From an uncultured Alphaproteobacteria bacterium (GTDB taxonomy: Bacteria > Pseudomonadota > Alphaproteobacteria > RF32 > CAG-239): a DNA stretch of 61,282 bases. Positions 1-61,282 of this stretch are shown here, in pieces (positions within the stretch are counted from its first letter, which is position 1; every line of letters starts with the position of its first letter). The DNA is taken from contig CALXPZ010000101.1 in the NCBI GenBank assembly GCA_944390375.1, positions 1-61,282 of the forward strand, in the 5' to 3' direction. Below the pieces are notes generated by a model. It saw only the letters and a program-made list of their open reading frames with translations. It made no database searches and was not told where the DNA came from. A program made the position numbers and the translations under genes.

Positions 1-1
1 G

Positions 2-877
2 GGACCGGAGGCCGTGATCGTGTCCACCTCGCAGGCGGCGGACGGCCGTAGCGAGCTGGTGGCCGCGGTCGAAAATGACGAAATCGGGTTTTCCGGCGAC
101 GCTCCGCAGGTCTATCCCGCCGCTTACAGCGATACCGCTATCCGCGAACGGCTCGATTATCACGAAACGGGGACGACCGCCTGCGCAAAGCTGCTGGCAC
201 TCTGCCGGCAAAAAGCGGTGCAAAGCGGCAAAAAAGACGATGCCGGCATTTTAACCGCCGTCTTTGACGATTTGTTTTCGTCTTACGACATATTGGGCGG
301 CAGCCAGGTCAAACTGTTTGCCGGGCTTCAGGGCAGCGGCAAAACGACGGCTCTGGTCAAAACGGCGGCTTTGGCCCGTTTTCGCAAAATTCCGTCGGCT
401 CTGATCAGCGCCGACGGCGTGCGGGCCGGTGCCAACGCGCAGTTGCAGTCTTTTGCTTCTGTTCTGGAGGCGGATTTTCAGGCGGTTCGGGAGCCGGAAG
501 AATTGTCGGCGGCGGTCTTCCGTGCCCGTGAAAAATATCCTCTGGTATTGGTGGATACACCCGGGGTTAATCCTTTTTCCGAAACCGAGATCAAACGCTT
601 GTCCGGGCTGATAAAGGCCGCCGGCGGAGAGGCAATTTTAACCATGGACGCCGGATTTAATGCCTATGATGCAGGCGAAACGGCGGCTTTGTTCGCGTCC
701 GCGGGTGTTTCCTGCCTGCTGCCGACCAAGCTGGATCTCTGCCGTCGGATCGGCGGTGTTTTGACGGCCGCCGTCGAGGGCGGGTTCAAACTCGGCTGGG
801 CGTCCGTTTCGGCTCATGTTTCCAAGGGGCTGATGCCGCTGGATAATCCTTCGCTGGCGCAGTTGCTGTTGGCATAA
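2..877 (+). CDS. flhF: Flagellar biosynthesis SRP-type GTPase FlhF, probably 5'-truncated by the window edge
   Basis: The frame is open to position 2. P-loop GLQGSGKTT and LVDTPG motifs are present, and flhG follows directly. Confidence 0.8.
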   Translation, partial: GPEAVIVSTSQAADGRSELVAAVENDEIGFSGDAPQVYPAAYSDTAIRERLDYHETGTTACAKLLALCRQKAVQSGKKDDAGILTAVFDDLFSSYDILGGSQVKLFAGLQGSGKTTALVKTAALARFRKIPSALISADGVRAGANAQLQSFASVLEADFQAVREPEELSAAVFRAREKYPLVLVDTPGVNPFSETEIKRLSGLIKAAGGEAILTMDAGFNAYDAGETAALFASAGVSCLLPTKLDLCRRIGGVLTAAVEGGFKLGWASVSAHVSKGLMPLDNPSLAQLLLA

Positions 878-881
878 GAGG

Positions 882-1694
882 ATGACGGAAATGTTTGCGG
901 AAAATCTGACAGCCGTTCCCCGCGGTTTACGCCTCCGGCAGGAAAACAGAATGATTGCGGTTGCCTCGGGCAAAGGCGGCGTCGGCAAAACCTGGTTTTC
1001 AATTACTCTGGCTCACGCCTTAAGCGGGCTGAAACAGAAAACTCTGCTTTTTGACGGCGATCTCGGCATGGCCAACATAGATGTTCAGTTGGGGCTGATG
1101 GTGCCGCATGATCTCGGCAGCGTGGTTACCGGCAGCGCGACCCTAAATCAGGTGGTTCATTATTGCGACAAATGCCGTTTTGACGTTATTGCCGGTCGTT
1201 CCGGTTCTGCCGGGCTGGCGTCCATGCCGATCGGCCGGCTGCAGATTCTGGCCGAAGACCTGATGCTTTTGTCAGGGGCTTACGACAAAGTGATTCTTGA
1301 TATGGGAGCGGGGGTAGAAAACCCGATTCGTATCTTGTCCGGGATGTCGGGACGGGTGATCGTCGTATGCACCGATGAGCCGACGGCCTTGACCGACGCC
1401 TATGCTTTTGTTAAGTTGATGGCCATGCAATATCCCAAATGCCGGGTCGAAATTGTCGTCAACCAGGCCGATTCTCTGCGAGAGGGGCGTCAGACATACG
1501 ACATTTTGTACAAAGCCTGCCAGACCTTTTTAAAAATTTCTCCGCCGCTTTTGGGAATTGTCCGCCGGGATGCGCGGGTTCGCGACGCGATTCGCAGCCA
1601 GATGCCACTGATCAGTCGTTATCCGACTTCCGAAGCGGCTGCCGATGTCATCGAAATTGCGAGAAAAATTTTACGGGATGAAAAAAATGTATGA
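882..1694 (+). CDS. flhG: MinD/ParA-family flagellar number regulator FlhG (FleN/YlxH)
   Basis: Deviant Walker A VASGKGGVGKT and a MinD-like body. It starts 4 nt after the flhF stop. Confidence 0.8.
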   Translation: MTEMFAENLTAVPRGLRLRQENRMIAVASGKGGVGKTWFSITLAHALSGLKQKTLLFDGDLGMANIDVQLGLMVPHDLGSVVTGSATLNQVVHYCDKCRFDVIAGRSGSAGLASMPIGRLQILAEDLMLLSGAYDKVILDMGAGVENPIRILSGMSGRVIVVCTDEPTALTDAYAFVKLMAMQYPKCRVEIVVNQADSLREGRQTYDILYKACQTFLKISPPLLGIVRRDARVRDAIRSQMPLISRYPTSEAAADVIEIARKILRDEKNV

Positions 1695-2835
1695 TCATGA
1701 TCCTTTGGAATACTACCGGATTTTGGAAGTTGCGCCCGATGCCGATGCGCGGACGATCAAACTCAACTACCGCGACCGCGCCAAAGAATGGCATCCCGAT
1801 TATAACAAATCGGAAGATGCAATGGAGCATTTCCAAAAAATATCGGTTGCCTACGATATTTTGCAGGACGAAGACAAACGCCTGACGTATGATCTTTTGG
1901 CCTGCGCTTATGGCAAAGACGATTTTCCGCAGATGGACGCGCTGAGTGTGTATAAAGACCGGCTGGAAACGGAAAATCCGAACGTCCGGGTTTTTAATCT
2001 GCGTTATGTGGTCGGCAAAATCATCAAATATTCGGACCGGGAAGAACGTCTGGTCTGTACCGAAAAACAGGCTTTTCACGAAATATTGAAATGTTCGCTG
2101 GCCAACTGGCTGGTCGGATGGTGGGGAATCCGGGCTTTTGTTGCCAACTGCCGCGCCCTTGCCGGAAACTTTCGCAAAACCGGCGGCAACCGGCAGGAAA
2201 ATCTGACCCTGCTGGTGCATAATGCGCTTGCCTATCATCAGGAAAACAAAGACCGCGAGGCTGTTTTTTCAGCCGTTCAGGCGCTGGAATTTGCGCTGCC
2301 GGAACAACGCCCGCTGATTGAACGTTTCATCAAACGGCTGGGCGGAAAAATCGAGCCGGTTCCGCTCTGGCACTGGCGGCGGCTGAAACTGGCCAACCTG
2401 TTGGTTCCGTTTGTTGTGCTGATGATTGTTTTGTCGCCCGTTGCCAATTCGTATTTCGGTGGTCTGCGGAAATATATGAACAGCCAAAATGAAATCACCT
2501 ATTTTCAAAAAGTGAAGTTTAATAACGGCGGAGAAACTTTTGACGACATCGTTGTTTCCAAAATTTTTGACATTCCGGTTGATGTCTACGACGAAAATAT
2601 GCTCTATCATGTGGAAACCGACGGCAGTGTCATGTATGGGCCGGGCAAACAGTTTGACGTTATGAAAACGGTAGAGCCGGGGCATACCGTCCGTCTGACC
2701 GGATTTACGCCGGATAAAAAATGGTACAGGGTTATGCTTGACAGCGGAGAAATGGGCTTTCTCCCGGCTTCCGCGTTAAAACAGGGACGGGGAAATCCGG
2801 TGCCCGAAAACAGCAAAATCGTGCCGGAAAAATAA
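1678..2835 (+). CDS. J-domain (DnaJ-like) membrane protein with C-terminal SH3-like domain
   Basis: J domain YYRILEV...AKEWHPDYN...AYDILQDEDKRLTYD, one TM segment (LLVPFVVLMIVLSPVA), and a C-terminal WYRVMLDSGEMGFLPASAL segment. The start is ambiguous (1645, 1678 or 1687) and overlaps the flhG end. Confidence 0.75.
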   Translation: MKKMYDHDPLEYYRILEVAPDADARTIKLNYRDRAKEWHPDYNKSEDAMEHFQKISVAYDILQDEDKRLTYDLLACAYGKDDFPQMDALSVYKDRLETENPNVRVFNLRYVVGKIIKYSDREERLVCTEKQAFHEILKCSLANWLVGWWGIRAFVANCRALAGNFRKTGGNRQENLTLLVHNALAYHQENKDREAVFSAVQALEFALPEQRPLIERFIKRLGGKIEPVPLWHWRRLKLANLLVPFVVLMIVLSPVANSYFGGLRKYMNSQNEITYFQKVKFNNGGETFDDIVVSKIFDIPVDVYDENMLYHVETDGSVMYGPGKQFDVMKTVEPGHTVRLTGFTPDKKWYRVMLDSGEMGFLPASALKQGRGNPVPENSKIVPEK

Positions 2836-2888
2836 AAGAGTTTTCTCTCATCTTAAAAACAAGTCGTCAAAGGCCGTGCGGATGAAAA

Positions 2889-3338
2889 TCAGCGGCCTTT
2901 GTCCACGGCAACCGGTTCAAATTCCCAGGGAAAAACCAGCCAGCGGCCGGGTGCTTTTTCCGCGGCCGGAAAGTCAAGTGGCGCCTCCGGGTTTTTGCTG
3001 AATAAAACGGCAATTTTGGTTTGCGGGTATTTTTCTTTTAAATAGCGGTATGTGCTGCCGGAGTCGTACAGGTCGTCGACAAACAGCGTTTTCTCATCCA
3101 TCCGGATATCCGGCGGCACCAGACACTTGATGTCGGAACGTGCCTCGCCATTGTAGCTTGCAAGCGAGATGCTGCTGATTTTCCGGATGCCGAGAAATTG
3201 AGCCAGAATACATGCCGGCACCAACCCGCCGCGGGCAACCGCGATAATCCGTTCAAAACCTTTCCCGGCCAGCAGATAGGCCAGCCGTTTGCATTCGGCG
3301 TTGATTTCCTCGTAGCTGATATATTCTTTTTCCGCCAT
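2889..3338 (-). CDS. gpt: Xanthine-guanine phosphoribosyltransferase
   Basis: 149 aa, colinear with E. coli Gpt. Motifs IIAVARGGLVP and the PRPP loop VDDLYDSGST are present. Confidence 0.8.
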   Translation of the reverse strand: MAEKEYISYEEINAECKRLAYLLAGKGFERIIAVARGGLVPACILAQFLGIRKISSISLASYNGEARSDIKCLVPPDIRMDEKTLFVDDLYDSGSTYRYLKEKYPQTKIAVLFSKNPEAPLDFPAAEKAPGRWLVFPWEFEPVAVDKGR

Positions 3339-4132
3339 CAGTCGGCTCCCTTCATACTGAATTGCTCGATTGTTTTGGCCAGGCCGCTCCGGTCGTCGGT
3401 TTCTACCACGATTCCCCAGACAGTTCCGCCGCTGCGGCAGACTTCAAGCCGATTCCCATTATAACGCTGGCAGAGACGGTCAATCGGCGCCTGTTTGTCA
3501 AAACCGAGCACGGAATCATAATTGCCGCACATCCCGACGTCGGTAATATAGGCGGTGCCGCCGTTTAAGATATGGGCGTCGGCGGTCGGAATATGAGTGT
3601 GGGTGCCGGCAACAATGGAAACCCTGCCGTCGAGATAATGCCCGAGGGAAAGTTTTTCCGAAGTCGATTCGGCGTGTACATCAACAAAAACAGCGTCAAT
3701 ATTGCGTCCCAGGGTATAATTTTTTAAAAGCCGGTCGAGAACAAAGGCCGGATTGTCGACACTGTCCATAAACACCCGTCCCAAAACCTGGGTGATAAGG
3801 ATTTTTTTGCCGTTTGCCAGTTCAAATTCCACGGCTCCTCGGCCGGGTGCCGTTTCCGGATAGTTCAACGGTCGGATGATGCGTTTGCTTTCATCTAAGA
3901 AGGGGACAATTTCCCGCTGCTGCCAGACGTGGTTGCCGGTTGTCAATAGGTCGGCGCCGCGTTCAAGAAATTCGCGGGCGATTCCCGGTGTTACGCCGAA
4001 ACCGTGGGCGGCATTTTCAGCATTGACGATAATCACGTCGGCATTGTATTTTTCGCGCATCAGCGGCAGGTTGTTCAAGACGGCATCTCTGCCCGCGCGG
4101 CCGACGACATCTCCCAGATAAATGATTTTCAA
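3338..4132 (-). CDS. YmdB-like metallophosphoesterase (TIGR00282 family)
   Basis: KIIYLGDVVGRAGR, NAENAAHGFG, GNHVW and THTHIPTAD motifs. I place the start at TTG 4132, which is preceded by GGAG; the track ORF extends to 4243 through non-homologous sequence. Its stop overlaps the gpt start (TGATG). Confidence 0.85.
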   Translation of the reverse strand: MKIIYLGDVVGRAGRDAVLNNLPLMREKYNADVIIVNAENAAHGFGVTPGIAREFLERGADLLTTGNHVWQQREIVPFLDESKRIIRPLNYPETAPGRGAVEFELANGKKILITQVLGRVFMDSVDNPAFVLDRLLKNYTLGRNIDAVFVDVHAESTSEKLSLGHYLDGRVSIVAGTHTHIPTADAHILNGGTAYITDVGMCGNYDSVLGFDKQAPIDRLCQRYNGNRLEVCRSGGTVWGIVVETDDRSGLAKTIEQFSMKGAD

Positions 4133-4151
4133 TAATATTCTCCGTCGTTTG

Positions 4152-4180
4152 ATTAAAAAAAACTCCGTTTCCGGAGTTGA
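4152..4180 (-). terminator. Intrinsic terminator after the 6S RNA candidate
   Basis: On the minus strand: AACTCCGGAAACGGAGTT hairpin followed by a T8 run. Confidence 0.65.
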
Positions 4181-4189
4181 TAAGGTATA

Positions 4190-4358
4190 AAAGTAAAGAG
4201 AGAACCGTCGGGCCGTATAGTTACATTCTGTCTCGAACCGCATCTCACTAGGTGGGCGTCATATAACAGGACCACGATCCTGTCAGGGACAACTCCCGGA
4301 AAAATTACGTTGGCTCGGAAGATCTGCGGAATTACGCACCAAACAGTTATCTCTCCAT
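4190..4358 (-). ncRNA. ssrS: 6S RNA (SsrS) candidate
   Basis: About 165 nt of non-coding sequence immediately downstream of zapA, the conserved position of ssrS. The 5' GGAGAGATAACTGT can pair with the 3' ACGGTTCTCTCTT as a closing stem. There is an internal hairpin ACAGGA-tcgtgg-TCCTGT. A TATAGT -10 box overlaps the zapA stop, and a terminator follows. Confidence 0.55.
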
Positions 4359-4367
4359 ATGCCAATA

Positions 4368-4709
4368 CTATAATGATTCTATTTGTTTTGCAACAGCTTT
4401 TATTTTTTCGCCCACAAGCCTGAGCCGACCGGCCAGAGCCAGATCCAACGCGCCGGTGTCCGGCTCTTCCGTCGGCCTTGCGGCGGGTGCTGCGGCGGCA
4501 TTGTTTTTGCGGGCTTCAAGCAGGTCGTCGGCAACCAGAATGCCGATCATGGCCAGGAGCATGTTTTCGTTGATTTGTCCGCTGATGTCTTTTAAAAGGC
4601 GCGCTTTTTCTTCCAGAACACCGGCCAGTTGGATAATGCGCGCTTCCTGCCCGTTTTCGCAGGCAATGGCATATTCGCGGGAATTAATTGTTACCGTTAC
4701 CTGAGCCAT
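4368..4709 (-). CDS. zapA: Cell division protein ZapA
   Basis: 113 aa. The N-terminus VTVTINSREYAIACENGQE and the LLAMIGILVADDL segment are typical of ZapA. Confidence 0.85.
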   Translation of the reverse strand: MAQVTVTINSREYAIACENGQEARIIQLAGVLEEKARLLKDISGQINENMLLAMIGILVADDLLEARKNNAAAAPAARPTEEPDTGALDLALAGRLRLVGEKIKAVAKQIESL

Positions 4710-4896
4710 CTTCCAGCACCGTATTCAGTTTGTTGATCAGTTCGTCAATCCGGGCAACCGAGCGTCGCGCGGTTTCTTTCAGTTCTCCGGTGCTTTCCCG
4801 TTTGCGGCTCAGCGCCAGTTGGAGCTCTTCAATAGCGGCGTCGATCTCGTTTAAGGCTTCTGCCGTTTGTTTGAAATCGGAAATTTCTTTTGCCAT
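4684..4896 (-). CDS. Small coiled-coil protein (DUF4164/ZapB-like), upstream partner of zapA
   Basis: 70-aa heptad-rich ORF that overlaps the zapA start by 26 nt. This is the conserved alphaproteobacterial position. Confidence 0.6.
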   Translation of the reverse strand: MAKEISDFKQTAEALNEIDAAIEELQLALSRKRESTGELKETARRSVARIDELINKLNTVLEDGSGNGNN

Positions 4897-4988
4897 CGTA
4901 AAATTTTTCTTTCTTTATTTTGCCCGTTAGCTTATAATCTCCCGATAATACCGGGTATTAACTCTATTTTCAAGCAGCAAAAACGGAT

Positions 4989-5522
4989 ATGCCGAAATTT
5001 ATTCTCAAAATTTCGTCTGCGGACGAAGAAAATGACATCAATACGGAAAATGTCGAATGTTTTATCTATGACGCCGGTCTGCCCGCAGACTACCTGTCGC
5101 GGCAGATAGACCGGGCGCGGGAAAAGGATAAAATCATTCTTTTTGAAGGGGACAATGCGGCGGCTCTTGCGGTCAAACTCGGTGCCGACGGCATCGTTGC
5201 CGATTTGAGCCAAAGCCAAAACATCAAAAAAGAAATGGCTGCCCTGCGGGCAAAAATCGGTTCCCGCTTTCTCGGCGTCATCTGTCGAAACCGCCGCCAC
5301 GAGGCAATGATCGTCAGTGAAAATGAGCCGGATTTTGTAATTTTCCGCATATGGGGCGAAGGAGCCGAAAAAACAAAAGAACTGGCGGCCTGGTACGAGG
5401 AGTTCTTTCTCTTGCAGATGGCTGTCGAGCCGATGGACGACGAGACGGATTTTTCCTCTTTTCCGGCGGACATGGTCATATTAAGTCCCGCAAGGTATAA
5501 GATTTTAGTTGCGCAAAAATAA
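4989..5522 (+). CDS. ThiE/TenI-superfamily (thiamine-phosphate synthase-like) protein
   Basis: Weak family pattern ALAVKLGADGI...LGV.C....EA......PDFVIF. The assignment is tentative. Confidence 0.45.
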   Translation: MPKFILKISSADEENDINTENVECFIYDAGLPADYLSRQIDRAREKDKIILFEGDNAAALAVKLGADGIVADLSQSQNIKKEMAALRAKIGSRFLGVICRNRRHEAMIVSENEPDFVIFRIWGEGAEKTKELAAWYEEFFLLQMAVEPMDDETDFSSFPADMVILSPARYKILVAQK

Positions 5523-5591
5523 AGATTAGGGTAATTATCTTGTAAAATTCAAAAAATTAAAAATCAAAAACTTAAAGGAGTGAATAAGAAA

Positions 5592-6155
5592 ATGAAGCAG
5601 CAAGCAGTATCCATCAGAGTCGGCTGGGTAATCGAATACAAAGGCAAACCGTGGACCGTTACCAAAGCGGTACATATCAAACCGGGCAAAGGCGGCGCCT
5701 TTATGCAGGTCGAGATGAAATCGGTTGAGGAAGGTACCAAAACCAACGAGCGTTTTCGTTCGGAAGACACGGTCGAAAAACTGATGGTTGAAGAAAAAGA
5801 CTGCCAGTTCCTTTATGAAGATTCCCTCGGGCTGACCTTTATGGATTCGGAAACTTTTGAGCAGTTTGTTATGCCTGCTGACATTTTGGGCGATTCCCGT
5901 CCGTTTATGACCGAAGGTATGACGGTTTACATCAATTTCATCGACGGCCGTCCGGTTGCGGTCGAACTGCCGCAGCAGGTCATCTGCACCATTGCCGAAA
6001 CTGAACCGGTTGTCAAAGGCCAGACCGCGGCTTCTTCTTACAAGCCGGCCATTTTGGACAACGGCGTCCGCATTATGGTACCGCCGTTTATCAATCAGGG
6101 TGAAAAGGTTGTTGTCGGTACCGCCGAGGCAACTTATGTCGAAAGAGCCAAATAA
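5592..6155 (+). CDS. efp: Translation elongation factor P
   Basis: 187 aa, starting MKQQAVSIRVGWVIEYKGKPWTV. AAGGAG lies 8 nt upstream of ATG 5592. Confidence 0.95.
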   Translation: MKQQAVSIRVGWVIEYKGKPWTVTKAVHIKPGKGGAFMQVEMKSVEEGTKTNERFRSEDTVEKLMVEEKDCQFLYEDSLGLTFMDSETFEQFVMPADILGDSRPFMTEGMTVYINFIDGRPVAVELPQQVICTIAETEPVVKGQTAASSYKPAILDNGVRIMVPPFINQGEKVVVGTAEATYVERAK

Positions 6156-6955
6156 TGTCATATCTTTCTCCGACACTTACGCTTTTGGTCGGTGCCGTCA
6201 AAAAAGCCACGGCATCGCTTGATCGCGATTTTAACGAAATTGAAAAGCTGCAGTCTTCGGTACGCGGGTATCAGGGCTTTGTTTCCCGTTCTTTCGACCG
6301 GATTGCGCAGTCTTTGCGAAACGAACTTGCCCGCCTGCGCCCGGACGCCGTTTTTGTCGACGACCGGCTGCCCCCGGCCAAAGGGTGTTGTTTTCTGGTT
6401 AATCCGGTAGACGGGCTCGGCAACTTTGTCCGCGGCATTCCTTTCTTTGCCACCACGGTTGCCTATTGCGAAAACGGCGAAGTCAAGGCCGCGGTTGTCT
6501 ATAACCGGGCAAGCGATGAGCTTTATTTTGCCGAAAAAGGCAACGGAGCTTATAAAGAAGGTTTCCGCAGCCACGAGCGCCTGCGTATTTCTTCCGTAAA
6601 AGACGATTCTGCCGCCGTCATTGCCGCCTCAATCGGTTTTCAGCACGGCAGCGCGGAATATACGGCTGCCTGCCGGGATATTTTTGCCGAAACGGAAAAT
6701 GTCCGTCTGCTCGGTTCTGTGTCGCTTTCGATGGCGCTTGTCGCCGCCGGCAAGGCAGATGTCTGCTTAAGCCTCGGCAATAAGCTCAATTCGGTTATGG
6801 CCGGGCTGCTGCTGGTGCGTGAAGCCGGCGGTTACATCTATAACCTGAAAAGGGAAGAGTTTGCCCCCGAAAAAATCGAGCAGGTCATGGCTTCCGATGA
6901 ACTGGCCGCGGCCAATACGTCGCTGGAATCCCTGATTGTCCGTCTGGCGGGATAA
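6155..6955 (+). CDS. suhB: Inositol monophosphatase family protein (SuhB-like)
   Basis: Motifs VNPVDGLGNF, FFATTVAY and LGSVSLSMALVAAGKAD. The ATG overlaps the efp stop. Confidence 0.85.
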   Translation: MSYLSPTLTLLVGAVKKATASLDRDFNEIEKLQSSVRGYQGFVSRSFDRIAQSLRNELARLRPDAVFVDDRLPPAKGCCFLVNPVDGLGNFVRGIPFFATTVAYCENGEVKAAVVYNRASDELYFAEKGNGAYKEGFRSHERLRISSVKDDSAAVIAASIGFQHGSAEYTAACRDIFAETENVRLLGSVSLSMALVAAGKADVCLSLGNKLNSVMAGLLLVREAGGYIYNLKREEFAPEKIEQVMASDELAAANTSLESLIVRLAG

Positions 6956-7123
6956 GCAAACGGAACTCAAGGGCTCTTTCCGGTTTTGCTGTCGAAAAAT
7001 GCCAAAATCCGTATAGTGGCAAAGCCGGGACAAAAGTTTAAAAATTTTTTAAATAATGCTTGCTTTATTCAAAAGTCTAATGTATAAAAGCGGCAACTGA
7101 AAATTCGATATGGAGAAAATAAG

Positions 7124-7360
7124 ATGAAAAAAGGTATTCATCCGGATTATCACGAAATTACCTATGTGATGAGCGACGGCAGCGTAGCGACCACCCGCTC
7201 CACTTGGGGTAAGGCCGGAGACAAGATGACTTTGGAAATTGATCCGAAATCCCATCCGGCATGGACCGGCGTTTATCGTCTGGTTGATACCGGTGGTCAG
7301 TTGTCCAAATTCAAAAACAAATTTGGCGCTTTCGGTCTTAATCCGTCTGACAACAAATAG
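7124..7360 (+). CDS. rpmE: 50S ribosomal protein L31
   Basis: [12 protein letters not shown]...HPAWTG. Confidence 0.95.
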
Positions 7361-7396
7361 TATTTTCTTAATACTATCTTAAATTTTTTCAATTAA

Positions 7397-7425
7397 CCTG
7401 CATTCTATAAGAATGTGGGTTTTTT
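7397..7425 (+). terminator. Intrinsic terminator after rpmE
   Basis: CCTGCATTC-tataa-GAATGTGGG hairpin (with G-U pairs) plus T6. Confidence 0.5.
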
Positions 7426-7473
7426 GCTCACAAAATTTTGTGTGCTGAAAACAAAAAAAGAAAGGACAAACAA

Positions 7474-8346
7474 ATGACAGCCCCGTTAATGCCTAAAGCA
7501 ACAGCCGTCTGGCTGGTCGAAAATACGACTTTGACTTTTAAACAAATCGGCGATTTCTGCGAACTGCACGAACTGGAAGTACAGGCGATAGCCGACGGTG
7601 ATGTCGCTTTTAACATTGTCGGTCTCAATCCGGTTACCGGCGGTCAGTTGACGGCGGAAGAAATTGCCCGTTGTGAGCAGGATCCTGCGGCGGCACTGGT
7701 CGGTGTGGAGCCGGAGCGCAACGTAAAAGCCCAGAACAGCAAAAACAAAAAAGTGTTGTCGCCGTCCCAGCGCAGCGACAAACCTGCGGCTGTTTTGTGG
7801 ATTCTGCGAAATTGTCCGGAAATTATGGATTCTCAGATTTGTAAGCTGATCGGCACCACCAAGCCGACGATTGCGGCATTGCGCGACGGCACCCACCGGG
7901 ATATGGCCAATATCCGTCCGAAGAATCCGGTTGCAATCGGTTTGTGCAAAGAAAAAGACCTTGATGACGCCATTGCCGTTTCCAAAAAGTGGAACGAGCA
8001 GAAAAACAGTCCCAAAAAGAAAACGGTCAAAAAGAAAACCGCTAAGGCCAAAATGAAGGAAAAAGCGGCCAAAGCCGCCGCCAAAAAGAAAGAGGCAGAA
8101 AAGATAAAAGCTGCGGCAGCCAAGAAAAAAGAAGCCGCCAAGAAAAAAGCGGAAGCAGCGAAAATAAAGGCTGCCGAAAAGAAAAAAGTCGCCGCCGCCA
8201 AGAAAAAAGAAGCGGCTAAAAAGAAAGCGGAAGCCGCCAAGGTAAAAGCGGCCGCCAAAAAAGCAGCGGCCAAAGAAAAAGCCGCAGCCAAAAAGAAGGC
8301 CAAAAAAGCTCCTAAAAAAGCGGCCAAAAAGACAGCCAAAGCTTAA
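7474..8346 (+). CDS. DUF1013/TrcR-family cell-cycle regulator with Lys/Ala-rich histone H1-like C-terminal tail
   Basis: The N-terminus PLMPKATAVWLVENTTLTFKQIGDFCELHELEVQAIADG matches DUF1013. The start is placed at ATG 7474 after AAAGGA. The C-terminal ~120 aa are almost entirely K/A/E. Confidence 0.8.
   Translation: MTAPLMPKATAVWLVENTTLTFKQIGDFCELHELEVQAIADGDVAFNIVGLNPVTGGQLTAEEIARCEQDPAAALVGVEPERNVKAQNSKNKKVLSPSQRSDKPAAVLWILRNCPEIMDSQICKLIGTTKPTIAALRDGTHRDMANIRPKNPVAIGLCKEKDLDDAIAVSKKWNEQKNSPKKKTVKKKTAKAKMKEKAAKAAAKKKEAEKIKAAAAKKKEAAKKKAEAAKIKAAEKKKVAAAKKKEAAKKKAEAAKVKAAAKKAAAKEKAAAKKKAKKAPKKAAKKTAKA
8119..8253 (+). repeat. Internal 78-nt (26-codon) direct duplication inside the Lys/Ala tail
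   Basis: GCCAAGAAAAAAGAAGC.GC.AA.AA.AAAGCGGAAGC.GC.AA..TAAA.GC occurs at 8119 and again at 8197. It encodes AKKKEAAKKKAEAAK(I/V)KAA twice. Confidence 0.7.
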
Positions 8347-8357
8347 AAAAACAAAAA

Positions 8358-8378
8358 CCTCCCTCCGGGAGGTTTTTT
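8358..8378 (+). terminator. Intrinsic terminator
   Basis: CCTCCC-tcc-GGGAGG hairpin plus T6. Confidence 0.7.
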
Positions 8379-8437
8379 GTTGCCCTTATCAAAGCTCACA
8401 AAACGGTGCGCCTTGCGTGAAACAGGGCAAATAAATC

Positions 8438-8466
8438 TTGAAATCGGCCGGGTTAGCTTATATACT
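8438..8466 (+). promoter_or_regulatory. Sigma70-like promoter upstream of gltX
   Basis: TTGAAA, 17 nt spacer, TATACT. Confidence 0.35.
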
Positions 8467-8499
8467 CGGCAACTGTACAAATATCGGGGAATTTTTCAG

Positions 8500-9822
8500 A
8501 TGTCCAATATCAAAGTCAGATTTGCTCCGTCGCCGACCGGGCATATGCATATAGGCAACACCAGAACAGCTTTGTTTAACTGGCTTTTGGCGCAAAAACT
8601 CGGCGGCCGCTTTATGCTGCGGATTGACGATACCGATCGCGAACGTTCCAAAGAAGAATACGAACGTGGCATTCGCGATGCGCTGCAATGGCTGGGATTG
8701 ATCTGGTCCGACGAGGCCAGGCAGTCGGCCCGTATTGAACGCTACCGGGAAGTAACCGGACAACTGGTCAAAGAAGGTTTGATTTATCCCTGTTATGAAA
8801 CTCCGGAAGAACTTGAGTTGATGCGCAAAACCATGCTGGCCAAAGGGCAGCCGCCGATTTACGACCGCCGTGCGCTGCGCTTGACGCAAGAACAGATTTC
8901 AGCCTACGAAAAAGAAGGCCGCCGCCCGCATTATCGTTTCAAACTGCTGCCGGGCAATATCGAATGGGAAGATATGGTGCGGGGAACCTGCCGTTATACG
9001 GCGGAAAATTTGAGCGACCCCGTTGTTATCCGCGAAGACGGGAGTTATCTGTATCATCTGCCGTCGGTGATTGACGATATGGATTTTGCCATCACCCACA
9101 TTGTTCGCGGGGAAGACCATGTTACCAATACGGCCTCACAGATCAGGATGTTTGAGGCCATCGGCGGCAAAGTGCCGGTTTTTGCCCACCTGCCGCTGCT
9201 GACCGGCAAAGAAGGAAAATTGTCCAAACGATTGGGCTCGGTCGGTGTGGCCGAACTGCGTGCGGAAGGCATTGAGGCAATGGCGATTTGTTCTTATCTT
9301 GCCAAGCTGGGAACTTCGGAAGCGGTGGAGCCTTTTTACGATTTGGACAGTCTGGCCGCCAGCCTTGATTTTTCAAAATTAGGCCGTGCGCAGCCCAAAT
9401 TTTCCGAGGAGGATTTGCGGCACTTCAACACCCGTCTGGTACGGGGGCTGGACTATGAGATGGTTCAGGGCCGGGTGAATGTTGACAAAACGTTTTGGAA
9501 TGCTATCCGCGGCAATCTGAATGTGGTTGACGATATAAAACTGTGGCAGTCGATATGTTGTTGTCCGGTTCAGCCGGAAATAGAAGATAAAGAATTGACA
9601 ACGCTGGCAGCAGAGCTGCTGCCGCCCGAGCCGTGGAACGGGGAAACCTTTGCCGGCTGGGTAGAAAAAATAAAAGAAAAAACCGGTCTCAAAGGGAAAG
9701 CCCTGTTTCATCCGCTGCGCAAGGCGGTTACCGGCAGGGAAGACGGGCCGGAACTGAAGATTTTATTGCCGTTGATCGGACGGGAGCGGGTTTTCCGCCG
9801 CTTAAACGGCGAATATGCGTAA
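8500..9822 (+). CDS. gltX: Glutamyl-tRNA synthetase
   Basis: RFAPSPTGHMHIGNTRTALFNW (HIGH) and KLSKRLGS (KMSKS). The start is trimmed to ATG 8500. Confidence 0.9.
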   Translation: MSNIKVRFAPSPTGHMHIGNTRTALFNWLLAQKLGGRFMLRIDDTDRERSKEEYERGIRDALQWLGLIWSDEARQSARIERYREVTGQLVKEGLIYPCYETPEELELMRKTMLAKGQPPIYDRRALRLTQEQISAYEKEGRRPHYRFKLLPGNIEWEDMVRGTCRYTAENLSDPVVIREDGSYLYHLPSVIDDMDFAITHIVRGEDHVTNTASQIRMFEAIGGKVPVFAHLPLLTGKEGKLSKRLGSVGVAELRAEGIEAMAICSYLAKLGTSEAVEPFYDLDSLAASLDFSKLGRAQPKFSEEDLRHFNTRLVRGLDYEMVQGRVNVDKTFWNAIRGNLNVVDDIKLWQSICCCPVQPEIEDKELTTLAAELLPPEPWNGETFAGWVEKIKEKTGLKGKALFHPLRKAVTGREDGPELKILLPLIGRERVFRRLNGEYA

Positions 9823-9836
9823 AAAAGGAGAATAAA

Positions 9837-11225
9837 ATGCCGGAAATGTATTTGCACAACACATTAAAACGCCGCAAAGAAAAATTTGTGCCCCTGGATG
9901 AAAAAAATGTCCGTATGTATGTCTGCGGTCCCACGGTTTATGACCGGGCGCACCTGGGCAATGCCAAATCCGCGGTTGTTTTTGACGTGCTTAACCGTGT
10001 TTTGCGCGCGGTTTACGGCAAAGATCATGTAACTTATGTGTCCAACATCACCGATATAGACGATAAAATTTTAAACAAACATCAGGAAACCGGACGCCCG
10101 ATCAGCGAAATTACCCGCGAAACATATCAGTGGTATCTGGACGATATGCATGCGTTGAATGTGGCGGATCCCGATTACCGCCCGCGGGCAACCGAATTTG
10201 TAAACGAGATGATCGAACTGGTTGAGCTTTTGCTTAAAAACGGTCATGCCTATGAGGCAAACGGTCATGTTTTGTTTTCGGTCGATTCGATGCCGAATTA
10301 CGGCTTTCTTTCCGGCCGCAGCATGAAAGAGATGCTGGCCGGCGCCCGTATTGAGGTTGCCGATTACAAGAAAAATCCGGCCGATTTCATTTTGTGGAAA
10401 CCGTCCGAAGACGGACAGCCCGGCTGGGACAGCCCGTGGGGCTACGGTCGTCCGGGCTGGCATTTGGAATGCTCTGCCATGAGTTCAAAATATCTCGGCA
10501 ACTCTTTTGATATCCATGGCGGCGGCGCCGATTTGATTTTCCCGCATCACGAGAACGAGTGCGCTCAGTCTTTGTGCGCCCACCCGGGAGAAACTTTTGC
10601 CCGCTACTGGGTTCATGCCGGTATGTTGATGGTTGACGGTGTTAAAATGTCCAAATCGCTCGGCAATTTTTATACCGTAAACCAGCTGATCGGCGAATAT
10701 CCGGCGGAAGCGCTCCGGCTTTTGTTTATCAGTACCCACTATCACCAGCCGTTTAATTTTACCTTTGAGGGGTTAAAGCAGGCCAAATCGGTGCTGGATA
10801 AATTTTATAACGCCCTCTTAAAGGTATCTGCCCTGCCGGTCAATGCGGAAAATACGCGTCCGGACGAGCGGGTGCTGGAAGCTTTGTGCGATGACCTGAA
10901 TACCCCGCTGGCGCTTTCTTATCTCCACGAAATCGTCAATAACCTGAACAAAGCGGAGCAGCCGGAAGAACAGAAAAAATACAAAGCCGTTCTGCTGGCC
11001 TCGGCCGGTGTAATGGGGCTCTTGTACCAGGATCCCGAAAAATGGTTCAAACAGGGAAGCGGCAGCACTGTTGACGAAGAAGAAATCAATCGGCTGATAG
11101 AAGAACGTGCCGCCGCCAAAAAAGAAAAGAACTATGCCCGTGCGGACGAAATCCGCGGTCAACTCAAGGAGGCCGGTATCGTACTGGAAGACACGCCTGC
11201 CGGCACCACCTGGAAAAGGCTCTGA
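9837..11225 (+). CDS. cysS: Cysteinyl-tRNA synthetase
   Basis: [17 protein letters not shown], the WHLECSAM zinc site, and [14 protein letters not shown] lies before ATG 9837. Confidence 0.95.
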
Positions 11226-11227
11226 TT

Positions 11228-11461
11228 TCAGTTGATAAAACGCTGAAATCGTGTTTTTTCTTTATGATGTTTAATTTGAGAAAAGACCGTGTCGGCAAAA
11301 GATTTTTTGGCCATATAAGTAATGAACAGAGGCTCTTCAAGCTGCAATTTTCCGAGCGTTTCTTCAAGAGCCTCAAAACTTTTATAAATTTTGCCGATGA
11401 GTATGATATCCCGCTCGTCGCTGTTTTCTGAAATTGACTTTTTCTTAACCGCCTGTCCCAT
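11228..11461 (-). CDS. Hypothetical 77-aa protein
   Basis: Strong RBS AAGGAGGAG 8 nt before the ATG. No family recognised. Confidence 0.5.
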   Translation of the reverse strand: MGQAVKKKSISENSDERDIILIGKIYKSFEALEETLGKLQLEEPLFITYMAKKSFADTVFSQIKHHKEKTRFQRFIN

Positions 11462-11607
11462 TGTTTTATATCTCCTCCTTAAGATAAGCTGTTGTAATCA
11501 CAAAAAGACTATAGCACGGCTAAAAATTTGCGGTAGTAGCTAAAAGTCGGCGTGGGGTGACCAAAAATAAGTGCACCGAGGGATACACCGGTCGGTGGTG
11601 AGGTCTG

Positions 11608-11796
11608 CTAGTTTTTCAATCGGCGGCACTTGGCGGGGAGACTAAAACGGATATGCTGCTCGCGGTAGTCGTATATAATATATCTTCCCCGCGCCCAGCT
11701 TTCGACCAGAATATCTACCGTACGACGCCGGCAGTGCCGGTCATAATCGGGTGTCGACAGGGAAAGGTTGTGAATAAGAAAACAAAGCTCTTTCAT
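11608..11796 (-). CDS. Hypothetical 62-aa basic protein
   Basis: GGAG lies 8 nt before the ATG. No family recognised. Confidence 0.4.
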   Translation of the reverse strand: MKELCFLIHNLSLSTPDYDRHCRRRTVDILVESWARGRYIIYDYREQHIRFSLPAKCRRLKN

Positions 11797-11961
11797 ATTT
11801 TTCTCCTGTCAGTTCAGATATTTCGTGCATTAAAAAAAACAACCTCTACAAAATTATTGCGTACCGTAAATATATTTTTTATCTTGTCAAAAAATATTTC
11901 GGCGGGCGAAGGATTCGCGTTCTAAAATAAAAATGTCCGCCGTCAAAAAGGAGAATAAAAA

Positions 11962-12432
11962 ATGGAAAACAAGACCAATGCCATGCGGATACTTGATCGG
12001 AACAAAGTTGTTTACCGCTCGTATTCGTATGACAACAGCCGTGCCTTAAGCGGTATAGAAGTGGCAACATTATTGGGACAAAACCCGAAACAGGTGTTCA
12101 AAACGTTGGTAACTGTCGGCAAATCGCGTCAGCACTATGTTTTTATGATTCCGGTTGCAGAAGAGCTTGATCTGAAAAAAGCGGCGGCCGCTGCCGGTGA
12201 AAAATCGGTGGATATGGTCAAATCAAAAGAGTTGCTCGGACTGACCGGCTATATTCACGGTGGCTGTTCTCCGCTCGGGATGAAAAAACTGTTTCCGACC
12301 TTTGCCGACGAAACCGCGGAAAATTTTGCCACCATCATTTTCAGTGCCGGCCGGATCGGGATGCAGATTGAAGCGCCGCTTTCGGCCCTAAAAGAAATTG
12401 TCGGCTTAAAAACATTCCGCTTGACGGTATAA
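11962..12432 (+). CDS. ybaK: Cys-tRNA(Pro)/Cys-tRNA(Cys) deacylase YbaK
   Basis: 156 aa, with TNAMRILD at the N-terminus and YIHGGCSPLG. AAGGAG RBS. Confidence 0.85.
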   Translation: MENKTNAMRILDRNKVVYRSYSYDNSRALSGIEVATLLGQNPKQVFKTLVTVGKSRQHYVFMIPVAEELDLKKAAAAAGEKSVDMVKSKELLGLTGYIHGGCSPLGMKKLFPTFADETAENFATIIFSAGRIGMQIEAPLSALKEIVGLKTFRLTV

Positions 12433-12505
12433 TCCGGTGTCAATAAAAGTTTTGTCAAAGTTTTTTCTTTTGGTACCGGAAACAGAGCTTTGGGGTGTAA
12501 CTTTG

Positions 12506-12534
12506 TTGACAAAAATATCCGAGCGTGCTATAAA
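12506..12534 (+). promoter_or_regulatory. Sigma70-like promoter upstream of the ACP-like pair
   Basis: TTGACA, 17 nt spacer, TATAAA. Confidence 0.35.
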
Positions 12535-12568
12535 AATCCCGTATTAACGATTTTTAATTATAATTTTT

Positions 12569-12862
12569 ATGGAGAATAATAACAACATTAAGGTCAGCAC
12601 AAAGGAAGCTCAGACTGTGCTTGACCGGATTAAAGACATCATTGTCGAAAAATTATGCTGTGGTGAAGAAAAAGTCGTTCTTGATGCCTGCTGGCGCGAT
12701 GATTTGTGTGCAGATTCCCTGGATATGGCGGAAATCATGATAGAAATCGACAAGCGCCTGCAAATCTATGTGAACGAAGATGACGGTTGGAGCCCGTACG
12801 GCACGCTCAAAGACAGTTGTTCGGGAGTGGCGCGGACGTTGAAAAGCATGGGACGGATGTAA
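12569..12862 (+). CDS. Acyl/peptidyl carrier protein-like (copy 1)
   Basis: Phosphopantetheine-site motif LCADSLDMAEIMIEI. It also has a C-terminal extension. Confidence 0.65.
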   Translation: MENNNNIKVSTKEAQTVLDRIKDIIVEKLCCGEEKVVLDACWRDDLCADSLDMAEIMIEIDKRLQIYVNEDDGWSPYGTLKDSCSGVARTLKSMGRM

Positions 12863-12880
12863 AACAAAAAAATTTGACCT

Positions 12881-13165
12881 ATGCGAAAAACCGTTGAAAC
12901 TCCGCCGGCCGATGCTCAAAAGCAGAAAGCCGCGTTTAAGGGAATTTGTCAGATTGTAAAGGAAGAGCTTGCCCTGGACGGACGCAAATTGTCTGAGGAA
13001 GACCGTTTGTACTATGATCTGGGGGCAGATTCTCTTGATATGCTGATTATTATCAAAAAGGTTGAAGAGAGGTTCGGCATCCGGATAAACATCAATGACA
13101 AAAACTGGGACAAAGGCAGTACGCTGCGGGACAACAGTGAGGCCGTTGCCCGGCTGATGCCGTAA
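12881..13165 (+). CDS. Acyl/peptidyl carrier protein-like (copy 2)
   Basis: LGADSLDMLIIIKKVEERFGI, with the same type of C-terminal extension (W..G(S/T)L(K/R)D......VAR). Confidence 0.7.
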   Translation: MRKTVETPPADAQKQKAAFKGICQIVKEELALDGRKLSEEDRLYYDLGADSLDMLIIIKKVEERFGIRININDKNWDKGSTLRDNSEAVARLMP

Positions 13166-13194
13166 CTTTGGCTGCTGATGCCGCTTATTTAAAA

Positions 13195-13226
13195 AACGTT
13201 TTCTCCTGGCAGAAAGCGTTTTTTTG
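13195..13226 (+). terminator. Intrinsic terminator after the ACP-like pair
   Basis: AACGTTTTC...GAAAGCGTT hairpin plus T7. Confidence 0.6.
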
Positions 13227-13329
13227 TGTCTGCATTTTTGCGGGGAATAAATTAAAATGCACTTGCGAACGAAAAAGGGGAACCCTATCTTATCAGTAAA
13301 ATGTTTTAATTCATCAAAGGAGAAAAAGC

Positions 13330-14499
13330 ATGAAGTTTGATTATTACATCCCCACCCGCATTTTGTTTGGCGCCGACCAGCTGAGTAACCTGCACCAGCA
13401 GCGGCTGCCGGGAAAAAAGGCGCTGATTGTCATTTCAAACGGCAAATCGACGCGTGCCAACGGCTATTTGGAACGGGTGGAAAAAGAACTGGAGCTGGCA
13501 GGTGCTGCCCATGTCGTGTTTGACAAAGTCCAGCCCAACCCGACCAAAGACAACGTGATGGAAGGCGCTGCGCTGGCGCGGGCGGAGGCTTGCGATTTTG
13601 TCATCGGGTTGGGCGGCGGTTCTCCGATTGATGCCGCCAAGGCGATTGCGGTTATGGCAACCAACCCCGGCGATTACTGGGATTATATTTCCGCCGGTTC
13701 GGGCAAAGGACGGCCGTTGTCGGTTCAACCTCTGCCGGTAGTGGCAATCACCACCACGGCGGGCACCGGTACCGAGGTCGATCCGTGGACGGTTATCACC
13801 AAAGAAGACAGTAACGAAAAAATCGGTGCCGGTTGGCCGGAAGTTTTCCCTGTATTGTCGGTTGTTGATCCCGATCTGATGATGACGGTTCCGCCGCATC
13901 TGACCGCCTATCAGGGATTTGACGCTCTTTTTCACAGCACCGAGGGCTACCTTGCCAAATGCAGCACGCCGATGAGCGACATTTATGCCTTAAAAGCCAT
14001 TGAACTGATCGGCCGCAGCCTGGCCAAAGCGGTCAAAGACGGTTCCGACAAAGAGGCGCGCACCGAGGTGGCGCTGGCCAACACCCTGTCGGGTATGGTC
14101 GAATCAACCTCCTGCTGCATTTCCGAACACAGTCTGGAACACGCCCTTTCGGCATATCATCCCAAGCTGCCGCACGGCGCCGGGCTGATTATGATCAGCC
14201 GCGCCTATTATCAGGCTTTTGCCGACAAACACGCCTGCGACGAACGGATGATTGAAATGGCCAAAGCATTGGGCAAAAAAGATGCAACCAAAGCCGAAGA
14301 TTTTGTTGCCGCGCTGGTTGAGTTGCAAAAGGCCTGCGGTGTCGATAACCTGAAAATGTCCGACTACGGCATTGATGGCGACAATCTCCGCCGCTATGCG
14401 CACAATGCGCGTGAAACGATGGGCGGCCTGTTTGCGCTTGATCCGGCGCCGCTTAACGAAGACGAATGTGTCGAAATTCTTCGTCGGTCATATAAATAA
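13330..14499 (+). CDS. Iron-containing (group III) alcohol dehydrogenase
   Basis: GLGGGSPIDAAKAIA, AITTTAGTGTE and the His cluster FHSTEGY...EHSLEHALS. Confidence 0.9.
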   Translation: MKFDYYIPTRILFGADQLSNLHQQRLPGKKALIVISNGKSTRANGYLERVEKELELAGAAHVVFDKVQPNPTKDNVMEGAALARAEACDFVIGLGGGSPIDAAKAIAVMATNPGDYWDYISAGSGKGRPLSVQPLPVVAITTTAGTGTEVDPWTVITKEDSNEKIGAGWPEVFPVLSVVDPDLMMTVPPHLTAYQGFDALFHSTEGYLAKCSTPMSDIYALKAIELIGRSLAKAVKDGSDKEARTEVALANTLSGMVESTSCCISEHSLEHALSAYHPKLPHGAGLIMISRAYYQAFADKHACDERMIEMAKALGKKDATKAEDFVAALVELQKACGVDNLKMSDYGIDGDNLRRYAHNARETMGGLFALDPAPLNEDECVEILRRSYK

Positions 14500-14728
14500 A
14501 AGATTGACAGCGGTAAAATCTGCCGTTAAGCTGAACTCATTGTTAACTTATCAGGGAAAACGAAAAAATGTTTTTTGCCTTGGCTGAAAATAAACATTTT
14601 GCCCGCCGCGTTAAGATGACGCCGGCGGCCGTTTCCCATACCGCTGCAACTGTTACCACCACCACCGTTATTCCGTTCCTCACCTTACGGAAAACGGCGT
14701 AGTTTGTTGCAGCTTTTATCAAACTTTT

Positions 14729-14768
14729 AACCGCCCGGTTTCGTAAGGAACCGGGCGGTTTCTTTTTT
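14729..14768 (+). terminator. Strong intrinsic terminator
   Basis: AACCGCCCGGTT-tcgtaagg-AACCGGGCGGTT hairpin plus TCTTTTTT. Confidence 0.75.
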
Positions 14769-14801
14769 ATTTCGTTATTTATAAAACAAAGGAGAACCGA
14801 T

Positions 14802-15308
14802 ATGAAAATCAGAGCAGCCCGTTTAAGTGATCTTCCGGCCATTATGGAAATCATCGGTGAAGCCAAACAGAATTTGAAAGAACAGGGGGTAAACCAGTGG
14901 CAACGGAACTATCCGAACAGCAGCGTCATAGAGCGGGACATTGTTTCCGGTAGCTGCTATGTGGCGGAAGAAGAAGGGCAGGTGGCGGCCTCTTTTGCCG
15001 TTTCCTTCGACGGCGATGCCGATTATGACAAAATCTATAACGGCAGTTGGCGGCAGGAAGGGCGTTTTGCCGTTGTTCACCGGGTGGCGGTCGGTGCAGC
15101 CTGGCGGGGGCGGGGATTGGCTTCGGCCGCTTTGCGCCATGCCGAAAAATTGTCGCTTGCCCGCAATATCGGCTATCTGAAGATTGACACGCACCGCGAC
15201 AATCTGCCGATGCGCCGGGTGCTCGGCAAAAACGATTTTGCTTTTTGCGGACAGATAGACATTGCCGACGGTTCTTCACGGATTGTGTTTGATAAGATCT
15301 GCCGATAA
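14802..15308 (+). CDS. GNAT-family N-acetyltransferase
   Basis: HRVAVGAAWRGRGLASAALRHAE (acetyl-CoA motif A). AAGGAG RBS. Confidence 0.85.
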   Translation: MKIRAARLSDLPAIMEIIGEAKQNLKEQGVNQWQRNYPNSSVIERDIVSGSCYVAEEEGQVAASFAVSFDGDADYDKIYNGSWRQEGRFAVVHRVAVGAAWRGRGLASAALRHAEKLSLARNIGYLKIDTHRDNLPMRRVLGKNDFAFCGQIDIADGSSRIVFDKICR

Positions 15309-15325
15309 CAAAATTTTTCGCACAC

Positions 15326-15354
15326 AAAAACCCCGGGAAAATCCCGGGGCTTTT
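15326..15354. terminator. Bidirectional terminator between the GNAT gene and hsp20
   Basis: A5-CCCCGGGA-aaa-TCCCGGGG-CTTTT. Confidence 0.7.
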
Positions 15355-15369
15355 GAGGGGAGCAAAAAA

Positions 15370-15849
15370 TTATTTGCGGTTGATGGCAATTTTATGTTTT
15401 TTGCCTTGTTCGTCGGACGATTTCGGAACGGAAATGGTCAGCACGCCGTTTTCAAAATCGGCTTTGGCGGCGTCAAATTTCAGATCCCACGGCAACGGAA
15501 CCGTACGGCTGAAAGAGCCGTAGGAAATTTCCGAAAAATAGCTGCCCTTGTGCTCTTCCTTGCGTTCCTGTTTTTTCTCGCCGGAAATGGTCAGATATCC
15601 GTCGGACGAGAGTTCCAGATCAATGTCATCTTCTTTCATACCCGGCACTTCGGCGCGGACGGTTACTTCTTTTTCATTTTCGCTGACCTCGATTTTCGGT
15701 TCGTTTTTGGCGGCAAAGCGTCTTTCTTCCGGAAAGTCGAGCCAGCCGTTGAAAAAGCTGTTGACCAGATCGTTAAAATCTTTGTTAAAACCATAGCGCA
15801 TCGGAGCGTTACGACCGTGTTCTTTGCGGCTGATTAATGAATCGGACAT
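15370..15849 (-). CDS. Small heat-shock protein (Hsp20/alpha-crystallin family)
   Basis: Alpha-crystallin core LPGMKEDDIDLEL...L.ISGEKK...F.R...LP...A.FENGVLTISVPK. Confidence 0.9.
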   Translation of the reverse strand: MSDSLISRKEHGRNAPMRYGFNKDFNDLVNSFFNGWLDFPEERRFAAKNEPKIEVSENEKEVTVRAEVPGMKEDDIDLELSSDGYLTISGEKKQERKEEHKGSYFSEISYGSFSRTVPLPWDLKFDAAKADFENGVLTISVPKSSDEQGKKHKIAINRK

Positions 15850-15900
15850 TTTAAACCTCCTTAAAATTGTTTTTTTGACTGTTCGTCATCTATTAATGTA

Positions 15901-15930
15901 GCTAGGGTGTCAAAATGTCCGAGTCAAGAG
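15901..15930 (-). promoter_or_regulatory. Possible RpoH (sigma32)-type promoter of hsp20
   Basis: On the minus strand: CTTGAC, 15 nt spacer, CCCTAGCT. This resembles the alphaproteobacterial CTTG...CYTAT consensus as I recall it. Confidence 0.3.
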
Positions 15931-15947
15931 ACAGCCGCAAATTTTTT

Positions 15948-17849
15948 TTAATTTTTTAATGCCCGCAGCGAATTGGCAACCGCCAGCAGCGCCACTCCGA
16001 CATCGGCAAACACGGCGCCCCACATGGTTACCGCTCCGAAAGCGCCAAATACAAGAAACAGCGCTTTGACACCCAAGGCAAAAACAATGTTCTGGCGGAC
16101 GATGTTCATGGTTTTGCGGGCAATGCGTACGGCCAGCGGCACTTTTCCGGGATCATCGTCCATAATGACAGCATCGGCCGCTTCAATGGCTGCGTCGGAA
16201 CCGAGCCCGCCCATTGCGATACCGGTGTCCGCCCGGGTCAGCACGGGAGCGTCGTTGATGCCGTCGCCGGCAAAAATAACGGTGCCGTTTTTCTTCTCAC
16301 AGATCAGTTCTTCCAGCTTTTCCACTTTGCCGGCCGGCAGCAGTCCGGCATAAAAACGGTCGATTCCGAGTTCGGCGGCAACCGGTGCGGCGGCTTTGCG
16401 GGTATCGCCGGTCAGCATCACGCTTTCAATACCGAGATTTTTTAATTCCCGCACGGCGTCGGCCGCGTCCTCTTTGGGGGCATCGGCTATGACAATGGCG
16501 CCGAGATAGCGGCGGTCTTCGGCCACGTAAACAACGGTGCCGCCGCCCGCGGTTTCGGATGGAACCGGGACGGAAAACTCTTTCATCAATCCGAGATTGC
16601 CGGCAAGGATTTCCTTTTTTCCCTTTTGCACGCAGACACCGCGGCCGGTCAGCTCTTCCGCCTTGCCGTCGTTGCAGAGGTCCTCCGTTGTTCCGGCGGC
16701 CTTGCGGATGGAAACGGCGATCGGGTGGTTAGAAATGCTTTCTGCCGCCGCGGCCGTTTGCAGCAGCCGTTGTTCGTCAATGCCTTCTGCCGGCAGCAGC
16801 CGGCTGACCGCAAAAGTACCGCGGGTGAGGGTGCCGGTCTTGTCAAAAACGGCGGTACGGCAGCGGGCAAGCGCCTCCAGATAATTGCTGCCTTTAATCA
16901 GAATACCCTGACGCGAGGCGCCGCCGATGCCGGCAAAAAAGCCGAGCGGCACCGAGATAACCAAAGCGCAGGGGCAGGAAATAACCAAAAAGGTGAGCGC
17001 CCGCTTAAACCAGACCTCAAAATCCGCACCGTTTAAAAGCAGCGGCGGCAGCACGGCCAGCATAACGGCGGCGGCAACGACCGCCGGCGTATAATAGCGG
17101 GCAAAACGGGTGATAAATTTTTCCGTGCGCGCTTTGCGGGCGTCGGCGTGTTCGACCAGTTCCAGGATTTTGGCCGCGGTCGATTCGCCGTAAATGCGGC
17201 TGACTCTGATTTTAAGCAGGCCGTTGGTATTGATGAATCCGCTGAGCGCTTCGCTTCCCGGTTTGAGCATACGCGGCAGCGATTCGCCGGTCAGAGCCGA
17301 GGTGTCGGCCGTGGCTTCTCCTTCGGTAACAATACCGTCAAGCGGCACTTTTTCGCCGCTTTTAACAACAATGATATCGCCGACGGCAATTTCTTCCGGC
17401 TTGTGTTTGACCGGTTTTCCGTTTTCTTCGCGGAAAGCAGCGTCGGGACGGATGTCCATCAGATCCGCAATCGAACGCCGGGATTTCTCAACGGCCCGGT
17501 GCTGCAAAAATTCACCGCTCTGATACAAAATCATCACCATTGCCGCTTCCGGATATTCGCCGACCGCGAGTGCGCCGATGGTGGCAATCGACATCAGGGC
17601 GTTTTCGTCCATCCATTCGCCGTGGGCAAGATTTTTTAAGGCCTGCCAGACAATGTCCGCACCGGCGGTAAGAAAGGCTGCCGCAAACAACGCCGCGGAT
17701 ATCGTTTTCGGCAAAATCCCGCAGACGGCGGCGGCAAACAGCAATACGGCCAGCCCGATTCGCGGCAATATGTAATCTTTCTGCCCGTGGTGATGATGGC
17801 AGCAGCTTTCGGAGTCGTGTTCATGACAATGGTTGTGTTGTTCGGACAT
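15948..17849 (-). CDS. P1B-type heavy-metal (Zn/Cd/Co-class) translocating ATPase
   Basis: The TM CPC motif (VISCPCALV), DKTGTLT, SNHPIA and GDGINDAP are present. The N-terminus is His/Cys-rich (HNHCHEHDSESCCHHHHG) and there is no HMA domain. Confidence 0.9.
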   Translation of the reverse strand: MSEQHNHCHEHDSESCCHHHHGQKDYILPRIGLAVLLFAAAVCGILPKTISAALFAAAFLTAGADIVWQALKNLAHGEWMDENALMSIATIGALAVGEYPEAAMVMILYQSGEFLQHRAVEKSRRSIADLMDIRPDAAFREENGKPVKHKPEEIAVGDIIVVKSGEKVPLDGIVTEGEATADTSALTGESLPRMLKPGSEALSGFINTNGLLKIRVSRIYGESTAAKILELVEHADARKARTEKFITRFARYYTPAVVAAAVMLAVLPPLLLNGADFEVWFKRALTFLVISCPCALVISVPLGFFAGIGGASRQGILIKGSNYLEALARCRTAVFDKTGTLTRGTFAVSRLLPAEGIDEQRLLQTAAAAESISNHPIAVSIRKAAGTTEDLCNDGKAEELTGRGVCVQKGKKEILAGNLGLMKEFSVPVPSETAGGGTVVYVAEDRRYLGAIVIADAPKEDAADAVRELKNLGIESVMLTGDTRKAAAPVAAELGIDRFYAGLLPAGKVEKLEELICEKKNGTVIFAGDGINDAPVLTRADTGIAMGGLGSDAAIEAADAVIMDDDPGKVPLAVRIARKTMNIVRQNIVFALGVKALFLVFGAFGAVTMWGAVFADVGVALLAVANSLRALKN

Positions 17850-17903
17850 AGTCTTTTCCTCTGTAATATGAATACTTGTTCAATCGTTATATGTTTATCA
17901 TAA

Positions 17904-17919
17904 TTGAACAGATGTTCAA
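17904..17919. promoter_or_regulatory. ArsR/SmtB-type operator (perfect 7-2-7 inverted repeat)
   Basis: TTGAACA-GA-TGTTCAA lies in the divergent intergenic region. A second imperfect site TGAATA-CT-TGTTCA is at 17869-17882. Confidence 0.6.
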
Positions 17920-17985
17920 CTGTCAACAAAAAACTTGCGTTCCCGGTGATTTTTCTTTATTCTTCAAAAGAACAAAGGAGTAACC

Positions 17986-18327
17986 ATGTCCAAGTCAAAT
18001 ATGCCCCTGCCGGCCGCGCCGGTTGAAGATATCCGTCGGCAGATGCCCGGAGAAGAATTGCTTTTCGGTCTGTCCGATTTTTTCAAAGTGATGGGCGACC
18101 CGACGCGGATCAATATTTTGTGGGCGTTGGAAAAAACGGCGCTTTGCGTCAATGATCTGGCGGCCGTGCTCAATATGAGCAACTCGGCGGTTTCTCACCA
18201 GTTAAAAATTTTACGTGTCGCCAAACTGGTGCGCGCGGTCAAAAAGGGTAAAAACGTTTATTACGAACTCAACGACGACCATGTCCGCGTGATCTGGGAA
18301 AAGGCGCTGGAACATGTCTGCGAATAG
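17986..18327 (+). CDS. ArsR/SmtB-family metal-responsive repressor
   Basis: The winged-helix segment FKVMGDPTRINILWAL...CVNDLA..L.MS.SAVSHQLKILR is present. There are C-terminal DDH..H-type ligand candidates. Confidence 0.9.
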   Translation: MSKSNMPLPAAPVEDIRRQMPGEELLFGLSDFFKVMGDPTRINILWALEKTALCVNDLAAVLNMSNSAVSHQLKILRVAKLVRAVKKGKNVYYELNDDHVRVIWEKALEHVCE

Positions 18328-18675
18328 TCAGACCGCCTGCCGCCTGATCCATTCCATAATCACATTGACGATATAAGCCTGTTCCCCGGTGGAAAGTTCC
18401 CTGCCGGCGGGAATGCCGTGCCATTTGCAAAGGCAGCCGCGGCAGCAGGTTGCGGTTGCGTGCTGGGCGATAAAAACCGGATGCCCGCGCATCGGTGTCT
18501 GTTTGCCGTCATGGGCAGGCAGAGCCGGCGCCAGTCTGCGGGCAATAAAATCTTCGGCATGCCGGCGGATTGTATCCATGCCTTTTTGGCGGATATACTC
18601 AAGTTCTTTTTCTTTCAGCCGGAAACGGCTGCGGAAGCCGGAACGGGACAGACGGTCAAAAATATCTTCTTTCAT
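18328..18675 (-). CDS. DUF4186-domain protein
   Basis: The motif DGKQTPMRGHPVFIAQHATATCCRGCLCKWHGI is characteristic of DUF4186. The start is trimmed to ATG 18675 because a terminator lies inside the longer track ORF. Confidence 0.75.
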   Translation of the reverse strand: MKEDIFDRLSRSGFRSRFRLKEKELEYIRQKGMDTIRRHAEDFIARRLAPALPAHDGKQTPMRGHPVFIAQHATATCCRGCLCKWHGIPAGRELSTGEQAYIVNVIMEWIRRQAV

Positions 18676-18732
18676 AATGTCATCAACAGTAAAACGAATT
18701 AAAATTTTTGTAAAGGGAGAGGGCATTAAAAC

Positions 18733-18756
18733 AAAAAAAGCCCCGCAGACCGAGGC
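18733..18756 (-). terminator. Intrinsic terminator
   Basis: On the minus strand: GCCTCGGtctgCGGGGC hairpin plus T7. Confidence 0.5.
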
Positions 18757-18770
18757 TATTTTCATCATTG

Positions 18771-19034
18771 CTATTTTTTCAGTCTTTCCGCCGCTTCTAA
18801 TCCGATACCGACTGCCGTAAAAGCAAGCGCCAGAAAAGCGGAAACAAAAAGGCACGACAACAAAGTGCCGCTGCCAAAAAAAGGAAGAAAGACGGAAACA
18901 TAAGCAGCGCCCAGGCATACGGCGCTTAAAAGATACATAATCCGGGCGCTTTTCGGCAGTTCGTTTGAAAAGTCCGAACGGCATTCTTTCATCAGCGACA
19001 ATATCCGGATTACTTTTAATATATATGTTTTCAT
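18771..19034 (-). CDS. Small hypothetical membrane protein (2 predicted TM)
   Basis: Hydrophobic segments MYLLSAVCLGAAYVSVFLPFF and LLSCLFVSAFLALAFTAVGIG, followed by a terminator. The start is uncertain. Confidence 0.45.
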   Translation of the reverse strand: MKTYILKVIRILSLMKECRSDFSNELPKSARIMYLLSAVCLGAAYVSVFLPFFGSGTLLSCLFVSAFLALAFTAVGIGLEAAERLKK

Positions 19035-19100
19035 AAAAATAAAAAATTAAAAATAAAAAACCGTGAAATATAAAATAGAGGAAATATCCGTTTGTCAATA

Positions 19101-19129
19101 GACAAGCCCCGGTTTTTCCGGGGCTTGTC
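19101..19129 (-). terminator. 12-bp perfect hairpin downstream of the 19132-19950 gene
   Basis: GACAAGCCCCGG-ttttt-CCGGGGCTTGTC. The T-tract is weak. Confidence 0.5.
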
Positions 19130-19131
19130 GA

Positions 19132-19950
19132 TTACTCAAACGGAATGCTCCCATCGGCAATAATCTGCCGCATCAGGGCAACCGCGCGGTATCTTTCCCA
19201 ATCGCGGATAACATAAAGATATTCTTTATTGTCCCGCATTTCGTACACGCCTTGTGATGCCACGACATAGCAGAAATTCCGGTGTCCGTACAGACAGCCG
19301 AAAAGTCCCATATGCGTCAGGGAGTTTCTCAGCTCGTCGCAATATTTTGCAGGCACCAGTTTTGTGCGGAAAGGAATTTGAGAATGCTCTGCGCAGAAAG
19401 GATCCGGGCAGGACACATACAGCTTTTCGCCGCAGCTGATGATAACGGCAAAATTGCTGACAACCGGGATGTTGTTTTCGCTTTTATATACAAAAAAACT
19501 TTCTTTGCCTGCATGGGCAAAAACGATAACCGTCATAACAATCAGCGCCAGCCGTGTCAGCCAGCCGTTTCTCATCAGGTTTTTTCTTATGCCGCCGCTG
19601 AAGACGAATTCACCGAGGATTTCCATCCCGGCTCCCAGCAAAAAACCGAAACAGAGGTCAAACATCCTGCCGCCGGCCGGATCATTTGCATCAAGTCCGC
19701 CGCCGGAAACAAGTCCGTAAAAGCAGAAACAGACGGCCCAACAAAGAATGGTTGTGATAAAAGTAAGGATTTTATCAGCTTTGATCCTGGCCGAAACATA
19801 AAAAAAAGCTGCTCCCAAAGCTATTCCGAAGAGCATACCTAAAAAGTTTACAGTAAAAACCGGTATCATAATTGTAATTTTTAATGATATGAAAAATAAA
19901 ATTATTTGCATCAGAGAATATAAACTTTGACAAATTTTTGTCAGGTGCAA
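19132..19950 (-). CDS. Hypothetical polytopic membrane protein with Cys-rich soluble C-terminal domain
   Basis: About 5 hydrophobic helices, then a C-terminal ~110 aa containing CGEKLYVSCPDPFCAEH. The true start is probably ATG 19911 or 19869, because the track start is TTG. Confidence 0.6.
   Translation of the reverse strand: MHLTKICQSLYSLMQIILFFISLKITIMIPVFTVNFLGMLFGIALGAAFFYVSARIKADKILTFITTILCWAVCFCFYGLVSGGGLDANDPAGGRMFDLCFGFLLGAGMEILGEFVFSGGIRKNLMRNGWLTRLALIVMTVIVFAHAGKESFFVYKSENNIPVVSNFAVIISCGEKLYVSCPDPFCAEHSQIPFRTKLVPAKYCDELRNSLTHMGLFGCLYGHRNFCYVVASQGVYEMRDNKEYLYVIRDWERYRAVALMRQIIADGSIPFE
19928..19943. promoter_or_regulatory. Perfect 6-4-6 palindrome, candidate operator
   Basis: TGACAA-ATTT-TTGTCA lies in the divergent region between the membrane-protein gene and the XRE gene. 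Confidence 0.35.
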
Positions 19951-20203
19951 AATAAAACCGGCGGTTGCCGAAAAATCACCAAAAGAGATAAAACGGGAAA
20001 GTGGATTTTGTTATCCTCCCCCATATCGGTCGGCGCTGTTTAACACACTGATTGTGAACCGGAAATTACTTTTTGTTTCAAAGAATAAGTTTTGGTTCTG
20101 TCCTTTTTGTTTAAGCGTATTGAAGGCGCTGAAAAGAACGGAAACTCCGGTTGCATCTTCAAAAAAATATTACTAAATTTAGATTAAATAATCGTTTGGG
20201 GAC

Positions 20204-20932
20204 ATGCACATAATGACCGATGGTAATTTATCTTTTGAAACAGAAAAATGTCTGATTTTCGGCAAGGGGAACAAAGTCCGAAACCTGAGGATGCTCAAAA
20301 AGCTGACTCCCGGGGAATTGGCCGACCTGGCCGACGTTCCCGAAGAATATGTTGAATCGGTTGAACATCAAAAAACAGAACAGATAGATACAAATTTAAC
20401 ACAAATTGCCAATGCCTTAAATATTGATGTTGAATTGTTGCTGGATTCATCAATGTGTCTTGATAATCATGATATGTATTTACTGCATACCATACTGCAA
20501 AATCACAAAACAGAATTAAACCTTGCGCAGCTTCAAACGCAAATTATGAATTTGATAAATATTATTTTGTACAATAACCGAAAACATTGGGCTGAAATGC
20601 GTAAAAATTCCATTTCTGTCTTATGTAAATTTGAAAGAAGAAATTGCGCCCGCAACGCCAGAAAATCAAGAGATGAAAAATATGCTCCTTTTAGGGAATA
20701 TTTTAAGCAGGTGCAATATGAAAGATTTATGCAATATCATCGGGCCGGCAAAATGTTATCGGCCAATTCGTTTGCGATGTGGTATCTGGCGCACAAATCA
20801 GAGGAAATGCCGATCCCTTATGTAAAACAGAATATTGTCAATAAATTGGTGCAATTAGCGCAGAAAAATAACCGGGAATTCAAAAAGCTTCTACGCGTAG
20901 AAGCTGACGGCTCTGTCGTTGCGGCTGATTGA
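20204..20932 (+). CDS. XRE-family helix-turn-helix protein with unknown ~170-aa C-terminal domain
   Basis: HTH segment VRNLRMLKKLTPGELADLADVPEEYVESVEHQKTEQIDTNLTQIANALNIDVELLL. Confidence 0.8.
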   Translation: MHIMTDGNLSFETEKCLIFGKGNKVRNLRMLKKLTPGELADLADVPEEYVESVEHQKTEQIDTNLTQIANALNIDVELLLDSSMCLDNHDMYLLHTILQNHKTELNLAQLQTQIMNLINIILYNNRKHWAEMRKNSISVLCKFERRNCARNARKSRDEKYAPFREYFKQVQYERFMQYHRAGKMLSANSFAMWYLAHKSEEMPIPYVKQNIVNKLVQLAQKNNREFKKLLRVEADGSVVAAD

Positions 20933-20991
20933 TTCTGAGACGAAATATTTGTAATCTGTGCTCCTATGGATAACATTGACGGAGCAAGAAA

Positions 20992-21861
20992 ATGGACTAT
21001 GAAACATATAAAAGAAAAGTAATAGAAGAAGACGAGCGTGAGCGTTTGCGCGAACTTCAAAACAAATACAACGGAATGGAAACACCGAAATATTCGGATA
21101 TGAGTCTGCGGGATGAATTGCAAATAAGGTTTGATATGGACGAACTTAACGATTTGCAGCAAAAACACGGTGCGCAACAAATACTCGAATCGGAACAACA
21201 CTTCACAACACCGGCGTATAAAACCGGTTATATGATGCCAAACGGATCTCAACAACCGGTCTCTCGGCCTTCCGCCTGGAACAATGCCCTGCGTAAAGCA
21301 GAACAACTGACTACCGGAGCTTTGGACGGGGTAAGCCTTGGTTGGGCGGATGAGCTGGAAGGAGCGGCAAGCGCTGTCGGTTACGGATTGGCAAGCCTAA
21401 ATCCAAGCTGGAACAGGACAAACGAAAGTGTTTGGGACGCAATGAAACGGGGCTATGTCCAAGGGCGTGATAATCGGCGGCAGGTTTTGGCTGAGGGACT
21501 GCAGGAAAATCCCACGGCGACAACGGTTGCCCAAATGGTGGGAGCTTTCGCGTCGCCGATTAAGTCTTTTAGATATTCAAAAACGGCGCCTTTGTCAGTT
21601 AAAGATAAGCTAAACAAATATAATGCATATGCCAACGGTTTGATTTATGGTATTGGCTCGGGGCAGGACAGTTGGCAAAATTATGCCTGGCAAACGTTGA
21701 TTGGAATTTTAGGTAATAGAATAGGTTATCGTGCATCTCGGCAGGCTCTCGGTCGGGCAGCCAGCCCCTTAGGCCGAAGTATTTTCAACACATTAAGCGG
21801 CAGAGGGGTTGAAAGCGCTGTTGACAATATTCAAAATCAGTATCATACTTATAACAAGTAA
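20992..21861 (+). CDS. Hypothetical 289-aa protein: coiled-coil N-terminus and Gly/Ala/Ser-rich C-terminal half
   Basis: GGAG RBS 7 nt upstream. No signal peptide. The C-terminal half has small-residue, amphipathic stretches (GLIYGIGSGQDSW, LIGILGNRIGY). Confidence 0.7.
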   Translation: MDYETYKRKVIEEDERERLRELQNKYNGMETPKYSDMSLRDELQIRFDMDELNDLQQKHGAQQILESEQHFTTPAYKTGYMMPNGSQQPVSRPSAWNNALRKAEQLTTGALDGVSLGWADELEGAASAVGYGLASLNPSWNRTNESVWDAMKRGYVQGRDNRRQVLAEGLQENPTATTVAQMVGAFASPIKSFRYSKTAPLSVKDKLNKYNAYANGLIYGIGSGQDSWQNYAWQTLIGILGNRIGYRASRQALGRAASPLGRSIFNTLSGRGVESAVDNIQNQYHTYNK

Positions 21862-21883
21862 CAGTTGAAAAAAAAGGAAGGCG

Positions 21884-22186
21884 ATGCTTAAAATAGACAT
21901 CATGGCAATATTAAACTCAGTATTAAACACGATTGCGTTTATTGACAGTATTATTTTGGCTGGCTTTGCTTTATATGTGGTAGAGCGTAGCCCGGCATCG
22001 CCGATCCCGGCTTTAATATGTGCTTTTATACCTTTAGTCATTGATTCGATAATCTCGCATATTTTAATCAAAAACAAGCGGGAAGATTCTCCATATTTTA
22101 TTCCGGAACATAAATGGAAATACAATTTTCCTGTATTGGTAGGCATTCTCCTGATTATAATAGGAATCTATTTGTTTTATATGTAG
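21884..22186 (+). CDS. 100-aa three-TM protein, tandem paralog 1
   Basis: AAGGAAGG RBS and three hydrophobic helices. Confidence 0.75.
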   Translation: MLKIDIMAILNSVLNTIAFIDSIILAGFALYVVERSPASPIPALICAFIPLVIDSIISHILIKNKREDSPYFIPEHKWKYNFPVLVGILLIIIGIYLFYM

Positions 22187-22245
22187 AGGCACGACAGGAT
22201 GAAGAACAGCGGCAGGAAATCATATTTAATACAGGAGCTCAAACC

Positions 22246-22548
22246 ATGCTTAAAATAGACGTCATGGCAATATTAAACTCAGTATTAAACACGATTGCGT
22301 TTATTGACAGTATTATTTTGGCTGGCTTTGCTTTATATGTGGTAGAGCGTAGCCAGGCATCGCCGATCCCGGCTTTAATATGTCTTTTTATATCTTTTGT
22401 CGTTGATTCGATAATCTCGCATATTTTAATCAAAAACAAGCGGGAAGATTCTCTATATTTTACTCCGGAACATAAATGGAAATACAATTTTCCGATAGAT
22501 GTAGGTATTTTCCTGATTATAATAGGAATCTATTTGTTTTATATGTAG
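22246..22548 (+). CDS. 100-aa three-TM protein, tandem paralog 2
   Basis: AGGAG lies 8 nt before ATG 22246. The track ORF 22114 is an upstream read-through. It is nearly identical to paralog 1. Confidence 0.75.
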   Translation: MLKIDVMAILNSVLNTIAFIDSIILAGFALYVVERSQASPIPALICLFISFVVDSIISHILIKNKREDSLYFTPEHKWKYNFPIDVGIFLIIIGIYLFYM

Positions 22549-22607
22549 AGGCACGACAGTATGGAAAATAACGGCAGGAAATCACATTTAATATAGGAGC
22601 TCAAACC

Positions 22608-22907
22608 ATGATTAAAATAGACGTCATAACAATATTAAACTCAATATTAAAATATATTGCGTTTATTGATTGTATTATTTTGGCCGGCTTTGTTGTTTAT
22701 TTGGTAAATTTTAGCCAGGCATCGCCAATCCCGGCTTTTATATGTCTTTTTATACTTTTTGTCGTTGATTTGATAATCTTGCATATTTTAATCAAAAACA
22801 AGCGGGAAGATTCTCCATATTTTGCTCCGGGATATGGTTGGCAATATCATCTTCCGATAGATATAGGCGTTTTCCTGATTATGGCAGGAATCTATTTATT
22901 TCCTTAG
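22608..22907 (+). CDS. 99-aa three-TM protein, tandem paralog 3 (more diverged)
   Basis: It has the same RBS context (AGGAGCTCAAACCATG) and the same architecture. Confidence 0.75.
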   Translation: MIKIDVITILNSILKYIAFIDCIILAGFVVYLVNFSQASPIPAFICLFILFVVDLIILHILIKNKREDSPYFAPGYGWQYHLPIDIGVFLIMAGIYLFP

Positions 22908-22954
22908 CGGCGCGACAGTCTAAAATCGCGCGGCGTGCTACATTGTAAAAGAAA

Positions 22955-22985
22955 AACGACAGCACAAACAGCTGTCGTTTTCTGT
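22955..22985 (+). terminator. Intrinsic terminator closing the paralog array
   Basis: AACGACAGC-acaaaca-GCTGTCGTT hairpin plus TTCTGTT. It abuts the tRNA 3' end. Confidence 0.7.
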
Positions 22986-23061
22986 TGGTGAGCCCGACGG
23001 GATTCGAACCCATGACCCTTTGATTAAAAGTCAAATGCTCTACCAGCTGAGCTACGGGCCC
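22986..23061 (-). tRNA. tRNA-Lys (anticodon UUU), CCA encoded
   Basis: The reverse complement reads GGGCCCGTAGCTCAGCTGGTAGAGCATTTGACTTTTAATCAAAGGGTCATGGGTTCGAATCCCGTCGGGCTCACCA. It folds as a cloverleaf with a 7-bp acceptor stem, anticodon loop CTTTTAA and a GGTTCGAATCC T-arm. Confidence 0.95.
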
Positions 23062-23079
23062 GCTCACTTAACGAGCAAG

Positions 23080-23108
23080 GTATAATAGATAAAAAAAAGT
23101 TAGTCAAT
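23080..23108 (-). promoter_or_regulatory. Sigma70-like promoter of tRNA-Lys
   Basis: On the minus strand: TTGACT, 17 nt spacer, TTATAC, about 20 nt upstream of the tRNA 5' end. Confidence 0.35.
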
Positions 23109-23222
23109 AAAAAAATCAAAAAAAAATTAAAAATTATAAAAAATAGTTTATTTGTTAAGAATTGTATGTTATCATCCAACACAAATTTGATTATTAAACC
23201 TTGTTTTGAAGGATTGTTGGAG

Positions 23223-23537
23223 ATGTCAGAAACAAAGAATTCACAGCAGACCGGACGTTATGATATGCTGCAGAATGCTGCCGGCGAGATACTCATTATC
23301 ATCGAGTACCGCGAGGGCGGGCCCGAAAATCCCCGTTTGGTATATGACGGCGGCGATCAGGCTCTTCTCTACCGCAGCCGCGAAAGCGCTTTTATGCTGA
23401 ATTCTATTGCAGAGGAAGCGCGTATGCCTTTGAAATCGGTAAACGAAGTGCTTATGGTCGAAATTGAAAACGACGACGTCGCCAGAGAATATAAAGTTCC
23501 CGTCCGCGTGGTCAGAAATCTGCAGGCCTTGGCATAA
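23223..23537 (+). CDS. Small conserved hypothetical protein, paralog of 55154-55447
   Basis: PRLVYDGGDQALLYRSRESAFMLNSIAEEARMPLKSVNEVLMVEI aligns with PELVYNGSDAALLYRTASDVLVLDKLHEEAQKHLKQVSSVVIVEA. The start is uncertain (23166, 23223 or 23262). Confidence 0.6.
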   Translation: MSETKNSQQTGRYDMLQNAAGEILIIIEYREGGPENPRLVYDGGDQALLYRSRESAFMLNSIAEEARMPLKSVNEVLMVEIENDDVAREYKVPVRVVRNLQALA

Positions 23538-23567
23538 AAAAGCAAAAAAATATTCAACAAGTAACAG

Positions 23568-23598
23568 ATAAGGGCTTTAAAAGCCCTTATTTCTTGTT
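23568..23598 (+). terminator. Hairpin / weak terminator
   Basis: ATAAGGGCTT-taa-AAGCCCTTAT hairpin plus TTCTTGTT. Confidence 0.45.
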
Positions 23599-23634
23599 AT
23601 TATCGAACATAAATAATAAAACACGGAAAAATAA

Positions 23635-25290
23635 ATGCTGGTTAATCTGCTTGTTTTGATTTTGGGTGCAGGGTTGATCTCCGAGCTGGTTCCCAAAAAC
23701 CGCCTGCCGGTGCTGTGGTCGCTGTTTTCTTCGGCTGCGGTTCTTTATTTTATCTACAAACTGTCGCAGCTTGGGATGTCGCCGGACATCTACGTCAACT
23801 ATCCGTGGCTGAAAATCCCCAATTTGTCGATTAACCTGGAGATAGGCATAAATTCTCTCAATGTCTGCCTGGTTTTTGTTTTGCTGATTTTGGCGCTGCT
23901 GTCGCTGATGCAGAATACTTTTGGAACGGAAACGGCCAAAAATTCATTAAACGGGCTGATTTTGTTTAATCTGCTGTCGGCGTTGATGCTTGTTTTTGCC
24001 AACAACTATATCCAGATGCTGGTGGCTGTCGGCGCCTGCGATGTTTTGGTGTTCAGCACGATCAACAACGTCAATGCCAAAAAGAAATATATTTACGCCA
24101 ATTTTTTGGCCGACATCGGCCTGGTCAGCATTTTTGCCGTTATTCTCGGCCACGGCGGCGGGTTGGAGTTAAAAGATCTGGGGGATTACTCTCAGTTTGG
24201 TCATCACAAAGACTTTGTGGCGATTCTGCTGCTGCTTTGCATCTTTATAAAAAGCGGTTTGTTTTTATTCCACGGCACCTATACGGATATTGCCTCGCTC
24301 GGGTTCAACCGGCTTAATTTTGTTTTGTTTGCGGCCACGCCGCTGATCGGTTATCTGGTATTTTTAAAAACGGAAGCTCTTTTATCCATTTCGTCCTATT
24401 CTTACCCCTTGCTTAAAATGTTTTCGCTGGCGTCCGTCGCCTGGGGTGTTTTCGGCGTGCTGGCCATTGACCACATCAAACAAAAATCGGTGTATTTTGC
24501 GCTGATGTTCTGGGGGGCGGTTTATGCTTTTGCCGCTTTCGGCTGCCGGTTGGAAATTCTGGATTTTGCCGGTTTTCTTCTTTCCGCCTTTTTGTTCGGG
24601 CAGGTCTTGATGTTGTTTTACACGGCGGCGTCTAACGAAACCAACATTTCGGAAATGGGAGGTTTTATCAAAAACCTGAAATTTATGTTTGTCCTCTTGC
24701 TTGTGGTGCTGGCTGCATATTTTGATGTTTTGCTTTCTCTGCAAACAAAAAATATTTGGCTGACCTGGGCATACATTTTGTTGTTTTCTTTGGCGTCGGC
24801 CCATGTCTTGTCTCAAATTTTGCTGGGGGAGAGCAGAGCGGACGAGCGGGTGCAGGCCATGCTGAAAAATCCGTCTCCGGCGTTGTGGGGACCGGTTGCC
24901 GTAGCCGCGGCAATGCTCTGCTGGCATTTTCGCGAACAGTTTTTATGGCTTGCCGCCGTATCGGCTTGCTGGCTTATGTTGTTTATTTTCCGCCCGTTGC
25001 GGCGTCTGGATAAATGGTATGAAAACGAAGATCTTCAAGAGGCCGATTATTTCAGCACGGCATACGAACTGCTGATTATCACGCCGGTCAAGGTTATCGG
25101 GCGTTTGCTGTGGTTGGCGGTCGATTTTGTGTTTATTGAACGCACGATTATCAATTCCGTGCAAAATGCGCTGACATTTCTGATCTTTTTGCTGCGCCGT
25201 CTTCATTCGGGGACGACGCTTCGCTCGCTGCTGTTTGTGTTGTTTGGCTTTGCCGTTATTTATGCGGTATGGCGTTTCGGGGGCAGGTAA
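23635..25290 (+). CDS. NuoL-like (complex I / Mrp antiporter-like subunit), highly divergent
   Basis: 551 aa and polytopic. IKSGLFLFH corresponds to the KSAQFPLH motif. The C-terminal DYFSTAYELLIITPVKVIGRLLWLAVDFVFIERTIINSV resembles the NuoL lateral-helix region. Confidence 0.7.
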   Translation: MLVNLLVLILGAGLISELVPKNRLPVLWSLFSSAAVLYFIYKLSQLGMSPDIYVNYPWLKIPNLSINLEIGINSLNVCLVFVLLILALLSLMQNTFGTETAKNSLNGLILFNLLSALMLVFANNYIQMLVAVGACDVLVFSTINNVNAKKKYIYANFLADIGLVSIFAVILGHGGGLELKDLGDYSQFGHHKDFVAILLLLCIFIKSGLFLFHGTYTDIASLGFNRLNFVLFAATPLIGYLVFLKTEALLSISSYSYPLLKMFSLASVAWGVFGVLAIDHIKQKSVYFALMFWGAVYAFAAFGCRLEILDFAGFLLSAFLFGQVLMLFYTAASNETNISEMGGFIKNLKFMFVLLLVVLAAYFDVLLSLQTKNIWLTWAYILLFSLASAHVLSQILLGESRADERVQAMLKNPSPALWGPVAVAAAMLCWHFREQFLWLAAVSACWLMLFIFRPLRRLDKWYENEDLQEADYFSTAYELLIITPVKVIGRLLWLAVDFVFIERTIINSVQNALTFLIFLLRRLHSGTTLRSLLFVLFGFAVIYAVWRFGGR

Positions 25291-26733
25291 ATGGAAAATC
25301 TGGGATCTTTGATTAATGCGGTTATTTTGATTCCGCTGTTCGGCGTTTTGTTTGCCTCGCTTTCCCGCGAGGGCGGCCGCGAACGGGTCAGCAATGTTCT
25401 TTGTGTCGGCATTTTTACGGTTTTATCCAACTTGGTGGTTTTGTGGCGTGCGGCGCTGCTGATTGACCTGGATAAAGACGGCTGGCAGGTGGTTGAAAAA
25501 TTTACCTGGATTAAAAATCCGAAAATTGAGCTGGTTTTCGGCATTGATATTTTTTCTCTGATGCTGATTGCCGCGGTTCACTTGGCCGTGTTGCTCGGCA
25601 TGGTCGGCATCAGGCATAACACATACCGCCAAAAAGCGCTGATTGTTTGTGCTCTGCTGTTTTTGAGCATGATCAGCGGCTATTTTTTGGCCTCCGATTT
25701 CTTTTCTTTTTATATCTTTTTTGAGGCCATGCTGTTGCCGCTGTTTATGCTGATAGGTATTTTCGGCGACATCAAAAAGCAACAGATTCTTTACCGTTTT
25801 TTCCTCTACAACCTGTTGGGAGCCGTCTTTTTGTTTGTTGCCCTGATCGTGCTCTACAATTATCAGAATGTCAGCATCCGGGAAGTCAGCCGGATTGTGC
25901 TGTCCGGACACGGTGAAGCATTGGTCTGGGGATCGATTTTTATTGCTTTTTTGTCGCGGATTCCCGTATGGCCGTTCCACTACTGGATATCTTCGGTCAA
26001 TGTAAACATTTCCAACCCGCTGGTATTTATCATTGCCAACATCATTCCTTTAAGCGGTGTTTACGGGTTGATCCGCTTTTTCCCGGTCAATGCACCGGAA
26101 GTTTTGGATCCGTATTTGTTGATTCTTGAAGTGGTCAGCATTATCACGATGTTGATGATTGCCTTAATCGGTTTTACCAAAAAAGACATTCAGTACAAAA
26201 TATTTTCCTATATGACGGTATACTATATTTTATATCTTCTGGGGGCTTTGCTGCCGACGGACGCGCTTTTGATGAATATCGGGTTTTCCCTGTTTTCCTA
26301 TTTGATAATCGTTGCCGCGTTGGAGGTTTTGGTGGCTCATCTTGATAATGAATGTCAGAGCAAAGAAATCGGTGAGTGCGGCGTTTTGTGCGCCGTTCCC
26401 CGTACGTCTTTGATGTTCTCATTTTTGATTTTGGCGGCGATCGGTATGCCGCTGTCGTCGGTTTTCCTGAATAATATGGTTATTTTTTCCGGATTGCTGA
26501 AATTTAACATCAAAATGGCGGTATGTATTTTGCTGGCCGTTATGTTGGCCTCCGTCAGCCTGCTGCAACAGCTGTTTTACCTGAAATACCCGCCGGAAAC
26601 GGACGAACCCCTGCCGCCGGTTCCGGAAGAATGCCGGGCAGCCGACATTTCTCTGAGGGTGTTTGCGGTGATGCTGCTGACGGCGGCACTGTTGGTGCTG
26701 TCTTTCATTAACCCGTTGTGGTTTATCGGATAG
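25291..26733 (+). CDS. NuoM-like antiporter-like subunit, divergent
   Basis: FYIFFEAMLLPLFMLIGIFG, FFLYNLLGAVFLFVALIVLY and PVWPFHYW match NuoM signatures. The start abuts the previous stop. Confidence 0.8.
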   Translation: MENLGSLINAVILIPLFGVLFASLSREGGRERVSNVLCVGIFTVLSNLVVLWRAALLIDLDKDGWQVVEKFTWIKNPKIELVFGIDIFSLMLIAAVHLAVLLGMVGIRHNTYRQKALIVCALLFLSMISGYFLASDFFSFYIFFEAMLLPLFMLIGIFGDIKKQQILYRFFLYNLLGAVFLFVALIVLYNYQNVSIREVSRIVLSGHGEALVWGSIFIAFLSRIPVWPFHYWISSVNVNISNPLVFIIANIIPLSGVYGLIRFFPVNAPEVLDPYLLILEVVSIITMLMIALIGFTKKDIQYKIFSYMTVYYILYLLGALLPTDALLMNIGFSLFSYLIIVAALEVLVAHLDNECQSKEIGECGVLCAVPRTSLMFSFLILAAIGMPLSSVFLNNMVIFSGLLKFNIKMAVCILLAVMLASVSLLQQLFYLKYPPETDEPLPPVPEECRAADISLRVFAVMLLTAALLVLSFINPLWFIG

Positions 26734-26742
26734 GAGGGAAAA

Positions 26743-28164
26743 ATGCTGGTCAATTACATAGCGTTGCTGCCGGAGTTATTTTTGTTGACGGGGATTTTGC
26801 TGATGGTGCCGGTTTATTTTTTCCGTTCTGCCAACACGCCGAAAACTTTTTATACCATGAGCAAGTGGATTATTTTGACCTCTGTTGTGCTGACCGCCGT
26901 TTTTTACGATCGCAGCATCGGCAGGGTTTGGATCAATAATGATTATACGACGCTTTTTAAAATCATTATTTATCTTTTTTCTCTTGCCTGGGGCGGTCTT
27001 TCCCTCAAACGTTTCCAAAACAGGGACGATCGGAGTTTTTCTTTTTACTTTATACTGTTGCTGTGCCTGCTCGGCTTTTCGCTGGCGCTTTCTTCCCGCC
27101 TGCTGTGGCTTTCGGCGGGAGCGCTGACGTTCTGCCTGCTTCTGAACTATCCGCTGTTAAAGATTGATGAGGAAGAAGAATACATTTCCCGCCACCGGCA
27201 ATATCTCTTTTTTGCTCTGATGTTTTCCCTGCTGCTTTGGGTCGGGGTTTGGCTTTTGCAGCGGGGAACGGGTAGCGCGGACTATTCGGAAATCAGAGGT
27301 TTCCTTCTGGCAGCGGAAGAGAACGTGCCGGGAAAATTGCAGTTGGCTTTTGTGCTGATTATGGTCTTTTTCCTTTTTGCGCTGGGCGTGGCGCCTTTTC
27401 ACTTCTGGTTTGCCGATGCCGTTTCGGGGACAATTTTGCCGGTCGCCGGCTATCTGAGCATTGTGCCGGGGGTGGCGTATTTTGCCGTTTTGCTCAATCT
27501 GGTTCTAAATGCTCTGGATCCGCTTTATCCGTGGTTTGAAACGGTTATGCTGATTTTTGGCATATCGTCCGTGTTTATCGGTGCGGTCGGAGCCAACAGC
27601 GAAGACGATTTAAGGCGCATATTTGCTTATGCCGAGTTGTATTATATAGGAGTGCTGTTGCTGTCTGCGTCGAATATGCAGGGGCAGAGTCTGCTCGGAT
27701 CGCTGATTTATTTGCTGGTTTATGTGTTGGCTTTGTTCGGCATTTACACCGTTTTTTCCGGTTGCCGCTACAAAGGGGAATATCTCTATCGGCTGGACGA
27801 GGTTCGCGGGCTTTCCACCCGTCGGCCGCTTTTGGCTGCGGCATTGCTGTTTTTTATGATTTCTCTGATCGGCACCCCGCCGCTCTTAGGGTTCCTCGGC
27901 AAGCTTTCGGTTATTAATTCCCTGGTTGCCGGCGGCAGCTACGGCTTAATGGCGGTGGTTGCCTTTTCCGTGCTGGTTTTGGTTGCCGCTTATCTGAAAA
28001 TCATCACCGCCGTCTACTTTGAGCCGCGCAATATTAGCTTTGACAGGGTGGATAAAGGGGTATATATATATATGGCAATTAATATTCTCCTGATTATCGC
28101 CACCATTTTGAACCCCCGGTATCTGATGCACGATGTGGAAATGATGCTGGCCGCGATTATATAA
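26743..28164 (+). CDS. NuoN-like antiporter-like subunit, divergent
   Basis: 473 aa and polytopic. LGVAPFHFWFADA and IGTPPLLGFLGKL match NuoN patterns. GGAGGG RBS. Confidence 0.7.
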   Translation: MLVNYIALLPELFLLTGILLMVPVYFFRSANTPKTFYTMSKWIILTSVVLTAVFYDRSIGRVWINNDYTTLFKIIIYLFSLAWGGLSLKRFQNRDDRSFSFYFILLLCLLGFSLALSSRLLWLSAGALTFCLLLNYPLLKIDEEEEYISRHRQYLFFALMFSLLLWVGVWLLQRGTGSADYSEIRGFLLAAEENVPGKLQLAFVLIMVFFLFALGVAPFHFWFADAVSGTILPVAGYLSIVPGVAYFAVLLNLVLNALDPLYPWFETVMLIFGISSVFIGAVGANSEDDLRRIFAYAELYYIGVLLLSASNMQGQSLLGSLIYLLVYVLALFGIYTVFSGCRYKGEYLYRLDEVRGLSTRRPLLAAALLFFMISLIGTPPLLGFLGKLSVINSLVAGGSYGLMAVVAFSVLVLVAAYLKIITAVYFEPRNISFDRVDKGVYIYMAINILLIIATILNPRYLMHDVEMMLAAII

Positions 28165-28176
28165 GGAAAAGTTTCA

Positions 28177-28893
28177 ATGTGGCAGTGTTTGGATTATGAC
28201 GAACTGGGCAGCACCAACGACAAGGCCCTTGAACTGGCGGAAAAAGCAACCGGTGGAAAATATGCGGTAACGGCGGCCAGGCAGACAAACGGACGCGGGC
28301 GCCGCGGACGCAGCTGGATCGGGATGGACGGAAATTTGTTTTTGTCGCTGGCCTTTCCCTTTCCCGCGGAAAAGAGTGCGGCTCTGGTATTGATGTCGTC
28401 ATTGGCGCTCTTGGAAGCGGTTAAACAGCTGACCCCCTCGGCCGCCGTGGTTTTGAAATGGCCGAACGACGTACTGCTGAACGGCGCCAAAATATCAGGC
28501 ATTTTGCTGGAAAAGGGAGCCGACGGATATATGGTTGTCGGTATCGGTGTCAATGTCAGGGCGGCGCCCGCCGGCAGTGTGATCTATCCGGTAACCAGCC
28601 TGGCGGCGGCGGGGATAGAAACCGACCGGCAGGCGTTTAAGGAAATTTATCTGCGGCAATTTGACGGTCTGATGGATTTTTATGCCAAAGAGGGAATGGC
28701 CGCGCTGGTGTCGGAGTGGCTGCGCCATGCCGCCGGCGTCGGCAAAAAGATTTCCGTCCGGCTGCCGAAAACGATAAAAGAAGGAATTTTTTCCGGCCTG
28801 GACGAGGAAGGCCGGCTGATTTTGCAAACGGTGACCGGAGCGGAAATCATCAGCGCCGGCGACGTGTTTTTTAAAGATGATGAAAGCGAATGA
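28177..28893 (+). CDS. birA: Biotin--[acetyl-CoA-carboxylase] ligase (no HTH domain)
   Basis: QTNGRGRRGRSW, KWPNDVLLNGAKISGILLE. Confidence 0.9.
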   Translation: MWQCLDYDELGSTNDKALELAEKATGGKYAVTAARQTNGRGRRGRSWIGMDGNLFLSLAFPFPAEKSAALVLMSSLALLEAVKQLTPSAAVVLKWPNDVLLNGAKISGILLEKGADGYMVVGIGVNVRAAPAGSVIYPVTSLAAAGIETDRQAFKEIYLRQFDGLMDFYAKEGMAALVSEWLRHAAGVGKKISVRLPKTIKEGIFSGLDEEGRLILQTVTGAEIISAGDVFFKDDESE

Positions 28894-30641
28894 AAATGAT
28901 AAACAAATTTGAAAAAGACGGATTGTATTTTGTAGCTTTGGGCGGCGCCGACGAGATCGGTATGAATATGTATGTTTACGCCCATAACGGCAAATTTATT
29001 ATGGTCGACGCCGGTTACGGTTTCTTAAACGACAACTATCCGGGCATGGATTTATGTTTTGCCGATGCCGGCTTTTTTGCCAACTATGCCGAAGATTTTG
29101 AAGGCATTTTTATTACCCACGCCCACGAAGACCATTTCGGCGCCATTGCCCATGTCTGGCCGCTTTTGAAATGCCCGGTTTACGCCGGCGAATTTACGCT
29201 CGGGCTGATTAAAAACCGCCTGCGCGAATATAAACTGGAGAACGAAGTTCCGCTGACCCCGGTGGTCGGCCGCCAAACCATTGAACTGCAAAATTTTTCG
29301 GTGGAGTTTGTTCCGGTTGTGCATTCGGTGCCGGAAACCGCAGCTCTGGTGATAAAAACGGCGGATAAAACGGTTGTCCACGCAACCGATTGGCGTTTTG
29401 ACGACAATGCCATCGAAATTTTAAAAACCGACTACGCCGGGCTGGAAAACGCCGGCCGGCAGGGCGTGGATATGTTTGTTTGCGATTCCACCAATATCGA
29501 GGTTAAAGAAAAGCTGCCGAGTGAGTTTGAAGTGCGCGAATGCCTGTTAAAGTTGATACCCACGCTCAAAAACACGGTGGTCGCCACCTGTTTTGCCTCC
29601 AATCTGACCCGTTTGGAAAGCCTGATAATGGCCGCCGACGCCGCCGGCCGCACGCCGGTTTTGGTCGGTCGCAGCCTGCTTTACAATATGAAAGTTGCCA
29701 AAGAAATCGGCTATTTTAAGAACACGCCCAAATGTTATGACATCAGGGAGGCAGAAGACATTCCTTCCGACAATGCGCTCTACATCTGTACCGGCTCGCA
29801 GGCCAACTACCGTTCGGCGCTGACTTCGATTGTCAACAACCAGAGCAAATATGTCAAACTTGCCAAAGGCGATACGGTAATTTTTTCTTCCAAAATCATT
29901 CCCGGCAACGAGGAAAAAATCAGCGAAATGCAGGAAAAGCTGATTGCCATGAGCGTCAATGTCATCACCGACCGGGATACGCTGGTTCATACGTCGGGAC
30001 ACTGCAGCAAGGAAGAAATCCGCAAAATGTACGACATTTTAAAACCGCGGATAGTGCTGCCGGTTCACGGCGACAAAAAGTTTATCCGTGAGCATAAACG
30101 GTTTGCGGCGGAATGCGGAATTAAAGAAGTGATCAGTATGCAAAACGGCGATGTCCTGCTGCTGAAAGGTAATCAGGCCAAAATTGCGGGCGACGTGCCG
30201 ACCGACGTGCTGGCCGTTGACCGCACGGAAATCGTGTCGCTTAATTCCGAAGTGGTCAAGCGCCGCAAGCAGATTGCCTATAACGGCAGCGTCTTCATCA
30301 GCGTCATCTTCGGGGAAAAATGGGAACTGATTGCCCTGCGCATTTCTTCCAAAGACATTTTGCAACCGGATGCCTTTGCCGCATTGCGCGACCGGATTGT
30401 GGAAGAAGTTTCCGAAGCTCTGCCGGAAGTGGCGGCCGGTCTGCATTATAAAGAAACGGCCATTTTGGACTATATCCGGGTTCAGGTACGCCGCAAAATC
30501 GAAAAAGCAACCGAGATGAAACCGGTTACATTCATCCACTTCTACAAACTGCCGCTTGAAGAAGAAAAAATCGAGCAGGAAGAAGATGTGGATGCCGGTC
30601 AGCCGATGGTTATTTATCCTTCACCGGAAATTGAAAACTGA
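28890..30641 (+). CDS. rnj: Ribonuclease J (metallo-beta-lactamase / beta-CASP)
   Basis: THAHEDHFGA, DSTN and HTSGHCS motifs. It overlaps the birA stop (ATGA). Confidence 0.9.
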   Translation: MKMINKFEKDGLYFVALGGADEIGMNMYVYAHNGKFIMVDAGYGFLNDNYPGMDLCFADAGFFANYAEDFEGIFITHAHEDHFGAIAHVWPLLKCPVYAGEFTLGLIKNRLREYKLENEVPLTPVVGRQTIELQNFSVEFVPVVHSVPETAALVIKTADKTVVHATDWRFDDNAIEILKTDYAGLENAGRQGVDMFVCDSTNIEVKEKLPSEFEVRECLLKLIPTLKNTVVATCFASNLTRLESLIMAADAAGRTPVLVGRSLLYNMKVAKEIGYFKNTPKCYDIREAEDIPSDNALYICTGSQANYRSALTSIVNNQSKYVKLAKGDTVIFSSKIIPGNEEKISEMQEKLIAMSVNVITDRDTLVHTSGHCSKEEIRKMYDILKPRIVLPVHGDKKFIREHKRFAAECGIKEVISMQNGDVLLLKGNQAKIAGDVPTDVLAVDRTEIVSLNSEVVKRRKQIAYNGSVFISVIFGEKWELIALRISSKDILQPDAFAALRDRIVEEVSEALPEVAAGLHYKETAILDYIRVQVRRKIEKATEMKPVTFIHFYKLPLEEEKIEQEEDVDAGQPMVIYPSPEIEN

Positions 30642-30642
30642 T

Positions 30643-32100
30643 TTAAGCCGCCGGCTGGTTTTGTTCAACCGGCAGATAAATGGTAAAGGTTGTTCCCCGG
30701 CCGTTTTCCGATCTCACCCGGAGGTTGCCGCGGTGGCGGATGAGGATATGTTTGGCAATCGCCAATCCGAGGCCGGAGCCTTTGATGTTTTGATCTTTGT
30801 GGCTCTGTATGCGGTAAAATCGTTCGGTCAGCCGGCTGATGTATTCTCTGGGGATTTTTTCTCCGGAATTATGCACGGAAACGGCAATCGCTTTGCCGGG
30901 CGCCACTTCGTAGTTTTTTGACGGCGGCACCGCGTCTGCCGTTTTGGCGGAAATCGTGACGGCAGAATTTTCTTCGCCGTATTTGATGGCATTGTCGCAC
31001 AGGTTTTGCAAAAGCTGGCGTATCTGTCCGTAATCGGCGGTAATTTCCGGCAGGTCCTTGGCAATCTTCAGCTCAAATTTCATATTTCTGGCTTGCGCTT
31101 TCAGCATCAGCGCATTGCTGACGTCTTCCGCAATCGGGAGAATGCTGATTTTTTCGTCCGGCGGCAGATCCTGCGTCATTTCTATTTTGGAAAGAGAAAG
31201 CAGGTTTTCGATTAAAAGCGACATATAGTTGGCTTGTTCGCTCATGATTTTAAGGAACATTTCGCGTGCCTGTTCGTCGTCCTTGGCGGTTGTCTGCAAT
31301 GTTTCGATAAAACCCGAGATAACCGACAGCGGTGTTCTCAGTTCGTGGCTGGCGTTGGCGACAAAATCGGACTGCATCTTTTCGATTTTGGTGGCTTTTG
31401 CAAAATCGTAAAGGGAAATGACGGCAACGGCCCGCCCTTTGGAAATCCAGGGGAGTTGCTTGATGTGGGCATAAAGCTTCTGCATGTCTTTTGGCCCGCT
31501 GTTTTTGTTGCGGTCAACGTAAAATATCAGGTTTTCCGATTCGCTTTCCTGATGGAGTACGCGGGCAACGGCGTTGATAAAGTTGTTGGAAGAAAAAATT
31601 TCTTCCACGTTGCGGTCGGTAATGTTTTCTCCGAGCAGGTTTTTGGCCGAGATGTTGGCGCCAAGGATATTGCCGGAGCGGTCGATCATCAAAATCGGGT
31701 CGGGCAGGGTGTCAAGCACCGCGGTATCGGAAATTGTCTGAGCTTCAAGTTTTTCGGCTCTTTCGGTCCAAAAACGGTGCATTTCGTTGACGGCGTTGAC
31801 AATTTCCCGGGTGTCGTTTTCCGTCAGGTCAAAAGCTTCGCCGGTATAGTTTTCTTCTTTCGACAGGCGGAAAATATATTTCCGGATCTGTTGCAGTTCA
31901 AAGGTAATTGGAAACAGCCAGACCACGTTAAAGAAAATAATCGACGCATAGGCCATAACGGCAATACTTGCCGGCAGCAGTTTAAGCGCGACCAGCATAA
32001 TAAAGACCAGAGCCGAGGGCATGGACAGAGCCAGGATCCGGTTGGCGAAATTGGTGTCTTTTTCTATTTTGAACAGCTTGCTCCGGCCTTTTTGAAACAT
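30643..32100 (-). CDS. PAS-domain sensor histidine kinase (PhoR-like), no adjacent response regulator
   Basis: Two N-terminal TM segments. H-box FVANASHELRTPLSVISGF, N-box LLQNLCDNAIKY and G-box GSGLGLAI. Confidence 0.85.
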   Translation of the reverse strand: MFQKGRSKLFKIEKDTNFANRILALSMPSALVFIMLVALKLLPASIAVMAYASIIFFNVVWLFPITFELQQIRKYIFRLSKEENYTGEAFDLTENDTREIVNAVNEMHRFWTERAEKLEAQTISDTAVLDTLPDPILMIDRSGNILGANISAKNLLGENITDRNVEEIFSSNNFINAVARVLHQESESENLIFYVDRNKNSGPKDMQKLYAHIKQLPWISKGRAVAVISLYDFAKATKIEKMQSDFVANASHELRTPLSVISGFIETLQTTAKDDEQAREMFLKIMSEQANYMSLLIENLLSLSKIEMTQDLPPDEKISILPIAEDVSNALMLKAQARNMKFELKIAKDLPEITADYGQIRQLLQNLCDNAIKYGEENSAVTISAKTADAVPPSKNYEVAPGKAIAVSVHNSGEKIPREYISRLTERFYRIQSHKDQNIKGSGLGLAIAKHILIRHRGNLRVRSENGRGTTFTIYLPVEQNQPAA

Positions 32101-32205
32101 GGCGATAATCCTTGCACGAGATAAAAAAAAGATGGACTGAAATTAAGATTATTATATAATGCAATACGTTTAAATTTGCTAAATTTTATATCGAAAAGGT
32201 TACCC

Positions 32206-34884
32206 ATGGCCGAAGAGAAAAACCCTGCGCTGACACCCATGATGGCGCAATATCTCGAAACCAAAAAAGCCTATCCCGGTTATTTATTATTTTACCGGAT
32301 GGGCGATTTTTACGAAATGTTTTTTGACGATGCGGTCAAAGCCTCGAAAGCATTGGATATTGCCCTGACCAAAAGGGGAAAACTTGACGGCGAGGACGTG
32401 CCGATGTGCGGGGTGCCTTTCCATGCCTACGAAATTTATCTTTCCCGGCTGATCAAAAAAGGTTTTAAGGTTGCCATCTGCGAGCAGATGGAAGACCCGA
32501 AAGAGGCCAAAAAGCGCGGTTCCAAGTCGGTTGTCAAACGCGATGTTATCCGTCTGGTAACGGCAGGGACCTTAACCGAAGACAATCTGCTTGACGCCCG
32601 CCGCAACAATTTTCTTTTGAGTATGACAAAATCCGGCGGTGCGCTCGGCGTTTCCTGGATTGATTTGTCGACCGGCGATTTTTTTCTGGAAGAAGTATCG
32701 CTGAAAGACAAACCGGAACCGGTCGTTGTCGGCAGCCTGCTTTCCCGTCTGAACCCGGTAGAAATCCTGCTGCCCGATGCCTATCTGCAATCGCCGAAAC
32801 TGTTTGAAGTTTTTAATGAGTATCGCAAACAGCTGTCGGTGCTGCCGGCTGCGCGTTTTAATTATGAAAATGCCCGCCGCCGTCTTTTGAATTTGTTTAA
32901 AGTGGAAACTTTGGATGCTTTCGGCAGTTTTTCGCCTGCGGAGATTACGGCCGCCGGGGCGTTGATGGACTACATCGAAACCACCCAGAAGGGCCGGATG
33001 CCGCGGGTGGAAAAACCGGTAAAAATTTATGAGCGGCAGTTGATGGAAATTGACGGTGCCGCCCGCCGTAGTCTGGAATTGCTGCAATCTTCCTCCGGCG
33101 ACAAAAACGGTTCTCTGCTCTCTGTTCTTGACCGCACGGTTACCGGTGCCGGTGCTCGGATGCTGGCCGGCCGCATTGCCGGACCGCTGACGGATCCGGC
33201 TCAGATAGCGGAACGTTTGAACGTGGTGGAATTTTTTATTGAAGAAGAATTTGTCCGCGAGGATATCAGGGCTTTGCTCAAGGCCTGCCCCGACATCGAA
33301 CGTTCTTTGTCCCGGATTGCGCTGGAACGGGGCGGTCCCCGCGATCTGGCGGCCATCAGAAACGCGCTGGCGGCGGTTCCCCGGATTAAAAATATTCTTT
33401 CCGGCGCCACTTCCCGGAACATGGTGCGGGAGCTCCCCGCCGCCGTTGCCGCCATTGCCGGTCGGATGGGACATCACGAAAATCTGGTTGACGAACTCGG
33501 GCGCGCTCTGGCCGACGAACTGCCGTTGCTGGCAAGAGACGGCGGTTTTATCCGCGAGGGCTACTATCCGCCGCTTGATGATATCAAACGCCTGAAAAAC
33601 AACAGCCAGCAGGTTATTTTGCAGTTGCAGGAGAAATATGCGGCGGCAACCGGTATTTCCAACCTGAAAATAAAATATAACAACCTGATCGGTTATTTTG
33701 TCGAGGTGCCCGCAAAATTTGCCACCCAGATGATGGAAAACAAAGAGTTTATTCACCGGCAGTCGGTTTTAAACGCCGTCCGCTTTACCACTGTTGAACT
33801 GACCGAGGTGGAAAACGAAATCCGCGGCGCCGGTGAAAAGATTCTGGCGACGGAACTGGAGTTGTTTGCCAACCTGGCGGGCGAAATCAGAATTGTCGCC
33901 GATGATATTTCCCGTACCGCCAAGGCCATGGCCGAGCTGGATGTCGGAGCGGCACTGGCCGATCTGGCGGTTGAAAAAAACTATTGCCGGCCGCAGGTTG
34001 ACGATTCCCTTTGTTTTGAAATTGAAGAAGGACGGCACCCGGTGGTGGAGGCCTCGCTGGCCGGCGAGCATGACGGCGTGTTTGTCGGCAACGATTGCAA
34101 ACTCGGCGGCGATAACAGCAATATCTGGCTGATTACCGGTCCCAATATGGCCGGTAAATCCACTTTTTTGCGGCAGAATGCGATTATTGCCGTGATGGCG
34201 CAAATCGGCTCTTACGTACCGGCCAAAAGCGCCCGTATCGGAGTGGTCAACAAGCTTTTTTCCCGCGTTGGCGCCTCCGACGACCTGGTCCGCGGGCGGT
34301 CGACTTTTATGGTGGAAATGGTGGAAACCGCAAGCATCCTGAACCGGGCCGACGAACGTTCGCTGGTAATTCTGGATGAGATCGGCCGCGGCACCGCCAC
34401 TTTCGACGGTCTGTCGATTGCCTGGGCGGTGGTCGAGCACCTGCACGAAGTCAACCGCTGCCGGGCGCTGTTTGCCACTCATTATCACGAGCTGACCTCG
34501 CTGGCCGGAAAGCTCCGTAAAATGTCGCTTCATTGTATGAAGATCAAAGAGTTTAACGGCGATGTCGTTTTTCTGCACGAAGTTATTGACGGTGCGGCCG
34601 ACCGTTCTTACGGTATCCATGTGGCGCGTTTGGCGGGGTTGCCCCCGATTGTGGTCAAAAGAGCGGAGCAGGTCTTGGATTCGCTTGAGCATGATAAGAA
34701 AAACGCCAATATCCGGGAGCTGGCCGATGACCTGCCGCTTTTTGCCAACCTGCGGGAAAAAGAAGAGCAAAAGCAGCCGTCGCCGCTTGAACGTGAACTG
34801 GCGGAAATCATCCCCGACAACCTCACCCCGCGGGAAGCGCTTGACGAGCTCTACCGCTTAAAAAGCCTGCTGGAGGAAAACTGA
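32206..34884 (+). CDS. mutS: DNA mismatch repair protein MutS
   Basis: TPMMAQYLETKKAYPGYLLFYRMGDFYEMF and Walker A GPNMAGKSTFLRQ. The start is trimmed to ATG 32206. Confidence 0.95.
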   Translation: MAEEKNPALTPMMAQYLETKKAYPGYLLFYRMGDFYEMFFDDAVKASKALDIALTKRGKLDGEDVPMCGVPFHAYEIYLSRLIKKGFKVAICEQMEDPKEAKKRGSKSVVKRDVIRLVTAGTLTEDNLLDARRNNFLLSMTKSGGALGVSWIDLSTGDFFLEEVSLKDKPEPVVVGSLLSRLNPVEILLPDAYLQSPKLFEVFNEYRKQLSVLPAARFNYENARRRLLNLFKVETLDAFGSFSPAEITAAGALMDYIETTQKGRMPRVEKPVKIYERQLMEIDGAARRSLELLQSSSGDKNGSLLSVLDRTVTGAGARMLAGRIAGPLTDPAQIAERLNVVEFFIEEEFVREDIRALLKACPDIERSLSRIALERGGPRDLAAIRNALAAVPRIKNILSGATSRNMVRELPAAVAAIAGRMGHHENLVDELGRALADELPLLARDGGFIREGYYPPLDDIKRLKNNSQQVILQLQEKYAAATGISNLKIKYNNLIGYFVEVPAKFATQMMENKEFIHRQSVLNAVRFTTVELTEVENEIRGAGEKILATELELFANLAGEIRIVADDISRTAKAMAELDVGAALADLAVEKNYCRPQVDDSLCFEIEEGRHPVVEASLAGEHDGVFVGNDCKLGGDNSNIWLITGPNMAGKSTFLRQNAIIAVMAQIGSYVPAKSARIGVVNKLFSRVGASDDLVRGRSTFMVEMVETASILNRADERSLVILDEIGRGTATFDGLSIAWAVVEHLHEVNRCRALFATHYHELTSLAGKLRKMSLHCMKIKEFNGDVVFLHEVIDGAADRSYGIHVARLAGLPPIVVKRAEQVLDSLEHDKKNANIRELADDLPLFANLREKEEQKQPSPLERELAEIIPDNLTPREALDELYRLKSLLEEN

Positions 34885-34958
34885 TGGTTTTTAACCCGTA
34901 ACTGAAAAGTTATCCGGGGTTGTGTTTTTAATTTAATAAATATAAAGGAGTACCGAAA

Positions 34959-35528
34959 ATGATAAAATTTGTCTTTTCTCTGCTGACGGTTTTGGGACTT
35001 GGCATCGGCGCGGCCGAGGCGGCCGACGCCCCCAAGCCCTATGCCGACGTTAAGGATCCCGAAAACACGCTGTTGCTCAAATTAAAAGACGGCGATGTTT
35101 TGATTGAGATGTTCCCCGAAGATGCGCCGAACCATGTTGCCCGGATTAAGGAGCTGGTTCGTCAGGGCTTTTACGACGGCCTGAAGTTTCACCGTGTTAT
35201 TGACGGCTTTATGGCGCAGACCGGCGATCCGCTCGGCAACGGTACCGGCGGCAGCGGTAAGAAACTGAAAGCCGAGTTCAACAACCGTCCGCACAAACGC
35301 GGCGCCGTTTCGATGGCGCGCGCCATGGATCCGAACTCTGCCGACAGCCAGTTCTTTATCTGTTTTGACGATTCGAATTTCTTAGATCATCAATACACGG
35401 TCTGGGGACAGGTCATTTCCGGTATGCAGGCGGTTGACAAAATCAAACGCGGCACCGGCCCGAACGGCACCGTCTATGATCCGGACACCATTATTTCCAT
35501 GCGCGTGGTTGCCGACTTGCAAAAATAA
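34959..35528 (+). CDS. ppiA: Periplasmic cyclophilin-type peptidyl-prolyl isomerase
   Basis: Signal peptide, then FHRVIDGFMAQTGDP and SQFFICF. Confidence 0.9.
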   Translation: MIKFVFSLLTVLGLGIGAAEAADAPKPYADVKDPENTLLLKLKDGDVLIEMFPEDAPNHVARIKELVRQGFYDGLKFHRVIDGFMAQTGDPLGNGTGGSGKKLKAEFNNRPHKRGAVSMARAMDPNSADSQFFICFDDSNFLDHQYTVWGQVISGMQAVDKIKRGTGPNGTVYDPDTIISMRVVADLQK

Positions 35529-35551
35529 CAGTCGGACAGATGTCAAAAAAC

Positions 35552-35586
35552 AGCGGCGGAATAATTTTTTTCTGCCGCTTTTTTCT
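35552..35586 (+). terminator. Intrinsic terminator after ppiA
   Basis: AGCGGC...GCCGCT hairpin plus T7. Confidence 0.6.
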
Positions 35587-35679
35587 TGGTAAAACGAAAA
35601 AATAATAAAAATCAAAAGGATAACGAGCGGTATTATTATACCGCTTATTAAGATGTTGAAAAAATATGCTTTTTTTTAG

Positions 35680-35707
35680 TTGACAAGAGAAAAACTTCCG
35701 CTATATT
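35680..35707 (+). promoter_or_regulatory. Sigma70-like promoter of rplM-rpsI
   Basis: TTGACA, 16 nt spacer, TATATT. Confidence 0.45.
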
Positions 35708-35749
35708 GTCAATCGAATTTAATAACCATCTTTAACAAAGAGAGAAAAT

Positions 35750-36217
35750 ATGAACACTTACGCAACCAAGCCATCGGATATTGAAAGAAAATGGTATGTC
35801 GTTGATGCCAGCGGTGTTGTATTGGGTCGTCTTTCGGCGGAAATCGCCAAGATTCTGCGCGGCAAACACAAGCCGAATTTTGTTCCCAATCTGGACTGCG
35901 GCGACTATGTCATCGTTATCAATGCCGAAAAAGTAAAACTGACCGGCAAAAAACTGACGAACAAAGTATATTATCGCCACACCGGTTGGATCGGCGGTAT
36001 TAAAGAAACCACTCCGGCCAAAATTTTAGCCGGCAAATTCCCCGGCCGCGTTATTGAAAAAGCCGTTGAGAGAATGATTTCACGCAATCCGCTGGGCCGT
36101 CAGCAGATGACCAAACTGCGCGTTTATGCCGGTGCCGAGCATCCGCACACCGCTCAGAACCCGATTGTTCTCGACATTGCTTCCAAGAATCCGAAAAATA
36201 AGAGGAGTCCGTTATAA
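35750..36217 (+). CDS. rplM: 50S ribosomal protein L13
   Basis: [29 protein letters not shown]. Confidence 0.95.
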
Positions 36218-36687
36218 TGGCTAAGTTAGAATCTTTACAAGACATCAAAGCATCTGCCGCTGAAAACGCAGCAGAAGTCCGCAAGCCGAAACGCGACAAA
36301 TTCGGACGTTCTTATGCTACCGGCAAAAGAAAAGATGCGGTTGCCCGCGTTTGGGTAAAGCCGGGTAAAGGCAATATCACCGTCAACTCCAAAACTCTGG
36401 ACGAATATTTTGCCCGTCCGGTTTTGAAAATGATCATCAACCAGCCGTTTGAAATAACCAACCGTGTTAACGAATTTGATGTTATCTGCACGGTCAGCGG
36501 CGGTGGTTTGTCCGGCCAGGCCGGTGCGATCAAGCACGGTATTTCCAAAGCCCTTAACGATTATGAGCCGGAACTGCGCCCGGTCCTGAAAGCCGCCGGT
36601 TTCCTGACCCGCGACGACAGAACCGTTGAACGTAAGAAATACGGTAAAGCCAAAGCCCGCCGTTCTTACCAGTTCTCCAAACGTTAA
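36217..36687 (+). CDS. rpsI: 30S ribosomal protein S9
   Basis: [18 protein letters not shown]...[19 protein letters not shown]...[16 protein letters not shown]. Confidence 0.95.
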
Positions 36688-36720
36688 TTGGTATCAGGAA
36701 AATATCAGATATTTTCTTTC

Positions 36721-36749
36721 GGGTTGCAAGAAATTGCAACCCGTTTTTC
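36721..36749 (+). terminator. Intrinsic terminator after rpsI
   Basis: GGGTTGCAA-gaa-ATTGCAACCC hairpin plus GTTTTT. Confidence 0.7.
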
Positions 36750-36765
36750 GTATAGCGAAACATAA

Positions 36766-36812
36766 AAAAGCTCCCGAAGGCAGATTGATATCCGCTTTCG
36801 GGAGGTTTTTTG
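36766..36812. terminator. Bidirectional terminator
   Basis: A6-GCTCCCGAAG...CTTTCGGGAGG-T6. Confidence 0.6.
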
Positions 36813-36818
36813 TTAAAA

Positions 36819-37439
36819 TCATCTGGCGTATTCGCCGATTATTTTCAAAAAATCGGGATAATTAAAAGTCTTCAGACATTCGTTATCCCGTGTGATTGAA
36901 TAATCACCGCTTCTACGGGATCTCCCGTGTTTGGTAACCTGTTTTCTCTGAACGATTTTGATCTCCGGCAAAGAACTTTGATATTTAAAATCAAAAATCA
37001 GACAGCGATACACCTTTTCTCCGCCGATCGGACGAAGATAAAAGGATAAAAGTTCGGTGTCCGTCTGGTATTCTCCGAGAGAGCATTCCCACATCTGCCG
37101 CATTTCAAAAGGCTGTCCACCCAAAAAAACATTCAGACAGATTTTATCGGCCGGCTGTTCTTCAATCATCAGTTGCCCGCCGTCAACAGAAATTTCCTGA
37201 CAGCTGTCGGTTGTCAGTATCAGCAAATCATCGTTTGGTGCAATTTCTGTTAAAAGTTTCTTTTCTGCCGTCAGAAACTGAGAGCAGGAGCAATGCGCGT
37301 TTAACAACGGCTTTTGACAAAAAGGGCAGTTCGGTTCCGGTTGGAAAATGGTCAGTCCCTTCAGAGAATAGGGAAAAGGCTTGGCGTTAATCCCTTGAAC
37401 ATTGGTTACCAGCGGTGTAATTTTTAAGTTAATTTCCAT
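36819..37439 (-). CDS. Hypothetical 206-aa protein with Cys cluster (possible zinc ribbon)
   Basis: CPFCQKPLLNAHCSC near the N-terminus. No family recognised. Confidence 0.65.
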   Translation of the reverse strand: MEINLKITPLVTNVQGINAKPFPYSLKGLTIFQPEPNCPFCQKPLLNAHCSCSQFLTAEKKLLTEIAPNDDLLILTTDSCQEISVDGGQLMIEEQPADKICLNVFLGGQPFEMRQMWECSLGEYQTDTELLSFYLRPIGGEKVYRCLIFDFKYQSSLPEIKIVQRKQVTKHGRSRRSGDYSITRDNECLKTFNYPDFLKIIGEYAR

Positions 37440-37538
37440 AAATTATAATTTTAGTAAAAATAATATAAAATAGAAACGCTACTTTAATGATTTTAAGAAA
37501 AAAATCAATATTTTTCTGCCGCTTGCGGTGTTAAAAAC

Positions 37539-37568
37539 CAAAAAAAAGCCCCGGAAAATATCCGGGGT
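37539..37568 (-). terminator. Intrinsic terminator after the 536-aa gene
   Basis: On the minus strand: ACCCCGGA-tattt-TCCGGGGC hairpin plus T8. Confidence 0.7.
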
Positions 37569-37583
37569 TGGGAAAAATGGCCG

Positions 37584-39194
37584 TTATCGTGCCGCCGTAT
37601 AATATCGGTTCAGTTTCTCGGCGGCGCTGACATGGGTTGCAGCCGGATTCAGTTGTTGGCGGACGGCGCGGATTTCGTCTGGTTCCGAAAATTTCATGGC
37701 CACGCTAATATCCTTGCTGGTTTCTTTTTCCCCGGTTTTGACATATTTTTGGATCCCCTCCTGCAAATACGGAGGCAGCTTGGGAAGAAGACTTTTCAAG
37801 CCTTTGCAGTTAATTCTGGCGGCAAAGATCATGGCGTCCTGCTGCTGGCGGAATTCCATTTTTTCTTTTGCTTCCAGCGACTGATGCATGTCCTGCCCGA
37901 TAACATAGACCATATTGCTGCGGTTGTTGACAAGCTTGCTGCATTTTTCTGCTTTATTGGCGCATACGGAGTTAGGAAGAATCTGGTCATAGACGTCATA
38001 AACGGCGCCGATCGGGAACTTGTGATGAACGGACACAATTTGCATCTCTGCCGTTTCGTCGCGCCGTTCTTTGTTCATCTGATATTCTTTGGATTTGCTT
38101 TCGAACTGTTGCTTGTAGTCGGGATCTTGGAAAGCCAGCAGGTCGATATTGTTGTAACCGTTGCAAAGCTCTTTGATATATTTGTCTTCAATCGTCTGTA
38201 CATAAGTGGCATAATTGGTGCTGCTGTTGTGGCGGGAGTTGTATTCATATTTCTGGGACAGCAGTCCGGCCATGGTTTTGAAATAAAGTTCCGTGCATTT
38301 ATTTTTGTAAGCATTTTTGCGGATGCTTTCGGCATTGGGGGCAGCCGCTTGTTCGGGAGAAATGCCGAGAGCCGTGTCAATTTCTTTAAGCGCGGCGTCT
38401 TTGCCGGTTTGTGCCGCAATCATTTCTTTGAAACGCTCATAAGTACTGCCGAGCGAGCTGCCCTTGGCCGCATTTTTCCCTTCCGTCAGCATGGTGCCGT
38501 ACAGTTTTAAAAAATCGGGTTTGGTAACGTTGTTAAAGACGCCGCGGATGGAGTGGCGGAAATCTTTTTGTTCTTTTCTGACCAAAAATCCGAAAGTCGC
38601 CTTTTTGTTTTTATCGTAAGTGTATTCTTCAATATCCGGTCGGATAAGCTCAATAGAAGGGTCAAAAGATTTTTGGTTGTTATATACTTCAAAATCGGCG
38701 GCCAGTCTTTTTTTCAAAAAGCTCAGTTTACCGTTTAATTCTTTGTGCAGGCGGTCGGTGCTTTCTTCGTCAAGTGTGCCCGTGCAGGCGGCGGCGGAAA
38801 GCTCATCGGCGTTTTTGATGCCGGCTTCATGCATAATAGTGGCAAGCACCTCGGCGCCGCTCATCGTGTGCTGCTCAACGCTGCCTTCCGACAGTTTAAG
38901 ATAACCCAGTTGTTTGTATATATTGATGGTGCGGTTGCGGTAGATCCGTTCTTTCAGATGGTCGACGCTGGAAATTTCGTCAAGGGAGTGTTCGGCAACC
39001 AGATCAAGCGCCTTTTCGTCTTCAAAGGCTTTTTCATTGAGGCCTGATATTTTTTTGTACAAATCCTCAAAATCGGCGGCGCTGATATTGGCGGCATCCA
39101 TCCGGCTGATCTCAATCAGGGCAAAGAGACCGATAATGCGTTTTTCAAACGTTATGTTGCTGCTGTTTTTTCTTTTTGCGGTTTTAGCTGCCAT
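37584..39194 (-). CDS. Hypothetical 536-aa protein with C-terminal HNH/His-Me-finger-like motif
   Basis: AAGGAA RBS before ATG 39194. The motif is VSVHHKFPIG...(about 30 aa)...NNRSNMVYVIGQDMHQSLE. No signal peptide. Confidence 0.7.
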   Translation of the reverse strand: MAAKTAKRKNSSNITFEKRIIGLFALIEISRMDAANISAADFEDLYKKISGLNEKAFEDEKALDLVAEHSLDEISSVDHLKERIYRNRTINIYKQLGYLKLSEGSVEQHTMSGAEVLATIMHEAGIKNADELSAAACTGTLDEESTDRLHKELNGKLSFLKKRLAADFEVYNNQKSFDPSIELIRPDIEEYTYDKNKKATFGFLVRKEQKDFRHSIRGVFNNVTKPDFLKLYGTMLTEGKNAAKGSSLGSTYERFKEMIAAQTGKDAALKEIDTALGISPEQAAAPNAESIRKNAYKNKCTELYFKTMAGLLSQKYEYNSRHNSSTNYATYVQTIEDKYIKELCNGYNNIDLLAFQDPDYKQQFESKSKEYQMNKERRDETAEMQIVSVHHKFPIGAVYDVYDQILPNSVCANKAEKCSKLVNNRSNMVYVIGQDMHQSLEAKEKMEFRQQQDAMIFAARINCKGLKSLLPKLPPYLQEGIQKYVKTGEKETSKDISVAMKFSEPDEIRAVRQQLNPAATHVSAAEKLNRYYTAAR

Positions 39195-39336
39195 TTCTTT
39201 ATTCCTTTTATTGTTATTTTCAGGATATATCATTGTTGTTTTTCTGTCAATAAAATGTCCAAAATTCCAAAGCAAAAAGAAAGTTGACTTTTTGTCGTTT
39301 TTGTCATAAAATAATTGCGAGAAAAAAGATTATTAT

Positions 39337-39735
39337 ATGTTATTTAACCCGTTAAAACTTTTTTTTATGAGAAAAGGATTTAACTTTAATACGTTTGTGT
39401 TCTTGCGGCGATATTACAATATCCCCAAGAACAAACCGTTAAAATGGTGCATTGTCAAAGAGTCCACTTCAAAAGGAACAGAGCTGCGGCTCGGTGTTTC
39501 TATTGAAGGAACGGATCTCTATATTGATATTGCACAAAGAAGAATGTTCTCTGTTGTTTCCTGCGGTTTGATTGAAAGAAGCGTCTTTCCCGCCCGCAGA
39601 AAAAGTTCCGGTAAAAATTTTAAATATACCACCCGAGATGGCTGGTTTATTACAAAACCCAAAACCTATATCATGGACATATATCGCAGTTCATGGTGGC
39701 GTTCCGGGGTTACCGAAAGGGAGAGCTTCCTCTGA
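39337..39735 (+). CDS. Hypothetical 132-aa basic protein
   Basis: An ORF followed by a clean terminator. The start is uncertain (39337 or 39367). No family recognised. Confidence 0.5.
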   Translation: MLFNPLKLFFMRKGFNFNTFVFLRRYYNIPKNKPLKWCIVKESTSKGTELRLGVSIEGTDLYIDIAQRRMFSVVSCGLIERSVFPARRKSSGKNFKYTTRDGWFITKPKTYIMDIYRSSWWRSGVTERESFL

Positions 39736-39741
39736 TTTAAG

Positions 39742-39780
39742 AAAGCCTGCCGCCCTTAAACGGACGGTCAGGCTTTTTTA
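39742..39780 (+). terminator. Intrinsic terminator
   Basis: AAAGCCTG...CAGGCTTT hairpin plus T5. Confidence 0.65.
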
Positions 39781-39876
39781 TTTTTAAAACCGAATACGCA
39801 AAGTTGGTAAAGAACGGTTGTTTTTATTTTTTGTTGATATATCTTATAGAAACAGTTCATTGTAACGGAGGTTGAT

Positions 39877-40227
39877 ATGAAAAATCTGAAAATTGCCCTT
39901 GCCGCTTTGACGTTGTCCGTTTTGGCGCAACCGGTGTCGGCCGGATTTTCCGGTCCTGCTCAAAATAGTGCCGCCACGGTAGCCGAAGCAAAAGAAATGC
40001 CGGACGAAAGCTATGTCGTTTTGCAGGGATATATTGAAAGCAGCCTGGGTGGTGAAGAGTATATGTTCAAAGATGACAGCGGTTCAATTAAAATAGAAAT
40101 TGACGATGACGATTGGCGCGGTTTGTCCGTCGGTCCCGACGACAAAGTGGAAATTCAGGGTGAAGTTGACACCCATATGATGAAACCGACCGATATTGAC
40201 GTTGATGCGATCCGTCTGGTGAAATAA
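39877..40227 (+). CDS. YgiW/YdeI-family (BOF) periplasmic OB-fold protein
   Basis: Signal peptide, then TVAEAKEMPDESYVVLQGYIESSLGGEEYMFKDDSGSIKIEIDDD.W. Confidence 0.75.
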   Translation: MKNLKIALAALTLSVLAQPVSAGFSGPAQNSAATVAEAKEMPDESYVVLQGYIESSLGGEEYMFKDDSGSIKIEIDDDDWRGLSVGPDDKVEIQGEVDTHMMKPTDIDVDAIRLVK

Positions 40228-40243
40228 TCAGTAGCGATTAAAC

Positions 40244-40272
40244 AAAAAAACGGAGACCTTCTCCGTTTTTTT
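40244..40272. terminator. Bidirectional terminator
   Basis: A7-CGGAG-acctt-CTCCG-T7. Confidence 0.7.
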
Positions 40273-40300
40273 GTTTTTTTTAATCTTGAAAATGTCCGAT

Positions 40301-40975
40301 TTAAACAGCTTTCGGTAACGCTTGCCGTTTCAGGTTATCATCAATCATCAATTCGGCGCCGGTAGAGGCAATAACTTCCTCAAGCGAAAAGACCGGGTTG
40401 ATTTCTTTTAACAGCAATCCTTTCGGGGTAACTTCAATAACGCCGCGTTCGGTAACGATCAGGTCAACCTCATGTGCGGCCGTCAGCGGCAAGGTACATT
40501 TTTTGACAATCCGCGGTTGTCCTTTGTTGGTGTGTTCCATGGCGATAATAACCCGTTTGGCGCCGACGACCAAATCCATGGCGCCGCCCATGCCGGGAAC
40601 AAAAGCGCCGGGTATCATCCAGTTGGCCAGGTTTCCTTCTTCGTCAACCTGCAGGGCGCCGAGCACGGTCGCGTTGACGTGTCCGCCGCGGATCATGGTA
40701 AAAGAAGTCATACTGTCAAAGAAGGCCGCTCCCGGACGAACGGTAACGGCAACTCCGCCGGCATTGGTTATTTTTGGGGGAGTAGACGGGTTTGTATCGC
40801 GCGGGCCGACGCCGAGCACACCGTTTTCAGACTGAAAAACAACATGGACGTTGTCCGGAATATAGTTGGCAACCTCTGTCGGCAATCCGATTCCCAAAGT
40901 GATGACGTCGCCTTCCGAAAATTCTTTGGCAACCCGTCGGGCGATATATTCTCTGCATTGTTCTTTAGAAAGCAT
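40301..40975 (-). CDS. 3-oxoacid/acetate CoA-transferase subunit B
   Basis: FQSENGVLGVGP (active-site Glu context) and GGAMDLV. Confidence 0.9.
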   Translation of the reverse strand: MLSKEQCREYIARRVAKEFSEGDVITLGIGLPTEVANYIPDNVHVVFQSENGVLGVGPRDTNPSTPPKITNAGGVAVTVRPGAAFFDSMTSFTMIRGGHVNATVLGALQVDEEGNLANWMIPGAFVPGMGGAMDLVVGAKRVIIAMEHTNKGQPRIVKKCTLPLTAAHEVDLIVTERGVIEVTPKGLLLKEINPVFSLEEVIASTGAELMIDDNLKRQALPKAV

Positions 40976-40984
40976 CTTGTTTCC

Positions 40985-41626
40985 TCATTTAACGATATAA
41001 TCCACAAAAATCCCCGGAATCGTAATTTCAGCCGGGTTAAGCGGTTCTTCGCTGATCTCGTCGGCTTCGACAATAACCGTATCGGCAGCCGTTGCCATCA
41101 CCGTGTTAAAATTGCGGGTGGTTCCGTCCAGAAAAACGTTGCCGTAAGGGTCGGCTCTGCTGCCGTAAATCAGTGCAACATCTGCTTTTATCGGTTTTTC
41201 AAGCAAATATTTTTTGCCGTCTTCTTCAATGACGGTTTTGCCTTTTTCCACCATTGTTCCGACACCGGTCGGTGTAAGAACGCCGCCCAGTCCGGCGCCG
41301 CCGCAGCGGATGCGCTCGACCAGGGTTCCCATCGGCACCAGTTCCACCTCAAGCTCGCCGGCATTCATCTGTCTGCCGGTTTCGGGATTGGTTCCGATAT
41401 GAGCGACAATGGCTTTTTTGATCAGTTTGTTGACGATCAGCCGTCCGCGATCTCTGTCGGGGATGCTGGTGTCGTTTGCAATCAATGTCAGGCTGCCCGT
41501 TTTGTTTTTAACGATTTCGTCAATAACCTTTACCGGTGTTCCGCAATCGAGAAAACCGCCGATCATAATCGAAAAATTTTCGTGAATCAGTTTTCCGGCT
41601 TCAGCAGCCGATATTATTTTTTTCAT
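40985..41626 (-). CDS. 3-oxoacid/acetate CoA-transferase subunit A
   Basis: IMIGGFLDCGTP, ELVPMGTLVERIRCGGAGLGG. Confidence 0.9.
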   Translation of the reverse strand: MKKIISAAEAGKLIHENFSIMIGGFLDCGTPVKVIDEIVKNKTGSLTLIANDTSIPDRDRGRLIVNKLIKKAIVAHIGTNPETGRQMNAGELEVELVPMGTLVERIRCGGAGLGGVLTPTGVGTMVEKGKTVIEEDGKKYLLEKPIKADVALIYGSRADPYGNVFLDGTTRNFNTVMATAADTVIVEADEISEEPLNPAEITIPGIFVDYIVK

Positions 41627-41785
41627 AGTCTCAGTCTTTGGTTAAATTCGCGGAGCATTATAACGTAAAAAAAATTTAAAGTCATCAATTTTTAAAAAAG
41701 GCCGAAAATGCAAAAAAATCAGTTGCTTTCGCAGCCTCAGACAATATAATTTGACCATTGATATTAACTGATAAAGAGAAAAACA

Positions 41786-42226
41786 ATGAATACGGCGAGT
41801 CAGAACGATAATAAAAATTTAATTCTGTATAATCCCGAAACCGGAAAAACCCGCAAACTCCGGTTGGGATTCGGCCTGTGGTTTTTCCTGTTCGGACCGC
41901 TGCCGTTTTTCTTTCGCGGATTGATAAAAGAAGGAGCGGTATTGACAGCTCTGTTAATAATTTCCTGTTACTTGTTTGATAATGAAATCGGTGTCTACCC
42001 GCTTTTCGATTTTTCCAATGTCGGTATGGCTGTGGGAATTGGTTTGGGTTTTATGGGAAATTATTACTGCTTGGACAAATTGTTGCAAAAAGGCTACAAT
42101 CTGGATCAGACTTCGCCGCTTGCCGCGGCAAATACGCTTATGCGGTGCAAAAAATATTTGAAGGGAGCCCTTTATGAGGAAATCCGTCATAAGCTGGAAC
42201 GGATTGCCGCGCAAGACGGCGCATAG
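41786..42226 (+). CDS. Hypothetical membrane protein (possibly DUF2628-like)
   Basis: Three hydrophobic segments. GLWFFLFGPLPFFFRGL pattern. Confidence 0.5.
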   Translation: MNTASQNDNKNLILYNPETGKTRKLRLGFGLWFFLFGPLPFFFRGLIKEGAVLTALLIISCYLFDNEIGVYPLFDFSNVGMAVGIGLGFMGNYYCLDKLLQKGYNLDQTSPLAAANTLMRCKKYLKGALYEEIRHKLERIAAQDGA

Positions 42227-42294
42227 AATGGGGCTTGCCCTGGTCCGTCGTGTACTTTTAAGTTTAATACGCATCTTTCAAGAGAAAATAGAAA

Positions 42295-43089
42295 ATGATC
42301 AAATTGCTGACAGCTCTGGTATTTGTCGAAACTTTGCTGCTGATCTGGGTCTTTGCCGTTGAACCCCGGTTGTTCCGGGTAACGCGTTACCAATTTTCGG
42401 CGCCGGAGCTGAAAGGCATAAAAATGGTGTTTGCCGCCGATTTTCACTTTTCTCCGCGGTCGGAACGCCGCCTGCGGCAAATCGTAGAAACCATCAATGC
42501 CGAAAATCCGGACATCGTCCTTTTGGGCGGGGATTATGCCAAAGGATACCGGCCGGAAGTTTCTATGCCGGCGCGGCAGATTGCGGCCGGCCTGGCAAAA
42601 ATTTCCGCTCCCGCCGGGATCTATGCCGTGCTTGGCAATCACGATTCCTGGTACGGCGGAAAAGAAATGGCGGCAGCGCTTTCGGCAGAGGGAATAAATG
42701 TTTTGCAAAACGATTTTCGCCGGGTAGACTGCCGCGGACGTTCCTTTTATTTGGGCGGAGTGGAAGACGTAACCACCGGTCGCCCCGATATTACCCGCGC
42801 TCTGCCCGGAGACGGAAAACCCGCCGTGCTGCTTTCTCATTCGCCCGATGTTTTTCCCGATGTTCCCCAAACGGTACTGCTGACCTTGGCCGGTCATACC
42901 CACGGCGGGCAGGTTTATATTCCGGGGTTTGGTGCGCCGATTTCAAACTCCCGTTACGGTCAAAAATATCTGCGCGGGTTGAAAGAGGAGGGCGGGCGCC
43001 GGCTGATTACGACGCTTGGCCTCGGCACCAGCGTTTTGCCGGTGCGCTTTTGCAGCGTTCCGGAAATTGTGGTGATTGAGTGGCAATAG
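42295..43089 (+). CDS. Membrane-anchored calcineurin-like metallophosphoesterase
   Basis: N-terminal TM segment, then AADFHF, GGDYAKG, LGNHD and GHTHGGQ. Confidence 0.85.
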   Translation: MIKLLTALVFVETLLLIWVFAVEPRLFRVTRYQFSAPELKGIKMVFAADFHFSPRSERRLRQIVETINAENPDIVLLGGDYAKGYRPEVSMPARQIAAGLAKISAPAGIYAVLGNHDSWYGGKEMAAALSAEGINVLQNDFRRVDCRGRSFYLGGVEDVTTGRPDITRALPGDGKPAVLLSHSPDVFPDVPQTVLLTLAGHTHGGQVYIPGFGAPISNSRYGQKYLRGLKEEGGRRLITTLGLGTSVLPVRFCSVPEIVVIEWQ

Positions 43090-43192
43090 ATATTTTCTGT
43101 CCGATTTTTTGACAAAAAATCTTGCTTTCATATTTTTTTGCGATTATACTGATTTCGTCAACAGAATTATTAATCAATTAAAAAAGAATTGT

Positions 43193-43768
43193 ATGAAAGA
43201 AAAAGAATTCACCCAAAGTTTTTTCCGCTTTGAAATTACGCAGACAACCAAGGTTCTGATGTACAAAATCCGTATGGGCGACGGCAAACACTGGGAGATT
43301 GACGGTGATGAGGAACGCGGTCATATTTCGCTTAAGGAAATCGGTCGCCCGATGAACAGCGCATTGGTAATGCTGGGACAGGGATATATGCGGATTATTA
43401 CTGCCTGCAGCGGCTACGAATACCTGATCCAGGACAAAGACGAGGGCGACGGTGCGGAAGTTACCTTCACCGGTCCGGTCAACGCTCTGCTGGCGCAGGC
43501 GCTGATGCCGCGGATGAGATATGTGCCCGGAACTCTGCAAGGTATGTCGGAAGATATGGACGACTATGCACCGATCGCTGAATTTATGCGGATTCGCGCA
43601 GAACGCAACGCCGGCAGCCCCAATCCTCAGGATGCTTACGGCTGGCGGGTGAACATGAAGTTCAATAACGAGCTGGTTCCGTATTTTCCGCCCTTTGAAG
43701 GAGAAATGCGTGAAAACCCGAAAAAACGGCGCCGTCGCGAACGGGCCGGTAAATTTAACCGTTATTGA
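43193..43768 (+). CDS. Hypothetical 191-aa protein with polybasic C-terminus
   Basis: ORF trimmed to ATG 43193. It ends ...ENPKKRRRRERAGKFNRY. A terminator follows. Confidence 0.55.
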   Translation: MKEKEFTQSFFRFEITQTTKVLMYKIRMGDGKHWEIDGDEERGHISLKEIGRPMNSALVMLGQGYMRIITACSGYEYLIQDKDEGDGAEVTFTGPVNALLAQALMPRMRYVPGTLQGMSEDMDDYAPIAEFMRIRAERNAGSPNPQDAYGWRVNMKFNNELVPYFPPFEGEMRENPKKRRRRERAGKFNRY

Positions 43769-43780
43769 TCGGTAACTGAA

Positions 43781-43812
43781 AAAAACCGGATCTTAAGAGA
43801 TCCGGTTTTTCT
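43781..43812. terminator. Bidirectional terminator
   Basis: A5-CCGGATCT-taag-AGATCCGG-T5. Confidence 0.7.
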
Positions 43813-43828
43813 TTTTTCATCAATTTGG

Positions 43829-44356
43829 CTAACAAAGCAAAATTTCCTGCAGGGCCTGTTTTTCTTCCGCGGAACATTCCGGGGCATAGTAACGGTTCAG
43901 GGTTTCGGCATTGTGCACTTTTATTTGTGTCAGCCAGTTTGTAGGCTGTCCGTCAAAAATGCTTTCCCAGTTTTCGCTTTCAAATATAATTTCAAAACCA
44001 GGCTCAAGGCCGATGCCGAACATTCTTGAGATGTTCGGATAGTGGGAAACGGCAATCACCAGATTGCAGGAGTGCACTTCCGCTTCGGCAATCAGTGCCG
44101 CCTTGCAGTTTTCCTGTTCGCGGCAGTTTTCGCCGAGCAGACTTTCTTCCTTCAACACCTCAGCTCCCGTTGCCAGAGCGATTGCCTGGGCGCTCTGATA
44201 AGCTCTCAAAGCCGGGGAATACAATACCATATCGGCCTGGCCGAATTGTTCCGCAAGCATCCGTGCTCTTCCGTAAATTTCTTCGGCGCTTTGAATGGTC
44301 AACATTCTGTCGCTGTCGTTATAGCGGCCGTGTCTGAAAATAACAAATCTTTTCAT
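43829..44356 (-). CDS. Histidine phosphatase superfamily protein (SixA-like)
   Basis: The RHG motif (VIFRHGRY), YSPALRAYQSA, and a second His in VSHYPNI. Confidence 0.7.
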   Translation of the reverse strand: MKRFVIFRHGRYNDSDRMLTIQSAEEIYGRARMLAEQFGQADMVLYSPALRAYQSAQAIALATGAEVLKEESLLGENCREQENCKAALIAEAEVHSCNLVIAVSHYPNISRMFGIGLEPGFEIIFESENWESIFDGQPTNWLTQIKVHNAETLNRYYAPECSAEEKQALQEILLC

Positions 44357-44492
44357 GATAAAAAAATTAAAAATAAATAATCAAAATTCATTTTCAATAT
44401 AATACAAAAATTTTGAAAATACAAGTTTTGCAATTTTCCCCTTTAAAAAATGTTTTCCGGCGCTACAATGCGGAAAAAAACAAGAGGAGAAA

Positions 44493-45221
44493 ATGGAACA
44501 GGTCATTTTCTGGGGCATATTGTTTATAGCCGGAGCGGCCGGTTATCTGCTGACCGAGCGGGCGGCCGGACGTTCGCTTTTGCGCCGGCCGGACAAGTCG
44601 GCGGCTCTGCATTACGCGCTGAAAAATTTTCGCCGTGTTTCTCCCCAAATGGTGCGCAGACTGGTACAGGAGGGCGCCAACGTCAATTATATCGGCACTT
44701 TCGGCGAACCGCCTCTGGTGGCGGCATTGTCGCGCCGCCGGAGCCTGCCGGTTATCCGCGAGCTGATTAAAGCCGGCGCTCGGACGAACGGGGAAGGCGA
44801 ATTAAAGAAAAATCCGCTGATGGCGGCCGTTTATTATCGCAACCGGCCGGAGATTATCCATGAGCTCCTTGCCGCCGGAGCGAATCCGCAGGTTTGCCTG
44901 GACGGGGACGGCAGCAGCCTGTTGATGCTGACGGCGGCTTTTTATCATCAAGAGGAAATGCTGGAAACCCTGCTTGCCAAAGGCAATAAATTGGACGCCC
45001 GTAACGATGACGGGATGACGGCGCTGATGGCGGCGGTGCGCTTCGGGCATAATCCGCGCGCCGTAAAAAAACTGTTGGCGCTCGGTGCCGATAAAAATCT
45101 TTCCGACAACAGCAGCAAAACGGCGGCCGACTACTTGCGCGGCAATTTCCGGCTGTGCTGGCGTCCCGGATTGAGGCGGCTTTTGCCCCGGCAGAAGAAA
45201 GAACCGTTTGTCAAACTTTAA
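44493..45221 (+). CDS. Ankyrin-repeat protein with N-terminal TM anchor
   Basis: At least 4 ANK repeats (e.g. DGMTALMAAVRFGHNPRAVKKLLALGADKN) after the hydrophobic segment VIFWGILFIAGAAGYLL. Confidence 0.85.
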   Translation: MEQVIFWGILFIAGAAGYLLTERAAGRSLLRRPDKSAALHYALKNFRRVSPQMVRRLVQEGANVNYIGTFGEPPLVAALSRRRSLPVIRELIKAGARTNGEGELKKNPLMAAVYYRNRPEIIHELLAAGANPQVCLDGDGSSLLMLTAAFYHQEEMLETLLAKGNKLDARNDDGMTALMAAVRFGHNPRAVKKLLALGADKNLSDNSSKTAADYLRGNFRLCWRPGLRRLLPRQKKEPFVKL

Positions 45222-45223
45222 AA

Positions 45224-45255
45224 CAAAAAAAGGAGCCGTAAAGCTCCTTTTCTTT
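45224..45255. terminator. Bidirectional terminator
   Basis: A7-GGAGC-cgtaaa-GCTCC-TTTTCTTT. Confidence 0.6.
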
Positions 45256-45267
45256 AAAATGTCCCGT

Positions 45268-45846
45268 TCAGACGAGTTCCACCACCGGCCGGGAATTTTC
45301 CCTTCCGGCGGGAACAAAACGTTTGAAACGGACCTGCTGTACGGTTTGCGGGCGGTACTTTTTATATGTTCCCGGATACAATCGTCCGTCTTCGTCCCTG
45401 TACTCGCCGATCCAAACCGGCGGCAGAAAAGCCCGGTAGCAGATTCCGTCGATGACGATAACGCCGCTGGCTCTGTTATGCTTGACCCGTTCGATTTTAA
45501 AAGCAAAATTTCTTGTCTGCAGTTGCTTTTCGTACCGATGCCGGATGAGGCGGAAAGTAAGCGCCCCAAAAAAGAGATTTGCCGCCATGATCAGCCACAG
45601 ATAAAAATGCATCAGCATACCGCCACAGACAAACACGGTCGCACAGATGTTCAGCCACAGGCTTGTTGTTAAAGCCGTTTTCAGTTTGTTTTGCTGTTTC
45701 GGGGATAACAACCTGTTTTGCCGCAAGGCGTAAAGACAGGCGGAAAAGTTAAAAACAGCCCAGGCGTACATAAAAACAATCAATACATTTTCATTCATAT
45801 GCGTATAAAATTTTAATGGTGAATAATAAAATTGCAAAATAATCAA
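45268..45846 (-). CDS. Hypothetical membrane protein (3-4 TM) with soluble C-terminal beta-rich domain
   Basis: Hydrophobic N-terminal half. No family recognised. The start is uncertain. Confidence 0.55.
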   Translation of the reverse strand: MIILQFYYSPLKFYTHMNENVLIVFMYAWAVFNFSACLYALRQNRLLSPKQQNKLKTALTTSLWLNICATVFVCGGMLMHFYLWLIMAANLFFGALTFRLIRHRYEKQLQTRNFAFKIERVKHNRASGVIVIDGICYRAFLPPVWIGEYRDEDGRLYPGTYKKYRPQTVQQVRFKRFVPAGRENSRPVVELV

Positions 45847-45978
45847 TTTGAGCAGGCCAATATATGAAGAAAAAATAAAAAGTCAAGATACGGCAACTAA
45901 AACGATAATTAAAAAATGCGACGGTTGTTATTTTGCAAACTTTGCCGTAAACTGAAAAAAACTAAAAAAGGAAAAACG

Positions 45979-46581
45979 ATGGAAGATTTCTCCCGCCGTC
46001 TGGCAAAAGAAATTTATCAGGGCGATGTGTTTGAACTGGCGCAAAATCATCTGCTCGGCGCCTGCCTGTGCAGCCGTATCGGCGGCAAACTGACAGCCGG
46101 TATCATTACCGAACTGGAGGTCTATGTCGGCAGTTGCGACAAGGCCTGCCACGCCTGGCCGAATAAACTGACCCCGCGGACGGCCACCATGTTTCGTGCC
46201 GGCGGCTGTGCTTATGTTTTCTTTGTTTACGGAATGTATAACCAGTTTAACGTGGTAGCCGGGCCGGAAGGAACCGCCAACGCCGTTTTGATCCGCTCTC
46301 TGGAACCGGTTGCCGGCATTGAAGAAATGCAGCGCCGCCGCAAATGTGAAAATATAACCAACCTGACCACCGGCCCCGGCAAACTATGCCAGGCGCTGGC
46401 CATTACCCGCCGGGAGCACGACGGAACAGACCTTGGCGGCAATCTGCTCTGGATTTCTCCCAAAGAAAAGGAATATCCTTTTGTTGCCCGCCCGCGGATA
46501 GGGATCGACTATGCCGAAGAATATAAGGACAAACCCTGGCGTTTTTATATCCCGGACAACCGTTTTGTCAGCAAAAAATAA
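45979..46581 (+). CDS. mpg: DNA-3-methyladenine glycosylase (Mpg/AAG family)
   Basis: GIITELEVYVGSCDKACHAW, RTATMFRAGGCAYVFFVYGMYNQFNVV and RIGIDYA. Confidence 0.85.
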   Translation: MEDFSRRLAKEIYQGDVFELAQNHLLGACLCSRIGGKLTAGIITELEVYVGSCDKACHAWPNKLTPRTATMFRAGGCAYVFFVYGMYNQFNVVAGPEGTANAVLIRSLEPVAGIEEMQRRRKCENITNLTTGPGKLCQALAITRREHDGTDLGGNLLWISPKEKEYPFVARPRIGIDYAEEYKDKPWRFYIPDNRFVSKK

Positions 46582-46625
46582 ATATCCTGCGTGCGGCAGG
46601 CTGTTTATCTGGGTAGCAAAATACG

Positions 46626-46658
46626 AAAAAACACCGTTTTGAACAAAACGGTGTTTTA
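46626..46658. terminator. Bidirectional terminator
   Basis: A6-CACCGTTTT-gaac-AAAACGGTG-TTTT. Confidence 0.7.
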
Positions 46659-46675
46659 ACGAACCGAGCCGCAGA

Positions 46676-47107
46676 TTATTTCAACTCGTAATTAAACTCC
46701 TTAATGCGGAGAAGAGTTTGCAGCCGCCTGACATAAGTGTCGCTCAGGGCAATTTTGTCTGTCGGCTCCATATCCGGTTCCTGCCACACCTGCCGTATCA
46801 GACTTTCGTATTTTTCAAGCAGAAATTTCAACCCGTCTTTTTTCAGGATATTGTCGATATACCAATCCTGATTAAGCAGGGTCAACTGCCAGAAAAAATC
46901 GTCAAATTCGGGAGAATCGGGCAAAACCGGATTTTCTTTCCACCGTTTCCGGCGTCGCCTGTTGACGATATCCAAATAGGCAAAAATACCACCGGCAATT
47001 AGGAAAAGTGCAAAACACGCTGCCGCAACGGAAAATGTGAAAAAATAAAAATATAATGCGCAGATAAAAAAGACTGCGATTACATAAATGATAACAGATA
47101 CCTTCAT
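46676..47107 (-). CDS. Hypothetical protein with 2 N-terminal TM segments
   Basis: Hydrophobic N-terminus, an RRRRKRWK stop-transfer segment, and a soluble helical C-terminus. Confidence 0.55.
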   Translation of the reverse strand: MKVSVIIYVIAVFFICALYFYFFTFSVAAACFALFLIAGGIFAYLDIVNRRRRKRWKENPVLPDSPEFDDFFWQLTLLNQDWYIDNILKKDGLKFLLEKYESLIRQVWQEPDMEPTDKIALSDTYVRRLQTLLRIKEFNYELK

Positions 47108-47210
47108 AGTAGTATATGTATTAAATTAATAATTAAAATGACGGCCACCAAAATACAGCAGCTTCCGGTCGATGTCAATATCCAAGGACAACGTAAAAAG
47201 GTGTTCGGCG

Positions 47211-47241
47211 CAAAAAAATGCCGGTTAAAAACAACCGGCAT
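47211..47241 (-). terminator. Intrinsic terminator after rpmG
   Basis: On the minus strand: ATGCCGGTT-gttttt-AACCGGCAT hairpin plus T7. Confidence 0.65.
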
Positions 47242-47262
47242 CCGAAAACCATGATAAAAAAC

Positions 47263-47430
47263 TTACTTCAGTTTCTTTTCAACAAATTCTTCGTGTTTTT
47301 TCGATTTCTTGTCATATTTTTTCATCGAAAGCTTTTCCGGATGAGTTCTCGGATTTTTCTCGGCGATGAAAAAAGTTCCGGTTCCGGCGGTGCTTTCCAT
47401 TTTAACTTTGACTTTTACTGCTTTTGCCAT
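47263..47430 (-). CDS. rpmG: 50S ribosomal protein L33 (55 aa, below the ORF-track cutoff)
   Basis: My own translation is MAKAVKVKVKMESTAGTGTFFIAEKNPRTHPEKLSMKKYDKKSKKHEEFVEKKLK. This matches the L33 pattern STA.TG.F....KN.R....K...KKYD...KKH..F.E.K. Confidence 0.9.
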   Translation of the reverse strand: MAKAVKVKVKMESTAGTGTFFIAEKNPRTHPEKLSMKKYDKKSKKHEEFVEKKLK

Positions 47431-47475
47431 GTTTTTATACTCTTAAAATTTAGTGTTAAACGCAAGTTTTTCTGT

Positions 47476-47503
47476 AATATAGCGTTTTTTGCGGGCTTGT
47501 CAA
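47476..47503 (-). promoter_or_regulatory. Sigma70-like promoter of rpmG
   Basis: On the minus strand: TTGACA, 16 nt spacer, TATATT. Confidence 0.45.
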
Positions 47504-47534
47504 CAGCTTTTTGTTCCTGCTGTCCGATGCTCCG

Positions 47535-47570
47535 AAAAAAGACCGTATGTCAACAAACATACGGTCTTTT
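47535..47570. terminator. Bidirectional terminator
   Basis: A6-GACCGTATG-tcaacaaa-CATACGGTC-TTTT. Confidence 0.6.
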
Positions 47571-47584
47571 CATAAATCGGCGTT

Positions 47585-47800
47585 TTACGGTCCGGAAATT
47601 CCGAGAATACGTCGTCCGTTCCATATGGCTCCGGTAATGGTTTCGCCTTCGCACTCAATCACGAGGCTGTCGCCGCGCTGGGGTTTTCGGTCTCCGAAAA
47701 GGATGCAGGGCAGCGAGAAGGGAGTTGACATTTCCGGCCAGATACCGTACTTGTCGTCCCGTTTTTCAACGGAAGCAACGGTCAGATGCCTTTCTACCAT
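47585..47800 (-). CDS. Hypothetical 71-aa protein
   Basis: An ORF followed by a terminator. No family recognised. Confidence 0.4.
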   Translation of the reverse strand: MVERHLTVASVEKRDDKYGIWPEMSTPFSLPCILFGDRKPQRGDSLVIECEGETITGAIWNGRRILGISGP

Positions 47801-47825
47801 AAGAAAAAATTTAAAAGTTAAACAA

Positions 47826-48119
47826 TCAAAGGGGAATCCCCTTTATTTCTTTATTGTTTACATATATATGAGCTTCGATTTTTCCGTTTTCCTGTTCTTC
47901 CTGTTCAACACGGAAAAGATCGCCGACTTTTGGACGGGGATACCCGCGAAATTTGCTTCTGTAAATTTCGATTGTCATGCCGTCCTCAAAAAATAAAGTG
48001 TACAGCAAGTTGCTGACCATCACTTTTTGTATTTTTTTATTTATCATAATGTAAAGAATAATGGTTTTAAGAACCTCATTATAAGCGATTCGTATATTTT
48101 TTGTCAATATCGGTATCAA
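47826..48119 (-). CDS. Hypothetical small protein (64-97 aa depending on start)
   Basis: ORF with alternative starts at 48047 and 48020. It shows weak similarity to the neighbouring 71-aa ORF. Confidence 0.4.
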   Translation of the reverse strand: MIPILTKNIRIAYNEVLKTIILYIMINKKIQKVMVSNLLYTLFFEDGMTIEIYRSKFRGYPRPKVGDLFRVEQEEQENGKIEAHIYVNNKEIKGIPL

Positions 48120-48188
48120 AAAAATATATCCCTCCTGCCTTTGCCGGGCAGAAAGGGATATAAAACAAAACGCTTACCGAGAAAGCTG

Positions 48189-49445
48189 TTAAGCCACTTT
48201 GACCAGTCCGTGTTTTTTCTTTCCCTGCGAAAGTTTTATCTGTCCGTCCACCATATCCGCGGCGGAAAGCTTATAGTTTTCGTCCGTAACCGGTTTGTCG
48301 TTGATTTTCAGACCGTTTTGCTTGATCAGCCGGCGGGCCTCGCCTTTGCTCTCCACAAAGCCGATTTTAAGAAAAGCGTCCAAAATGCCGAGTCCTTCCA
48401 CCGACGCCACTTCAAGCACCGGCAGTTCTCCCCCGGCGCCGCCTTGTTCAAAAACGCGGACGGCGGTTTCCTGCGCTTTGCGTGCTTCTTCTTCGCCGCG
48501 GCAGATTTTGGTAGCCTCGAAAGCAAGGATCTTTTTCGCCTCGTTGATTTCCTGATCTTTCAGAGCGGCCAGCCGGCGTACTTCGTCCATCGGCAGGTCG
48601 GTATAAATACAAAGGCATTTTTCCACTTCCGTATCACCGATGTTGCGGAAATACTGATAATAGTCGTAAGAAGAAAGTTTTTCTTCGTTAATCCAGACGG
48701 CGTTGCCTTCCGATTTGCCCATTTTTTTCCCGCTGGCATCGGTAATGATCGGGCTGGTAAAGCCAAACAGCTCAACGTCATATTTGCGGCGGCCGAGTTC
48801 GGTGCCCGAGGTAATGTTGCCCCACTGATCGGAGCCGGCAATCTGGGCGCGGCAGCCGTATTTTTGGTAAAGTTCGCAGAAGTCATATCCCTGCAACAGC
48901 ATATAGTTAAATTCCAGAAAGCTCATCGGCTGCTCGCGTTCCAGCCGGCTTTTGACGCTGTCCATGGTCAGCATCCGGTTGACCGAGTAATAGGTGCCGA
49001 TGTCGCGCAAAAAGGCAAGATAATTGATGTTCTTAAACCAGTCCCAGTTGTCGACCATCACGGCGTCGTTTTTACCGTCGCCGAATTTTAAGAATTTGCC
49101 GAAAGATTTTTTTAAGCCTTCAATATTGTGTGCCAGCGTTTCTTCGCTCAAAAAAGGGCGCAGCTTATCTTTGCCCGAGGGATCGCCGATACGGGCGGTG
49201 GCGCCGCCGACAAGCGTCAGCGGTTTATGCCCGCACTTCTGAAACCAGCGGAGCATCATCAGCGGCACGATATGGCCGACGTGCAGGCTGTCGCCGGTTG
49301 GGTCGGAACCGAGATAACCGACGGCAGGCTTGCCTTTTTGCTCGCATTCGAAAAGGTATTGGTCAAACCCCTCCTCGTTGGTGCATTGGTTGTAAAAGCC
49401 GCGTTCAAGCATAATATTAAAAAATTCGGATTTAAATTGACTCAT
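48189..49445 (-). CDS. tyrS: Tyrosyl-tRNA synthetase
   Basis: GSDPTGDSLHVGHIVPL (HIGH), KMGKSEGNAVW (KMSKS), and a C-terminal S4 domain. Confidence 0.95.
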   Translation of the reverse strand: MSQFKSEFFNIMLERGFYNQCTNEEGFDQYLFECEQKGKPAVGYLGSDPTGDSLHVGHIVPLMMLRWFQKCGHKPLTLVGGATARIGDPSGKDKLRPFLSEETLAHNIEGLKKSFGKFLKFGDGKNDAVMVDNWDWFKNINYLAFLRDIGTYYSVNRMLTMDSVKSRLEREQPMSFLEFNYMLLQGYDFCELYQKYGCRAQIAGSDQWGNITSGTELGRRKYDVELFGFTSPIITDASGKKMGKSEGNAVWINEEKLSSYDYYQYFRNIGDTEVEKCLCIYTDLPMDEVRRLAALKDQEINEAKKILAFEATKICRGEEEARKAQETAVRVFEQGGAGGELPVLEVASVEGLGILDAFLKIGFVESKGEARRLIKQNGLKINDKPVTDENYKLSAADMVDGQIKLSQGKKKHGLVKVA

Positions 49446-49639
49446 TTTTCCTGCCTTTTATCTATAAAATTCAAAGTATATTAGCATATAATTTGCCAAG
49501 TGCAAGCAAAGTATTGTTCAAAAGGATTTTCTTTTTTTGTAAATTTTTTCAATTTTTTGTAATTTTGTCTATTGCATTCCGGTAAAAAAGTGCTATAGTA
49601 TCAACCATAGTTCACATTATTAATTTAATTTTTTTTCCT

Positions 49640-50398
49640 ATGAAAACTAAAGTTTTAACCGTAGTGAGTGCAGTTGTTTGTGTGTGGTTGATGTCTTCTT
49701 GCGGGTATAAGTCAAAAATTACCCCGATTGAAGGAAGCAACGGTTATTCAACCTATACTGCCGTAGTTGATGGTAAGGTGCTGATGGGTGTGCAAGACGC
49801 CGCCGGAGTTTCTCTCTGCGAGCCGCGTTATGTCGACGTCAAGTACGAAGAGGGCTATTTTTCGGCTCTTTATCCGTCTTATGAACAGTATGATTTGTTT
49901 GACACCACGGGCAAACAAGTGATGCCGGAAGTCAAAAAACGTTTCTGCGTCATGCAGAAAAACGCTTTGGCAGATTCGCTTACGTACTACAGTTTTACGT
50001 CCTTTGACGAAAAAACTTATTATCTCTTCGTCAACATGGACAACCGGATTGTCGGTCCGAAAAGCGAAATGTCTCTCTACCCTCGGGAACATGTTGTTGT
50101 CTACATGGAAGGCGATAAATTCGGAGCCCTCTCATACGATAACAAAGAACTTGTTCCGCTGAGCAGCGAACTCTCTTTTGCCACTCGCGAAGATGTCAAA
50201 CGGGTACGCAAAAACGGACGCACCGTCCGTGATACGGTCAAAACACCGGTAATCTATGCCAATGACGGCAAAGACTGGCAGAAATATTCCGCCGTTACCG
50301 GAGAAAATCTGGGCAAGCTTGACAACAAAGATGTTGAGCTTATCAACGCCTCTGACGAAACCATGTATGACCATGTGTTCGCTGTCAGGAACAAATGA
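49640..50398 (+). CDS. Lipoprotein of unknown function (possibly WG-repeat-like)
   Basis: Signal peptide with lipobox LMSSC, then a repetitive beta-rich body. Confidence 0.65.
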   Translation: MKTKVLTVVSAVVCVWLMSSCGYKSKITPIEGSNGYSTYTAVVDGKVLMGVQDAAGVSLCEPRYVDVKYEEGYFSALYPSYEQYDLFDTTGKQVMPEVKKRFCVMQKNALADSLTYYSFTSFDEKTYYLFVNMDNRIVGPKSEMSLYPREHVVVYMEGDKFGALSYDNKELVPLSSELSFATREDVKRVRKNGRTVRDTVKTPVIYANDGKDWQKYSAVTGENLGKLDNKDVELINASDETMYDHVFAVRNK

Positions 50399-50416
50399 TG
50401 TTCCTTAAATCTGTGC

Positions 50417-50459
50417 AAAGCTTTCCATCTCTTTCAAAGAGAGACGGAAAGCTTTTTTT
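50417..50459 (+). terminator. Intrinsic terminator
   Basis: AAAGCTTTCC...GGAAAGCTTT hairpin plus T7. Confidence 0.7.
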
Positions 50460-50537
50460 GTGCCTGTTTATAATAAAATTTTAATATCTGAAAGGTTACA
50501 CTGTACGCTAAGTTAATTTAGCAACGTACCGGGGTAA

Positions 50538-51647
50538 ATGAATAATATTAAAGGCATAACCGCACTGGGGGTGGCCGGCTCTACGTCGCTTGACGGGTTG
50601 GGGCTGGCGCTGATGGAAACCGACGGGGTAGATATATATTCCCGCGGACCGGCTTATATCGTTCCTTATGAGGAAGATCTTTTGGAGCAGATTCGTTCGG
50701 TATTGGGCAAACGCGTCGATTCGCCGGAACACGCGGAAGAAATCCGGCAGGCGGAGGAGGCTTTTACCGATTTTGCCGCGGCTGCGGTGCTTGAGTTTAT
50801 CAAAGACGAAGATGTAAATCCGGATGTTTTGGGCTTTGCCGGGCACACCGTCTGCCACCGCCCGCAGGAACACTATACCCACCAGATCGGCAACGGTCAA
50901 AAGATGGCAGACATCACCGGCATCAAAACGGTTGCCCGGTTTCGCAATGCCGATCTTTTAGCCGGCGGACAGGGGGCGCCGTTTGCGCCTGTTTTTTACG
51001 AGGCTCTGGCCGCCAAAATGCCGCGGCCGCTGGCGGTGGTCGATATCGGCGGCACCTCGGAAATTGTTTGGCTCGGTTCCAACGGCGAGATGAAAGCTTT
51101 TGTCAGCGGCCCCGGCAACGCCGTTATTAACGACTGGGTGATGAAACACGGCGGTATGCATATGGACTATAACGGCAAGCTGGCCATCACCGGCAAAACG
51201 GACGAAAAAATCCTGACCACCCTGATGCACCACAAATACATTGCGCTCAATCCGCCCAAAGCCTGCGATCGGACCATTTTTGCCGAAAAGGCGGAGCACT
51301 TGGAGGGGTTGTCCTTAGAAGACGGAGCCGCTACCGCCACTGCTTTTGTTGCCGAGTCGATAGCTTATTCAATGGCAATTTTCCTGCCCGAACCGCCGGA
51401 AAAAGTGATTGTCTGCGGCGGCGGATCAAAAAACCCGACGCTGATGCGCTTTCTTCGCCAGCGTCTGCCGGATATGGAAGTGGAAACGGCCGCCGCTGTC
51501 GGTTGGCCGCCGGAAGCCGTTGATGCTCAGGAGGCCGCTTTTTGGGCGGTACGCCGGCTGCATTGCCTGCCGCTCAGTTTTCCTGCCACCACCGGTGCGG
51601 CCGAGCCGGTTATCGGCGGCGAAATTTTTGAGCCCGTCGCCGGCTAG
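50538..51647 (+). CDS. anmK: Anhydro-N-acetylmuramic acid kinase
   Basis: GVAGSTSLDGLGLALM, FRNADLLAGGQGAPFAPVF and VCGGGSKNPTLM. Confidence 0.9.
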   Translation: MNNIKGITALGVAGSTSLDGLGLALMETDGVDIYSRGPAYIVPYEEDLLEQIRSVLGKRVDSPEHAEEIRQAEEAFTDFAAAAVLEFIKDEDVNPDVLGFAGHTVCHRPQEHYTHQIGNGQKMADITGIKTVARFRNADLLAGGQGAPFAPVFYEALAAKMPRPLAVVDIGGTSEIVWLGSNGEMKAFVSGPGNAVINDWVMKHGGMHMDYNGKLAITGKTDEKILTTLMHHKYIALNPPKACDRTIFAEKAEHLEGLSLEDGAATATAFVAESIAYSMAIFLPEPPEKVIVCGGGSKNPTLMRFLRQRLPDMEVETAAAVGWPPEAVDAQEAAFWAVRRLHCLPLSFPATTGAAEPVIGGEIFEPVAG

Positions 51648-52651
51648 CGCTTGCTGCGGTAAGAAATTTTAATTCCGAACAAAGAAATTTTTTTCTTATG
51701 CGGTTTAAGAATATGCTTAAACTCTTTTAAATGACGGAATTTCCGGCGTTCCTCTTCACCGTATTCTTCAAGATATGCCTGAAATTTTTTCATCGTCGTG
51801 CGAAAATCGGCTCGGTTTTCTTCCGTCGGTAGGGCAGAATAGTTCCAGACAAAAGAAATCATATTGCGGTCAAGAACGTAAAAATTGATTCTGCGGAATG
51901 TTTCCGGCGCCAGTTTTTGCATAAGCCGTTGCCTGAGGCCTTCATAACCTTGCAATATCTGCTGTCCGAGGGAAGAAAATTGTTTGCTCAGGCTGTTTTC
52001 GCTGTCTTTACGGTAAAAATAAAAAATCTGGTTGCAGACGGCAAAACGTTTGGCCGCGAGCATGGCTTCGATCCAGAAAACAAAATCTTCGCCGACCGAT
52101 GTAAAAACGGGAAATTCCAACCGGTTGCGTTCAAGCATTTCCCGGCGGTAAAAACGGCCGACGGTGGTACCGTGAACAAAATAGAGCAGTTCTTCTCCCT
52201 CGGCTAAAGAAAAAGCCGCATCGCCGAAGCGGGAAAAGATTTCATCAAGCAAAGCACAGCGACGGTATTGACCGTTTTCAACCTTTGCGTAATTAAACAA
52301 CAGAATGTCCGTTTGCAGGCGTTCCGCCTCAAAACAGAGATAACCGAGCGCCTGTAAATCAATTCTGTCGTCGGCATCGACAAAGGTCAGATATTTCCCC
52401 CGCGCCGCGCTCATGCCCCGGTTGCGGGCGGCGGAAACGCCGGCGTTTGCCTGATGAAACACTTTCAGCCGGCCGTCTTTTAAAGCTTTCGCATCAAGGA
52501 TTGCCGGCGATTCGTCGGTCGAGCCGTCATCAATGCAGATGACTTCAATCTCCTGCAATGTCTGGTTCAGCAGGCTGTCCAGACATTCTTCAAGATAGCG
52601 ACCGGCGTTAAACACCGGCACCACGACCGAAACCAGCGGATGACTGTCCAT
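51644..52651 (-). CDS. Family-2 glycosyltransferase
   Basis: VSVVVPVFNAGRYLEECLDSLLNQT, CIDDGSTD and FVDADD. The start is trimmed to ATG 52651 after GAGGAGGAA. It ends with a basic KKKISLFGIKISYRSKR tail. Confidence 0.85.
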   Translation of the reverse strand: MDSHPLVSVVVPVFNAGRYLEECLDSLLNQTLQEIEVICIDDGSTDESPAILDAKALKDGRLKVFHQANAGVSAARNRGMSAARGKYLTFVDADDRIDLQALGYLCFEAERLQTDILLFNYAKVENGQYRRCALLDEIFSRFGDAAFSLAEGEELLYFVHGTTVGRFYRREMLERNRLEFPVFTSVGEDFVFWIEAMLAAKRFAVCNQIFYFYRKDSENSLSKQFSSLGQQILQGYEGLRQRLMQKLAPETFRRINFYVLDRNMISFVWNYSALPTEENRADFRTTMKKFQAYLEEYGEEERRKFRHLKEFKHILKPHKKKISLFGIKISYRSKR

Positions 52652-52661
52652 ATTTTCCTCC

Positions 52662-54536
52662 TCAGTCGACAAAGCGGCCGAACATTTCGTCCATTTCCAC
52701 GCAAATGGCGGGCTTGCCGCTGATCTCGGCGATTCTGCCGGCCTGTTTCGGGTTGGATTCGACAAACAAAATGCAGTCATCAAGTTTTTTATAAATTTTT
52801 GCCTTAAAGTCGGCATGACAGCCGAGCTTCATACGTTCTTCTTTGCTTGCCAGGTCAAGCATATAGAGTTTATCGTATTTCACGCCGTTTTTCTTCAGCC
52901 AGCTCTCCGTTTCCGGGCGGTATTTTTCCAGTCGGCTGGTTACCAGGGCGCGGATTTTGTAGTTCGGAATATAAAGCGGTCGGGCGTTAAGGATAAAGCG
53001 GCGGTATTTTTCGCCGTCATCGTTTTCTTCTTCCGTCGGGTCAAAACACAACACGCCGTCGATGTCAAAACAGGCTCTTTCGGCAATGCCGTGGTTGAGA
53101 TAATTCCATTGGAACAACCGGGGTACCGGCACATTTTCAAAAAAGATGTCGGGTTTGGGGTTGGCCTGGTCGGATGAATATATGCAAAGATAAATAAACT
53201 CATATTTGCCGGCCAGCGGTTGCAGGGCCTCCTTTGTCTTTTTGAGCGCGCTGCCGGAATATACGGAGTCGTCAACCACCAGCACCCGGCGGATGCTTGC
53301 TTTCTTTTGCGGCCGGTTTCCGTGCGCCGGCGGAATCCCGTGCAAAAATTCGTTAAGCGAGCAGACCGGTTTGTTCAGGAACAATGCCGTCATATAAGCA
53401 GGGATAATCCCCGAACGCGGCACGCCGACGATCAGATCAATATTTTCCGGCAGCTTGTGTAGGTTGCTTCGGATGCAGTAAGCCATCTGATTAAATCCGC
53501 GGAAATGAATATCGTTTTTGCGGGAAGCGACCGACTGCCGTTTTTTCTTTTTGCGATAGCAGATTTTGATGCCCAAAATGCGCAAAACCCGTTTATTGCC
53601 GGATTTTTGTTTTTTATAAAGCCAATCCCACCAATGCGGTTTTGCAATCTGTTCTTTTATAAAAGACTTGGGCAGAAAACGGCGAAATTGCTCATACAGC
53701 CGCCGTTTTGCACCGTACCCGCGGACAAGTCCGTATTCATAGGCAAAAGAAACGGCCGTCCGCCGGTAAAAAGCGTTGGCAAGAGAAGAGAACAGGCCTC
53801 TTTTTTTTAGTTCGTCGCGCACATATTGCGCGGCCAGAAGAATATTTTGAGCGTGTTTTCCCCGGCTTGCGGTGATGTTGCCGGCAATTTCCGTCCGGTA
53901 GTCGTACAGAGCCTCGGCAACGGTCGAGATTTTGCCGGCCTCTGCCAGCGCCAGCATACCGAATGCCACGTCATTGCAGGAAGAAAGATTTTGAAAACGG
54001 AGATTTTTGGCAACAATAAACTCGCGGTGGTAAAGTTTGTTCCAGACGGACGGATTGGTAAACATAAAAGTGCCGGCCTGTCTTAAGGTAAAAGGCTCGT
54101 TTTCGGGGATCAGCTGATCGACAAACGCGCAGTCCAGGGGGGTAGTGGTCTTGTCGGGCAGCAAAAAATTTGCCCGGCAGACAACGACATCGCAACCGGT
54201 TTCTTCCCCGCGGTCATACATTTTTTCTATCATTTCGGGATGGGCAAGGTCATCGGCGTCAAGAAAAGAAAGCCATTTCCCGCGTGCTTTTTCGATTCCT
54301 TTGTTGCGGGCAACCGCAGCCCCGCTGTTGGCCTGGGAAAAAATTTTCAACCGTTTGTCTTTTTGAGCATACTTTTTCAAAATTGCGGCGGAGTTGTCGG
54401 TTGATCCGTCGTCAACACAGATAATCTCAATATCTTTTAAGGTTTGCGCTAAAAAGCTATCCAAAGCTTCCGGCAAAAAAGGCGCGGCATTGTAAACCGG
54501 GACGATAATGCTGGTTTTGATTTCACTTGTCGCCAT
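52662..54536 (-). CDS. Tri-domain enzyme: GT2 glycosyltransferase + phosphoribosyltransferase + HAD-like phosphatase
   Basis: GT2 module: SIIVPVYNAAPFL, CVDDGSTDNS and FLDADD. PRT module: LIVGVPRSGIIPA and the PRPP loop VLVVDDSVYSGSA. HAD module: CFDIDGVLC. The start is trimmed to ATG 54536 after GGAGAA. Confidence 0.8.
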   Translation of the reverse strand: MATSEIKTSIIVPVYNAAPFLPEALDSFLAQTLKDIEIICVDDGSTDNSAAILKKYAQKDKRLKIFSQANSGAAVARNKGIEKARGKWLSFLDADDLAHPEMIEKMYDRGEETGCDVVVCRANFLLPDKTTTPLDCAFVDQLIPENEPFTLRQAGTFMFTNPSVWNKLYHREFIVAKNLRFQNLSSCNDVAFGMLALAEAGKISTVAEALYDYRTEIAGNITASRGKHAQNILLAAQYVRDELKKRGLFSSLANAFYRRTAVSFAYEYGLVRGYGAKRRLYEQFRRFLPKSFIKEQIAKPHWWDWLYKKQKSGNKRVLRILGIKICYRKKKKRQSVASRKNDIHFRGFNQMAYCIRSNLHKLPENIDLIVGVPRSGIIPAYMTALFLNKPVCSLNEFLHGIPPAHGNRPQKKASIRRVLVVDDSVYSGSALKKTKEALQPLAGKYEFIYLCIYSSDQANPKPDIFFENVPVPRLFQWNYLNHGIAERACFDIDGVLCFDPTEEENDDGEKYRRFILNARPLYIPNYKIRALVTSRLEKYRPETESWLKKNGVKYDKLYMLDLASKEERMKLGCHADFKAKIYKKLDDCILFVESNPKQAGRIAEISGKPAICVEMDEMFGRFVD

Positions 54537-55116
54537 AGTGATGTGTTCTCCGTTGAAAGTAAAAGAAAACCACCTTGCAAAGGTGGCCGGAGAGTTCAAC
54601 ATCACACACAATCATATGACCTTTTAGCCTTTAAACCAAAAAAGTTCTGAACATACGCTAAAAGCTCCCCGGCCGTAACGGTACGGGAAAAATAACGGTG
54701 CATAATATATGCCCGAAAATAACGATGCGTTATCATGCACCGGATTGTGTCAAGAGCTGTTGAAGGCTCCGCACCCGTACAAAGGTGCTGAATACGTTGC
54801 CGTATTCTGTTGCTAAGCATAGAGAGAATAAAACAAAAGTCAAATATTTTTAGAAAACTGAAAAAAGCCTTTTCCCGAAAAGAGAAAAAGGCTTTTAAGG
54901 ATCACGTATCGGCAGAAGAGATAATTTGTTCTGCCTCGGGAACAAACCAAAAATTTTCAGATGTTCATTCGCGTTTTACAATTTGTTGGCTTTGGCATAA
55001 ATCAGCATCAGCCAGACAATAAGACAGGTGATGATCATAAAGGAAATTTTTAGTCAGAATAATTATTAATTGCCCTCACCATAACCGTATAACGCGAATA
55101 TTGCAAGTGCATCTGT

Positions 55117-55140
55117 AAAAAAAGCACCATAAGGTGCTTT
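55117..55140 (-). terminator. Intrinsic terminator of the 55748-55154 operon
   Basis: On the minus strand: AGCACC-ttat-GGTGCT hairpin plus T7. Confidence 0.6.
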
Positions 55141-55153
55141 CTTATCAAAACAA

Positions 55154-55447
55154 CTATAGAATTTTTCCTTTTCTGACAACCGGAACCTGATAGTCATAAA
55201 CGGTCGTCCCGCTTGCATAATCGGCTTCGACAATGACGACGGAAGAAACTTGTTTCAAGTGTTTTTGCGCTTCTTCATGCAGTTTGTCCAAAACCAGGAC
55301 GTCGGAGGCCGTCCGGTAAAGCAGCGCCGCATCGCTGCCGTTATAAACCAGTTCCGGCGACTTCGGGGCGTTTTCCTGAGCGGGAATAATAAAAGCCATT
55401 TGACCGCGGGCATTGACCACGGCCTGATAGTCTTTGGCGCATTTCAT
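55154..55447 (-). CDS. Small conserved hypothetical protein, paralog of 23223-23537
   Basis: The shared core is (P)(E/R)LVY(N/D)G.D.ALLYR......L..........L(K).V......VE... Confidence 0.65.
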   Translation of the reverse strand: MKCAKDYQAVVNARGQMAFIIPAQENAPKSPELVYNGSDAALLYRTASDVLVLDKLHEEAQKHLKQVSSVVIVEADYASGTTVYDYQVPVVRKGKIL

Positions 55448-55448
55448 G

Positions 55449-55748
55449 TCAGGACAATCCGTTGCGGGCCTTGTCAGCGGCTTTCTTCAAGAGGAAAATG
55501 CTTCCTTTTTCCAGCGTTTTGGTGCCGGTATTAACGACTTCCTGCGATTTTTTAAGCATAAAATCGCCGATTCCGCTGCCAAGCGAACAGCCGGAGAAAT
55601 AAGAAGCGAGACTGCCGGCTTCTTTAACCATGACGCCGGCCGCTTCCGTTCCGCAGCGGATAACCATGCCGCTGCCCTGGATAAGGCCGTATTTCAAAAG
55701 CGTTTCTGCTACTGTAATGCCGCCGCGGGCAACTTGTTTGCCGTCCAT
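55449..55748 (-). CDS. Hypothetical 99-aa Gly-rich protein, operon partner of 55154-55447
   Basis: Its stop is 1 nt from the downstream start. It is rich in Gly/Ser/Ala (GLIQGSGMVIRCGTEAAGV, GCSLGSGIG). Confidence 0.55.
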   Translation of the reverse strand: MDGKQVARGGITVAETLLKYGLIQGSGMVIRCGTEAAGVMVKEAGSLASYFSGCSLGSGIGDFMLKKSQEVVNTGTKTLEKGSIFLLKKAADKARNGLS

Positions 55749-55900
55749 TTACATACTCCTTAAATAAAATCCGTATTATATATTTAGACAAAATATATCA
55801 TTTTTCGACGCAAAAATCAATAAAAAATATTGCCTGCCGTTATGCCGCCGTTTATATTGGACAATAATAGGTAACCGATTGTGATTTTAAGGGAAAGAAA

Positions 55901-56479
55901 ATGACGGAAGAAGAAAAATGCGCTTTGGGTATGCTTTACGACGCCAACAACGATGAGACTCTGCTGGCCGCCCGCCGTCGCTGCAAAGATATTTGTTACG
56001 AATATAATCTTCTGCGCCCCTCGGAAGAGGATAAACAGCGGGAGCTGATGTGCCGTCTGCTTGGCAAAACCGGCCGAAATTTTCAGATTCTGGCGCCGTT
56101 TTGGTGTGATTACGGATCAAACATCACAATCGGCGAAAACTTCTTTGCCAATCACAACTGCGTCATTTTAGACGGCGGGAAAGTTACTTTCGGCAGCAAT
56201 GTATTTATCGGCCCGAACTGCGGGTTTTATACCGCCGGTCATCCGCTTGATGCCGCCCGTCGCAACCGCGGGCTGGAATATGCCCGGCCGATTACGGTCG
56301 GCGACAATGTCTGGTTTGGTGCCGGCGTCAGCGTTTTGCCGGGCGTTACCATCGGCAGCAACACGGTTATCGGCGCCGGCAGCGTGGTCAATCGCGACAT
56401 TCCGGCGGGCGTGGTGGCCGTCGGCAATCCCTGCCGGGTTGTCCGGACAATAGGGGAGGGGCTGCCGCCGTCGGAATAA
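55901..56479 (+). CDS. maa: Maltose/galactoside O-acetyltransferase (left-handed beta-helix)
   Basis: An N-terminal Mac domain (MLYDANNDETL) and hexapeptide repeats (IGENFFANHNCVILDGGKVTFGSNVFIGPNCG). Confidence 0.85.
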   Translation: MTEEEKCALGMLYDANNDETLLAARRRCKDICYEYNLLRPSEEDKQRELMCRLLGKTGRNFQILAPFWCDYGSNITIGENFFANHNCVILDGGKVTFGSNVFIGPNCGFYTAGHPLDAARRNRGLEYARPITVGDNVWFGAGVSVLPGVTIGSNTVIGAGSVVNRDIPAGVVAVGNPCRVVRTIGEGLPPSE

Positions 56480-56701
56480 AGTCAATATAAGCGCTTGACT
56501 CGCCGCCGTTCTTGTATTAAATTACCGGCTTGTAAATGATATAAGCAGGATTTCTTTTTTATGTGCGCTTTTTTGATACATTCCGTTTCCATTATTATCC
56601 CCTGAGGGGATAGTATTTTCATTTTGCACATAACAAATTCAAAAAATTTTCTAAATCTGGTCAATTTTATAAATTTATCAAAAAATTAAGGTGTTGGAAT
56701 A

Positions 56702-59700
56702 ATGACAAAATATTATGCCGAGCAACAGGCAAAACCCGATTTTGCCGAACTGGAAAAGAATGTTCTCAAATTCTGGGAAGAAGACAAGACTTTTGAAAAG
56801 TCGGTGCACAACCGCGACGGAGCGGCCGAGTTCGTCTTTTACGACGGTCCTCCGTTTGCCAACGGCACCCCGCACTACGGGCACATTATGGTTTCTTATG
56901 TCAAGGACGTGGTCGCCCGTTTCCAGACCATGAACGGCAAAAAGGTCGACCGCCGCTTAGGGTGGGACTGCCACGGTCTGCCGGCGGAAATGTCGGCGGA
57001 AAAGCAGCTCGGCGTTTCCGGCCGTAAGCAGATTGAAGAATACGGGGTTGAAAAGTTCAACAATTTCTGCCGGCAGGACGTCCTGAAATATTCCAACATC
57101 TGGGTCGATATGTTCAAACGCATCGGCCGCTGGGTCGATTTTTCGCACGACTACAAAACCATGGATCTGCCGTTTATGGAAAGCGTTATCCATAATTTTA
57201 AGGAGCTGTACGAAAAAGGACTGGTTTACGAAGATTTCCGCGTGCTGCCGTATTCCTGGGCGGCGGAAACCCCGCTTTCAAATTTTGAAGTCAACCAGGG
57301 CTATCAGGACAAAACCGATACCGCGATTACGGTTTTGTTTAAGCTTGAAAACGGTATGAAAATTCTGGTCTGGACGACAACCCCCTGGACGCTGCCTTCC
57401 AACCTGATGCTGGCCGTCGGCAATGACATATCCTATGCGGTGATGGAAGAAGACGGACAAAAATATATTCTGGCGGAAGCCCTGCTCGGACGCTACAAAC
57501 AGCAGCTGGCCAGGGCCGAACGCGTCGGCACCCTCAAAGGATCCGAACTGGTCGGTCTAAGCTATGAACCGATGTTCCCCTATTTCAAACATCTGAAAGA
57601 AAAAGGCGCCTTTAAGGTTTTGGCGGGTGAATTTGTTTCAACCGAAGACGGTACCGGCGTGGTTCACATCGCTCCCGGATTCGGTCAGGACGACTTTGAC
57701 GCCTGCCGCGCTTATGACAAAGATTTTCCGATTGTCTGCCCGGTTGACGAAGCCGGCCGTTTTACCGCCGAAGTGCCGGATTATGAAGGCAAACAGGTTT
57801 TTGAAACCAACGAGCCGGTTATGCAGTGGTTAAAACAAAACGGTTTGCTGGTCAAAAAAGAGCAGTACACCCACTCCTATCCTTTCTGCTGGCGTACCGA
57901 TACCCCACTGATTTACAAAGCGATGAGTTCCTGGTTTGTCAAAGTAACCGAATTTCGCGACGAGATGGTGCGGCTCAATCAGGAAATCAACTGGGTTCCC
58001 GAGCACATCAAAGACGGCCGTTTCGGCAAATGGCTGGAAGGCGCCCGCGACTGGTCGATCTCCCGCAATCGTTTCTGGGGAACGCCGATTCCGGTCTGGA
58101 AATCGGATGATCCGAAATATCCGCATATCGATGTTTTCGGCTCGCTTGCGGAAATCAAAGAGAAAACGGGTGTTGAGGTAACCGACCTGCACAAGCCCTA
58201 TATTGACGATGTCGTTTATCCGAACCCGGCCGATCCCACCGGCAAGAGTATGATGCGCCGCGTTTCCGATGTCTTTGACTGCTGGTTTGAATCCGGCTCC
58301 ATGCCCTATGCGCAGGTTCACTATCCGTTTGACAACAAAGAATGGTTTGAAAATCATTTCCCGGCCGATTTCATTGTTGAAGCCATGGATCAGACCCGCG
58401 GCTGGTTTTATACCCTGACCGTGCTGTCAACCGCGCTGCATCACAAACCGGCTTTTAAGAACTGCATCTGTACCGGTCTGCTGATGGCCGAAGGCGGGCA
58501 AAAGCTCTCCAAACGGCTGAAAAACTACCCCGACCCGGCAATGGTGCTTGACAAGATCGGCTCCGATACGTTGCGCTGGTTCCTGGTTTCTTCTCCCGTC
58601 TTAAAAGGCGGCAACCTGGCGGTTGATCAGGAAGGAAAAGAAATTGTCAAAGCTGCCCGCGTGGCGCAGATCCCGTTCTGGAACGCTTTTTATTTCTTCA
58701 CCCTTTATGCCAATGCCGAAGGATACAAGGCCAAAGAAGTCAGCGGTTCGACGGAGTTTTTGGACAATTACATTCTGGCCAAGCTGAAACATTTGGCTGT
58801 TGAAGTCAGAAAAGGGCTCGAAACTTATGATGTCGCCCATTCCTGCAACGAAATTGCCGCGTTTATGGAAGTTTTGAACAACTGGTATATCCGCCGCACC
58901 CGCGACCGTTTCTGGGCGGGCGATAAACAGGCCTTTGACGTTCTTTATACCGTTTTGGTCAATTTGAGCAAAATCATGGCGCCGTTGATGCCCTTTACCA
59001 CCGAATATGTTTATCAGGCGCTGGTTGATGCTAAAGCCTCGGTTCACCTGGCCGACTATCCGTTGTTGGAAAGCGTTGCGACCAATGACAAACTGGTGTC
59101 GGAAATGGACTTCGTTCAGGATTTGTGTTCTGCCGGCAAGTTTGTCCGCGAGGAAAAGAATCTGCGCAACCGCCTGCCGCTCGGCAGTCTGACGGTTGCC
59201 GGCAGCGGCCTCGGTTTCTTGAACGAACAGTATGTGGAAATTATCAAAGACGAACTGAACGTCAAAAAAGTGGTTGTTGACGAAGATGTCGGTGCTTATG
59301 CGGCACAGTCGCTCTATCTCTACACCCCGCTTTTGGGCAAAAAACTCGGTAAAGATATGGGCAAAGTGATGGCCGCCTATAACGAATACAAAAAAACAGG
59401 TGTTTCTTGCTGGGTGGAAAACGGCAGCGAAGGCATTTCCGTTGCCGGTGTTTTCTTAACCCCGGATCTATATGAAGAACGTCTGGAAATTTTGGGTGGC
59501 AAAGCGGGCAAGGCCTTTGCCGGTAACCGGGCGGTTGTTGTGCTTGATACCGAAGTAACCCCCGCTCTGGCCAAAGAAGGCATGGCGCGCGACTTTGTCC
59601 GTCTGGTGCAGAATCTGCGAAAAGAAAAGAATTTTGACATTTCCGACCGCATTCGTTTGAATTGGCAGACGGAAGACGAAACCCTGCGGCAGGCTCTGCG

Positions 59701-59851
59701 CGAAAACGAAGATTACATCAAAGCACAGGTTCTGGTACCCGCGGATGAAAAAGTCGGCGATGTCTGCCCGGCCGGCACCATGGCGGAAATCGAAAACGCC
59801 AAAATCTGCTTTGACGTTGAGGTCATTGCTTCTTTGAAGAAAGGGGCTTAA
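56702..59851 (+). CDS. ileS: Isoleucyl-tRNA synthetase, long type-2 form (1049 aa)
   Basis: PPFANGTPHYGHIM (HIGH), KLSKRLKNYPDP (KMSKS) and WTTTPWTLPSN in the editing domain. I saw no C-terminal Zn-finger Cys pairs. Confidence 0.95.
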   Translation: MTKYYAEQQAKPDFAELEKNVLKFWEEDKTFEKSVHNRDGAAEFVFYDGPPFANGTPHYGHIMVSYVKDVVARFQTMNGKKVDRRLGWDCHGLPAEMSAEKQLGVSGRKQIEEYGVEKFNNFCRQDVLKYSNIWVDMFKRIGRWVDFSHDYKTMDLPFMESVIHNFKELYEKGLVYEDFRVLPYSWAAETPLSNFEVNQGYQDKTDTAITVLFKLENGMKILVWTTTPWTLPSNLMLAVGNDISYAVMEEDGQKYILAEALLGRYKQQLARAERVGTLKGSELVGLSYEPMFPYFKHLKEKGAFKVLAGEFVSTEDGTGVVHIAPGFGQDDFDACRAYDKDFPIVCPVDEAGRFTAEVPDYEGKQVFETNEPVMQWLKQNGLLVKKEQYTHSYPFCWRTDTPLIYKAMSSWFVKVTEFRDEMVRLNQEINWVPEHIKDGRFGKWLEGARDWSISRNRFWGTPIPVWKSDDPKYPHIDVFGSLAEIKEKTGVEVTDLHKPYIDDVVYPNPADPTGKSMMRRVSDVFDCWFESGSMPYAQVHYPFDNKEWFENHFPADFIVEAMDQTRGWFYTLTVLSTALHHKPAFKNCICTGLLMAEGGQKLSKRLKNYPDPAMVLDKIGSDTLRWFLVSSPVLKGGNLAVDQEGKEIVKAARVAQIPFWNAFYFFTLYANAEGYKAKEVSGSTEFLDNYILAKLKHLAVEVRKGLETYDVAHSCNEIAAFMEVLNNWYIRRTRDRFWAGDKQAFDVLYTVLVNLSKIMAPLMPFTTEYVYQALVDAKASVHLADYPLLESVATNDKLVSEMDFVQDLCSAGKFVREEKNLRNRLPLGSLTVAGSGLGFLNEQYVEIIKDELNVKKVVVDEDVGAYAAQSLYLYTPLLGKKLGKDMGKVMAAYNEYKKTGVSCWVENGSEGISVAGVFLTPDLYEERLEILGGKAGKAFAGNRAVVVLDTEVTPALAKEGMARDFVRLVQNLRKEKNFDISDRIRLNWQTEDETLRQALRENEDYIKAQVLVPADEKVGDVCPAGTMAEIENAKICFDVEVIASLKKGA

Positions 59852-59855
59852 AAAT

Positions 59856-60326
59856 ATGCGTCTGGCATTGTTTCAGCCCGATATGCCTCAGAACACGGGC
59901 ACCATGCTCCGGCTTGGTGCCTGTGTCGATGTCGAAGTAGATATCATCGAACCCTGCGGTTTTGTCTTTGACGAGCGGGCGCTGCGCCGCTACGGCATGG
60001 ATTATTTGGAGATGGTTAAATATCGCAAGCACGATTCCTGGGACGATTTTTGCAGCTATGCATACGCCCATCCGGAAGAATACGGGCGGATTATCCTGCT
60101 GACCACCAAATCGCCGCTGCCTTATTATAATTTTGAGTTCCGGCCGAATGACGTGCTGCTGGTCGGCCGTGAGAGTGCCGGTGTGCCCGACGAGGTGCAT
60201 CATTCCGTTGATGCCCGTTTGACAATTCCGATGACCGAGGCCGCCCGTTCGCTGAACGTGGCAGTTTCCGCCACCATGGTGTTGGGCGAGGCGCTTAGGC
60301 AAACGCGTATGTTTCCGGCAAAATAA
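59856..60326 (+). CDS. trmL: tRNA (cytidine/uridine-34 2'-O)-methyltransferase TrmL (SpoU family)
   Basis: MRLALFQPDMPQNTGTMLRLGA, LLVGRESAGVP and SLNVAVSATMVLGEA. Confidence 0.85.
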   Translation: MRLALFQPDMPQNTGTMLRLGACVDVEVDIIEPCGFVFDERALRRYGMDYLEMVKYRKHDSWDDFCSYAYAHPEEYGRIILLTTKSPLPYYNFEFRPNDVLLVGRESAGVPDEVHHSVDARLTIPMTEAARSLNVAVSATMVLGEALRQTRMFPAK

Positions 60327-60449
60327 AAAATTGACGAAAAAAAAGAAAAAACAGACTGGATTTATGTCCTAAAATATGATATAGTAAGCCCTGTTTTGAG
60401 AAAAACAAGCCTTTTAAGTCATTTTTTAACATAATAGGAAAAACAGGTG

Positions 60450-60974
60450 ATGAACAAAAAAACAACATCTAAAATTGCATTCAATTCCGGCGAATTTGTC
60501 GTTTATCCGGCTCACGGGGTAGGAAAAGTTGCGGATATTTCCACCCAGAAAATCGGGGGAGCTGAATTGGAATTGATCGTTGTTAATTTTGACAAAGATA
60601 AAATGACGTTGCGTGTCCCGCTGAGCAAAGCGGAAAGTATCGGTTTGCGCAAAATTTCCGAAAGTTCGACCATGGATGAGGCGCTCGGTGTGTTAAAAGG
60701 CAAAGCCAGAGTAAGAAAAATTATGTGGTCTCGCCGTGCGCAGGAATACGAAAACAAAATCAATTCCGGCAGCCCGGTTGCCATTGCCGAAGTCGTTCGT
60801 GACCTCTACCGGCGCGAAAATCTTTCGGAACAGTCTTACAGCGAACGTCAGATTTATGAACAGGCGCTCGACCGTTTGGCCAACGAATATGCTATTTGCA
60901 ACAACATCAGTGCCGGTGACGCAACCAAAAAGTTGCTGGATATCCTGTCGGCAGAGCCTGCGGCAGCGGAATAA
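60450..60974 (+). CDS. carD: CarD-family transcriptional regulator
   Basis: F..GEFVVYPAHGVGKV and the RNAP-interacting domain pattern. Confidence 0.9.
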   Translation: MNKKTTSKIAFNSGEFVVYPAHGVGKVADISTQKIGGAELELIVVNFDKDKMTLRVPLSKAESIGLRKISESSTMDEALGVLKGKARVRKIMWSRRAQEYENKINSGSPVAIAEVVRDLYRRENLSEQSYSERQIYEQALDRLANEYAICNNISAGDATKKLLDILSAEPAAAE

Positions 60975-60990
60975 AGTCAACAACCGCTTA

Positions 60991-61022
60991 AAAAATCCCC
61001 GTGTAAAACGGGGATTTTTTTT
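60991..61022 (+). terminator. Intrinsic terminator after carD
   Basis: ATCCCCG-tgtaaaa-CGGGGAT hairpin plus T8. Confidence 0.75.
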
Positions 61023-61145
61023 AAGTGTTTTTGCCGTCCGATAAAAAATGTGCATAACTTTGTGAACAAAAAGATTCCGGTTTGCAATTTAAAATGAGTC
61101 CCGCTAACCTTTGGTTAACAAAAGTTAATAAAAGGTTAAGTCAAA

Positions 61146-61282
61146 ATGCAGAATACAAATGATATGGTTGTGATGGATGAAGGCGACGTTGTGATTACCG
61201 CGGCATCCGAGCTTGTCGATTCGTCATACCGCGCGGGGCAGGAGTTCCTGTGGGGATATTATTTTTGTATTGAAAACAATTC
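61146..61282 (+). CDS. Possible ApaG-domain protein, 3'-truncated by the window edge
   Basis: Only 45 codons are visible. VVITAASELVDSSYRAGQEFLWGYYFCIENN fits the N-terminal ApaG pattern (I.V......S.P....Y.F.Y.I.I.N). Confidence 0.4.
   Translation, partial: MQNTNDMVVMDEGDVVITAASELVDSSYRAGQEFLWGYYFCIENN

Follow-up and report, generated by a model that had tools for sequence, protein, structure and literature searches.

A putative bacteriocin-like polymorphic toxin/immunity cassette in an uncultured human-gut alphaproteobacterium

Described systems with a comparable layout

In polymorphic toxin systems (family definition of Zhang et al., 2012, as restated in PMC5576092), a conserved N-terminal region carries variable tips, including Tlde1 and prok-SAA, the latter itself published as a polymorphic-toxin tip (PMC12419801), and a small cognate gene lies directly downstream; orphan cassettes of a C-terminal fragment plus immunity gene and strain-level polymorphism are further features. 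The cassette reported here, from a window comprising the whole 61,282-nucleotide stretch of DNA that was analysed, shares all of these properties. It differs, however, in that its N-terminal domain has only ~60 aa and no Pfam or NCBIfam model, that it is unlinked to a recognisable T5SS, T6SS, T7SS, MuF or Maf apparatus, that its operon is headed by a dedicated XRE regulator, and that the tip in the window has not previously been described as a toxin.

Pore-forming colicins have immunity proteins with three to four transmembrane (TM) segments, and the colicin M and pesticin types act on the envelope. Similar to colicin-like bacteriocins, the putative toxin of the cassette, a 289-aa protein, has no signal peptide and appears to be built in the order uptake-type N-module, linker and C-terminal killing domain; a small polytopic inner-membrane immunity candidate adjoins the toxin gene, a probable repressor stands over the operon, and sister effectors of the family are predicted to be aimed at the envelope (peptidoglycan, lipid II-type substrates). 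The gene arrangement and the prediction of three TM segments agree with the 3-4-TM immunity type, albeit without sequence similarity to known immunity families. In contrast to these bacteriocins, the cassette shares no homology with the pore, T and R domains of colicins or with their immunity proteins and has no evident TonB box and no lysis gene; it is chromosomal and not plasmid-borne, and its regulator is XRE and not LexA. Identity with a pore-forming colicin was rejected, since the ten-helix bundle with its hydrophobic hairpin was not found: there is no Pfam match, and a Foldseek search against the PDB returned nothing at E<=0.001 (best 0.98).

Two phage-related groups also need to be compared. 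One is the MuF polymorphic toxins of temperate phages (definition of PMC5576092), with which the cassette shares a phage pedigree, as a homologue of its C-terminal domain is placed after a MuF (Phage_Mu_F) domain in P0074, which is the toxin position. Membership was nevertheless rejected, as a MuF domain is missing from the window protein, which lies outside any prophage and has no phage genes nearby, and only this distant homologue has MuF. The other group comprises virion proteins of the phrog_5880 type and gp57 of Myxococcus phage Mx8, which share with the window protein a ~180-aa helical domain, both of its conserved motifs and a Gly/Ala-rich continuation. In the phages, however, this domain is N-terminal in structural proteins of 500-1100 aa, whereas the 289-aa protein of the window, encoded on the chromosome, carries it as C-terminal cargo and is followed by immunity-like genes.

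The conserved unit, its boundaries and its regulator

Every ORF, the terminator and the tRNA-Lys listed in an earlier note on this DNA are present in the window. The features of the region are as follows.

19132-19950, (-) strand: 272-aa polytopic ORF, outside the conserved unit
20149-20212, (+) strand: promoter/operator-like leader; left module boundary, with homology to six other loci
20204/20213-20932, (+) strand: XRE-family HTH regulator; start 20213 from homologues
20992-21861, (+) strand: 289-aa ORF, from the ORF list
20992-21180, (+) strand: N-terminal helical-hairpin domain of the 289-aa protein, residues 1-63; from AF2 and from being shared among proteins
21181-21270, (+) strand: linker of the 289-aa protein, residues ~64-93; low pLDDT, variable across homologues
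21271-21861, (+) strand: C-terminal all-helical domain of the 289-aa protein, residues ~94-289; putative toxin tip
21884-22186, (+) strand: 3-TM paralog 1, 100 aa, putative immunity protein; from ORF and tandem repeat
22246-22548, (+) strand: 3-TM paralog 2, 100 aa, 89% identical to copy 1; from ORF and tandem repeat (the upstream extension of its start to 22114 in the ORF list is an artefact)
22608-22907, (+) strand: 3-TM paralog 3, 99 aa, 64-71% identical to copies 1/2; from ORF and tandem repeat
22950-22983, (+) strand: intrinsic-terminator hairpin, right module boundary and operon end; z = -3.2
22986-23061, (-) strand: tRNA-Lys(UUU)

Comparison of loci defines a conserved unit at 20149-22985, consisting of promoter, XRE regulator, 289-aa protein and 3-TM genes, with a left edge that is sharp at 20149, the promoter -35. 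This is narrower than first described: the block had been taken as one module, which holds for this unit but not for the 272-aa gene of a Cys-rich membrane protein, which does not travel with it in related loci. The metal-resistance genes and the tRNA also do not co-travel. At the right edge, the terminator touches the tRNA-Lys 3' end as had been noted, with a strong hairpin and a U-run; adjacency to a tRNA is true in the window but not conserved, a tRNA standing beside two of ~10 distinct sites, and different tRNAs at that. The low G+C seen by eye was borne out by calculation (0.394 for 20149-22985 vs 0.489 for the remaining window). A few other 1-kb bins of the window are equally low (0.39-0.40).

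The leader contains a -35-like TTGCAT (20151-20156), a 17-nt spacer and TAAATT (20174-20179), a palindrome CTAAATTTAG at 20173-20182 and a GGGGA ribosome-binding site. Its homology to the six other loci starts exactly at 20149 and includes many invariant columns, and its promoter scored under the threshold of a consensus promoter scanner. From these features we infer that 20149-20212 acts as promoter and operator, with the XRE protein as the probable repressor of the operon, acting at the palindrome overlapping the -10 element.

Homologues of the regulator begin at the second ATG (20213). Its HTH at residues ~18-80, followed by a conserved ~150-aa C-terminal domain without assigned fold, was correctly recognised as XRE-type, with matches at modest scores in PADLOC (HTH_VI, 8e-8), among PHROG regulators (1.5e-5) and in the PDB (434 repressor, C.AhdI and SinR); against Pfam HTH_3 the score was under the model cutoff. 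The protein is 70-73% identical across six loci, and a paralog upstream of a GH108 effector (L007) is 41% identical in a full-length alignment and 50% identical over the C-terminal domain (tblastn). Upstream of other N-domain effectors there is no XRE gene. The gene is frameshifted in L005 and L010. Because common and widespread alleles that have deleted the XRE gene still encode the C-terminal domain and a TM protein, the XRE protein is not an antitoxin. A type II toxin-antitoxin system with an XRE antitoxin was rejected for this reason and because other N-domain effectors have no XRE gene.

The genes proposed to belong together do co-occur. The unit recurs at 9/9 related genome loci and on further metagenome contigs with one to four TM copies, the order XRE, 289-aa protein and 3-TM genes being kept at every related locus. 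It is found at different chromosomal sites in 1-2 copies per genome, and the copy number varies within one species.

Modular architecture of the 289-aa protein and its partners

The N-terminal domain consists of two helices (AF2 pLDDT >90 for most of residues 11-60 and 81 for 1-10), and in a profile search many short proteins match the 289-aa protein only at residues ~8-68. This ~60-aa domain is common to proteins with unrelated C-termini, the architecture by which polymorphic toxins are defined. Among these sister C-terminal domains are Tlde1 (PF10908, 1.7e-10) and prokaryotic SAA (PF00277, 8e-11 and 8e-15), all over the Pfam cutoff, and ten SAA-type domains align as a single family; another N-domain protein has a weak phage-lysozyme-like match in its C-terminal domain. 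A trafficking or uptake role is presumed for the N-terminal domain. The linker that follows is P/Q/S/T-rich, of low complexity and of low pLDDT, and differs in length and sequence among homologues.

The C-terminal domain is all-helical, with invariant G113, G117, D120, E121, G124, Y155, R159, D160 and R163 in the invariant motifs G-x-S-x-G-x-x-D-E and Y-x-x-x-R-D-x-x-R, and ends in a Gly-rich tail; in the AF2 model, confidence is low for the last ~70 residues. It is homologous to phrog_5880 and to the N-terminal domain of the Mx8 virion protein gp57 (2.5e-13), and a homologue is also present in a protein that ends a phage structural block. No PDB sequence match and no known toxin or pore-forming fold were found for this domain. 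The conserved charged motifs and the N-terminal place in phage structural proteins could point to a non-toxic role, e.g., assembly or targeting.

Both the 289-aa and the 3-TM proteins had been described as belonging to no recognised family, and neither has a match in Pfam, NCBIfam or PADLOC. For the 3-TM proteins this includes the known immunity families of Pfam and NCBIfam, and there is no significant PHROG match. Their genes follow the 289-aa gene at all loci and in the window make up three tandem 362-bp repeat units (DNA identity 95% and 81%; protein identity 89/64/71%). Three TM segments were counted by simple hydropathy in homologous ~96-aa proteins of related loci and read by eye in the window copies, where extramembrane loops also appear by eye to be almost absent. 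This fits neutralisation inside the membrane; the partners of SAA- and GH108-type effectors have sizeable exported domains.

The downstream gene changes with the C-terminal domain, each sister effector having a different small membrane or exported protein: downstream of a 266-aa type stands an unrelated TM protein of 133 aa, downstream of the SAA type either a multi-TM protein or an exported Cys-rich one, and downstream of the Tlde1 type a TM-anchored protein. Within one genome (L005), two copies share 89% identity in residues 1-93 and 28% identity beyond, with unrelated membrane proteins downstream. Orphan cassettes occur too, as in L007, where a fragment of the last ~80 residues lies beside a diverged 109-aa TM gene. 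Also, a homologue of the SAA-linked protein is embedded in the 3-TM arrays of L007 and L010, as expected if these are immunity islands. Finally, the putative toxin is lost while its partner is kept: a 99%-identical sister strain (L045) carries an 898-bp in-frame deletion (window 20691-21590) that retains the TM genes, and P0152 equals P0154 without the SAA domain but with the downstream Cys-rich protein. Fusion or deletion alleles and truncated extra TM copies are further found among related loci.

Proposed function and alternative explanations

A toxin/immunity layout, as the earlier note had proposed, is favoured by the co-occurrence, by the conserved-N/variable-C architecture with its Tlde1 and prok-SAA sisters, by the co-variation of partner and C-terminal domain, by the orphan cassettes and by the alleles that lost the toxin and kept the immunity gene. 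We consider it rather probable, judging from these sequence comparisons, that 20149-22985 is a self-contained bacteriocin-like polymorphic toxin/immunity cassette of a new family acting on the cell envelope. In this uncultured human-gut alphaproteobacterium, the cassette most likely codes for a modular antibacterial toxin together with its regulator and three membrane immunity proteins, the putative toxin being of a family that is absent from every domain library. The toxin would have three parts, i.e., a family-defining N-terminal domain, a flexible linker and an exchangeable C-terminal active domain, of which the first presumably steers the protein out of the producer cell or into the target cell and the last most likely hits the target's cytoplasmic membrane or envelope. 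The leading guess is that the C-terminal domain, with its Gly-rich tail being amphipathic, inserts in the membrane and leads to pore formation or depolarisation; a second guess is an enzyme directed at lipid or peptidoglycan, in which the invariant D-E, Y and R-D-R residues would take part in the activity. The three tandem 3-TM proteins would be the cognate inner-membrane immunity proteins, neutralising the toxin in the plane of the membrane, and their genes are amplified and diversified, so they may also guard against the variants of neighbouring strains.

Secretion, lysis, receptor or adaptor genes were not found within 10 kb on either side of the loci with listed Pfam annotation. This and the lack of a signal peptide count against the toxin/immunity reading, as do the failure of the C-terminal domain to match a known toxin or pore-forming fold, its possible non-toxic role, the low model confidence at its end and the missing XRE gene upstream of other N-domain effectors. 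It can tentatively be speculated that the ~60-aa domain represents an unrecognised delivery route (export or colicin-like uptake) for a family of envelope-targeting toxins in human-gut Alphaproteobacteria, one tip of which is a membrane-active phage virion domain of the ejection type. If so, the 3-TM immunity proteins would work like phage superinfection-exclusion proteins, and the function of the Mx8 domain would become directly testable.

Should the toxin/immunity reading be true, the cassette would provide a new polymorphic-toxin family with a presumed trafficking domain, and a new toxin tip along with its own family of very small immunity proteins in the membrane. It would also tie interbacterial toxins to a widespread uncharacterised phage virion domain (phrog_5880, Mx8 gp57), and this link would offer a testable handle on the action of that domain at the cell envelope. 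Natural variants that have lost the putative toxin or differ in the number of immunity genes suggest an ongoing strain-level conflict in the gut; on competition among these gut Alphaproteobacteria, nothing was found in the literature searched.

The homology of the C-terminal domain to Mx8 gp57, phrog_5880 and the protein that closes a phage structural block, together with the low G+C and the tRNA adjoining in two loci, could alternatively indicate a phage-derived remnant, i.e., a superinfection-exclusion or decoy module in which a copy of a virion (possibly ejection) protein domain acts with the small membrane proteins to keep out the DNA of related phages, with the XRE protein as a repressor left behind. 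In P22, sieA, a membrane exclusion gene, is located immediately behind the ejection-protein genes. However, no phage genes or integrase flank any locus examined, there are no att-like repeats, no match was obtained in GenBank phages or IMG/VR, and there is no similarity to P22 gp7, gp20 or gp16. Tlde1 and SAA toxin domains on the same N-terminal domain would make no sense as decoys, and the orphan cassettes and toxin-loss alleles suit toxins better. We therefore regard this explanation, which the earlier note had also raised, as unlikely.

Class I holins and TM effectors of defence systems resemble proteins of ~100 aa with three TM segments, and the best matches of the XRE protein are defence-associated HTH models (PADLOC HTH_VI, capH), while its paralog precedes a GH108 muramidase in L007. 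The roles might accordingly be reversed in an abortive-infection or stress-lysis system, with the 3-TM proteins as holin-like effectors, the 289-aa protein as sensor or regulator and the XRE protein silencing the operon. We hold this to be very unlikely, given that the PADLOC and PHROG models of holins or effectors match none of the proteins (the HTH alone matches in PADLOC), that the 3-TM genes are duplicated in tandem and diversifying, persist where the 289-aa gene is lost and occur in truncated extra copies, all of which typifies immunity genes and not killers, and that bona fide toxin domains occur in the N-terminal domain family.

Likewise very improbable is a lineage-specific envelope or stress operon outside any conflict, in which the apparent polymorphism would come from the usual shuffling of domains and decay of genes in genomes that are small and AT-rich: the polar C-terminal motifs could fit a housekeeping-type enzyme, the cassette activity is a predicted one and decayed alleles (frameshifted XRE genes, fusions and deletions) do exist, but the varied chromosomal sites with copy-number variation inside one species and the Tlde1 and SAA toxin tips on sister proteins speak against it, and the sharp switch in identity between the two copies of one genome is unlike ordinary decay.

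Extent and gene content of the cassette

The cassette at window positions 20149-22985 most likely encodes an XRE-controlled modular antibacterial toxin followed by tandem immunity genes, a reading based on its sequence and on comparison with related loci. Every gene listed in the earlier note was recovered in the window's ORF list, and the tRNA-Lys and its adjoining terminator were likewise confirmed.

Features of the cassette and its borders (window coordinates; protein genes from the ORF list)
19132-19950, minus strand: 272-aa polytopic membrane protein with a Cys-rich C-terminal domain
20204-20932, plus strand: XRE-type protein; homologues begin at the second ATG, 20213
20992-21861, plus strand: 289-aa protein
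21884-22186, plus strand: small paralog 1
22246-22548, plus strand: small paralog 2
22608-22907, plus strand: small paralog 3
22950-22983: stable hairpin with U-run, immediately before the 3' end of tRNA-Lys
22986-23061, minus strand: tRNA-Lys(UUU), by ARAGORN

The AT-richness earlier noticed by eye was borne out by a G+C content of 0.394 in 20149-22985 against 0.489 in the rest of the window, and the helix-turn-helix of the regulator was recovered at modest scores as XRE / 434-repressor type. The three small paralogs correspond to three units of a 362-bp tandem repeat (DNA identity 95% and 81%; protein identity 89/64/71%). Three transmembrane (TM) segments were read by eye in the window's own copies and obtained by a simple hydropathy count in the homologous proteins of ~96 aa from related loci. 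Directly upstream of the first TM gene, where the 289-aa gene ends, there are two promoter-like matches (10 of 12; 21821-21894, +); by consensus match, they may represent an internal promoter for the putative immunity genes.

The module scan, which covered one genome per species, found nine loci, all in metagenome-assembled genomes of uncultured (Alpha)proteobacteria. The order XRE gene, 289-aa gene and one to four 3-TM genes is kept in these loci, so that the co-occurrence of 289-aa and 3-TM homologues, proposed earlier as a check, was observed; some contigs or alleles are partial, as L002 begins inside the module, L004 holds XRE fragments only and L008 ends within the 289-aa gene. In six loci the DNA becomes homologous to the window abruptly at 20149, where the -35 element of a conserved promoter-like leader lies; the palindrome CTAAATTTAG overlaps the -10 element of this leader. 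The 272-aa membrane gene and the Cd/Zn ATPase, ArsR, DUF4186 and Nuo-like genes are elsewhere unlinked to the module, and tRNA adjacency is limited to two loci, the window (tRNA-Lys) and one other (tRNA-Pro). The module is therefore delimited to 20149-22985. The 272-aa protein, which the earlier note had counted as part of the block, is missing from all other module-bearing loci and is thus regarded as an unrelated orphan neighbour; its gene has a G+C content of 0.446 and no family match.

An integrative element at the tRNA was considered and rejected, given that integrase and flanking direct repeats are absent and that the only two loci adjoining a tRNA adjoin different ones. The cassette is movable, yet it is not a recognisable integrative element. 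Its G+C content in the window is intermediate between that of the host (0.49) and that of the modules of lower-G+C relatives (0.335-0.358), which is consistent with lateral acquisition. An empty-site allele was sought and not found, and three other, independent assemblies of close relatives (L054, L055 and L056) break exactly at the tRNA/module junction, their contig ends lying 64-208 bp upstream of the position homologous to window 23223; these breaks are consistent with tandem repeats or strain heterogeneity at the locus.

Domain relatives of the 289-aa protein

Against Pfam, NCBIfam, PADLOC and PHROGs, the six proteins gave an HTH match, one phrog_5880 match and nothing else; Pfam, NCBIfam and PADLOC had no match for the 289-aa and 3-TM proteins. 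The N-terminal domain, the 3-TM family and the C-terminal domain as a toxin tip are absent from the searched domain libraries, and no account of any of them was found in the literature searched. A profile of 22 close homologues of the 289-aa protein was searched against 1.84 billion representative proteins and returned 138 clusters falling into three groups.

The first group consists of many proteins of 100-290 aa that match residues ~8-68 only (consensus ..ER.RL..LQ.KY..PDYSNMSLRDELQTRFDLDELN.L.QK.G) and carry unrelated C-termini. Among these, P0201 ends in Tlde1 (Pfam, 41.8 bits, above cutoff), a T6SS effector targeting peptidoglycan, and P0147 shows a weak Pfam match to phage lysozyme. The C-termini of P0154 and P0182 are SAA domains (Pfam, 42.6 and 55.5 bits, above cutoff), and ten further ones align as one SAA-like family with the pattern D.Y.H...C / KE..D / D...N..G. 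Prokaryotic SAA is a published polymorphic-toxin tip predicted to attack lipid head groups (PMC12419801). Most of what a metagenome scan with the N-terminal domain retrieved belonged to a single species-level lineage, so that it showed strain variation, not new architectures, while an indexed protein search with the N-terminal profile gave short fragments only. No convincing TonB-box motif was seen by eye at the N-terminus of the 289-aa protein.

In the second group, proteins of ~250-340 aa match residues ~95-280 only and have other N-termini; in P0074 the matched domain follows a Phage_Mu_F domain (48.9 bits) and so stands where MuF polymorphic toxins carry their toxin (PMC5576092). The third group comprises proteins of 500-1100 aa that carry the domain at the N-terminus and match phrog_5880, one of which closes a phage structural-gene block (L016, 10001-11869). 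The profile also matched the N-terminus of the 'virion structural protein' gp57 of Myxococcus phage Mx8 (2.5e-13; L046, 31525-33276), and a gp57-type protein was ranked first by Foldseek against viral models, independently of the profile search. Mx8 gp57 and the phrog_5880 proteins share a conserved N-terminal domain of ~200 aa with the motifs G-x-S/T-x-G-x-x-D-E and Y-x-x-x-R-D-x-x-R, and their genes are the last of the late structural block in L046 and L016. Sequence comparison gave no support for equating these phage homologues with P22 gp7, gp20 or gp16, and the label 'ejection protein' therefore rests on gene position only.

AlphaFold and Foldseek, suggested in the earlier note for the 289-aa protein, yielded a usable helical model and no similar solved structure. 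The model built from a 63-sequence alignment is all-helical with a mean pLDDT of 75.7, reaching ~90 or above over most of residues 11-60 and 91-170, whereas a shallow alignment gave no usable model (pLDDT 41). Invariant residues are G113, G117, D120, E121, G124, Y155, R159, D160, R163, P174, G184, P189, G220 and G222, and the Gly-rich, amphipathic tail extends into a long Gly/Ala-rich stretch in the phage homologues. Foldseek against the PDB gave no significant match, and PDB sequence searches with two profiles returned nothing beyond a prion-protein Gly-rich stretch (E = 0.09), taken as compositional.

Signatures of a probable toxin and immunity pairing

Several loci vary in the manner of toxin/immunity pairs. 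L005 carries two tandem copies of the 289-aa gene whose products are 89% identical over residues 1-93 (92.5% in DNA) and 28% identical in the C-terminal domain, one copy being followed by a 3-TM protein and the other by an unrelated 133-aa membrane protein. L007 contains an orphan fragment without a start codon that corresponds to the last ~80 residues and is followed by a diverged 109-aa TM gene. In L045, the sister strain GCA_949294405.1 (99.2-99.5% identical to the window over 20 kb), an 898-bp in-frame deletion (at 10476; window 20691-21590) at a CTTT microhomology leaves a fusion of the XRE N-terminus with the final ~90 residues of the 289-aa product; every TM gene is kept, the third being called as just 70 aa. 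Similarly, P0152 equals P0154 minus its SAA domain, by a precise deletion, and retains the downstream 134-aa signal-anchored Cys-rich protein. A homologue of the Cys-rich protein linked to P0154 (1e-9) is embedded in the 3-TM arrays of both L007 and L010, an arrangement expected of an immunity island. A second module lies on the minus strand of L007 (5287-7831): a paralogous XRE gene is followed by genes for a 424-aa protein, N/Q/Y-rich at its N-terminus and bearing a GH108 muramidase domain (66.9 bits), and for a 167-aa exported protein, the latter two probably forming another effector/immunity pair.

Within one species-level lineage from human-gut metagenomes, there are 1 to 3 TM copies, some copies being truncated, and the XRE gene has been lost from some alleles; because such alleles exist, the XRE protein is considered a regulator and not an antitoxin. 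In a widespread allele of 376-387 aa (L012-L015 and L034-L043; gene ~10001-11164 in L012), the XRE gene has been lost through a deletion that left the 289-aa reading frame, from codon ~30 onwards, attached to the 5' part of a hydrolase-like gene lying upstream. The hydrolase-like gene has a lipoprotein signal in L007; in the L012-L015/L034-L043 lineage the signal peptide is apparently lost, with a stop codon 9 codons upstream of the start.

Two alternative readings, that the TM proteins are themselves holin-like killers with the roles reversed, or that the genes form an envelope operon outside any conflict, are disfavoured by the toxin tips on sister proteins, the co-variation of C-terminal domain and partner gene, the existence of orphan cassettes and the alleles that retain the putative immunity genes after loss of the toxin. 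The same evidence disfavours a phage-remnant exclusion or decoy module, against which there is also the absence of phage genes: tblastn of the 289-aa protein and two long homologues against GenBank phages gave no match, nor did IMG/VR scans, and no phage genes flank the module in the loci examined.

By its architecture the cassette qualifies as a polymorphic toxin system of putative toxicity, sharing with such systems a conserved N-terminus, a variable C-terminus, adjacent cognate ORFs and orphan cassettes, and differing from them in that no delivery route was recognised in the flanks examined. In its working the cassette would come closest to colicin-type modular bacteriocins with membrane immunity proteins, with which it shares no homology, and it falls outside the MuF toxins, the TA systems and the catalogued defence systems.

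Possible mode of action and neighbouring genes

The recognisable C-terminal domains of sister proteins (Tlde1, SAA-like and lysozyme-like) and of the paralogous L007 module (GH108) all target the cell envelope and do so from outside the cytoplasm, and the proteins partnering these effectors are either exported or bound to the membrane. The C-terminal domain in the window would, by analogy, act at the envelope of the target. The 3-TM proteins, judged by eye, are almost without extramembrane loops, which suggests that they neutralise the toxin within the bilayer, as do the immunity proteins of pore-forming colicins. From this suggested in-bilayer neutralisation, our first choice is that the Gly-rich helical domain inserts into the membrane or forms a pore; alternatively, it could be enzymatic through the invariant D-E / Y / R-D-R constellation, acting for example on lipid carriers. 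A signal peptide is absent from the 289-aa protein, and neither secretion nor lysis genes were seen in the flanks examined.

The genes at 15948-18762 in the window make up an ordinary metal-resistance neighbourhood, also found in the sister strain L045: they encode a 633-aa Cd/Zn-type P-type ATPase, a divergent 113-aa ArsR/SmtB regulator and a protein with a DUF4186 match (Pfam 1e-53). Between tRNA-Lys and the Nuo/Mrp-like membrane-subunit genes lies a gene (23166-23537, +) for a small protein (104-123 aa) that is conserved and has no match in any family, followed by that of a 551-aa protein likewise without a Pfam match on record. In one lineage a variable island (L012, 12009-21164) lies directly downstream of the module and encodes a DUF234 ATPase, integrase and resolvase fragments, ankyrin-repeat proteins, SHOCT proteins and an Mrr-like nuclease; at the same position L015 has different content.

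Follow-up and report, generated by a model that had tools for sequence, protein, structure and literature searches.

A large radiation of uncultured gut Alphaproteobacteria encodes homologues of the complex I subunits NuoL, NuoM and NuoN (here L, M and N, together L-M-N) as an intact block beside birA and the RNase J gene (rnj), with no adjacent nuoA-K, with most of the titratable residues of the proton path replaced, and under strong purifying selection. Our preferred reading, in which we have moderate confidence, is that L-M-N is the inherited tail of a nuoA-N operon whose products now form a membrane complex that no longer pumps, a scaffold or 'pseudo-transporter', with a different job. We found no description of this module in the literature on RF32/CAG-239 or in that on orphan or remnant NuoL/M/N.

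The window, i.e. the whole 61,282-nucleotide stretch of DNA that was analysed, carries the three genes abutting one another on the + strand: the NuoL-like ORF at 23635-25290 (551 aa), the NuoM-like ORF at 25291-26733 (480 aa) and the NuoN-like ORF at 26743-28164 (473 aa). All three are intact, with neither frameshifts nor stops, as an earlier note on this DNA had reported. They are followed after a gap of 12 nt by birA, the gene for biotin-protein ligase (28177-28893, +; TIGR00121, 155 bits against a cut-off of 83.1), which is probably in one operon with the N-like gene and is found downstream of the block in all related loci. birA in turn overlaps by 4 nt with rnj (28890-30641, +; PF22505 and TIGR00649 family), where the conserved block ends. 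The upstream side also agrees with the earlier description, consisting of a gene for a 104-aa protein (23223-23537, +), a tRNA-Lys (22986-23061, -) and an AT-rich stretch (GC 0.39-0.42). In the gap that separates the L-like gene from the 104-aa gene, a consensus scan marks a terminator-like hairpin (23566-23592, +) and a promoter-like site (23576-23603, +), which overlap within 23566-23603. Three tandem membrane proteins of 100 aa (21884-22907) were considered as substitutes for NuoK, NuoA and NuoJ and were rejected, as they resemble no Nuo subunit and 134 related loci contain no counterpart of them.

The 104-aa protein is soluble and conserved (dN/dS 0.043, window versus the related locus L001), and its gene is the usual upstream neighbour, found in most related loci. 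Neither Pfam (E up to 10) nor a PDB profile search gives a credible match, Foldseek finds no credible fold match for its AlphaFold (AF2) model (pLDDT 79.5), and among the best 120 of 561 matches listed the only names, where any are given, are 'hypothetical protein'. We set it aside as a partner of L-M-N, and as an unassigned reading frame (URF) of the nuo operon, because it stays beside birA in L101, a locus that lacks L-M-N, and sits elsewhere in L008 and L022. The gene is probably a separate transcription unit that is not specific to L-M-N.

With E. coli NuoA-K as tblastn queries, nuoA-K were found neither in the 61-kb window nor in about 1.5 Mb of clade sequence (637 kb + 931 kb), where three ferredoxin-like NuoI matches, some 10 kb off, were the sole exceptions; the same queries recovered the genes in canonical loci. 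nuoA-K are also missing from the 10-kb flanks of every one of about 85 loci, and the earlier claim of their local absence is supported. No Mrp small subunit, NuoK/MrpC-like match or DabA-like partner was found near L-M-N in the window or in related loci. In every relative carrying it the block lies upstream of birA-rnj, and canonical Rickettsiales loci show both nuoN-rnj and nuoN-birA adjacency, which supports the suggestion that L-M-N stands where a nuo operon once had its 3' end. In Sinorhizobium, the 3' end of the nuoA-N operon is presumably likewise followed by birA and RNase J.

The L-M-N-birA-rnj block is present in about 75-78 species-level genomes of a clade that we take to be the GTDB order RF32. 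Ca. Scatocola is assigned to the Rhodospirillales by NCBI. A relative, Azospirillum sp. CAG:239, is described as strictly anaerobic: it has no terminal oxidases and relies on PFOR and [FeFe]-hydrogenase for its fermentation (PMC6431628, PMC4967309). Going by these published statements, the organism of the window may likewise have lost respiration, as the earlier note supposed.

That the three ORFs are homologues of NuoL, NuoM and NuoN, as first proposed, is borne out by the antiporter-like fold PF00361, which is recognised by Pfam in M (E 4.9e-32) and N (E 6.1e-33) and by profile and predicted fold in L. None of the three reaches a curated NCBIfam cut-off: M scores 190 against 263.8 (TIGR01972), N scores 212 against 332.6 (TIGR01770), and L has no NCBIfam match at all. 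Mrp models score below the Nuo models. As a single sequence, L finds no match in Pfam, NCBIfam or PDB searches; a profile of 25 L sequences matches Paracoccus NuoL (8qby_L) at E 4.8e-15. This match splits into one segment over the core and a second over the C-terminal region of the lateral helix, where residues 462-550 align to 8qby_L 612-700. The AF2 model of L (pLDDT 83, pTM 0.85) matches NuoL/ND5 chains with TM scores of 0.72-0.75 (Foldseek). Its architecture is an antiporter-like core, a C-terminal lateral helix and a last transmembrane helix, with modelled C-terminal helices at 472-495, 499-524 and then 528-548; profile and model both show the NuoL-specific trait, a lateral helix with a last transmembrane helix after it, in a protein that at 551 aa falls some 60 residues short of E. 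coli NuoL (613 aa). For M, the best PDB matches are plant Nad4 and Paracoccus NuoM.

The residues of the proton path are numbered here by the E. coli (Ec) subunits. Alignment to this numbering, with counts over the clade, upholds the view that most of the charges conserved in the channel have been replaced. Among 12 positions tested (TM5 Glu, TM7 Lys, TM8 Lys/His and TM12 Lys/Glu of each subunit), only L-K229 is universal; M-E144 persists in 41/78 and N-K395, as K or R, in 38/78, M-K234 has become Arg, L-K399 is unaligned, and the others are replaced. TM8 Lys or His is absent from all three proteins. First of all, in L the TM5 Glu of the 'WEGVG' motif (E144) is lost, as the earlier note had noticed, and neither it nor H254 (TM8), H334 or H338 (TM11) is kept in any of 75 genomes. 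K342 (TM11), K399 and D400 (TM12) have no aligned residue in the E. coli-anchored alignment of these genomes; the TM12 helix itself is continuous in the AF2 model. L does keep, in 75/75 genomes and unnoticed in the first reading, Ec D178 (D160 in the window), Ec K229 (K206) and the lateral-helix Ec D563 (D497), counting D or E for D178 and D563. D136 is kept in 59/75, a clade-specific new Arg (R226) has appeared in TM8 in 72/75, and the C-terminal motif PxKxxGRxLWLxVDFxFIER is conserved in the clade.

Second, in M the replacements are themselves ordered. In the window K173 is R169, K234 is R223, K265 is L254, H322 is Y312, H348 is Y337 and E407 is N395, which includes the loss of the 'AVKMP' Lys (K234) and of the second TM Lys (K265) that had been recognised before. 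Across the clade K234 is Arg in 77/78, K265 is L, V, I or F in 78/78, H322 is Tyr in 74/78 and the TM12 E407 is Asn in 78/78, so that Asn stands here in every member, a point overlooked at first, as was the TM5 Glu (Ec E144), which the window keeps as E145. The former axis positions of M are filled by conserved polar rather than hydrophobic residues (R169, R223, N174, Y231, N242, Y312, N394 and N395).

Third, in N the TM5 Glu and the lysines of the 'FKLG' and 'APK' motifs are gone, as had been thought: E133 is T129, K217 is A213 and K247 is G243 in the window, at positions that vary across the clade and keep the original residue in 0/78 (K247 with one Arg). N does retain the TM12 Lys (Ec K395) as K387, another feature missed in the first reading. 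N-K395 and M-E144 co-vary, being retained together or lost together in the 78 genomes. This was considered as proof of an N-M contact and rejected, as by parsimony on a neighbour-joining tree the M change arose only once; the pattern goes back to one split in the tree, and so it does not count as independent evidence and is only consistent with such a contact.

Finally, the module is intact and selected. Of the genomes with the block, 75 have an intact L and 78 each an intact M and N, with near-constant lengths, while identities within the clade reach down to 16-33%; identity to canonical subunits has a median of 14-22%, against 35-52% among canonical subunits across proteobacterial classes. 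Between the window and L001, dN/dS is 0.087 for L, 0.034 for M, the most constrained of the three, and 0.112 for N, as compared with 0.042 for rnj, 0.046 for mutS and 0.208 for birA, and many invariant residues are specific to the clade. Intact ORFs in 75-78 genomes together with a housekeeping-like dN/dS of 0.03-0.11 mean that L-M-N are not decaying pseudogenes. This fits the repurposed membrane arm proposed in the earlier note and contradicts its second option, a very slowly decaying relic, for which frameshifts or stops in relatives and a dN/dS near 1 would have been expected. In at least one background the module is not needed, since the related deep lineage represented by L101 has no L-M-N.

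The redox and quinone modules are not adjacent; and where the titratable Lys/Glu/His chain used to run, M now has Arg, Asn and Tyr, whereas N and the second half of L have hydrophobic residues. For these two reasons L-M-N would no longer be able to act as the redox-driven proton-pumping arm of complex I. Because the pumping residues are replaced and yet purifying selection is strong, the proteins probably have a job other than textbook pumping. On our preferred reading, nuoL-nuoM-nuoN-birA-rnj would be the vertically inherited tail of the alphaproteobacterial nuoA-N operon, left as a tightly packed unit when nuoA-K were removed, and the partner modules would be absent from the rest of the genome too. 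L, M and N would still be made and would still fold as antiporter-like subunits, most likely assembled side by side as a trimer in which the lateral helix of L would clamp M and N. Redox-driven proton pumping would have been lost, and the present job of the complex may be that of a static, non-pumping 'pseudo-transporter' or scaffold. Some charges that lie at subunit contacts or close to them remain, together with the lateral-helix region of L. What is kept in the sequences, namely D178, K229 and D563 of L, its C-terminal motif and the N-K395/M-E144 pairing, suggests assembly. Two features speak against a plain scaffold: the polar replacements in M look more like a maintained polar pathway, and the first half of L keeps an acid/base set (D136, D160, K206 and R226). 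That the L101 lineage does without L-M-N also counts against our preferred reading.

These same features are the starting point for another explanation, possible but in our view unlikely, in which L-M-N is a working non-canonical transporter or conduction path, such as an antiporter, a leak for cations, protons or anions, or a carrier of some other small solute. Such transport would use the clade-specific polar network of M, with its two buried Arg and its Asn and Tyr, as well as the Asp, Lys and Arg in the first half of L. The constraint on M, which equals that on rnj and mutS, its polar axis, the presence of D160 and K206 of L in all members and the gain of R226 all favour it, and isolated NuoL, or NuoL/NuoN, can reportedly perform or complement Mrp-type cation transport. 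There is, on the other hand, no continuous titratable chain, as none of the three proteins has the TM8 Lys/His, M always has Asn for its TM12 Glu and the TM12 Lys of L is unaligned, though N has Lys or Arg in TM12 in 38/78. Arg, Asn and Tyr carry protons poorly, N looks inert, M is without its TM5 Glu in half of the clade, and neither Mrp small subunits nor a DabA-like partner lies nearby. In its broader form, that the distal arm, once rid of the redox modules, gave rise to a self-standing machine with a new conduction or transport activity, we regard the idea as similarly tentative; if true, it would matter for the physiology of an order-level group of gut anaerobes.

It is less probable still that L-M-N is an arm of a larger energy-converting complex, with nuoA-K or an Ech/Hyf/Mbh/Fpo-like module encoded elsewhere after an operon split. 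Split nuo operons do occur in other Alphaproteobacteria, Rickettsiales loci have gaps between nuo genes, and NuoE/F-like genes stand beside the [FeFe]-hydrogenase in relatives (PMC4967309). The proton-path residues that such a complex needs are, however, replaced clade-wide, the NuoM and NuoN scores are below the curated cut-offs, the identity to canonical subunits is far below that among the latter, nuoA-K are not within 10 kb in any of the roughly 85 loci, and a relative is reported to have no terminal oxidases whatsoever (PMC6431628). We find it very hard to credit that L-M-N are undisrupted but non-functional relics, tolerated perhaps for supplying the essential birA-rnj genes with a promoter or with coupled translation: they are far more divergent than canonical subunits, tightly packed with birA-rnj in what is probably one transcript, and cleanly deleted in the L101 lineage, but some 4.5 kb of open frame has stayed intact at constant lengths in about 75-78 species despite such low identities, dN/dS is low, many invariant residues are clade-specific, and a need for transcription alone would leave the amino-acid sequence free to change.

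When complex I is lost, it usually goes as a whole or only its soluble NADH module stays; in this large gut-bacterial radiation, what survives is the distal membrane arm by itself, a further example of how respiration has been reduced in the evolution of mitochondrial relatives. The ordered exchanges in M (Lys to Arg, Glu to Asn and His to Tyr) amount to a natural 'dead pump' series, which can indicate which antiporter-like features serve structure or assembly and which serve proton transfer, as well as what other uses the fold may have. The module also matters for annotation, as the L-like protein is labelled 'hypothetical' while metabolic reconstructions of these metagenome-assembled genomes (MAGs) are likely to take M and N as a sign of complex I.

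Among known systems, respiratory complex I (NuoL/M/N; Nqo12/13/14; ND5/ND4/ND2), in its alphaproteobacterial and mitochondrial form, shares with L-M-N the fold, the gene order and the position beside birA/rnj, as well as the lateral helix and terminal transmembrane helix of NuoL, and it supplies the closest sequence and structure matches (Paracoccus NuoL/NuoM and plant mitochondrial Nad4). Unlike complex I, L-M-N comes without adjacent nuoA-K, scores below the family cut-offs and has most titratable proton-path residues replaced. The Mrp (Mnh/Pha) antiporter, like L-M-N, has PF00361 subunits without a redox module, and its MrpA/MrpD chains are weaker matches; Mrp, however, has its Glu/Lys/His network intact and depends on MrpB, C, E, F and G, all of them missing near L-M-N, and the C-terminus of L resembles that of NuoL rather than the MrpA extension. 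In DabB-DabA and the cyanobacterial NdhD3/F3-CupA systems for CO2 uptake, antiporter-like proteins have likewise been recruited beyond respiratory pumping. Those systems probably keep their charges. They encode a dedicated soluble partner next to DabB or NdhD3/F3, whereas no gene neighbouring L-M-N carries the DabA family (PF10070) and the only conserved neighbour is the 104-aa protein without a detectable family. Finally, anaerobic organelles such as hydrogenosomes, which keep NuoE/NuoF, have also repurposed a fragment of complex I after abandoning aerobic respiration (PMC4967309); hydrogenosomes retain the soluble NADH-oxidising module, and the L-M-N clade, on the other hand, retains the opposite end, the distal membrane arm.

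The three reading frames of the module abut on the + strand of the window, namely an L-like ORF of 551 aa (23635–25290), an M-like ORF of 480 aa (25291–26733) and an N-like ORF of 473 aa (26743–28164). The M-like and N-like proteins match PF00361 (E 4.9e-32 and 6.1e-33, respectively); their top NCBIfam models are NuoM TIGR01972 (190 bits vs a curated cut-off of 263.8) and NuoN TIGR01770 (212 bits vs 332.6), and among solved structures the M-like protein comes closest to plant mitochondrial Nad4 and Paracoccus NuoM. The L-like protein as a single sequence has no match in Pfam, NCBIfam or PDB, and L-like proteins named by NCBI carry the label 'hypothetical protein'. A profile of 25 family members, on the other hand, matches Paracoccus NuoL (8qby_L, E 4.8e-15) as two segments: one is the antiporter core (3–363), and the other aligns the C-terminal 462–550 with 612–700 of 8qby_L, running on into the lateral helix and the final transmembrane helix. 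The AlphaFold model (pLDDT 83, pTM 0.85) predicts N-terminal helices, a beta-hairpin and a broken TM7, followed by long helices at 472–495 and 499–524 and a final helix at 528–548; the top structural matches of this predicted fold are NuoL/ND5 chains (Paracoccus, TM 0.72–0.75). From these family, profile and structural matches, the trio is thus NuoL-NuoM-NuoN in canonical order. An L-like subgroup of about 517–523 aa (P0228, P0230, P0232, P0240, P0243 and P0244) matches the profile in two stretches, the main one covering only the first ~325 residues, which suggests a variant C-terminal half.

Downstream, birA (28177–28893) follows the N-like ORF after 12 nt and overlaps the RNase J gene rnj (28890–30641) by 4 nt. 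Upstream lie a 104-aa ORF (23223–23537), tRNA-Lys(UUU) on the minus strand (22986–23061) and a lower-G+C stretch (0.39–0.42). A consensus scan alone places a terminator-like hairpin (23566–23592), overlapped by a promoter-like site, between the 104-aa gene and the L-like ORF. The 104-aa protein is soluble and mostly beta, highly conserved in the clade with 30 invariant positions, and has no match in Pfam, PDB sequence or PDB fold; it has 561 database matches, the best 120 of which are all close relatives. The lower-G+C stretch also contains, on the upstream side of the tRNA, three tandem genes for predicted membrane proteins of 100 aa (21884–22907; 362-nt period, 81–95% identical). They have no counterpart among 134 related loci and no Nuo-subunit similarity, and look like a strain-specific island, whose copy layout differs slightly in the near-identical contig L081. 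No respiratory genes occur elsewhere in the window, the remainder of which consists of housekeeping genes. It includes a pair formed by an SRP54-type GTPase (FlhF-like) and a MinD/ParA-type ATPase (14–1694), a TrcR cell-cycle regulator homologue (7438–8346) and a 6S RNA on the minus strand (Rfam RF00013, 67.8 bits; 4198–4352), just upstream of a YmdB-like ORF (3338–4243) and slightly overlapping its annotated start. An ankyrin-repeat protein (44493–45221; PF12796, E 6e-30), of a kind uncommon in free-living bacteria, lies near several ORFs that lack a Pfam match.

By the clade we mean uncultured gut Alphaproteobacteria with the L-M-N-birA-rnj block. Relatives of the M-like protein and RNase J in a species-level genome collection all come from uncultured gut Alphaproteobacteria of humans, ruminants, birds and rodents, under labels that include 'uncultured Azospirillum sp.', 'Acetobacter sp. 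46_36' and Candidatus Scatocola, the last placed in Rhodospirillales by NCBI. The block, in most cases headed by the 104-aa gene, was seen again in 33 species-level genomes and then in about 45 more, often with the same histidine kinase and mutS after rnj, and a full HMMER scan of 1.84 billion representatives found 140 L-like clusters with E below 1e-30. The ORFs are intact and near-constant in length (L about 550–560, M about 471–480, N about 468–476 aa). Possible exceptions are an L-like ORF of just 428 aa in locus L021 (8692–9978) and the N-like genes of loci L099 and L126, which tblastn recovers as pieces in two frames. The next-best NuoM from anywhere shares just 28–29% identity with the M-like protein. 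Among canonical Rickettsiales loci, rnj comes immediately after nuoN in L036 and L038, and birA does so in L071; this gene order supports an origin of the block as the 3′ end of an ancestral alphaproteobacterial nuo operon. L-M-N is a vertically inherited nuoLMN remnant. The module can also be lost, since locus L101 (JAZNSB010000020.1, 8991–11656), from a related deep gut alphaproteobacterial lineage whose rnj is 58–60% identical to that of clade members, carries a 104-aa homologue, 12 nt, birA and rnj, the 104-aa gene still adjoining birA where nuoLMN is missing. L101 is a clean natural deletion and offers a possible comparison genome. A low G+C content is not in itself a predictor of loss, as loci down to 29% G+C retain the module.

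Searched by tblastn with E. coli NuoA-K, neither the window together with 33 loci (637 kb) nor a set of 54 rnj-anchored loci (931 kb) gave a match, save for three weak NuoI matches of ferredoxin-like character some 10 kb off; the same queries recovered these genes in canonical control loci wherever the upstream flank was present. A relative, Azospirillum sp. CAG:239, is described in published analyses as strictly anaerobic and lacking terminal oxidases, with a metabolism that relies on PFOR and on [FeFe]-hydrogenases having NuoE/F-like partners (PMC6431628, PMC4967309).

Purifying selection on L-M-N is as strong as on its housekeeping neighbours, because the Nei-Gojobori dN/dS values between the window and the closest separate species, L001 (dS 0.43–0.62), are 0.087, 0.034 and 0.112 for L, M and N, and 0.043 for the 104-aa gene, 0.042 for rnj, 0.046 for mutS, 0.038 for the histidine kinase and 0.208 for birA. 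The L-M-N genes are not pseudogenes. Their long-term divergence far exceeds that of canonical subunits from mixed Proteobacteria, with median identities within the clade, to canonical and among canonical proteins of 25, 14 and 50% for L, 42, 22 and 52% for M, and 31, 20 and 35% for N.

The earlier note had described conserved channel residues as replaced, and alignments of 75–78 clade members with 26–46 canonical sequences and the E. coli proteins (whose numbering we use) bear this out; the pattern is more structured than its word 'depleted' implies. First, the L-like proteins keep an acid/base set in the first half and none in the second. D178 (TM6) is Asp or Glu and K229 (TM7) is kept in 75/75, as is an Asp or Glu at D563 of the lateral helix; E144 (TM5) is replaced by F/C/G throughout, with an Asp three residues further on (D136 in the numbering of the window protein) in 59/75, and a new Arg (R226, likewise; TM8) occurs in 72/75. 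H254 (TM8) and H334 and H338 (TM11) are kept in 0/75, and K342, K399 and D400 (TM11-12) have no aligned residue. Second, the M-like proteins exchange titratable residues for fixed polar ones: K173 and K234 become Arg (75/78 and 77/78), H322 Tyr (74/78) and E407 Asn (78/78), with K265 (Leu/Val/Ile/Phe) and H348 (Tyr/Phe/Trp) replaced in all 78 and E144 kept in 41/78. Third, the former channel sites of the N-like proteins are now hydrophobic and variable, E133, K217 and K247 being kept in 0/78 (one Arg at K247) and K395 being Lys or Arg in 38/78. M-E144 and N-K395 are kept or lost jointly (36+36 concordant vs 5 discordant genomes); the loss of M-E144 maps to a single split of the clade, with the window in the half that keeps both, and this co-variation is suggestive only, because it is essentially one event. 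L-M-N lacks the residues that define a proton-relay path.

The features kept best are the lateral-helix region with its Asp and those charges close to subunit contacts, whose location we take from published complex I structures, and we infer that the three proteins still assemble; presumably, no redox module drives them. We therefore favour, with modest confidence, a non-pumping membrane complex, which would act as a scaffold or 'pseudo-transporter'. A role in non-canonical conduction is also conceivable, given the polar network conserved in M and the Asp/Lys/Arg set of L. Less likely, L-M-N would be part of a larger complex with its partners encoded elsewhere. Plain decay is contradicted.

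Literature searches found no description of such an L-M-N module. The Mrp and DAB systems were rejected as identities of the block. Among known systems, complex I comes closest; the block departs from it in curated scores, key residues and, across the loci searched, adjacent operon partners, but shares with it the fold and the lateral helix.
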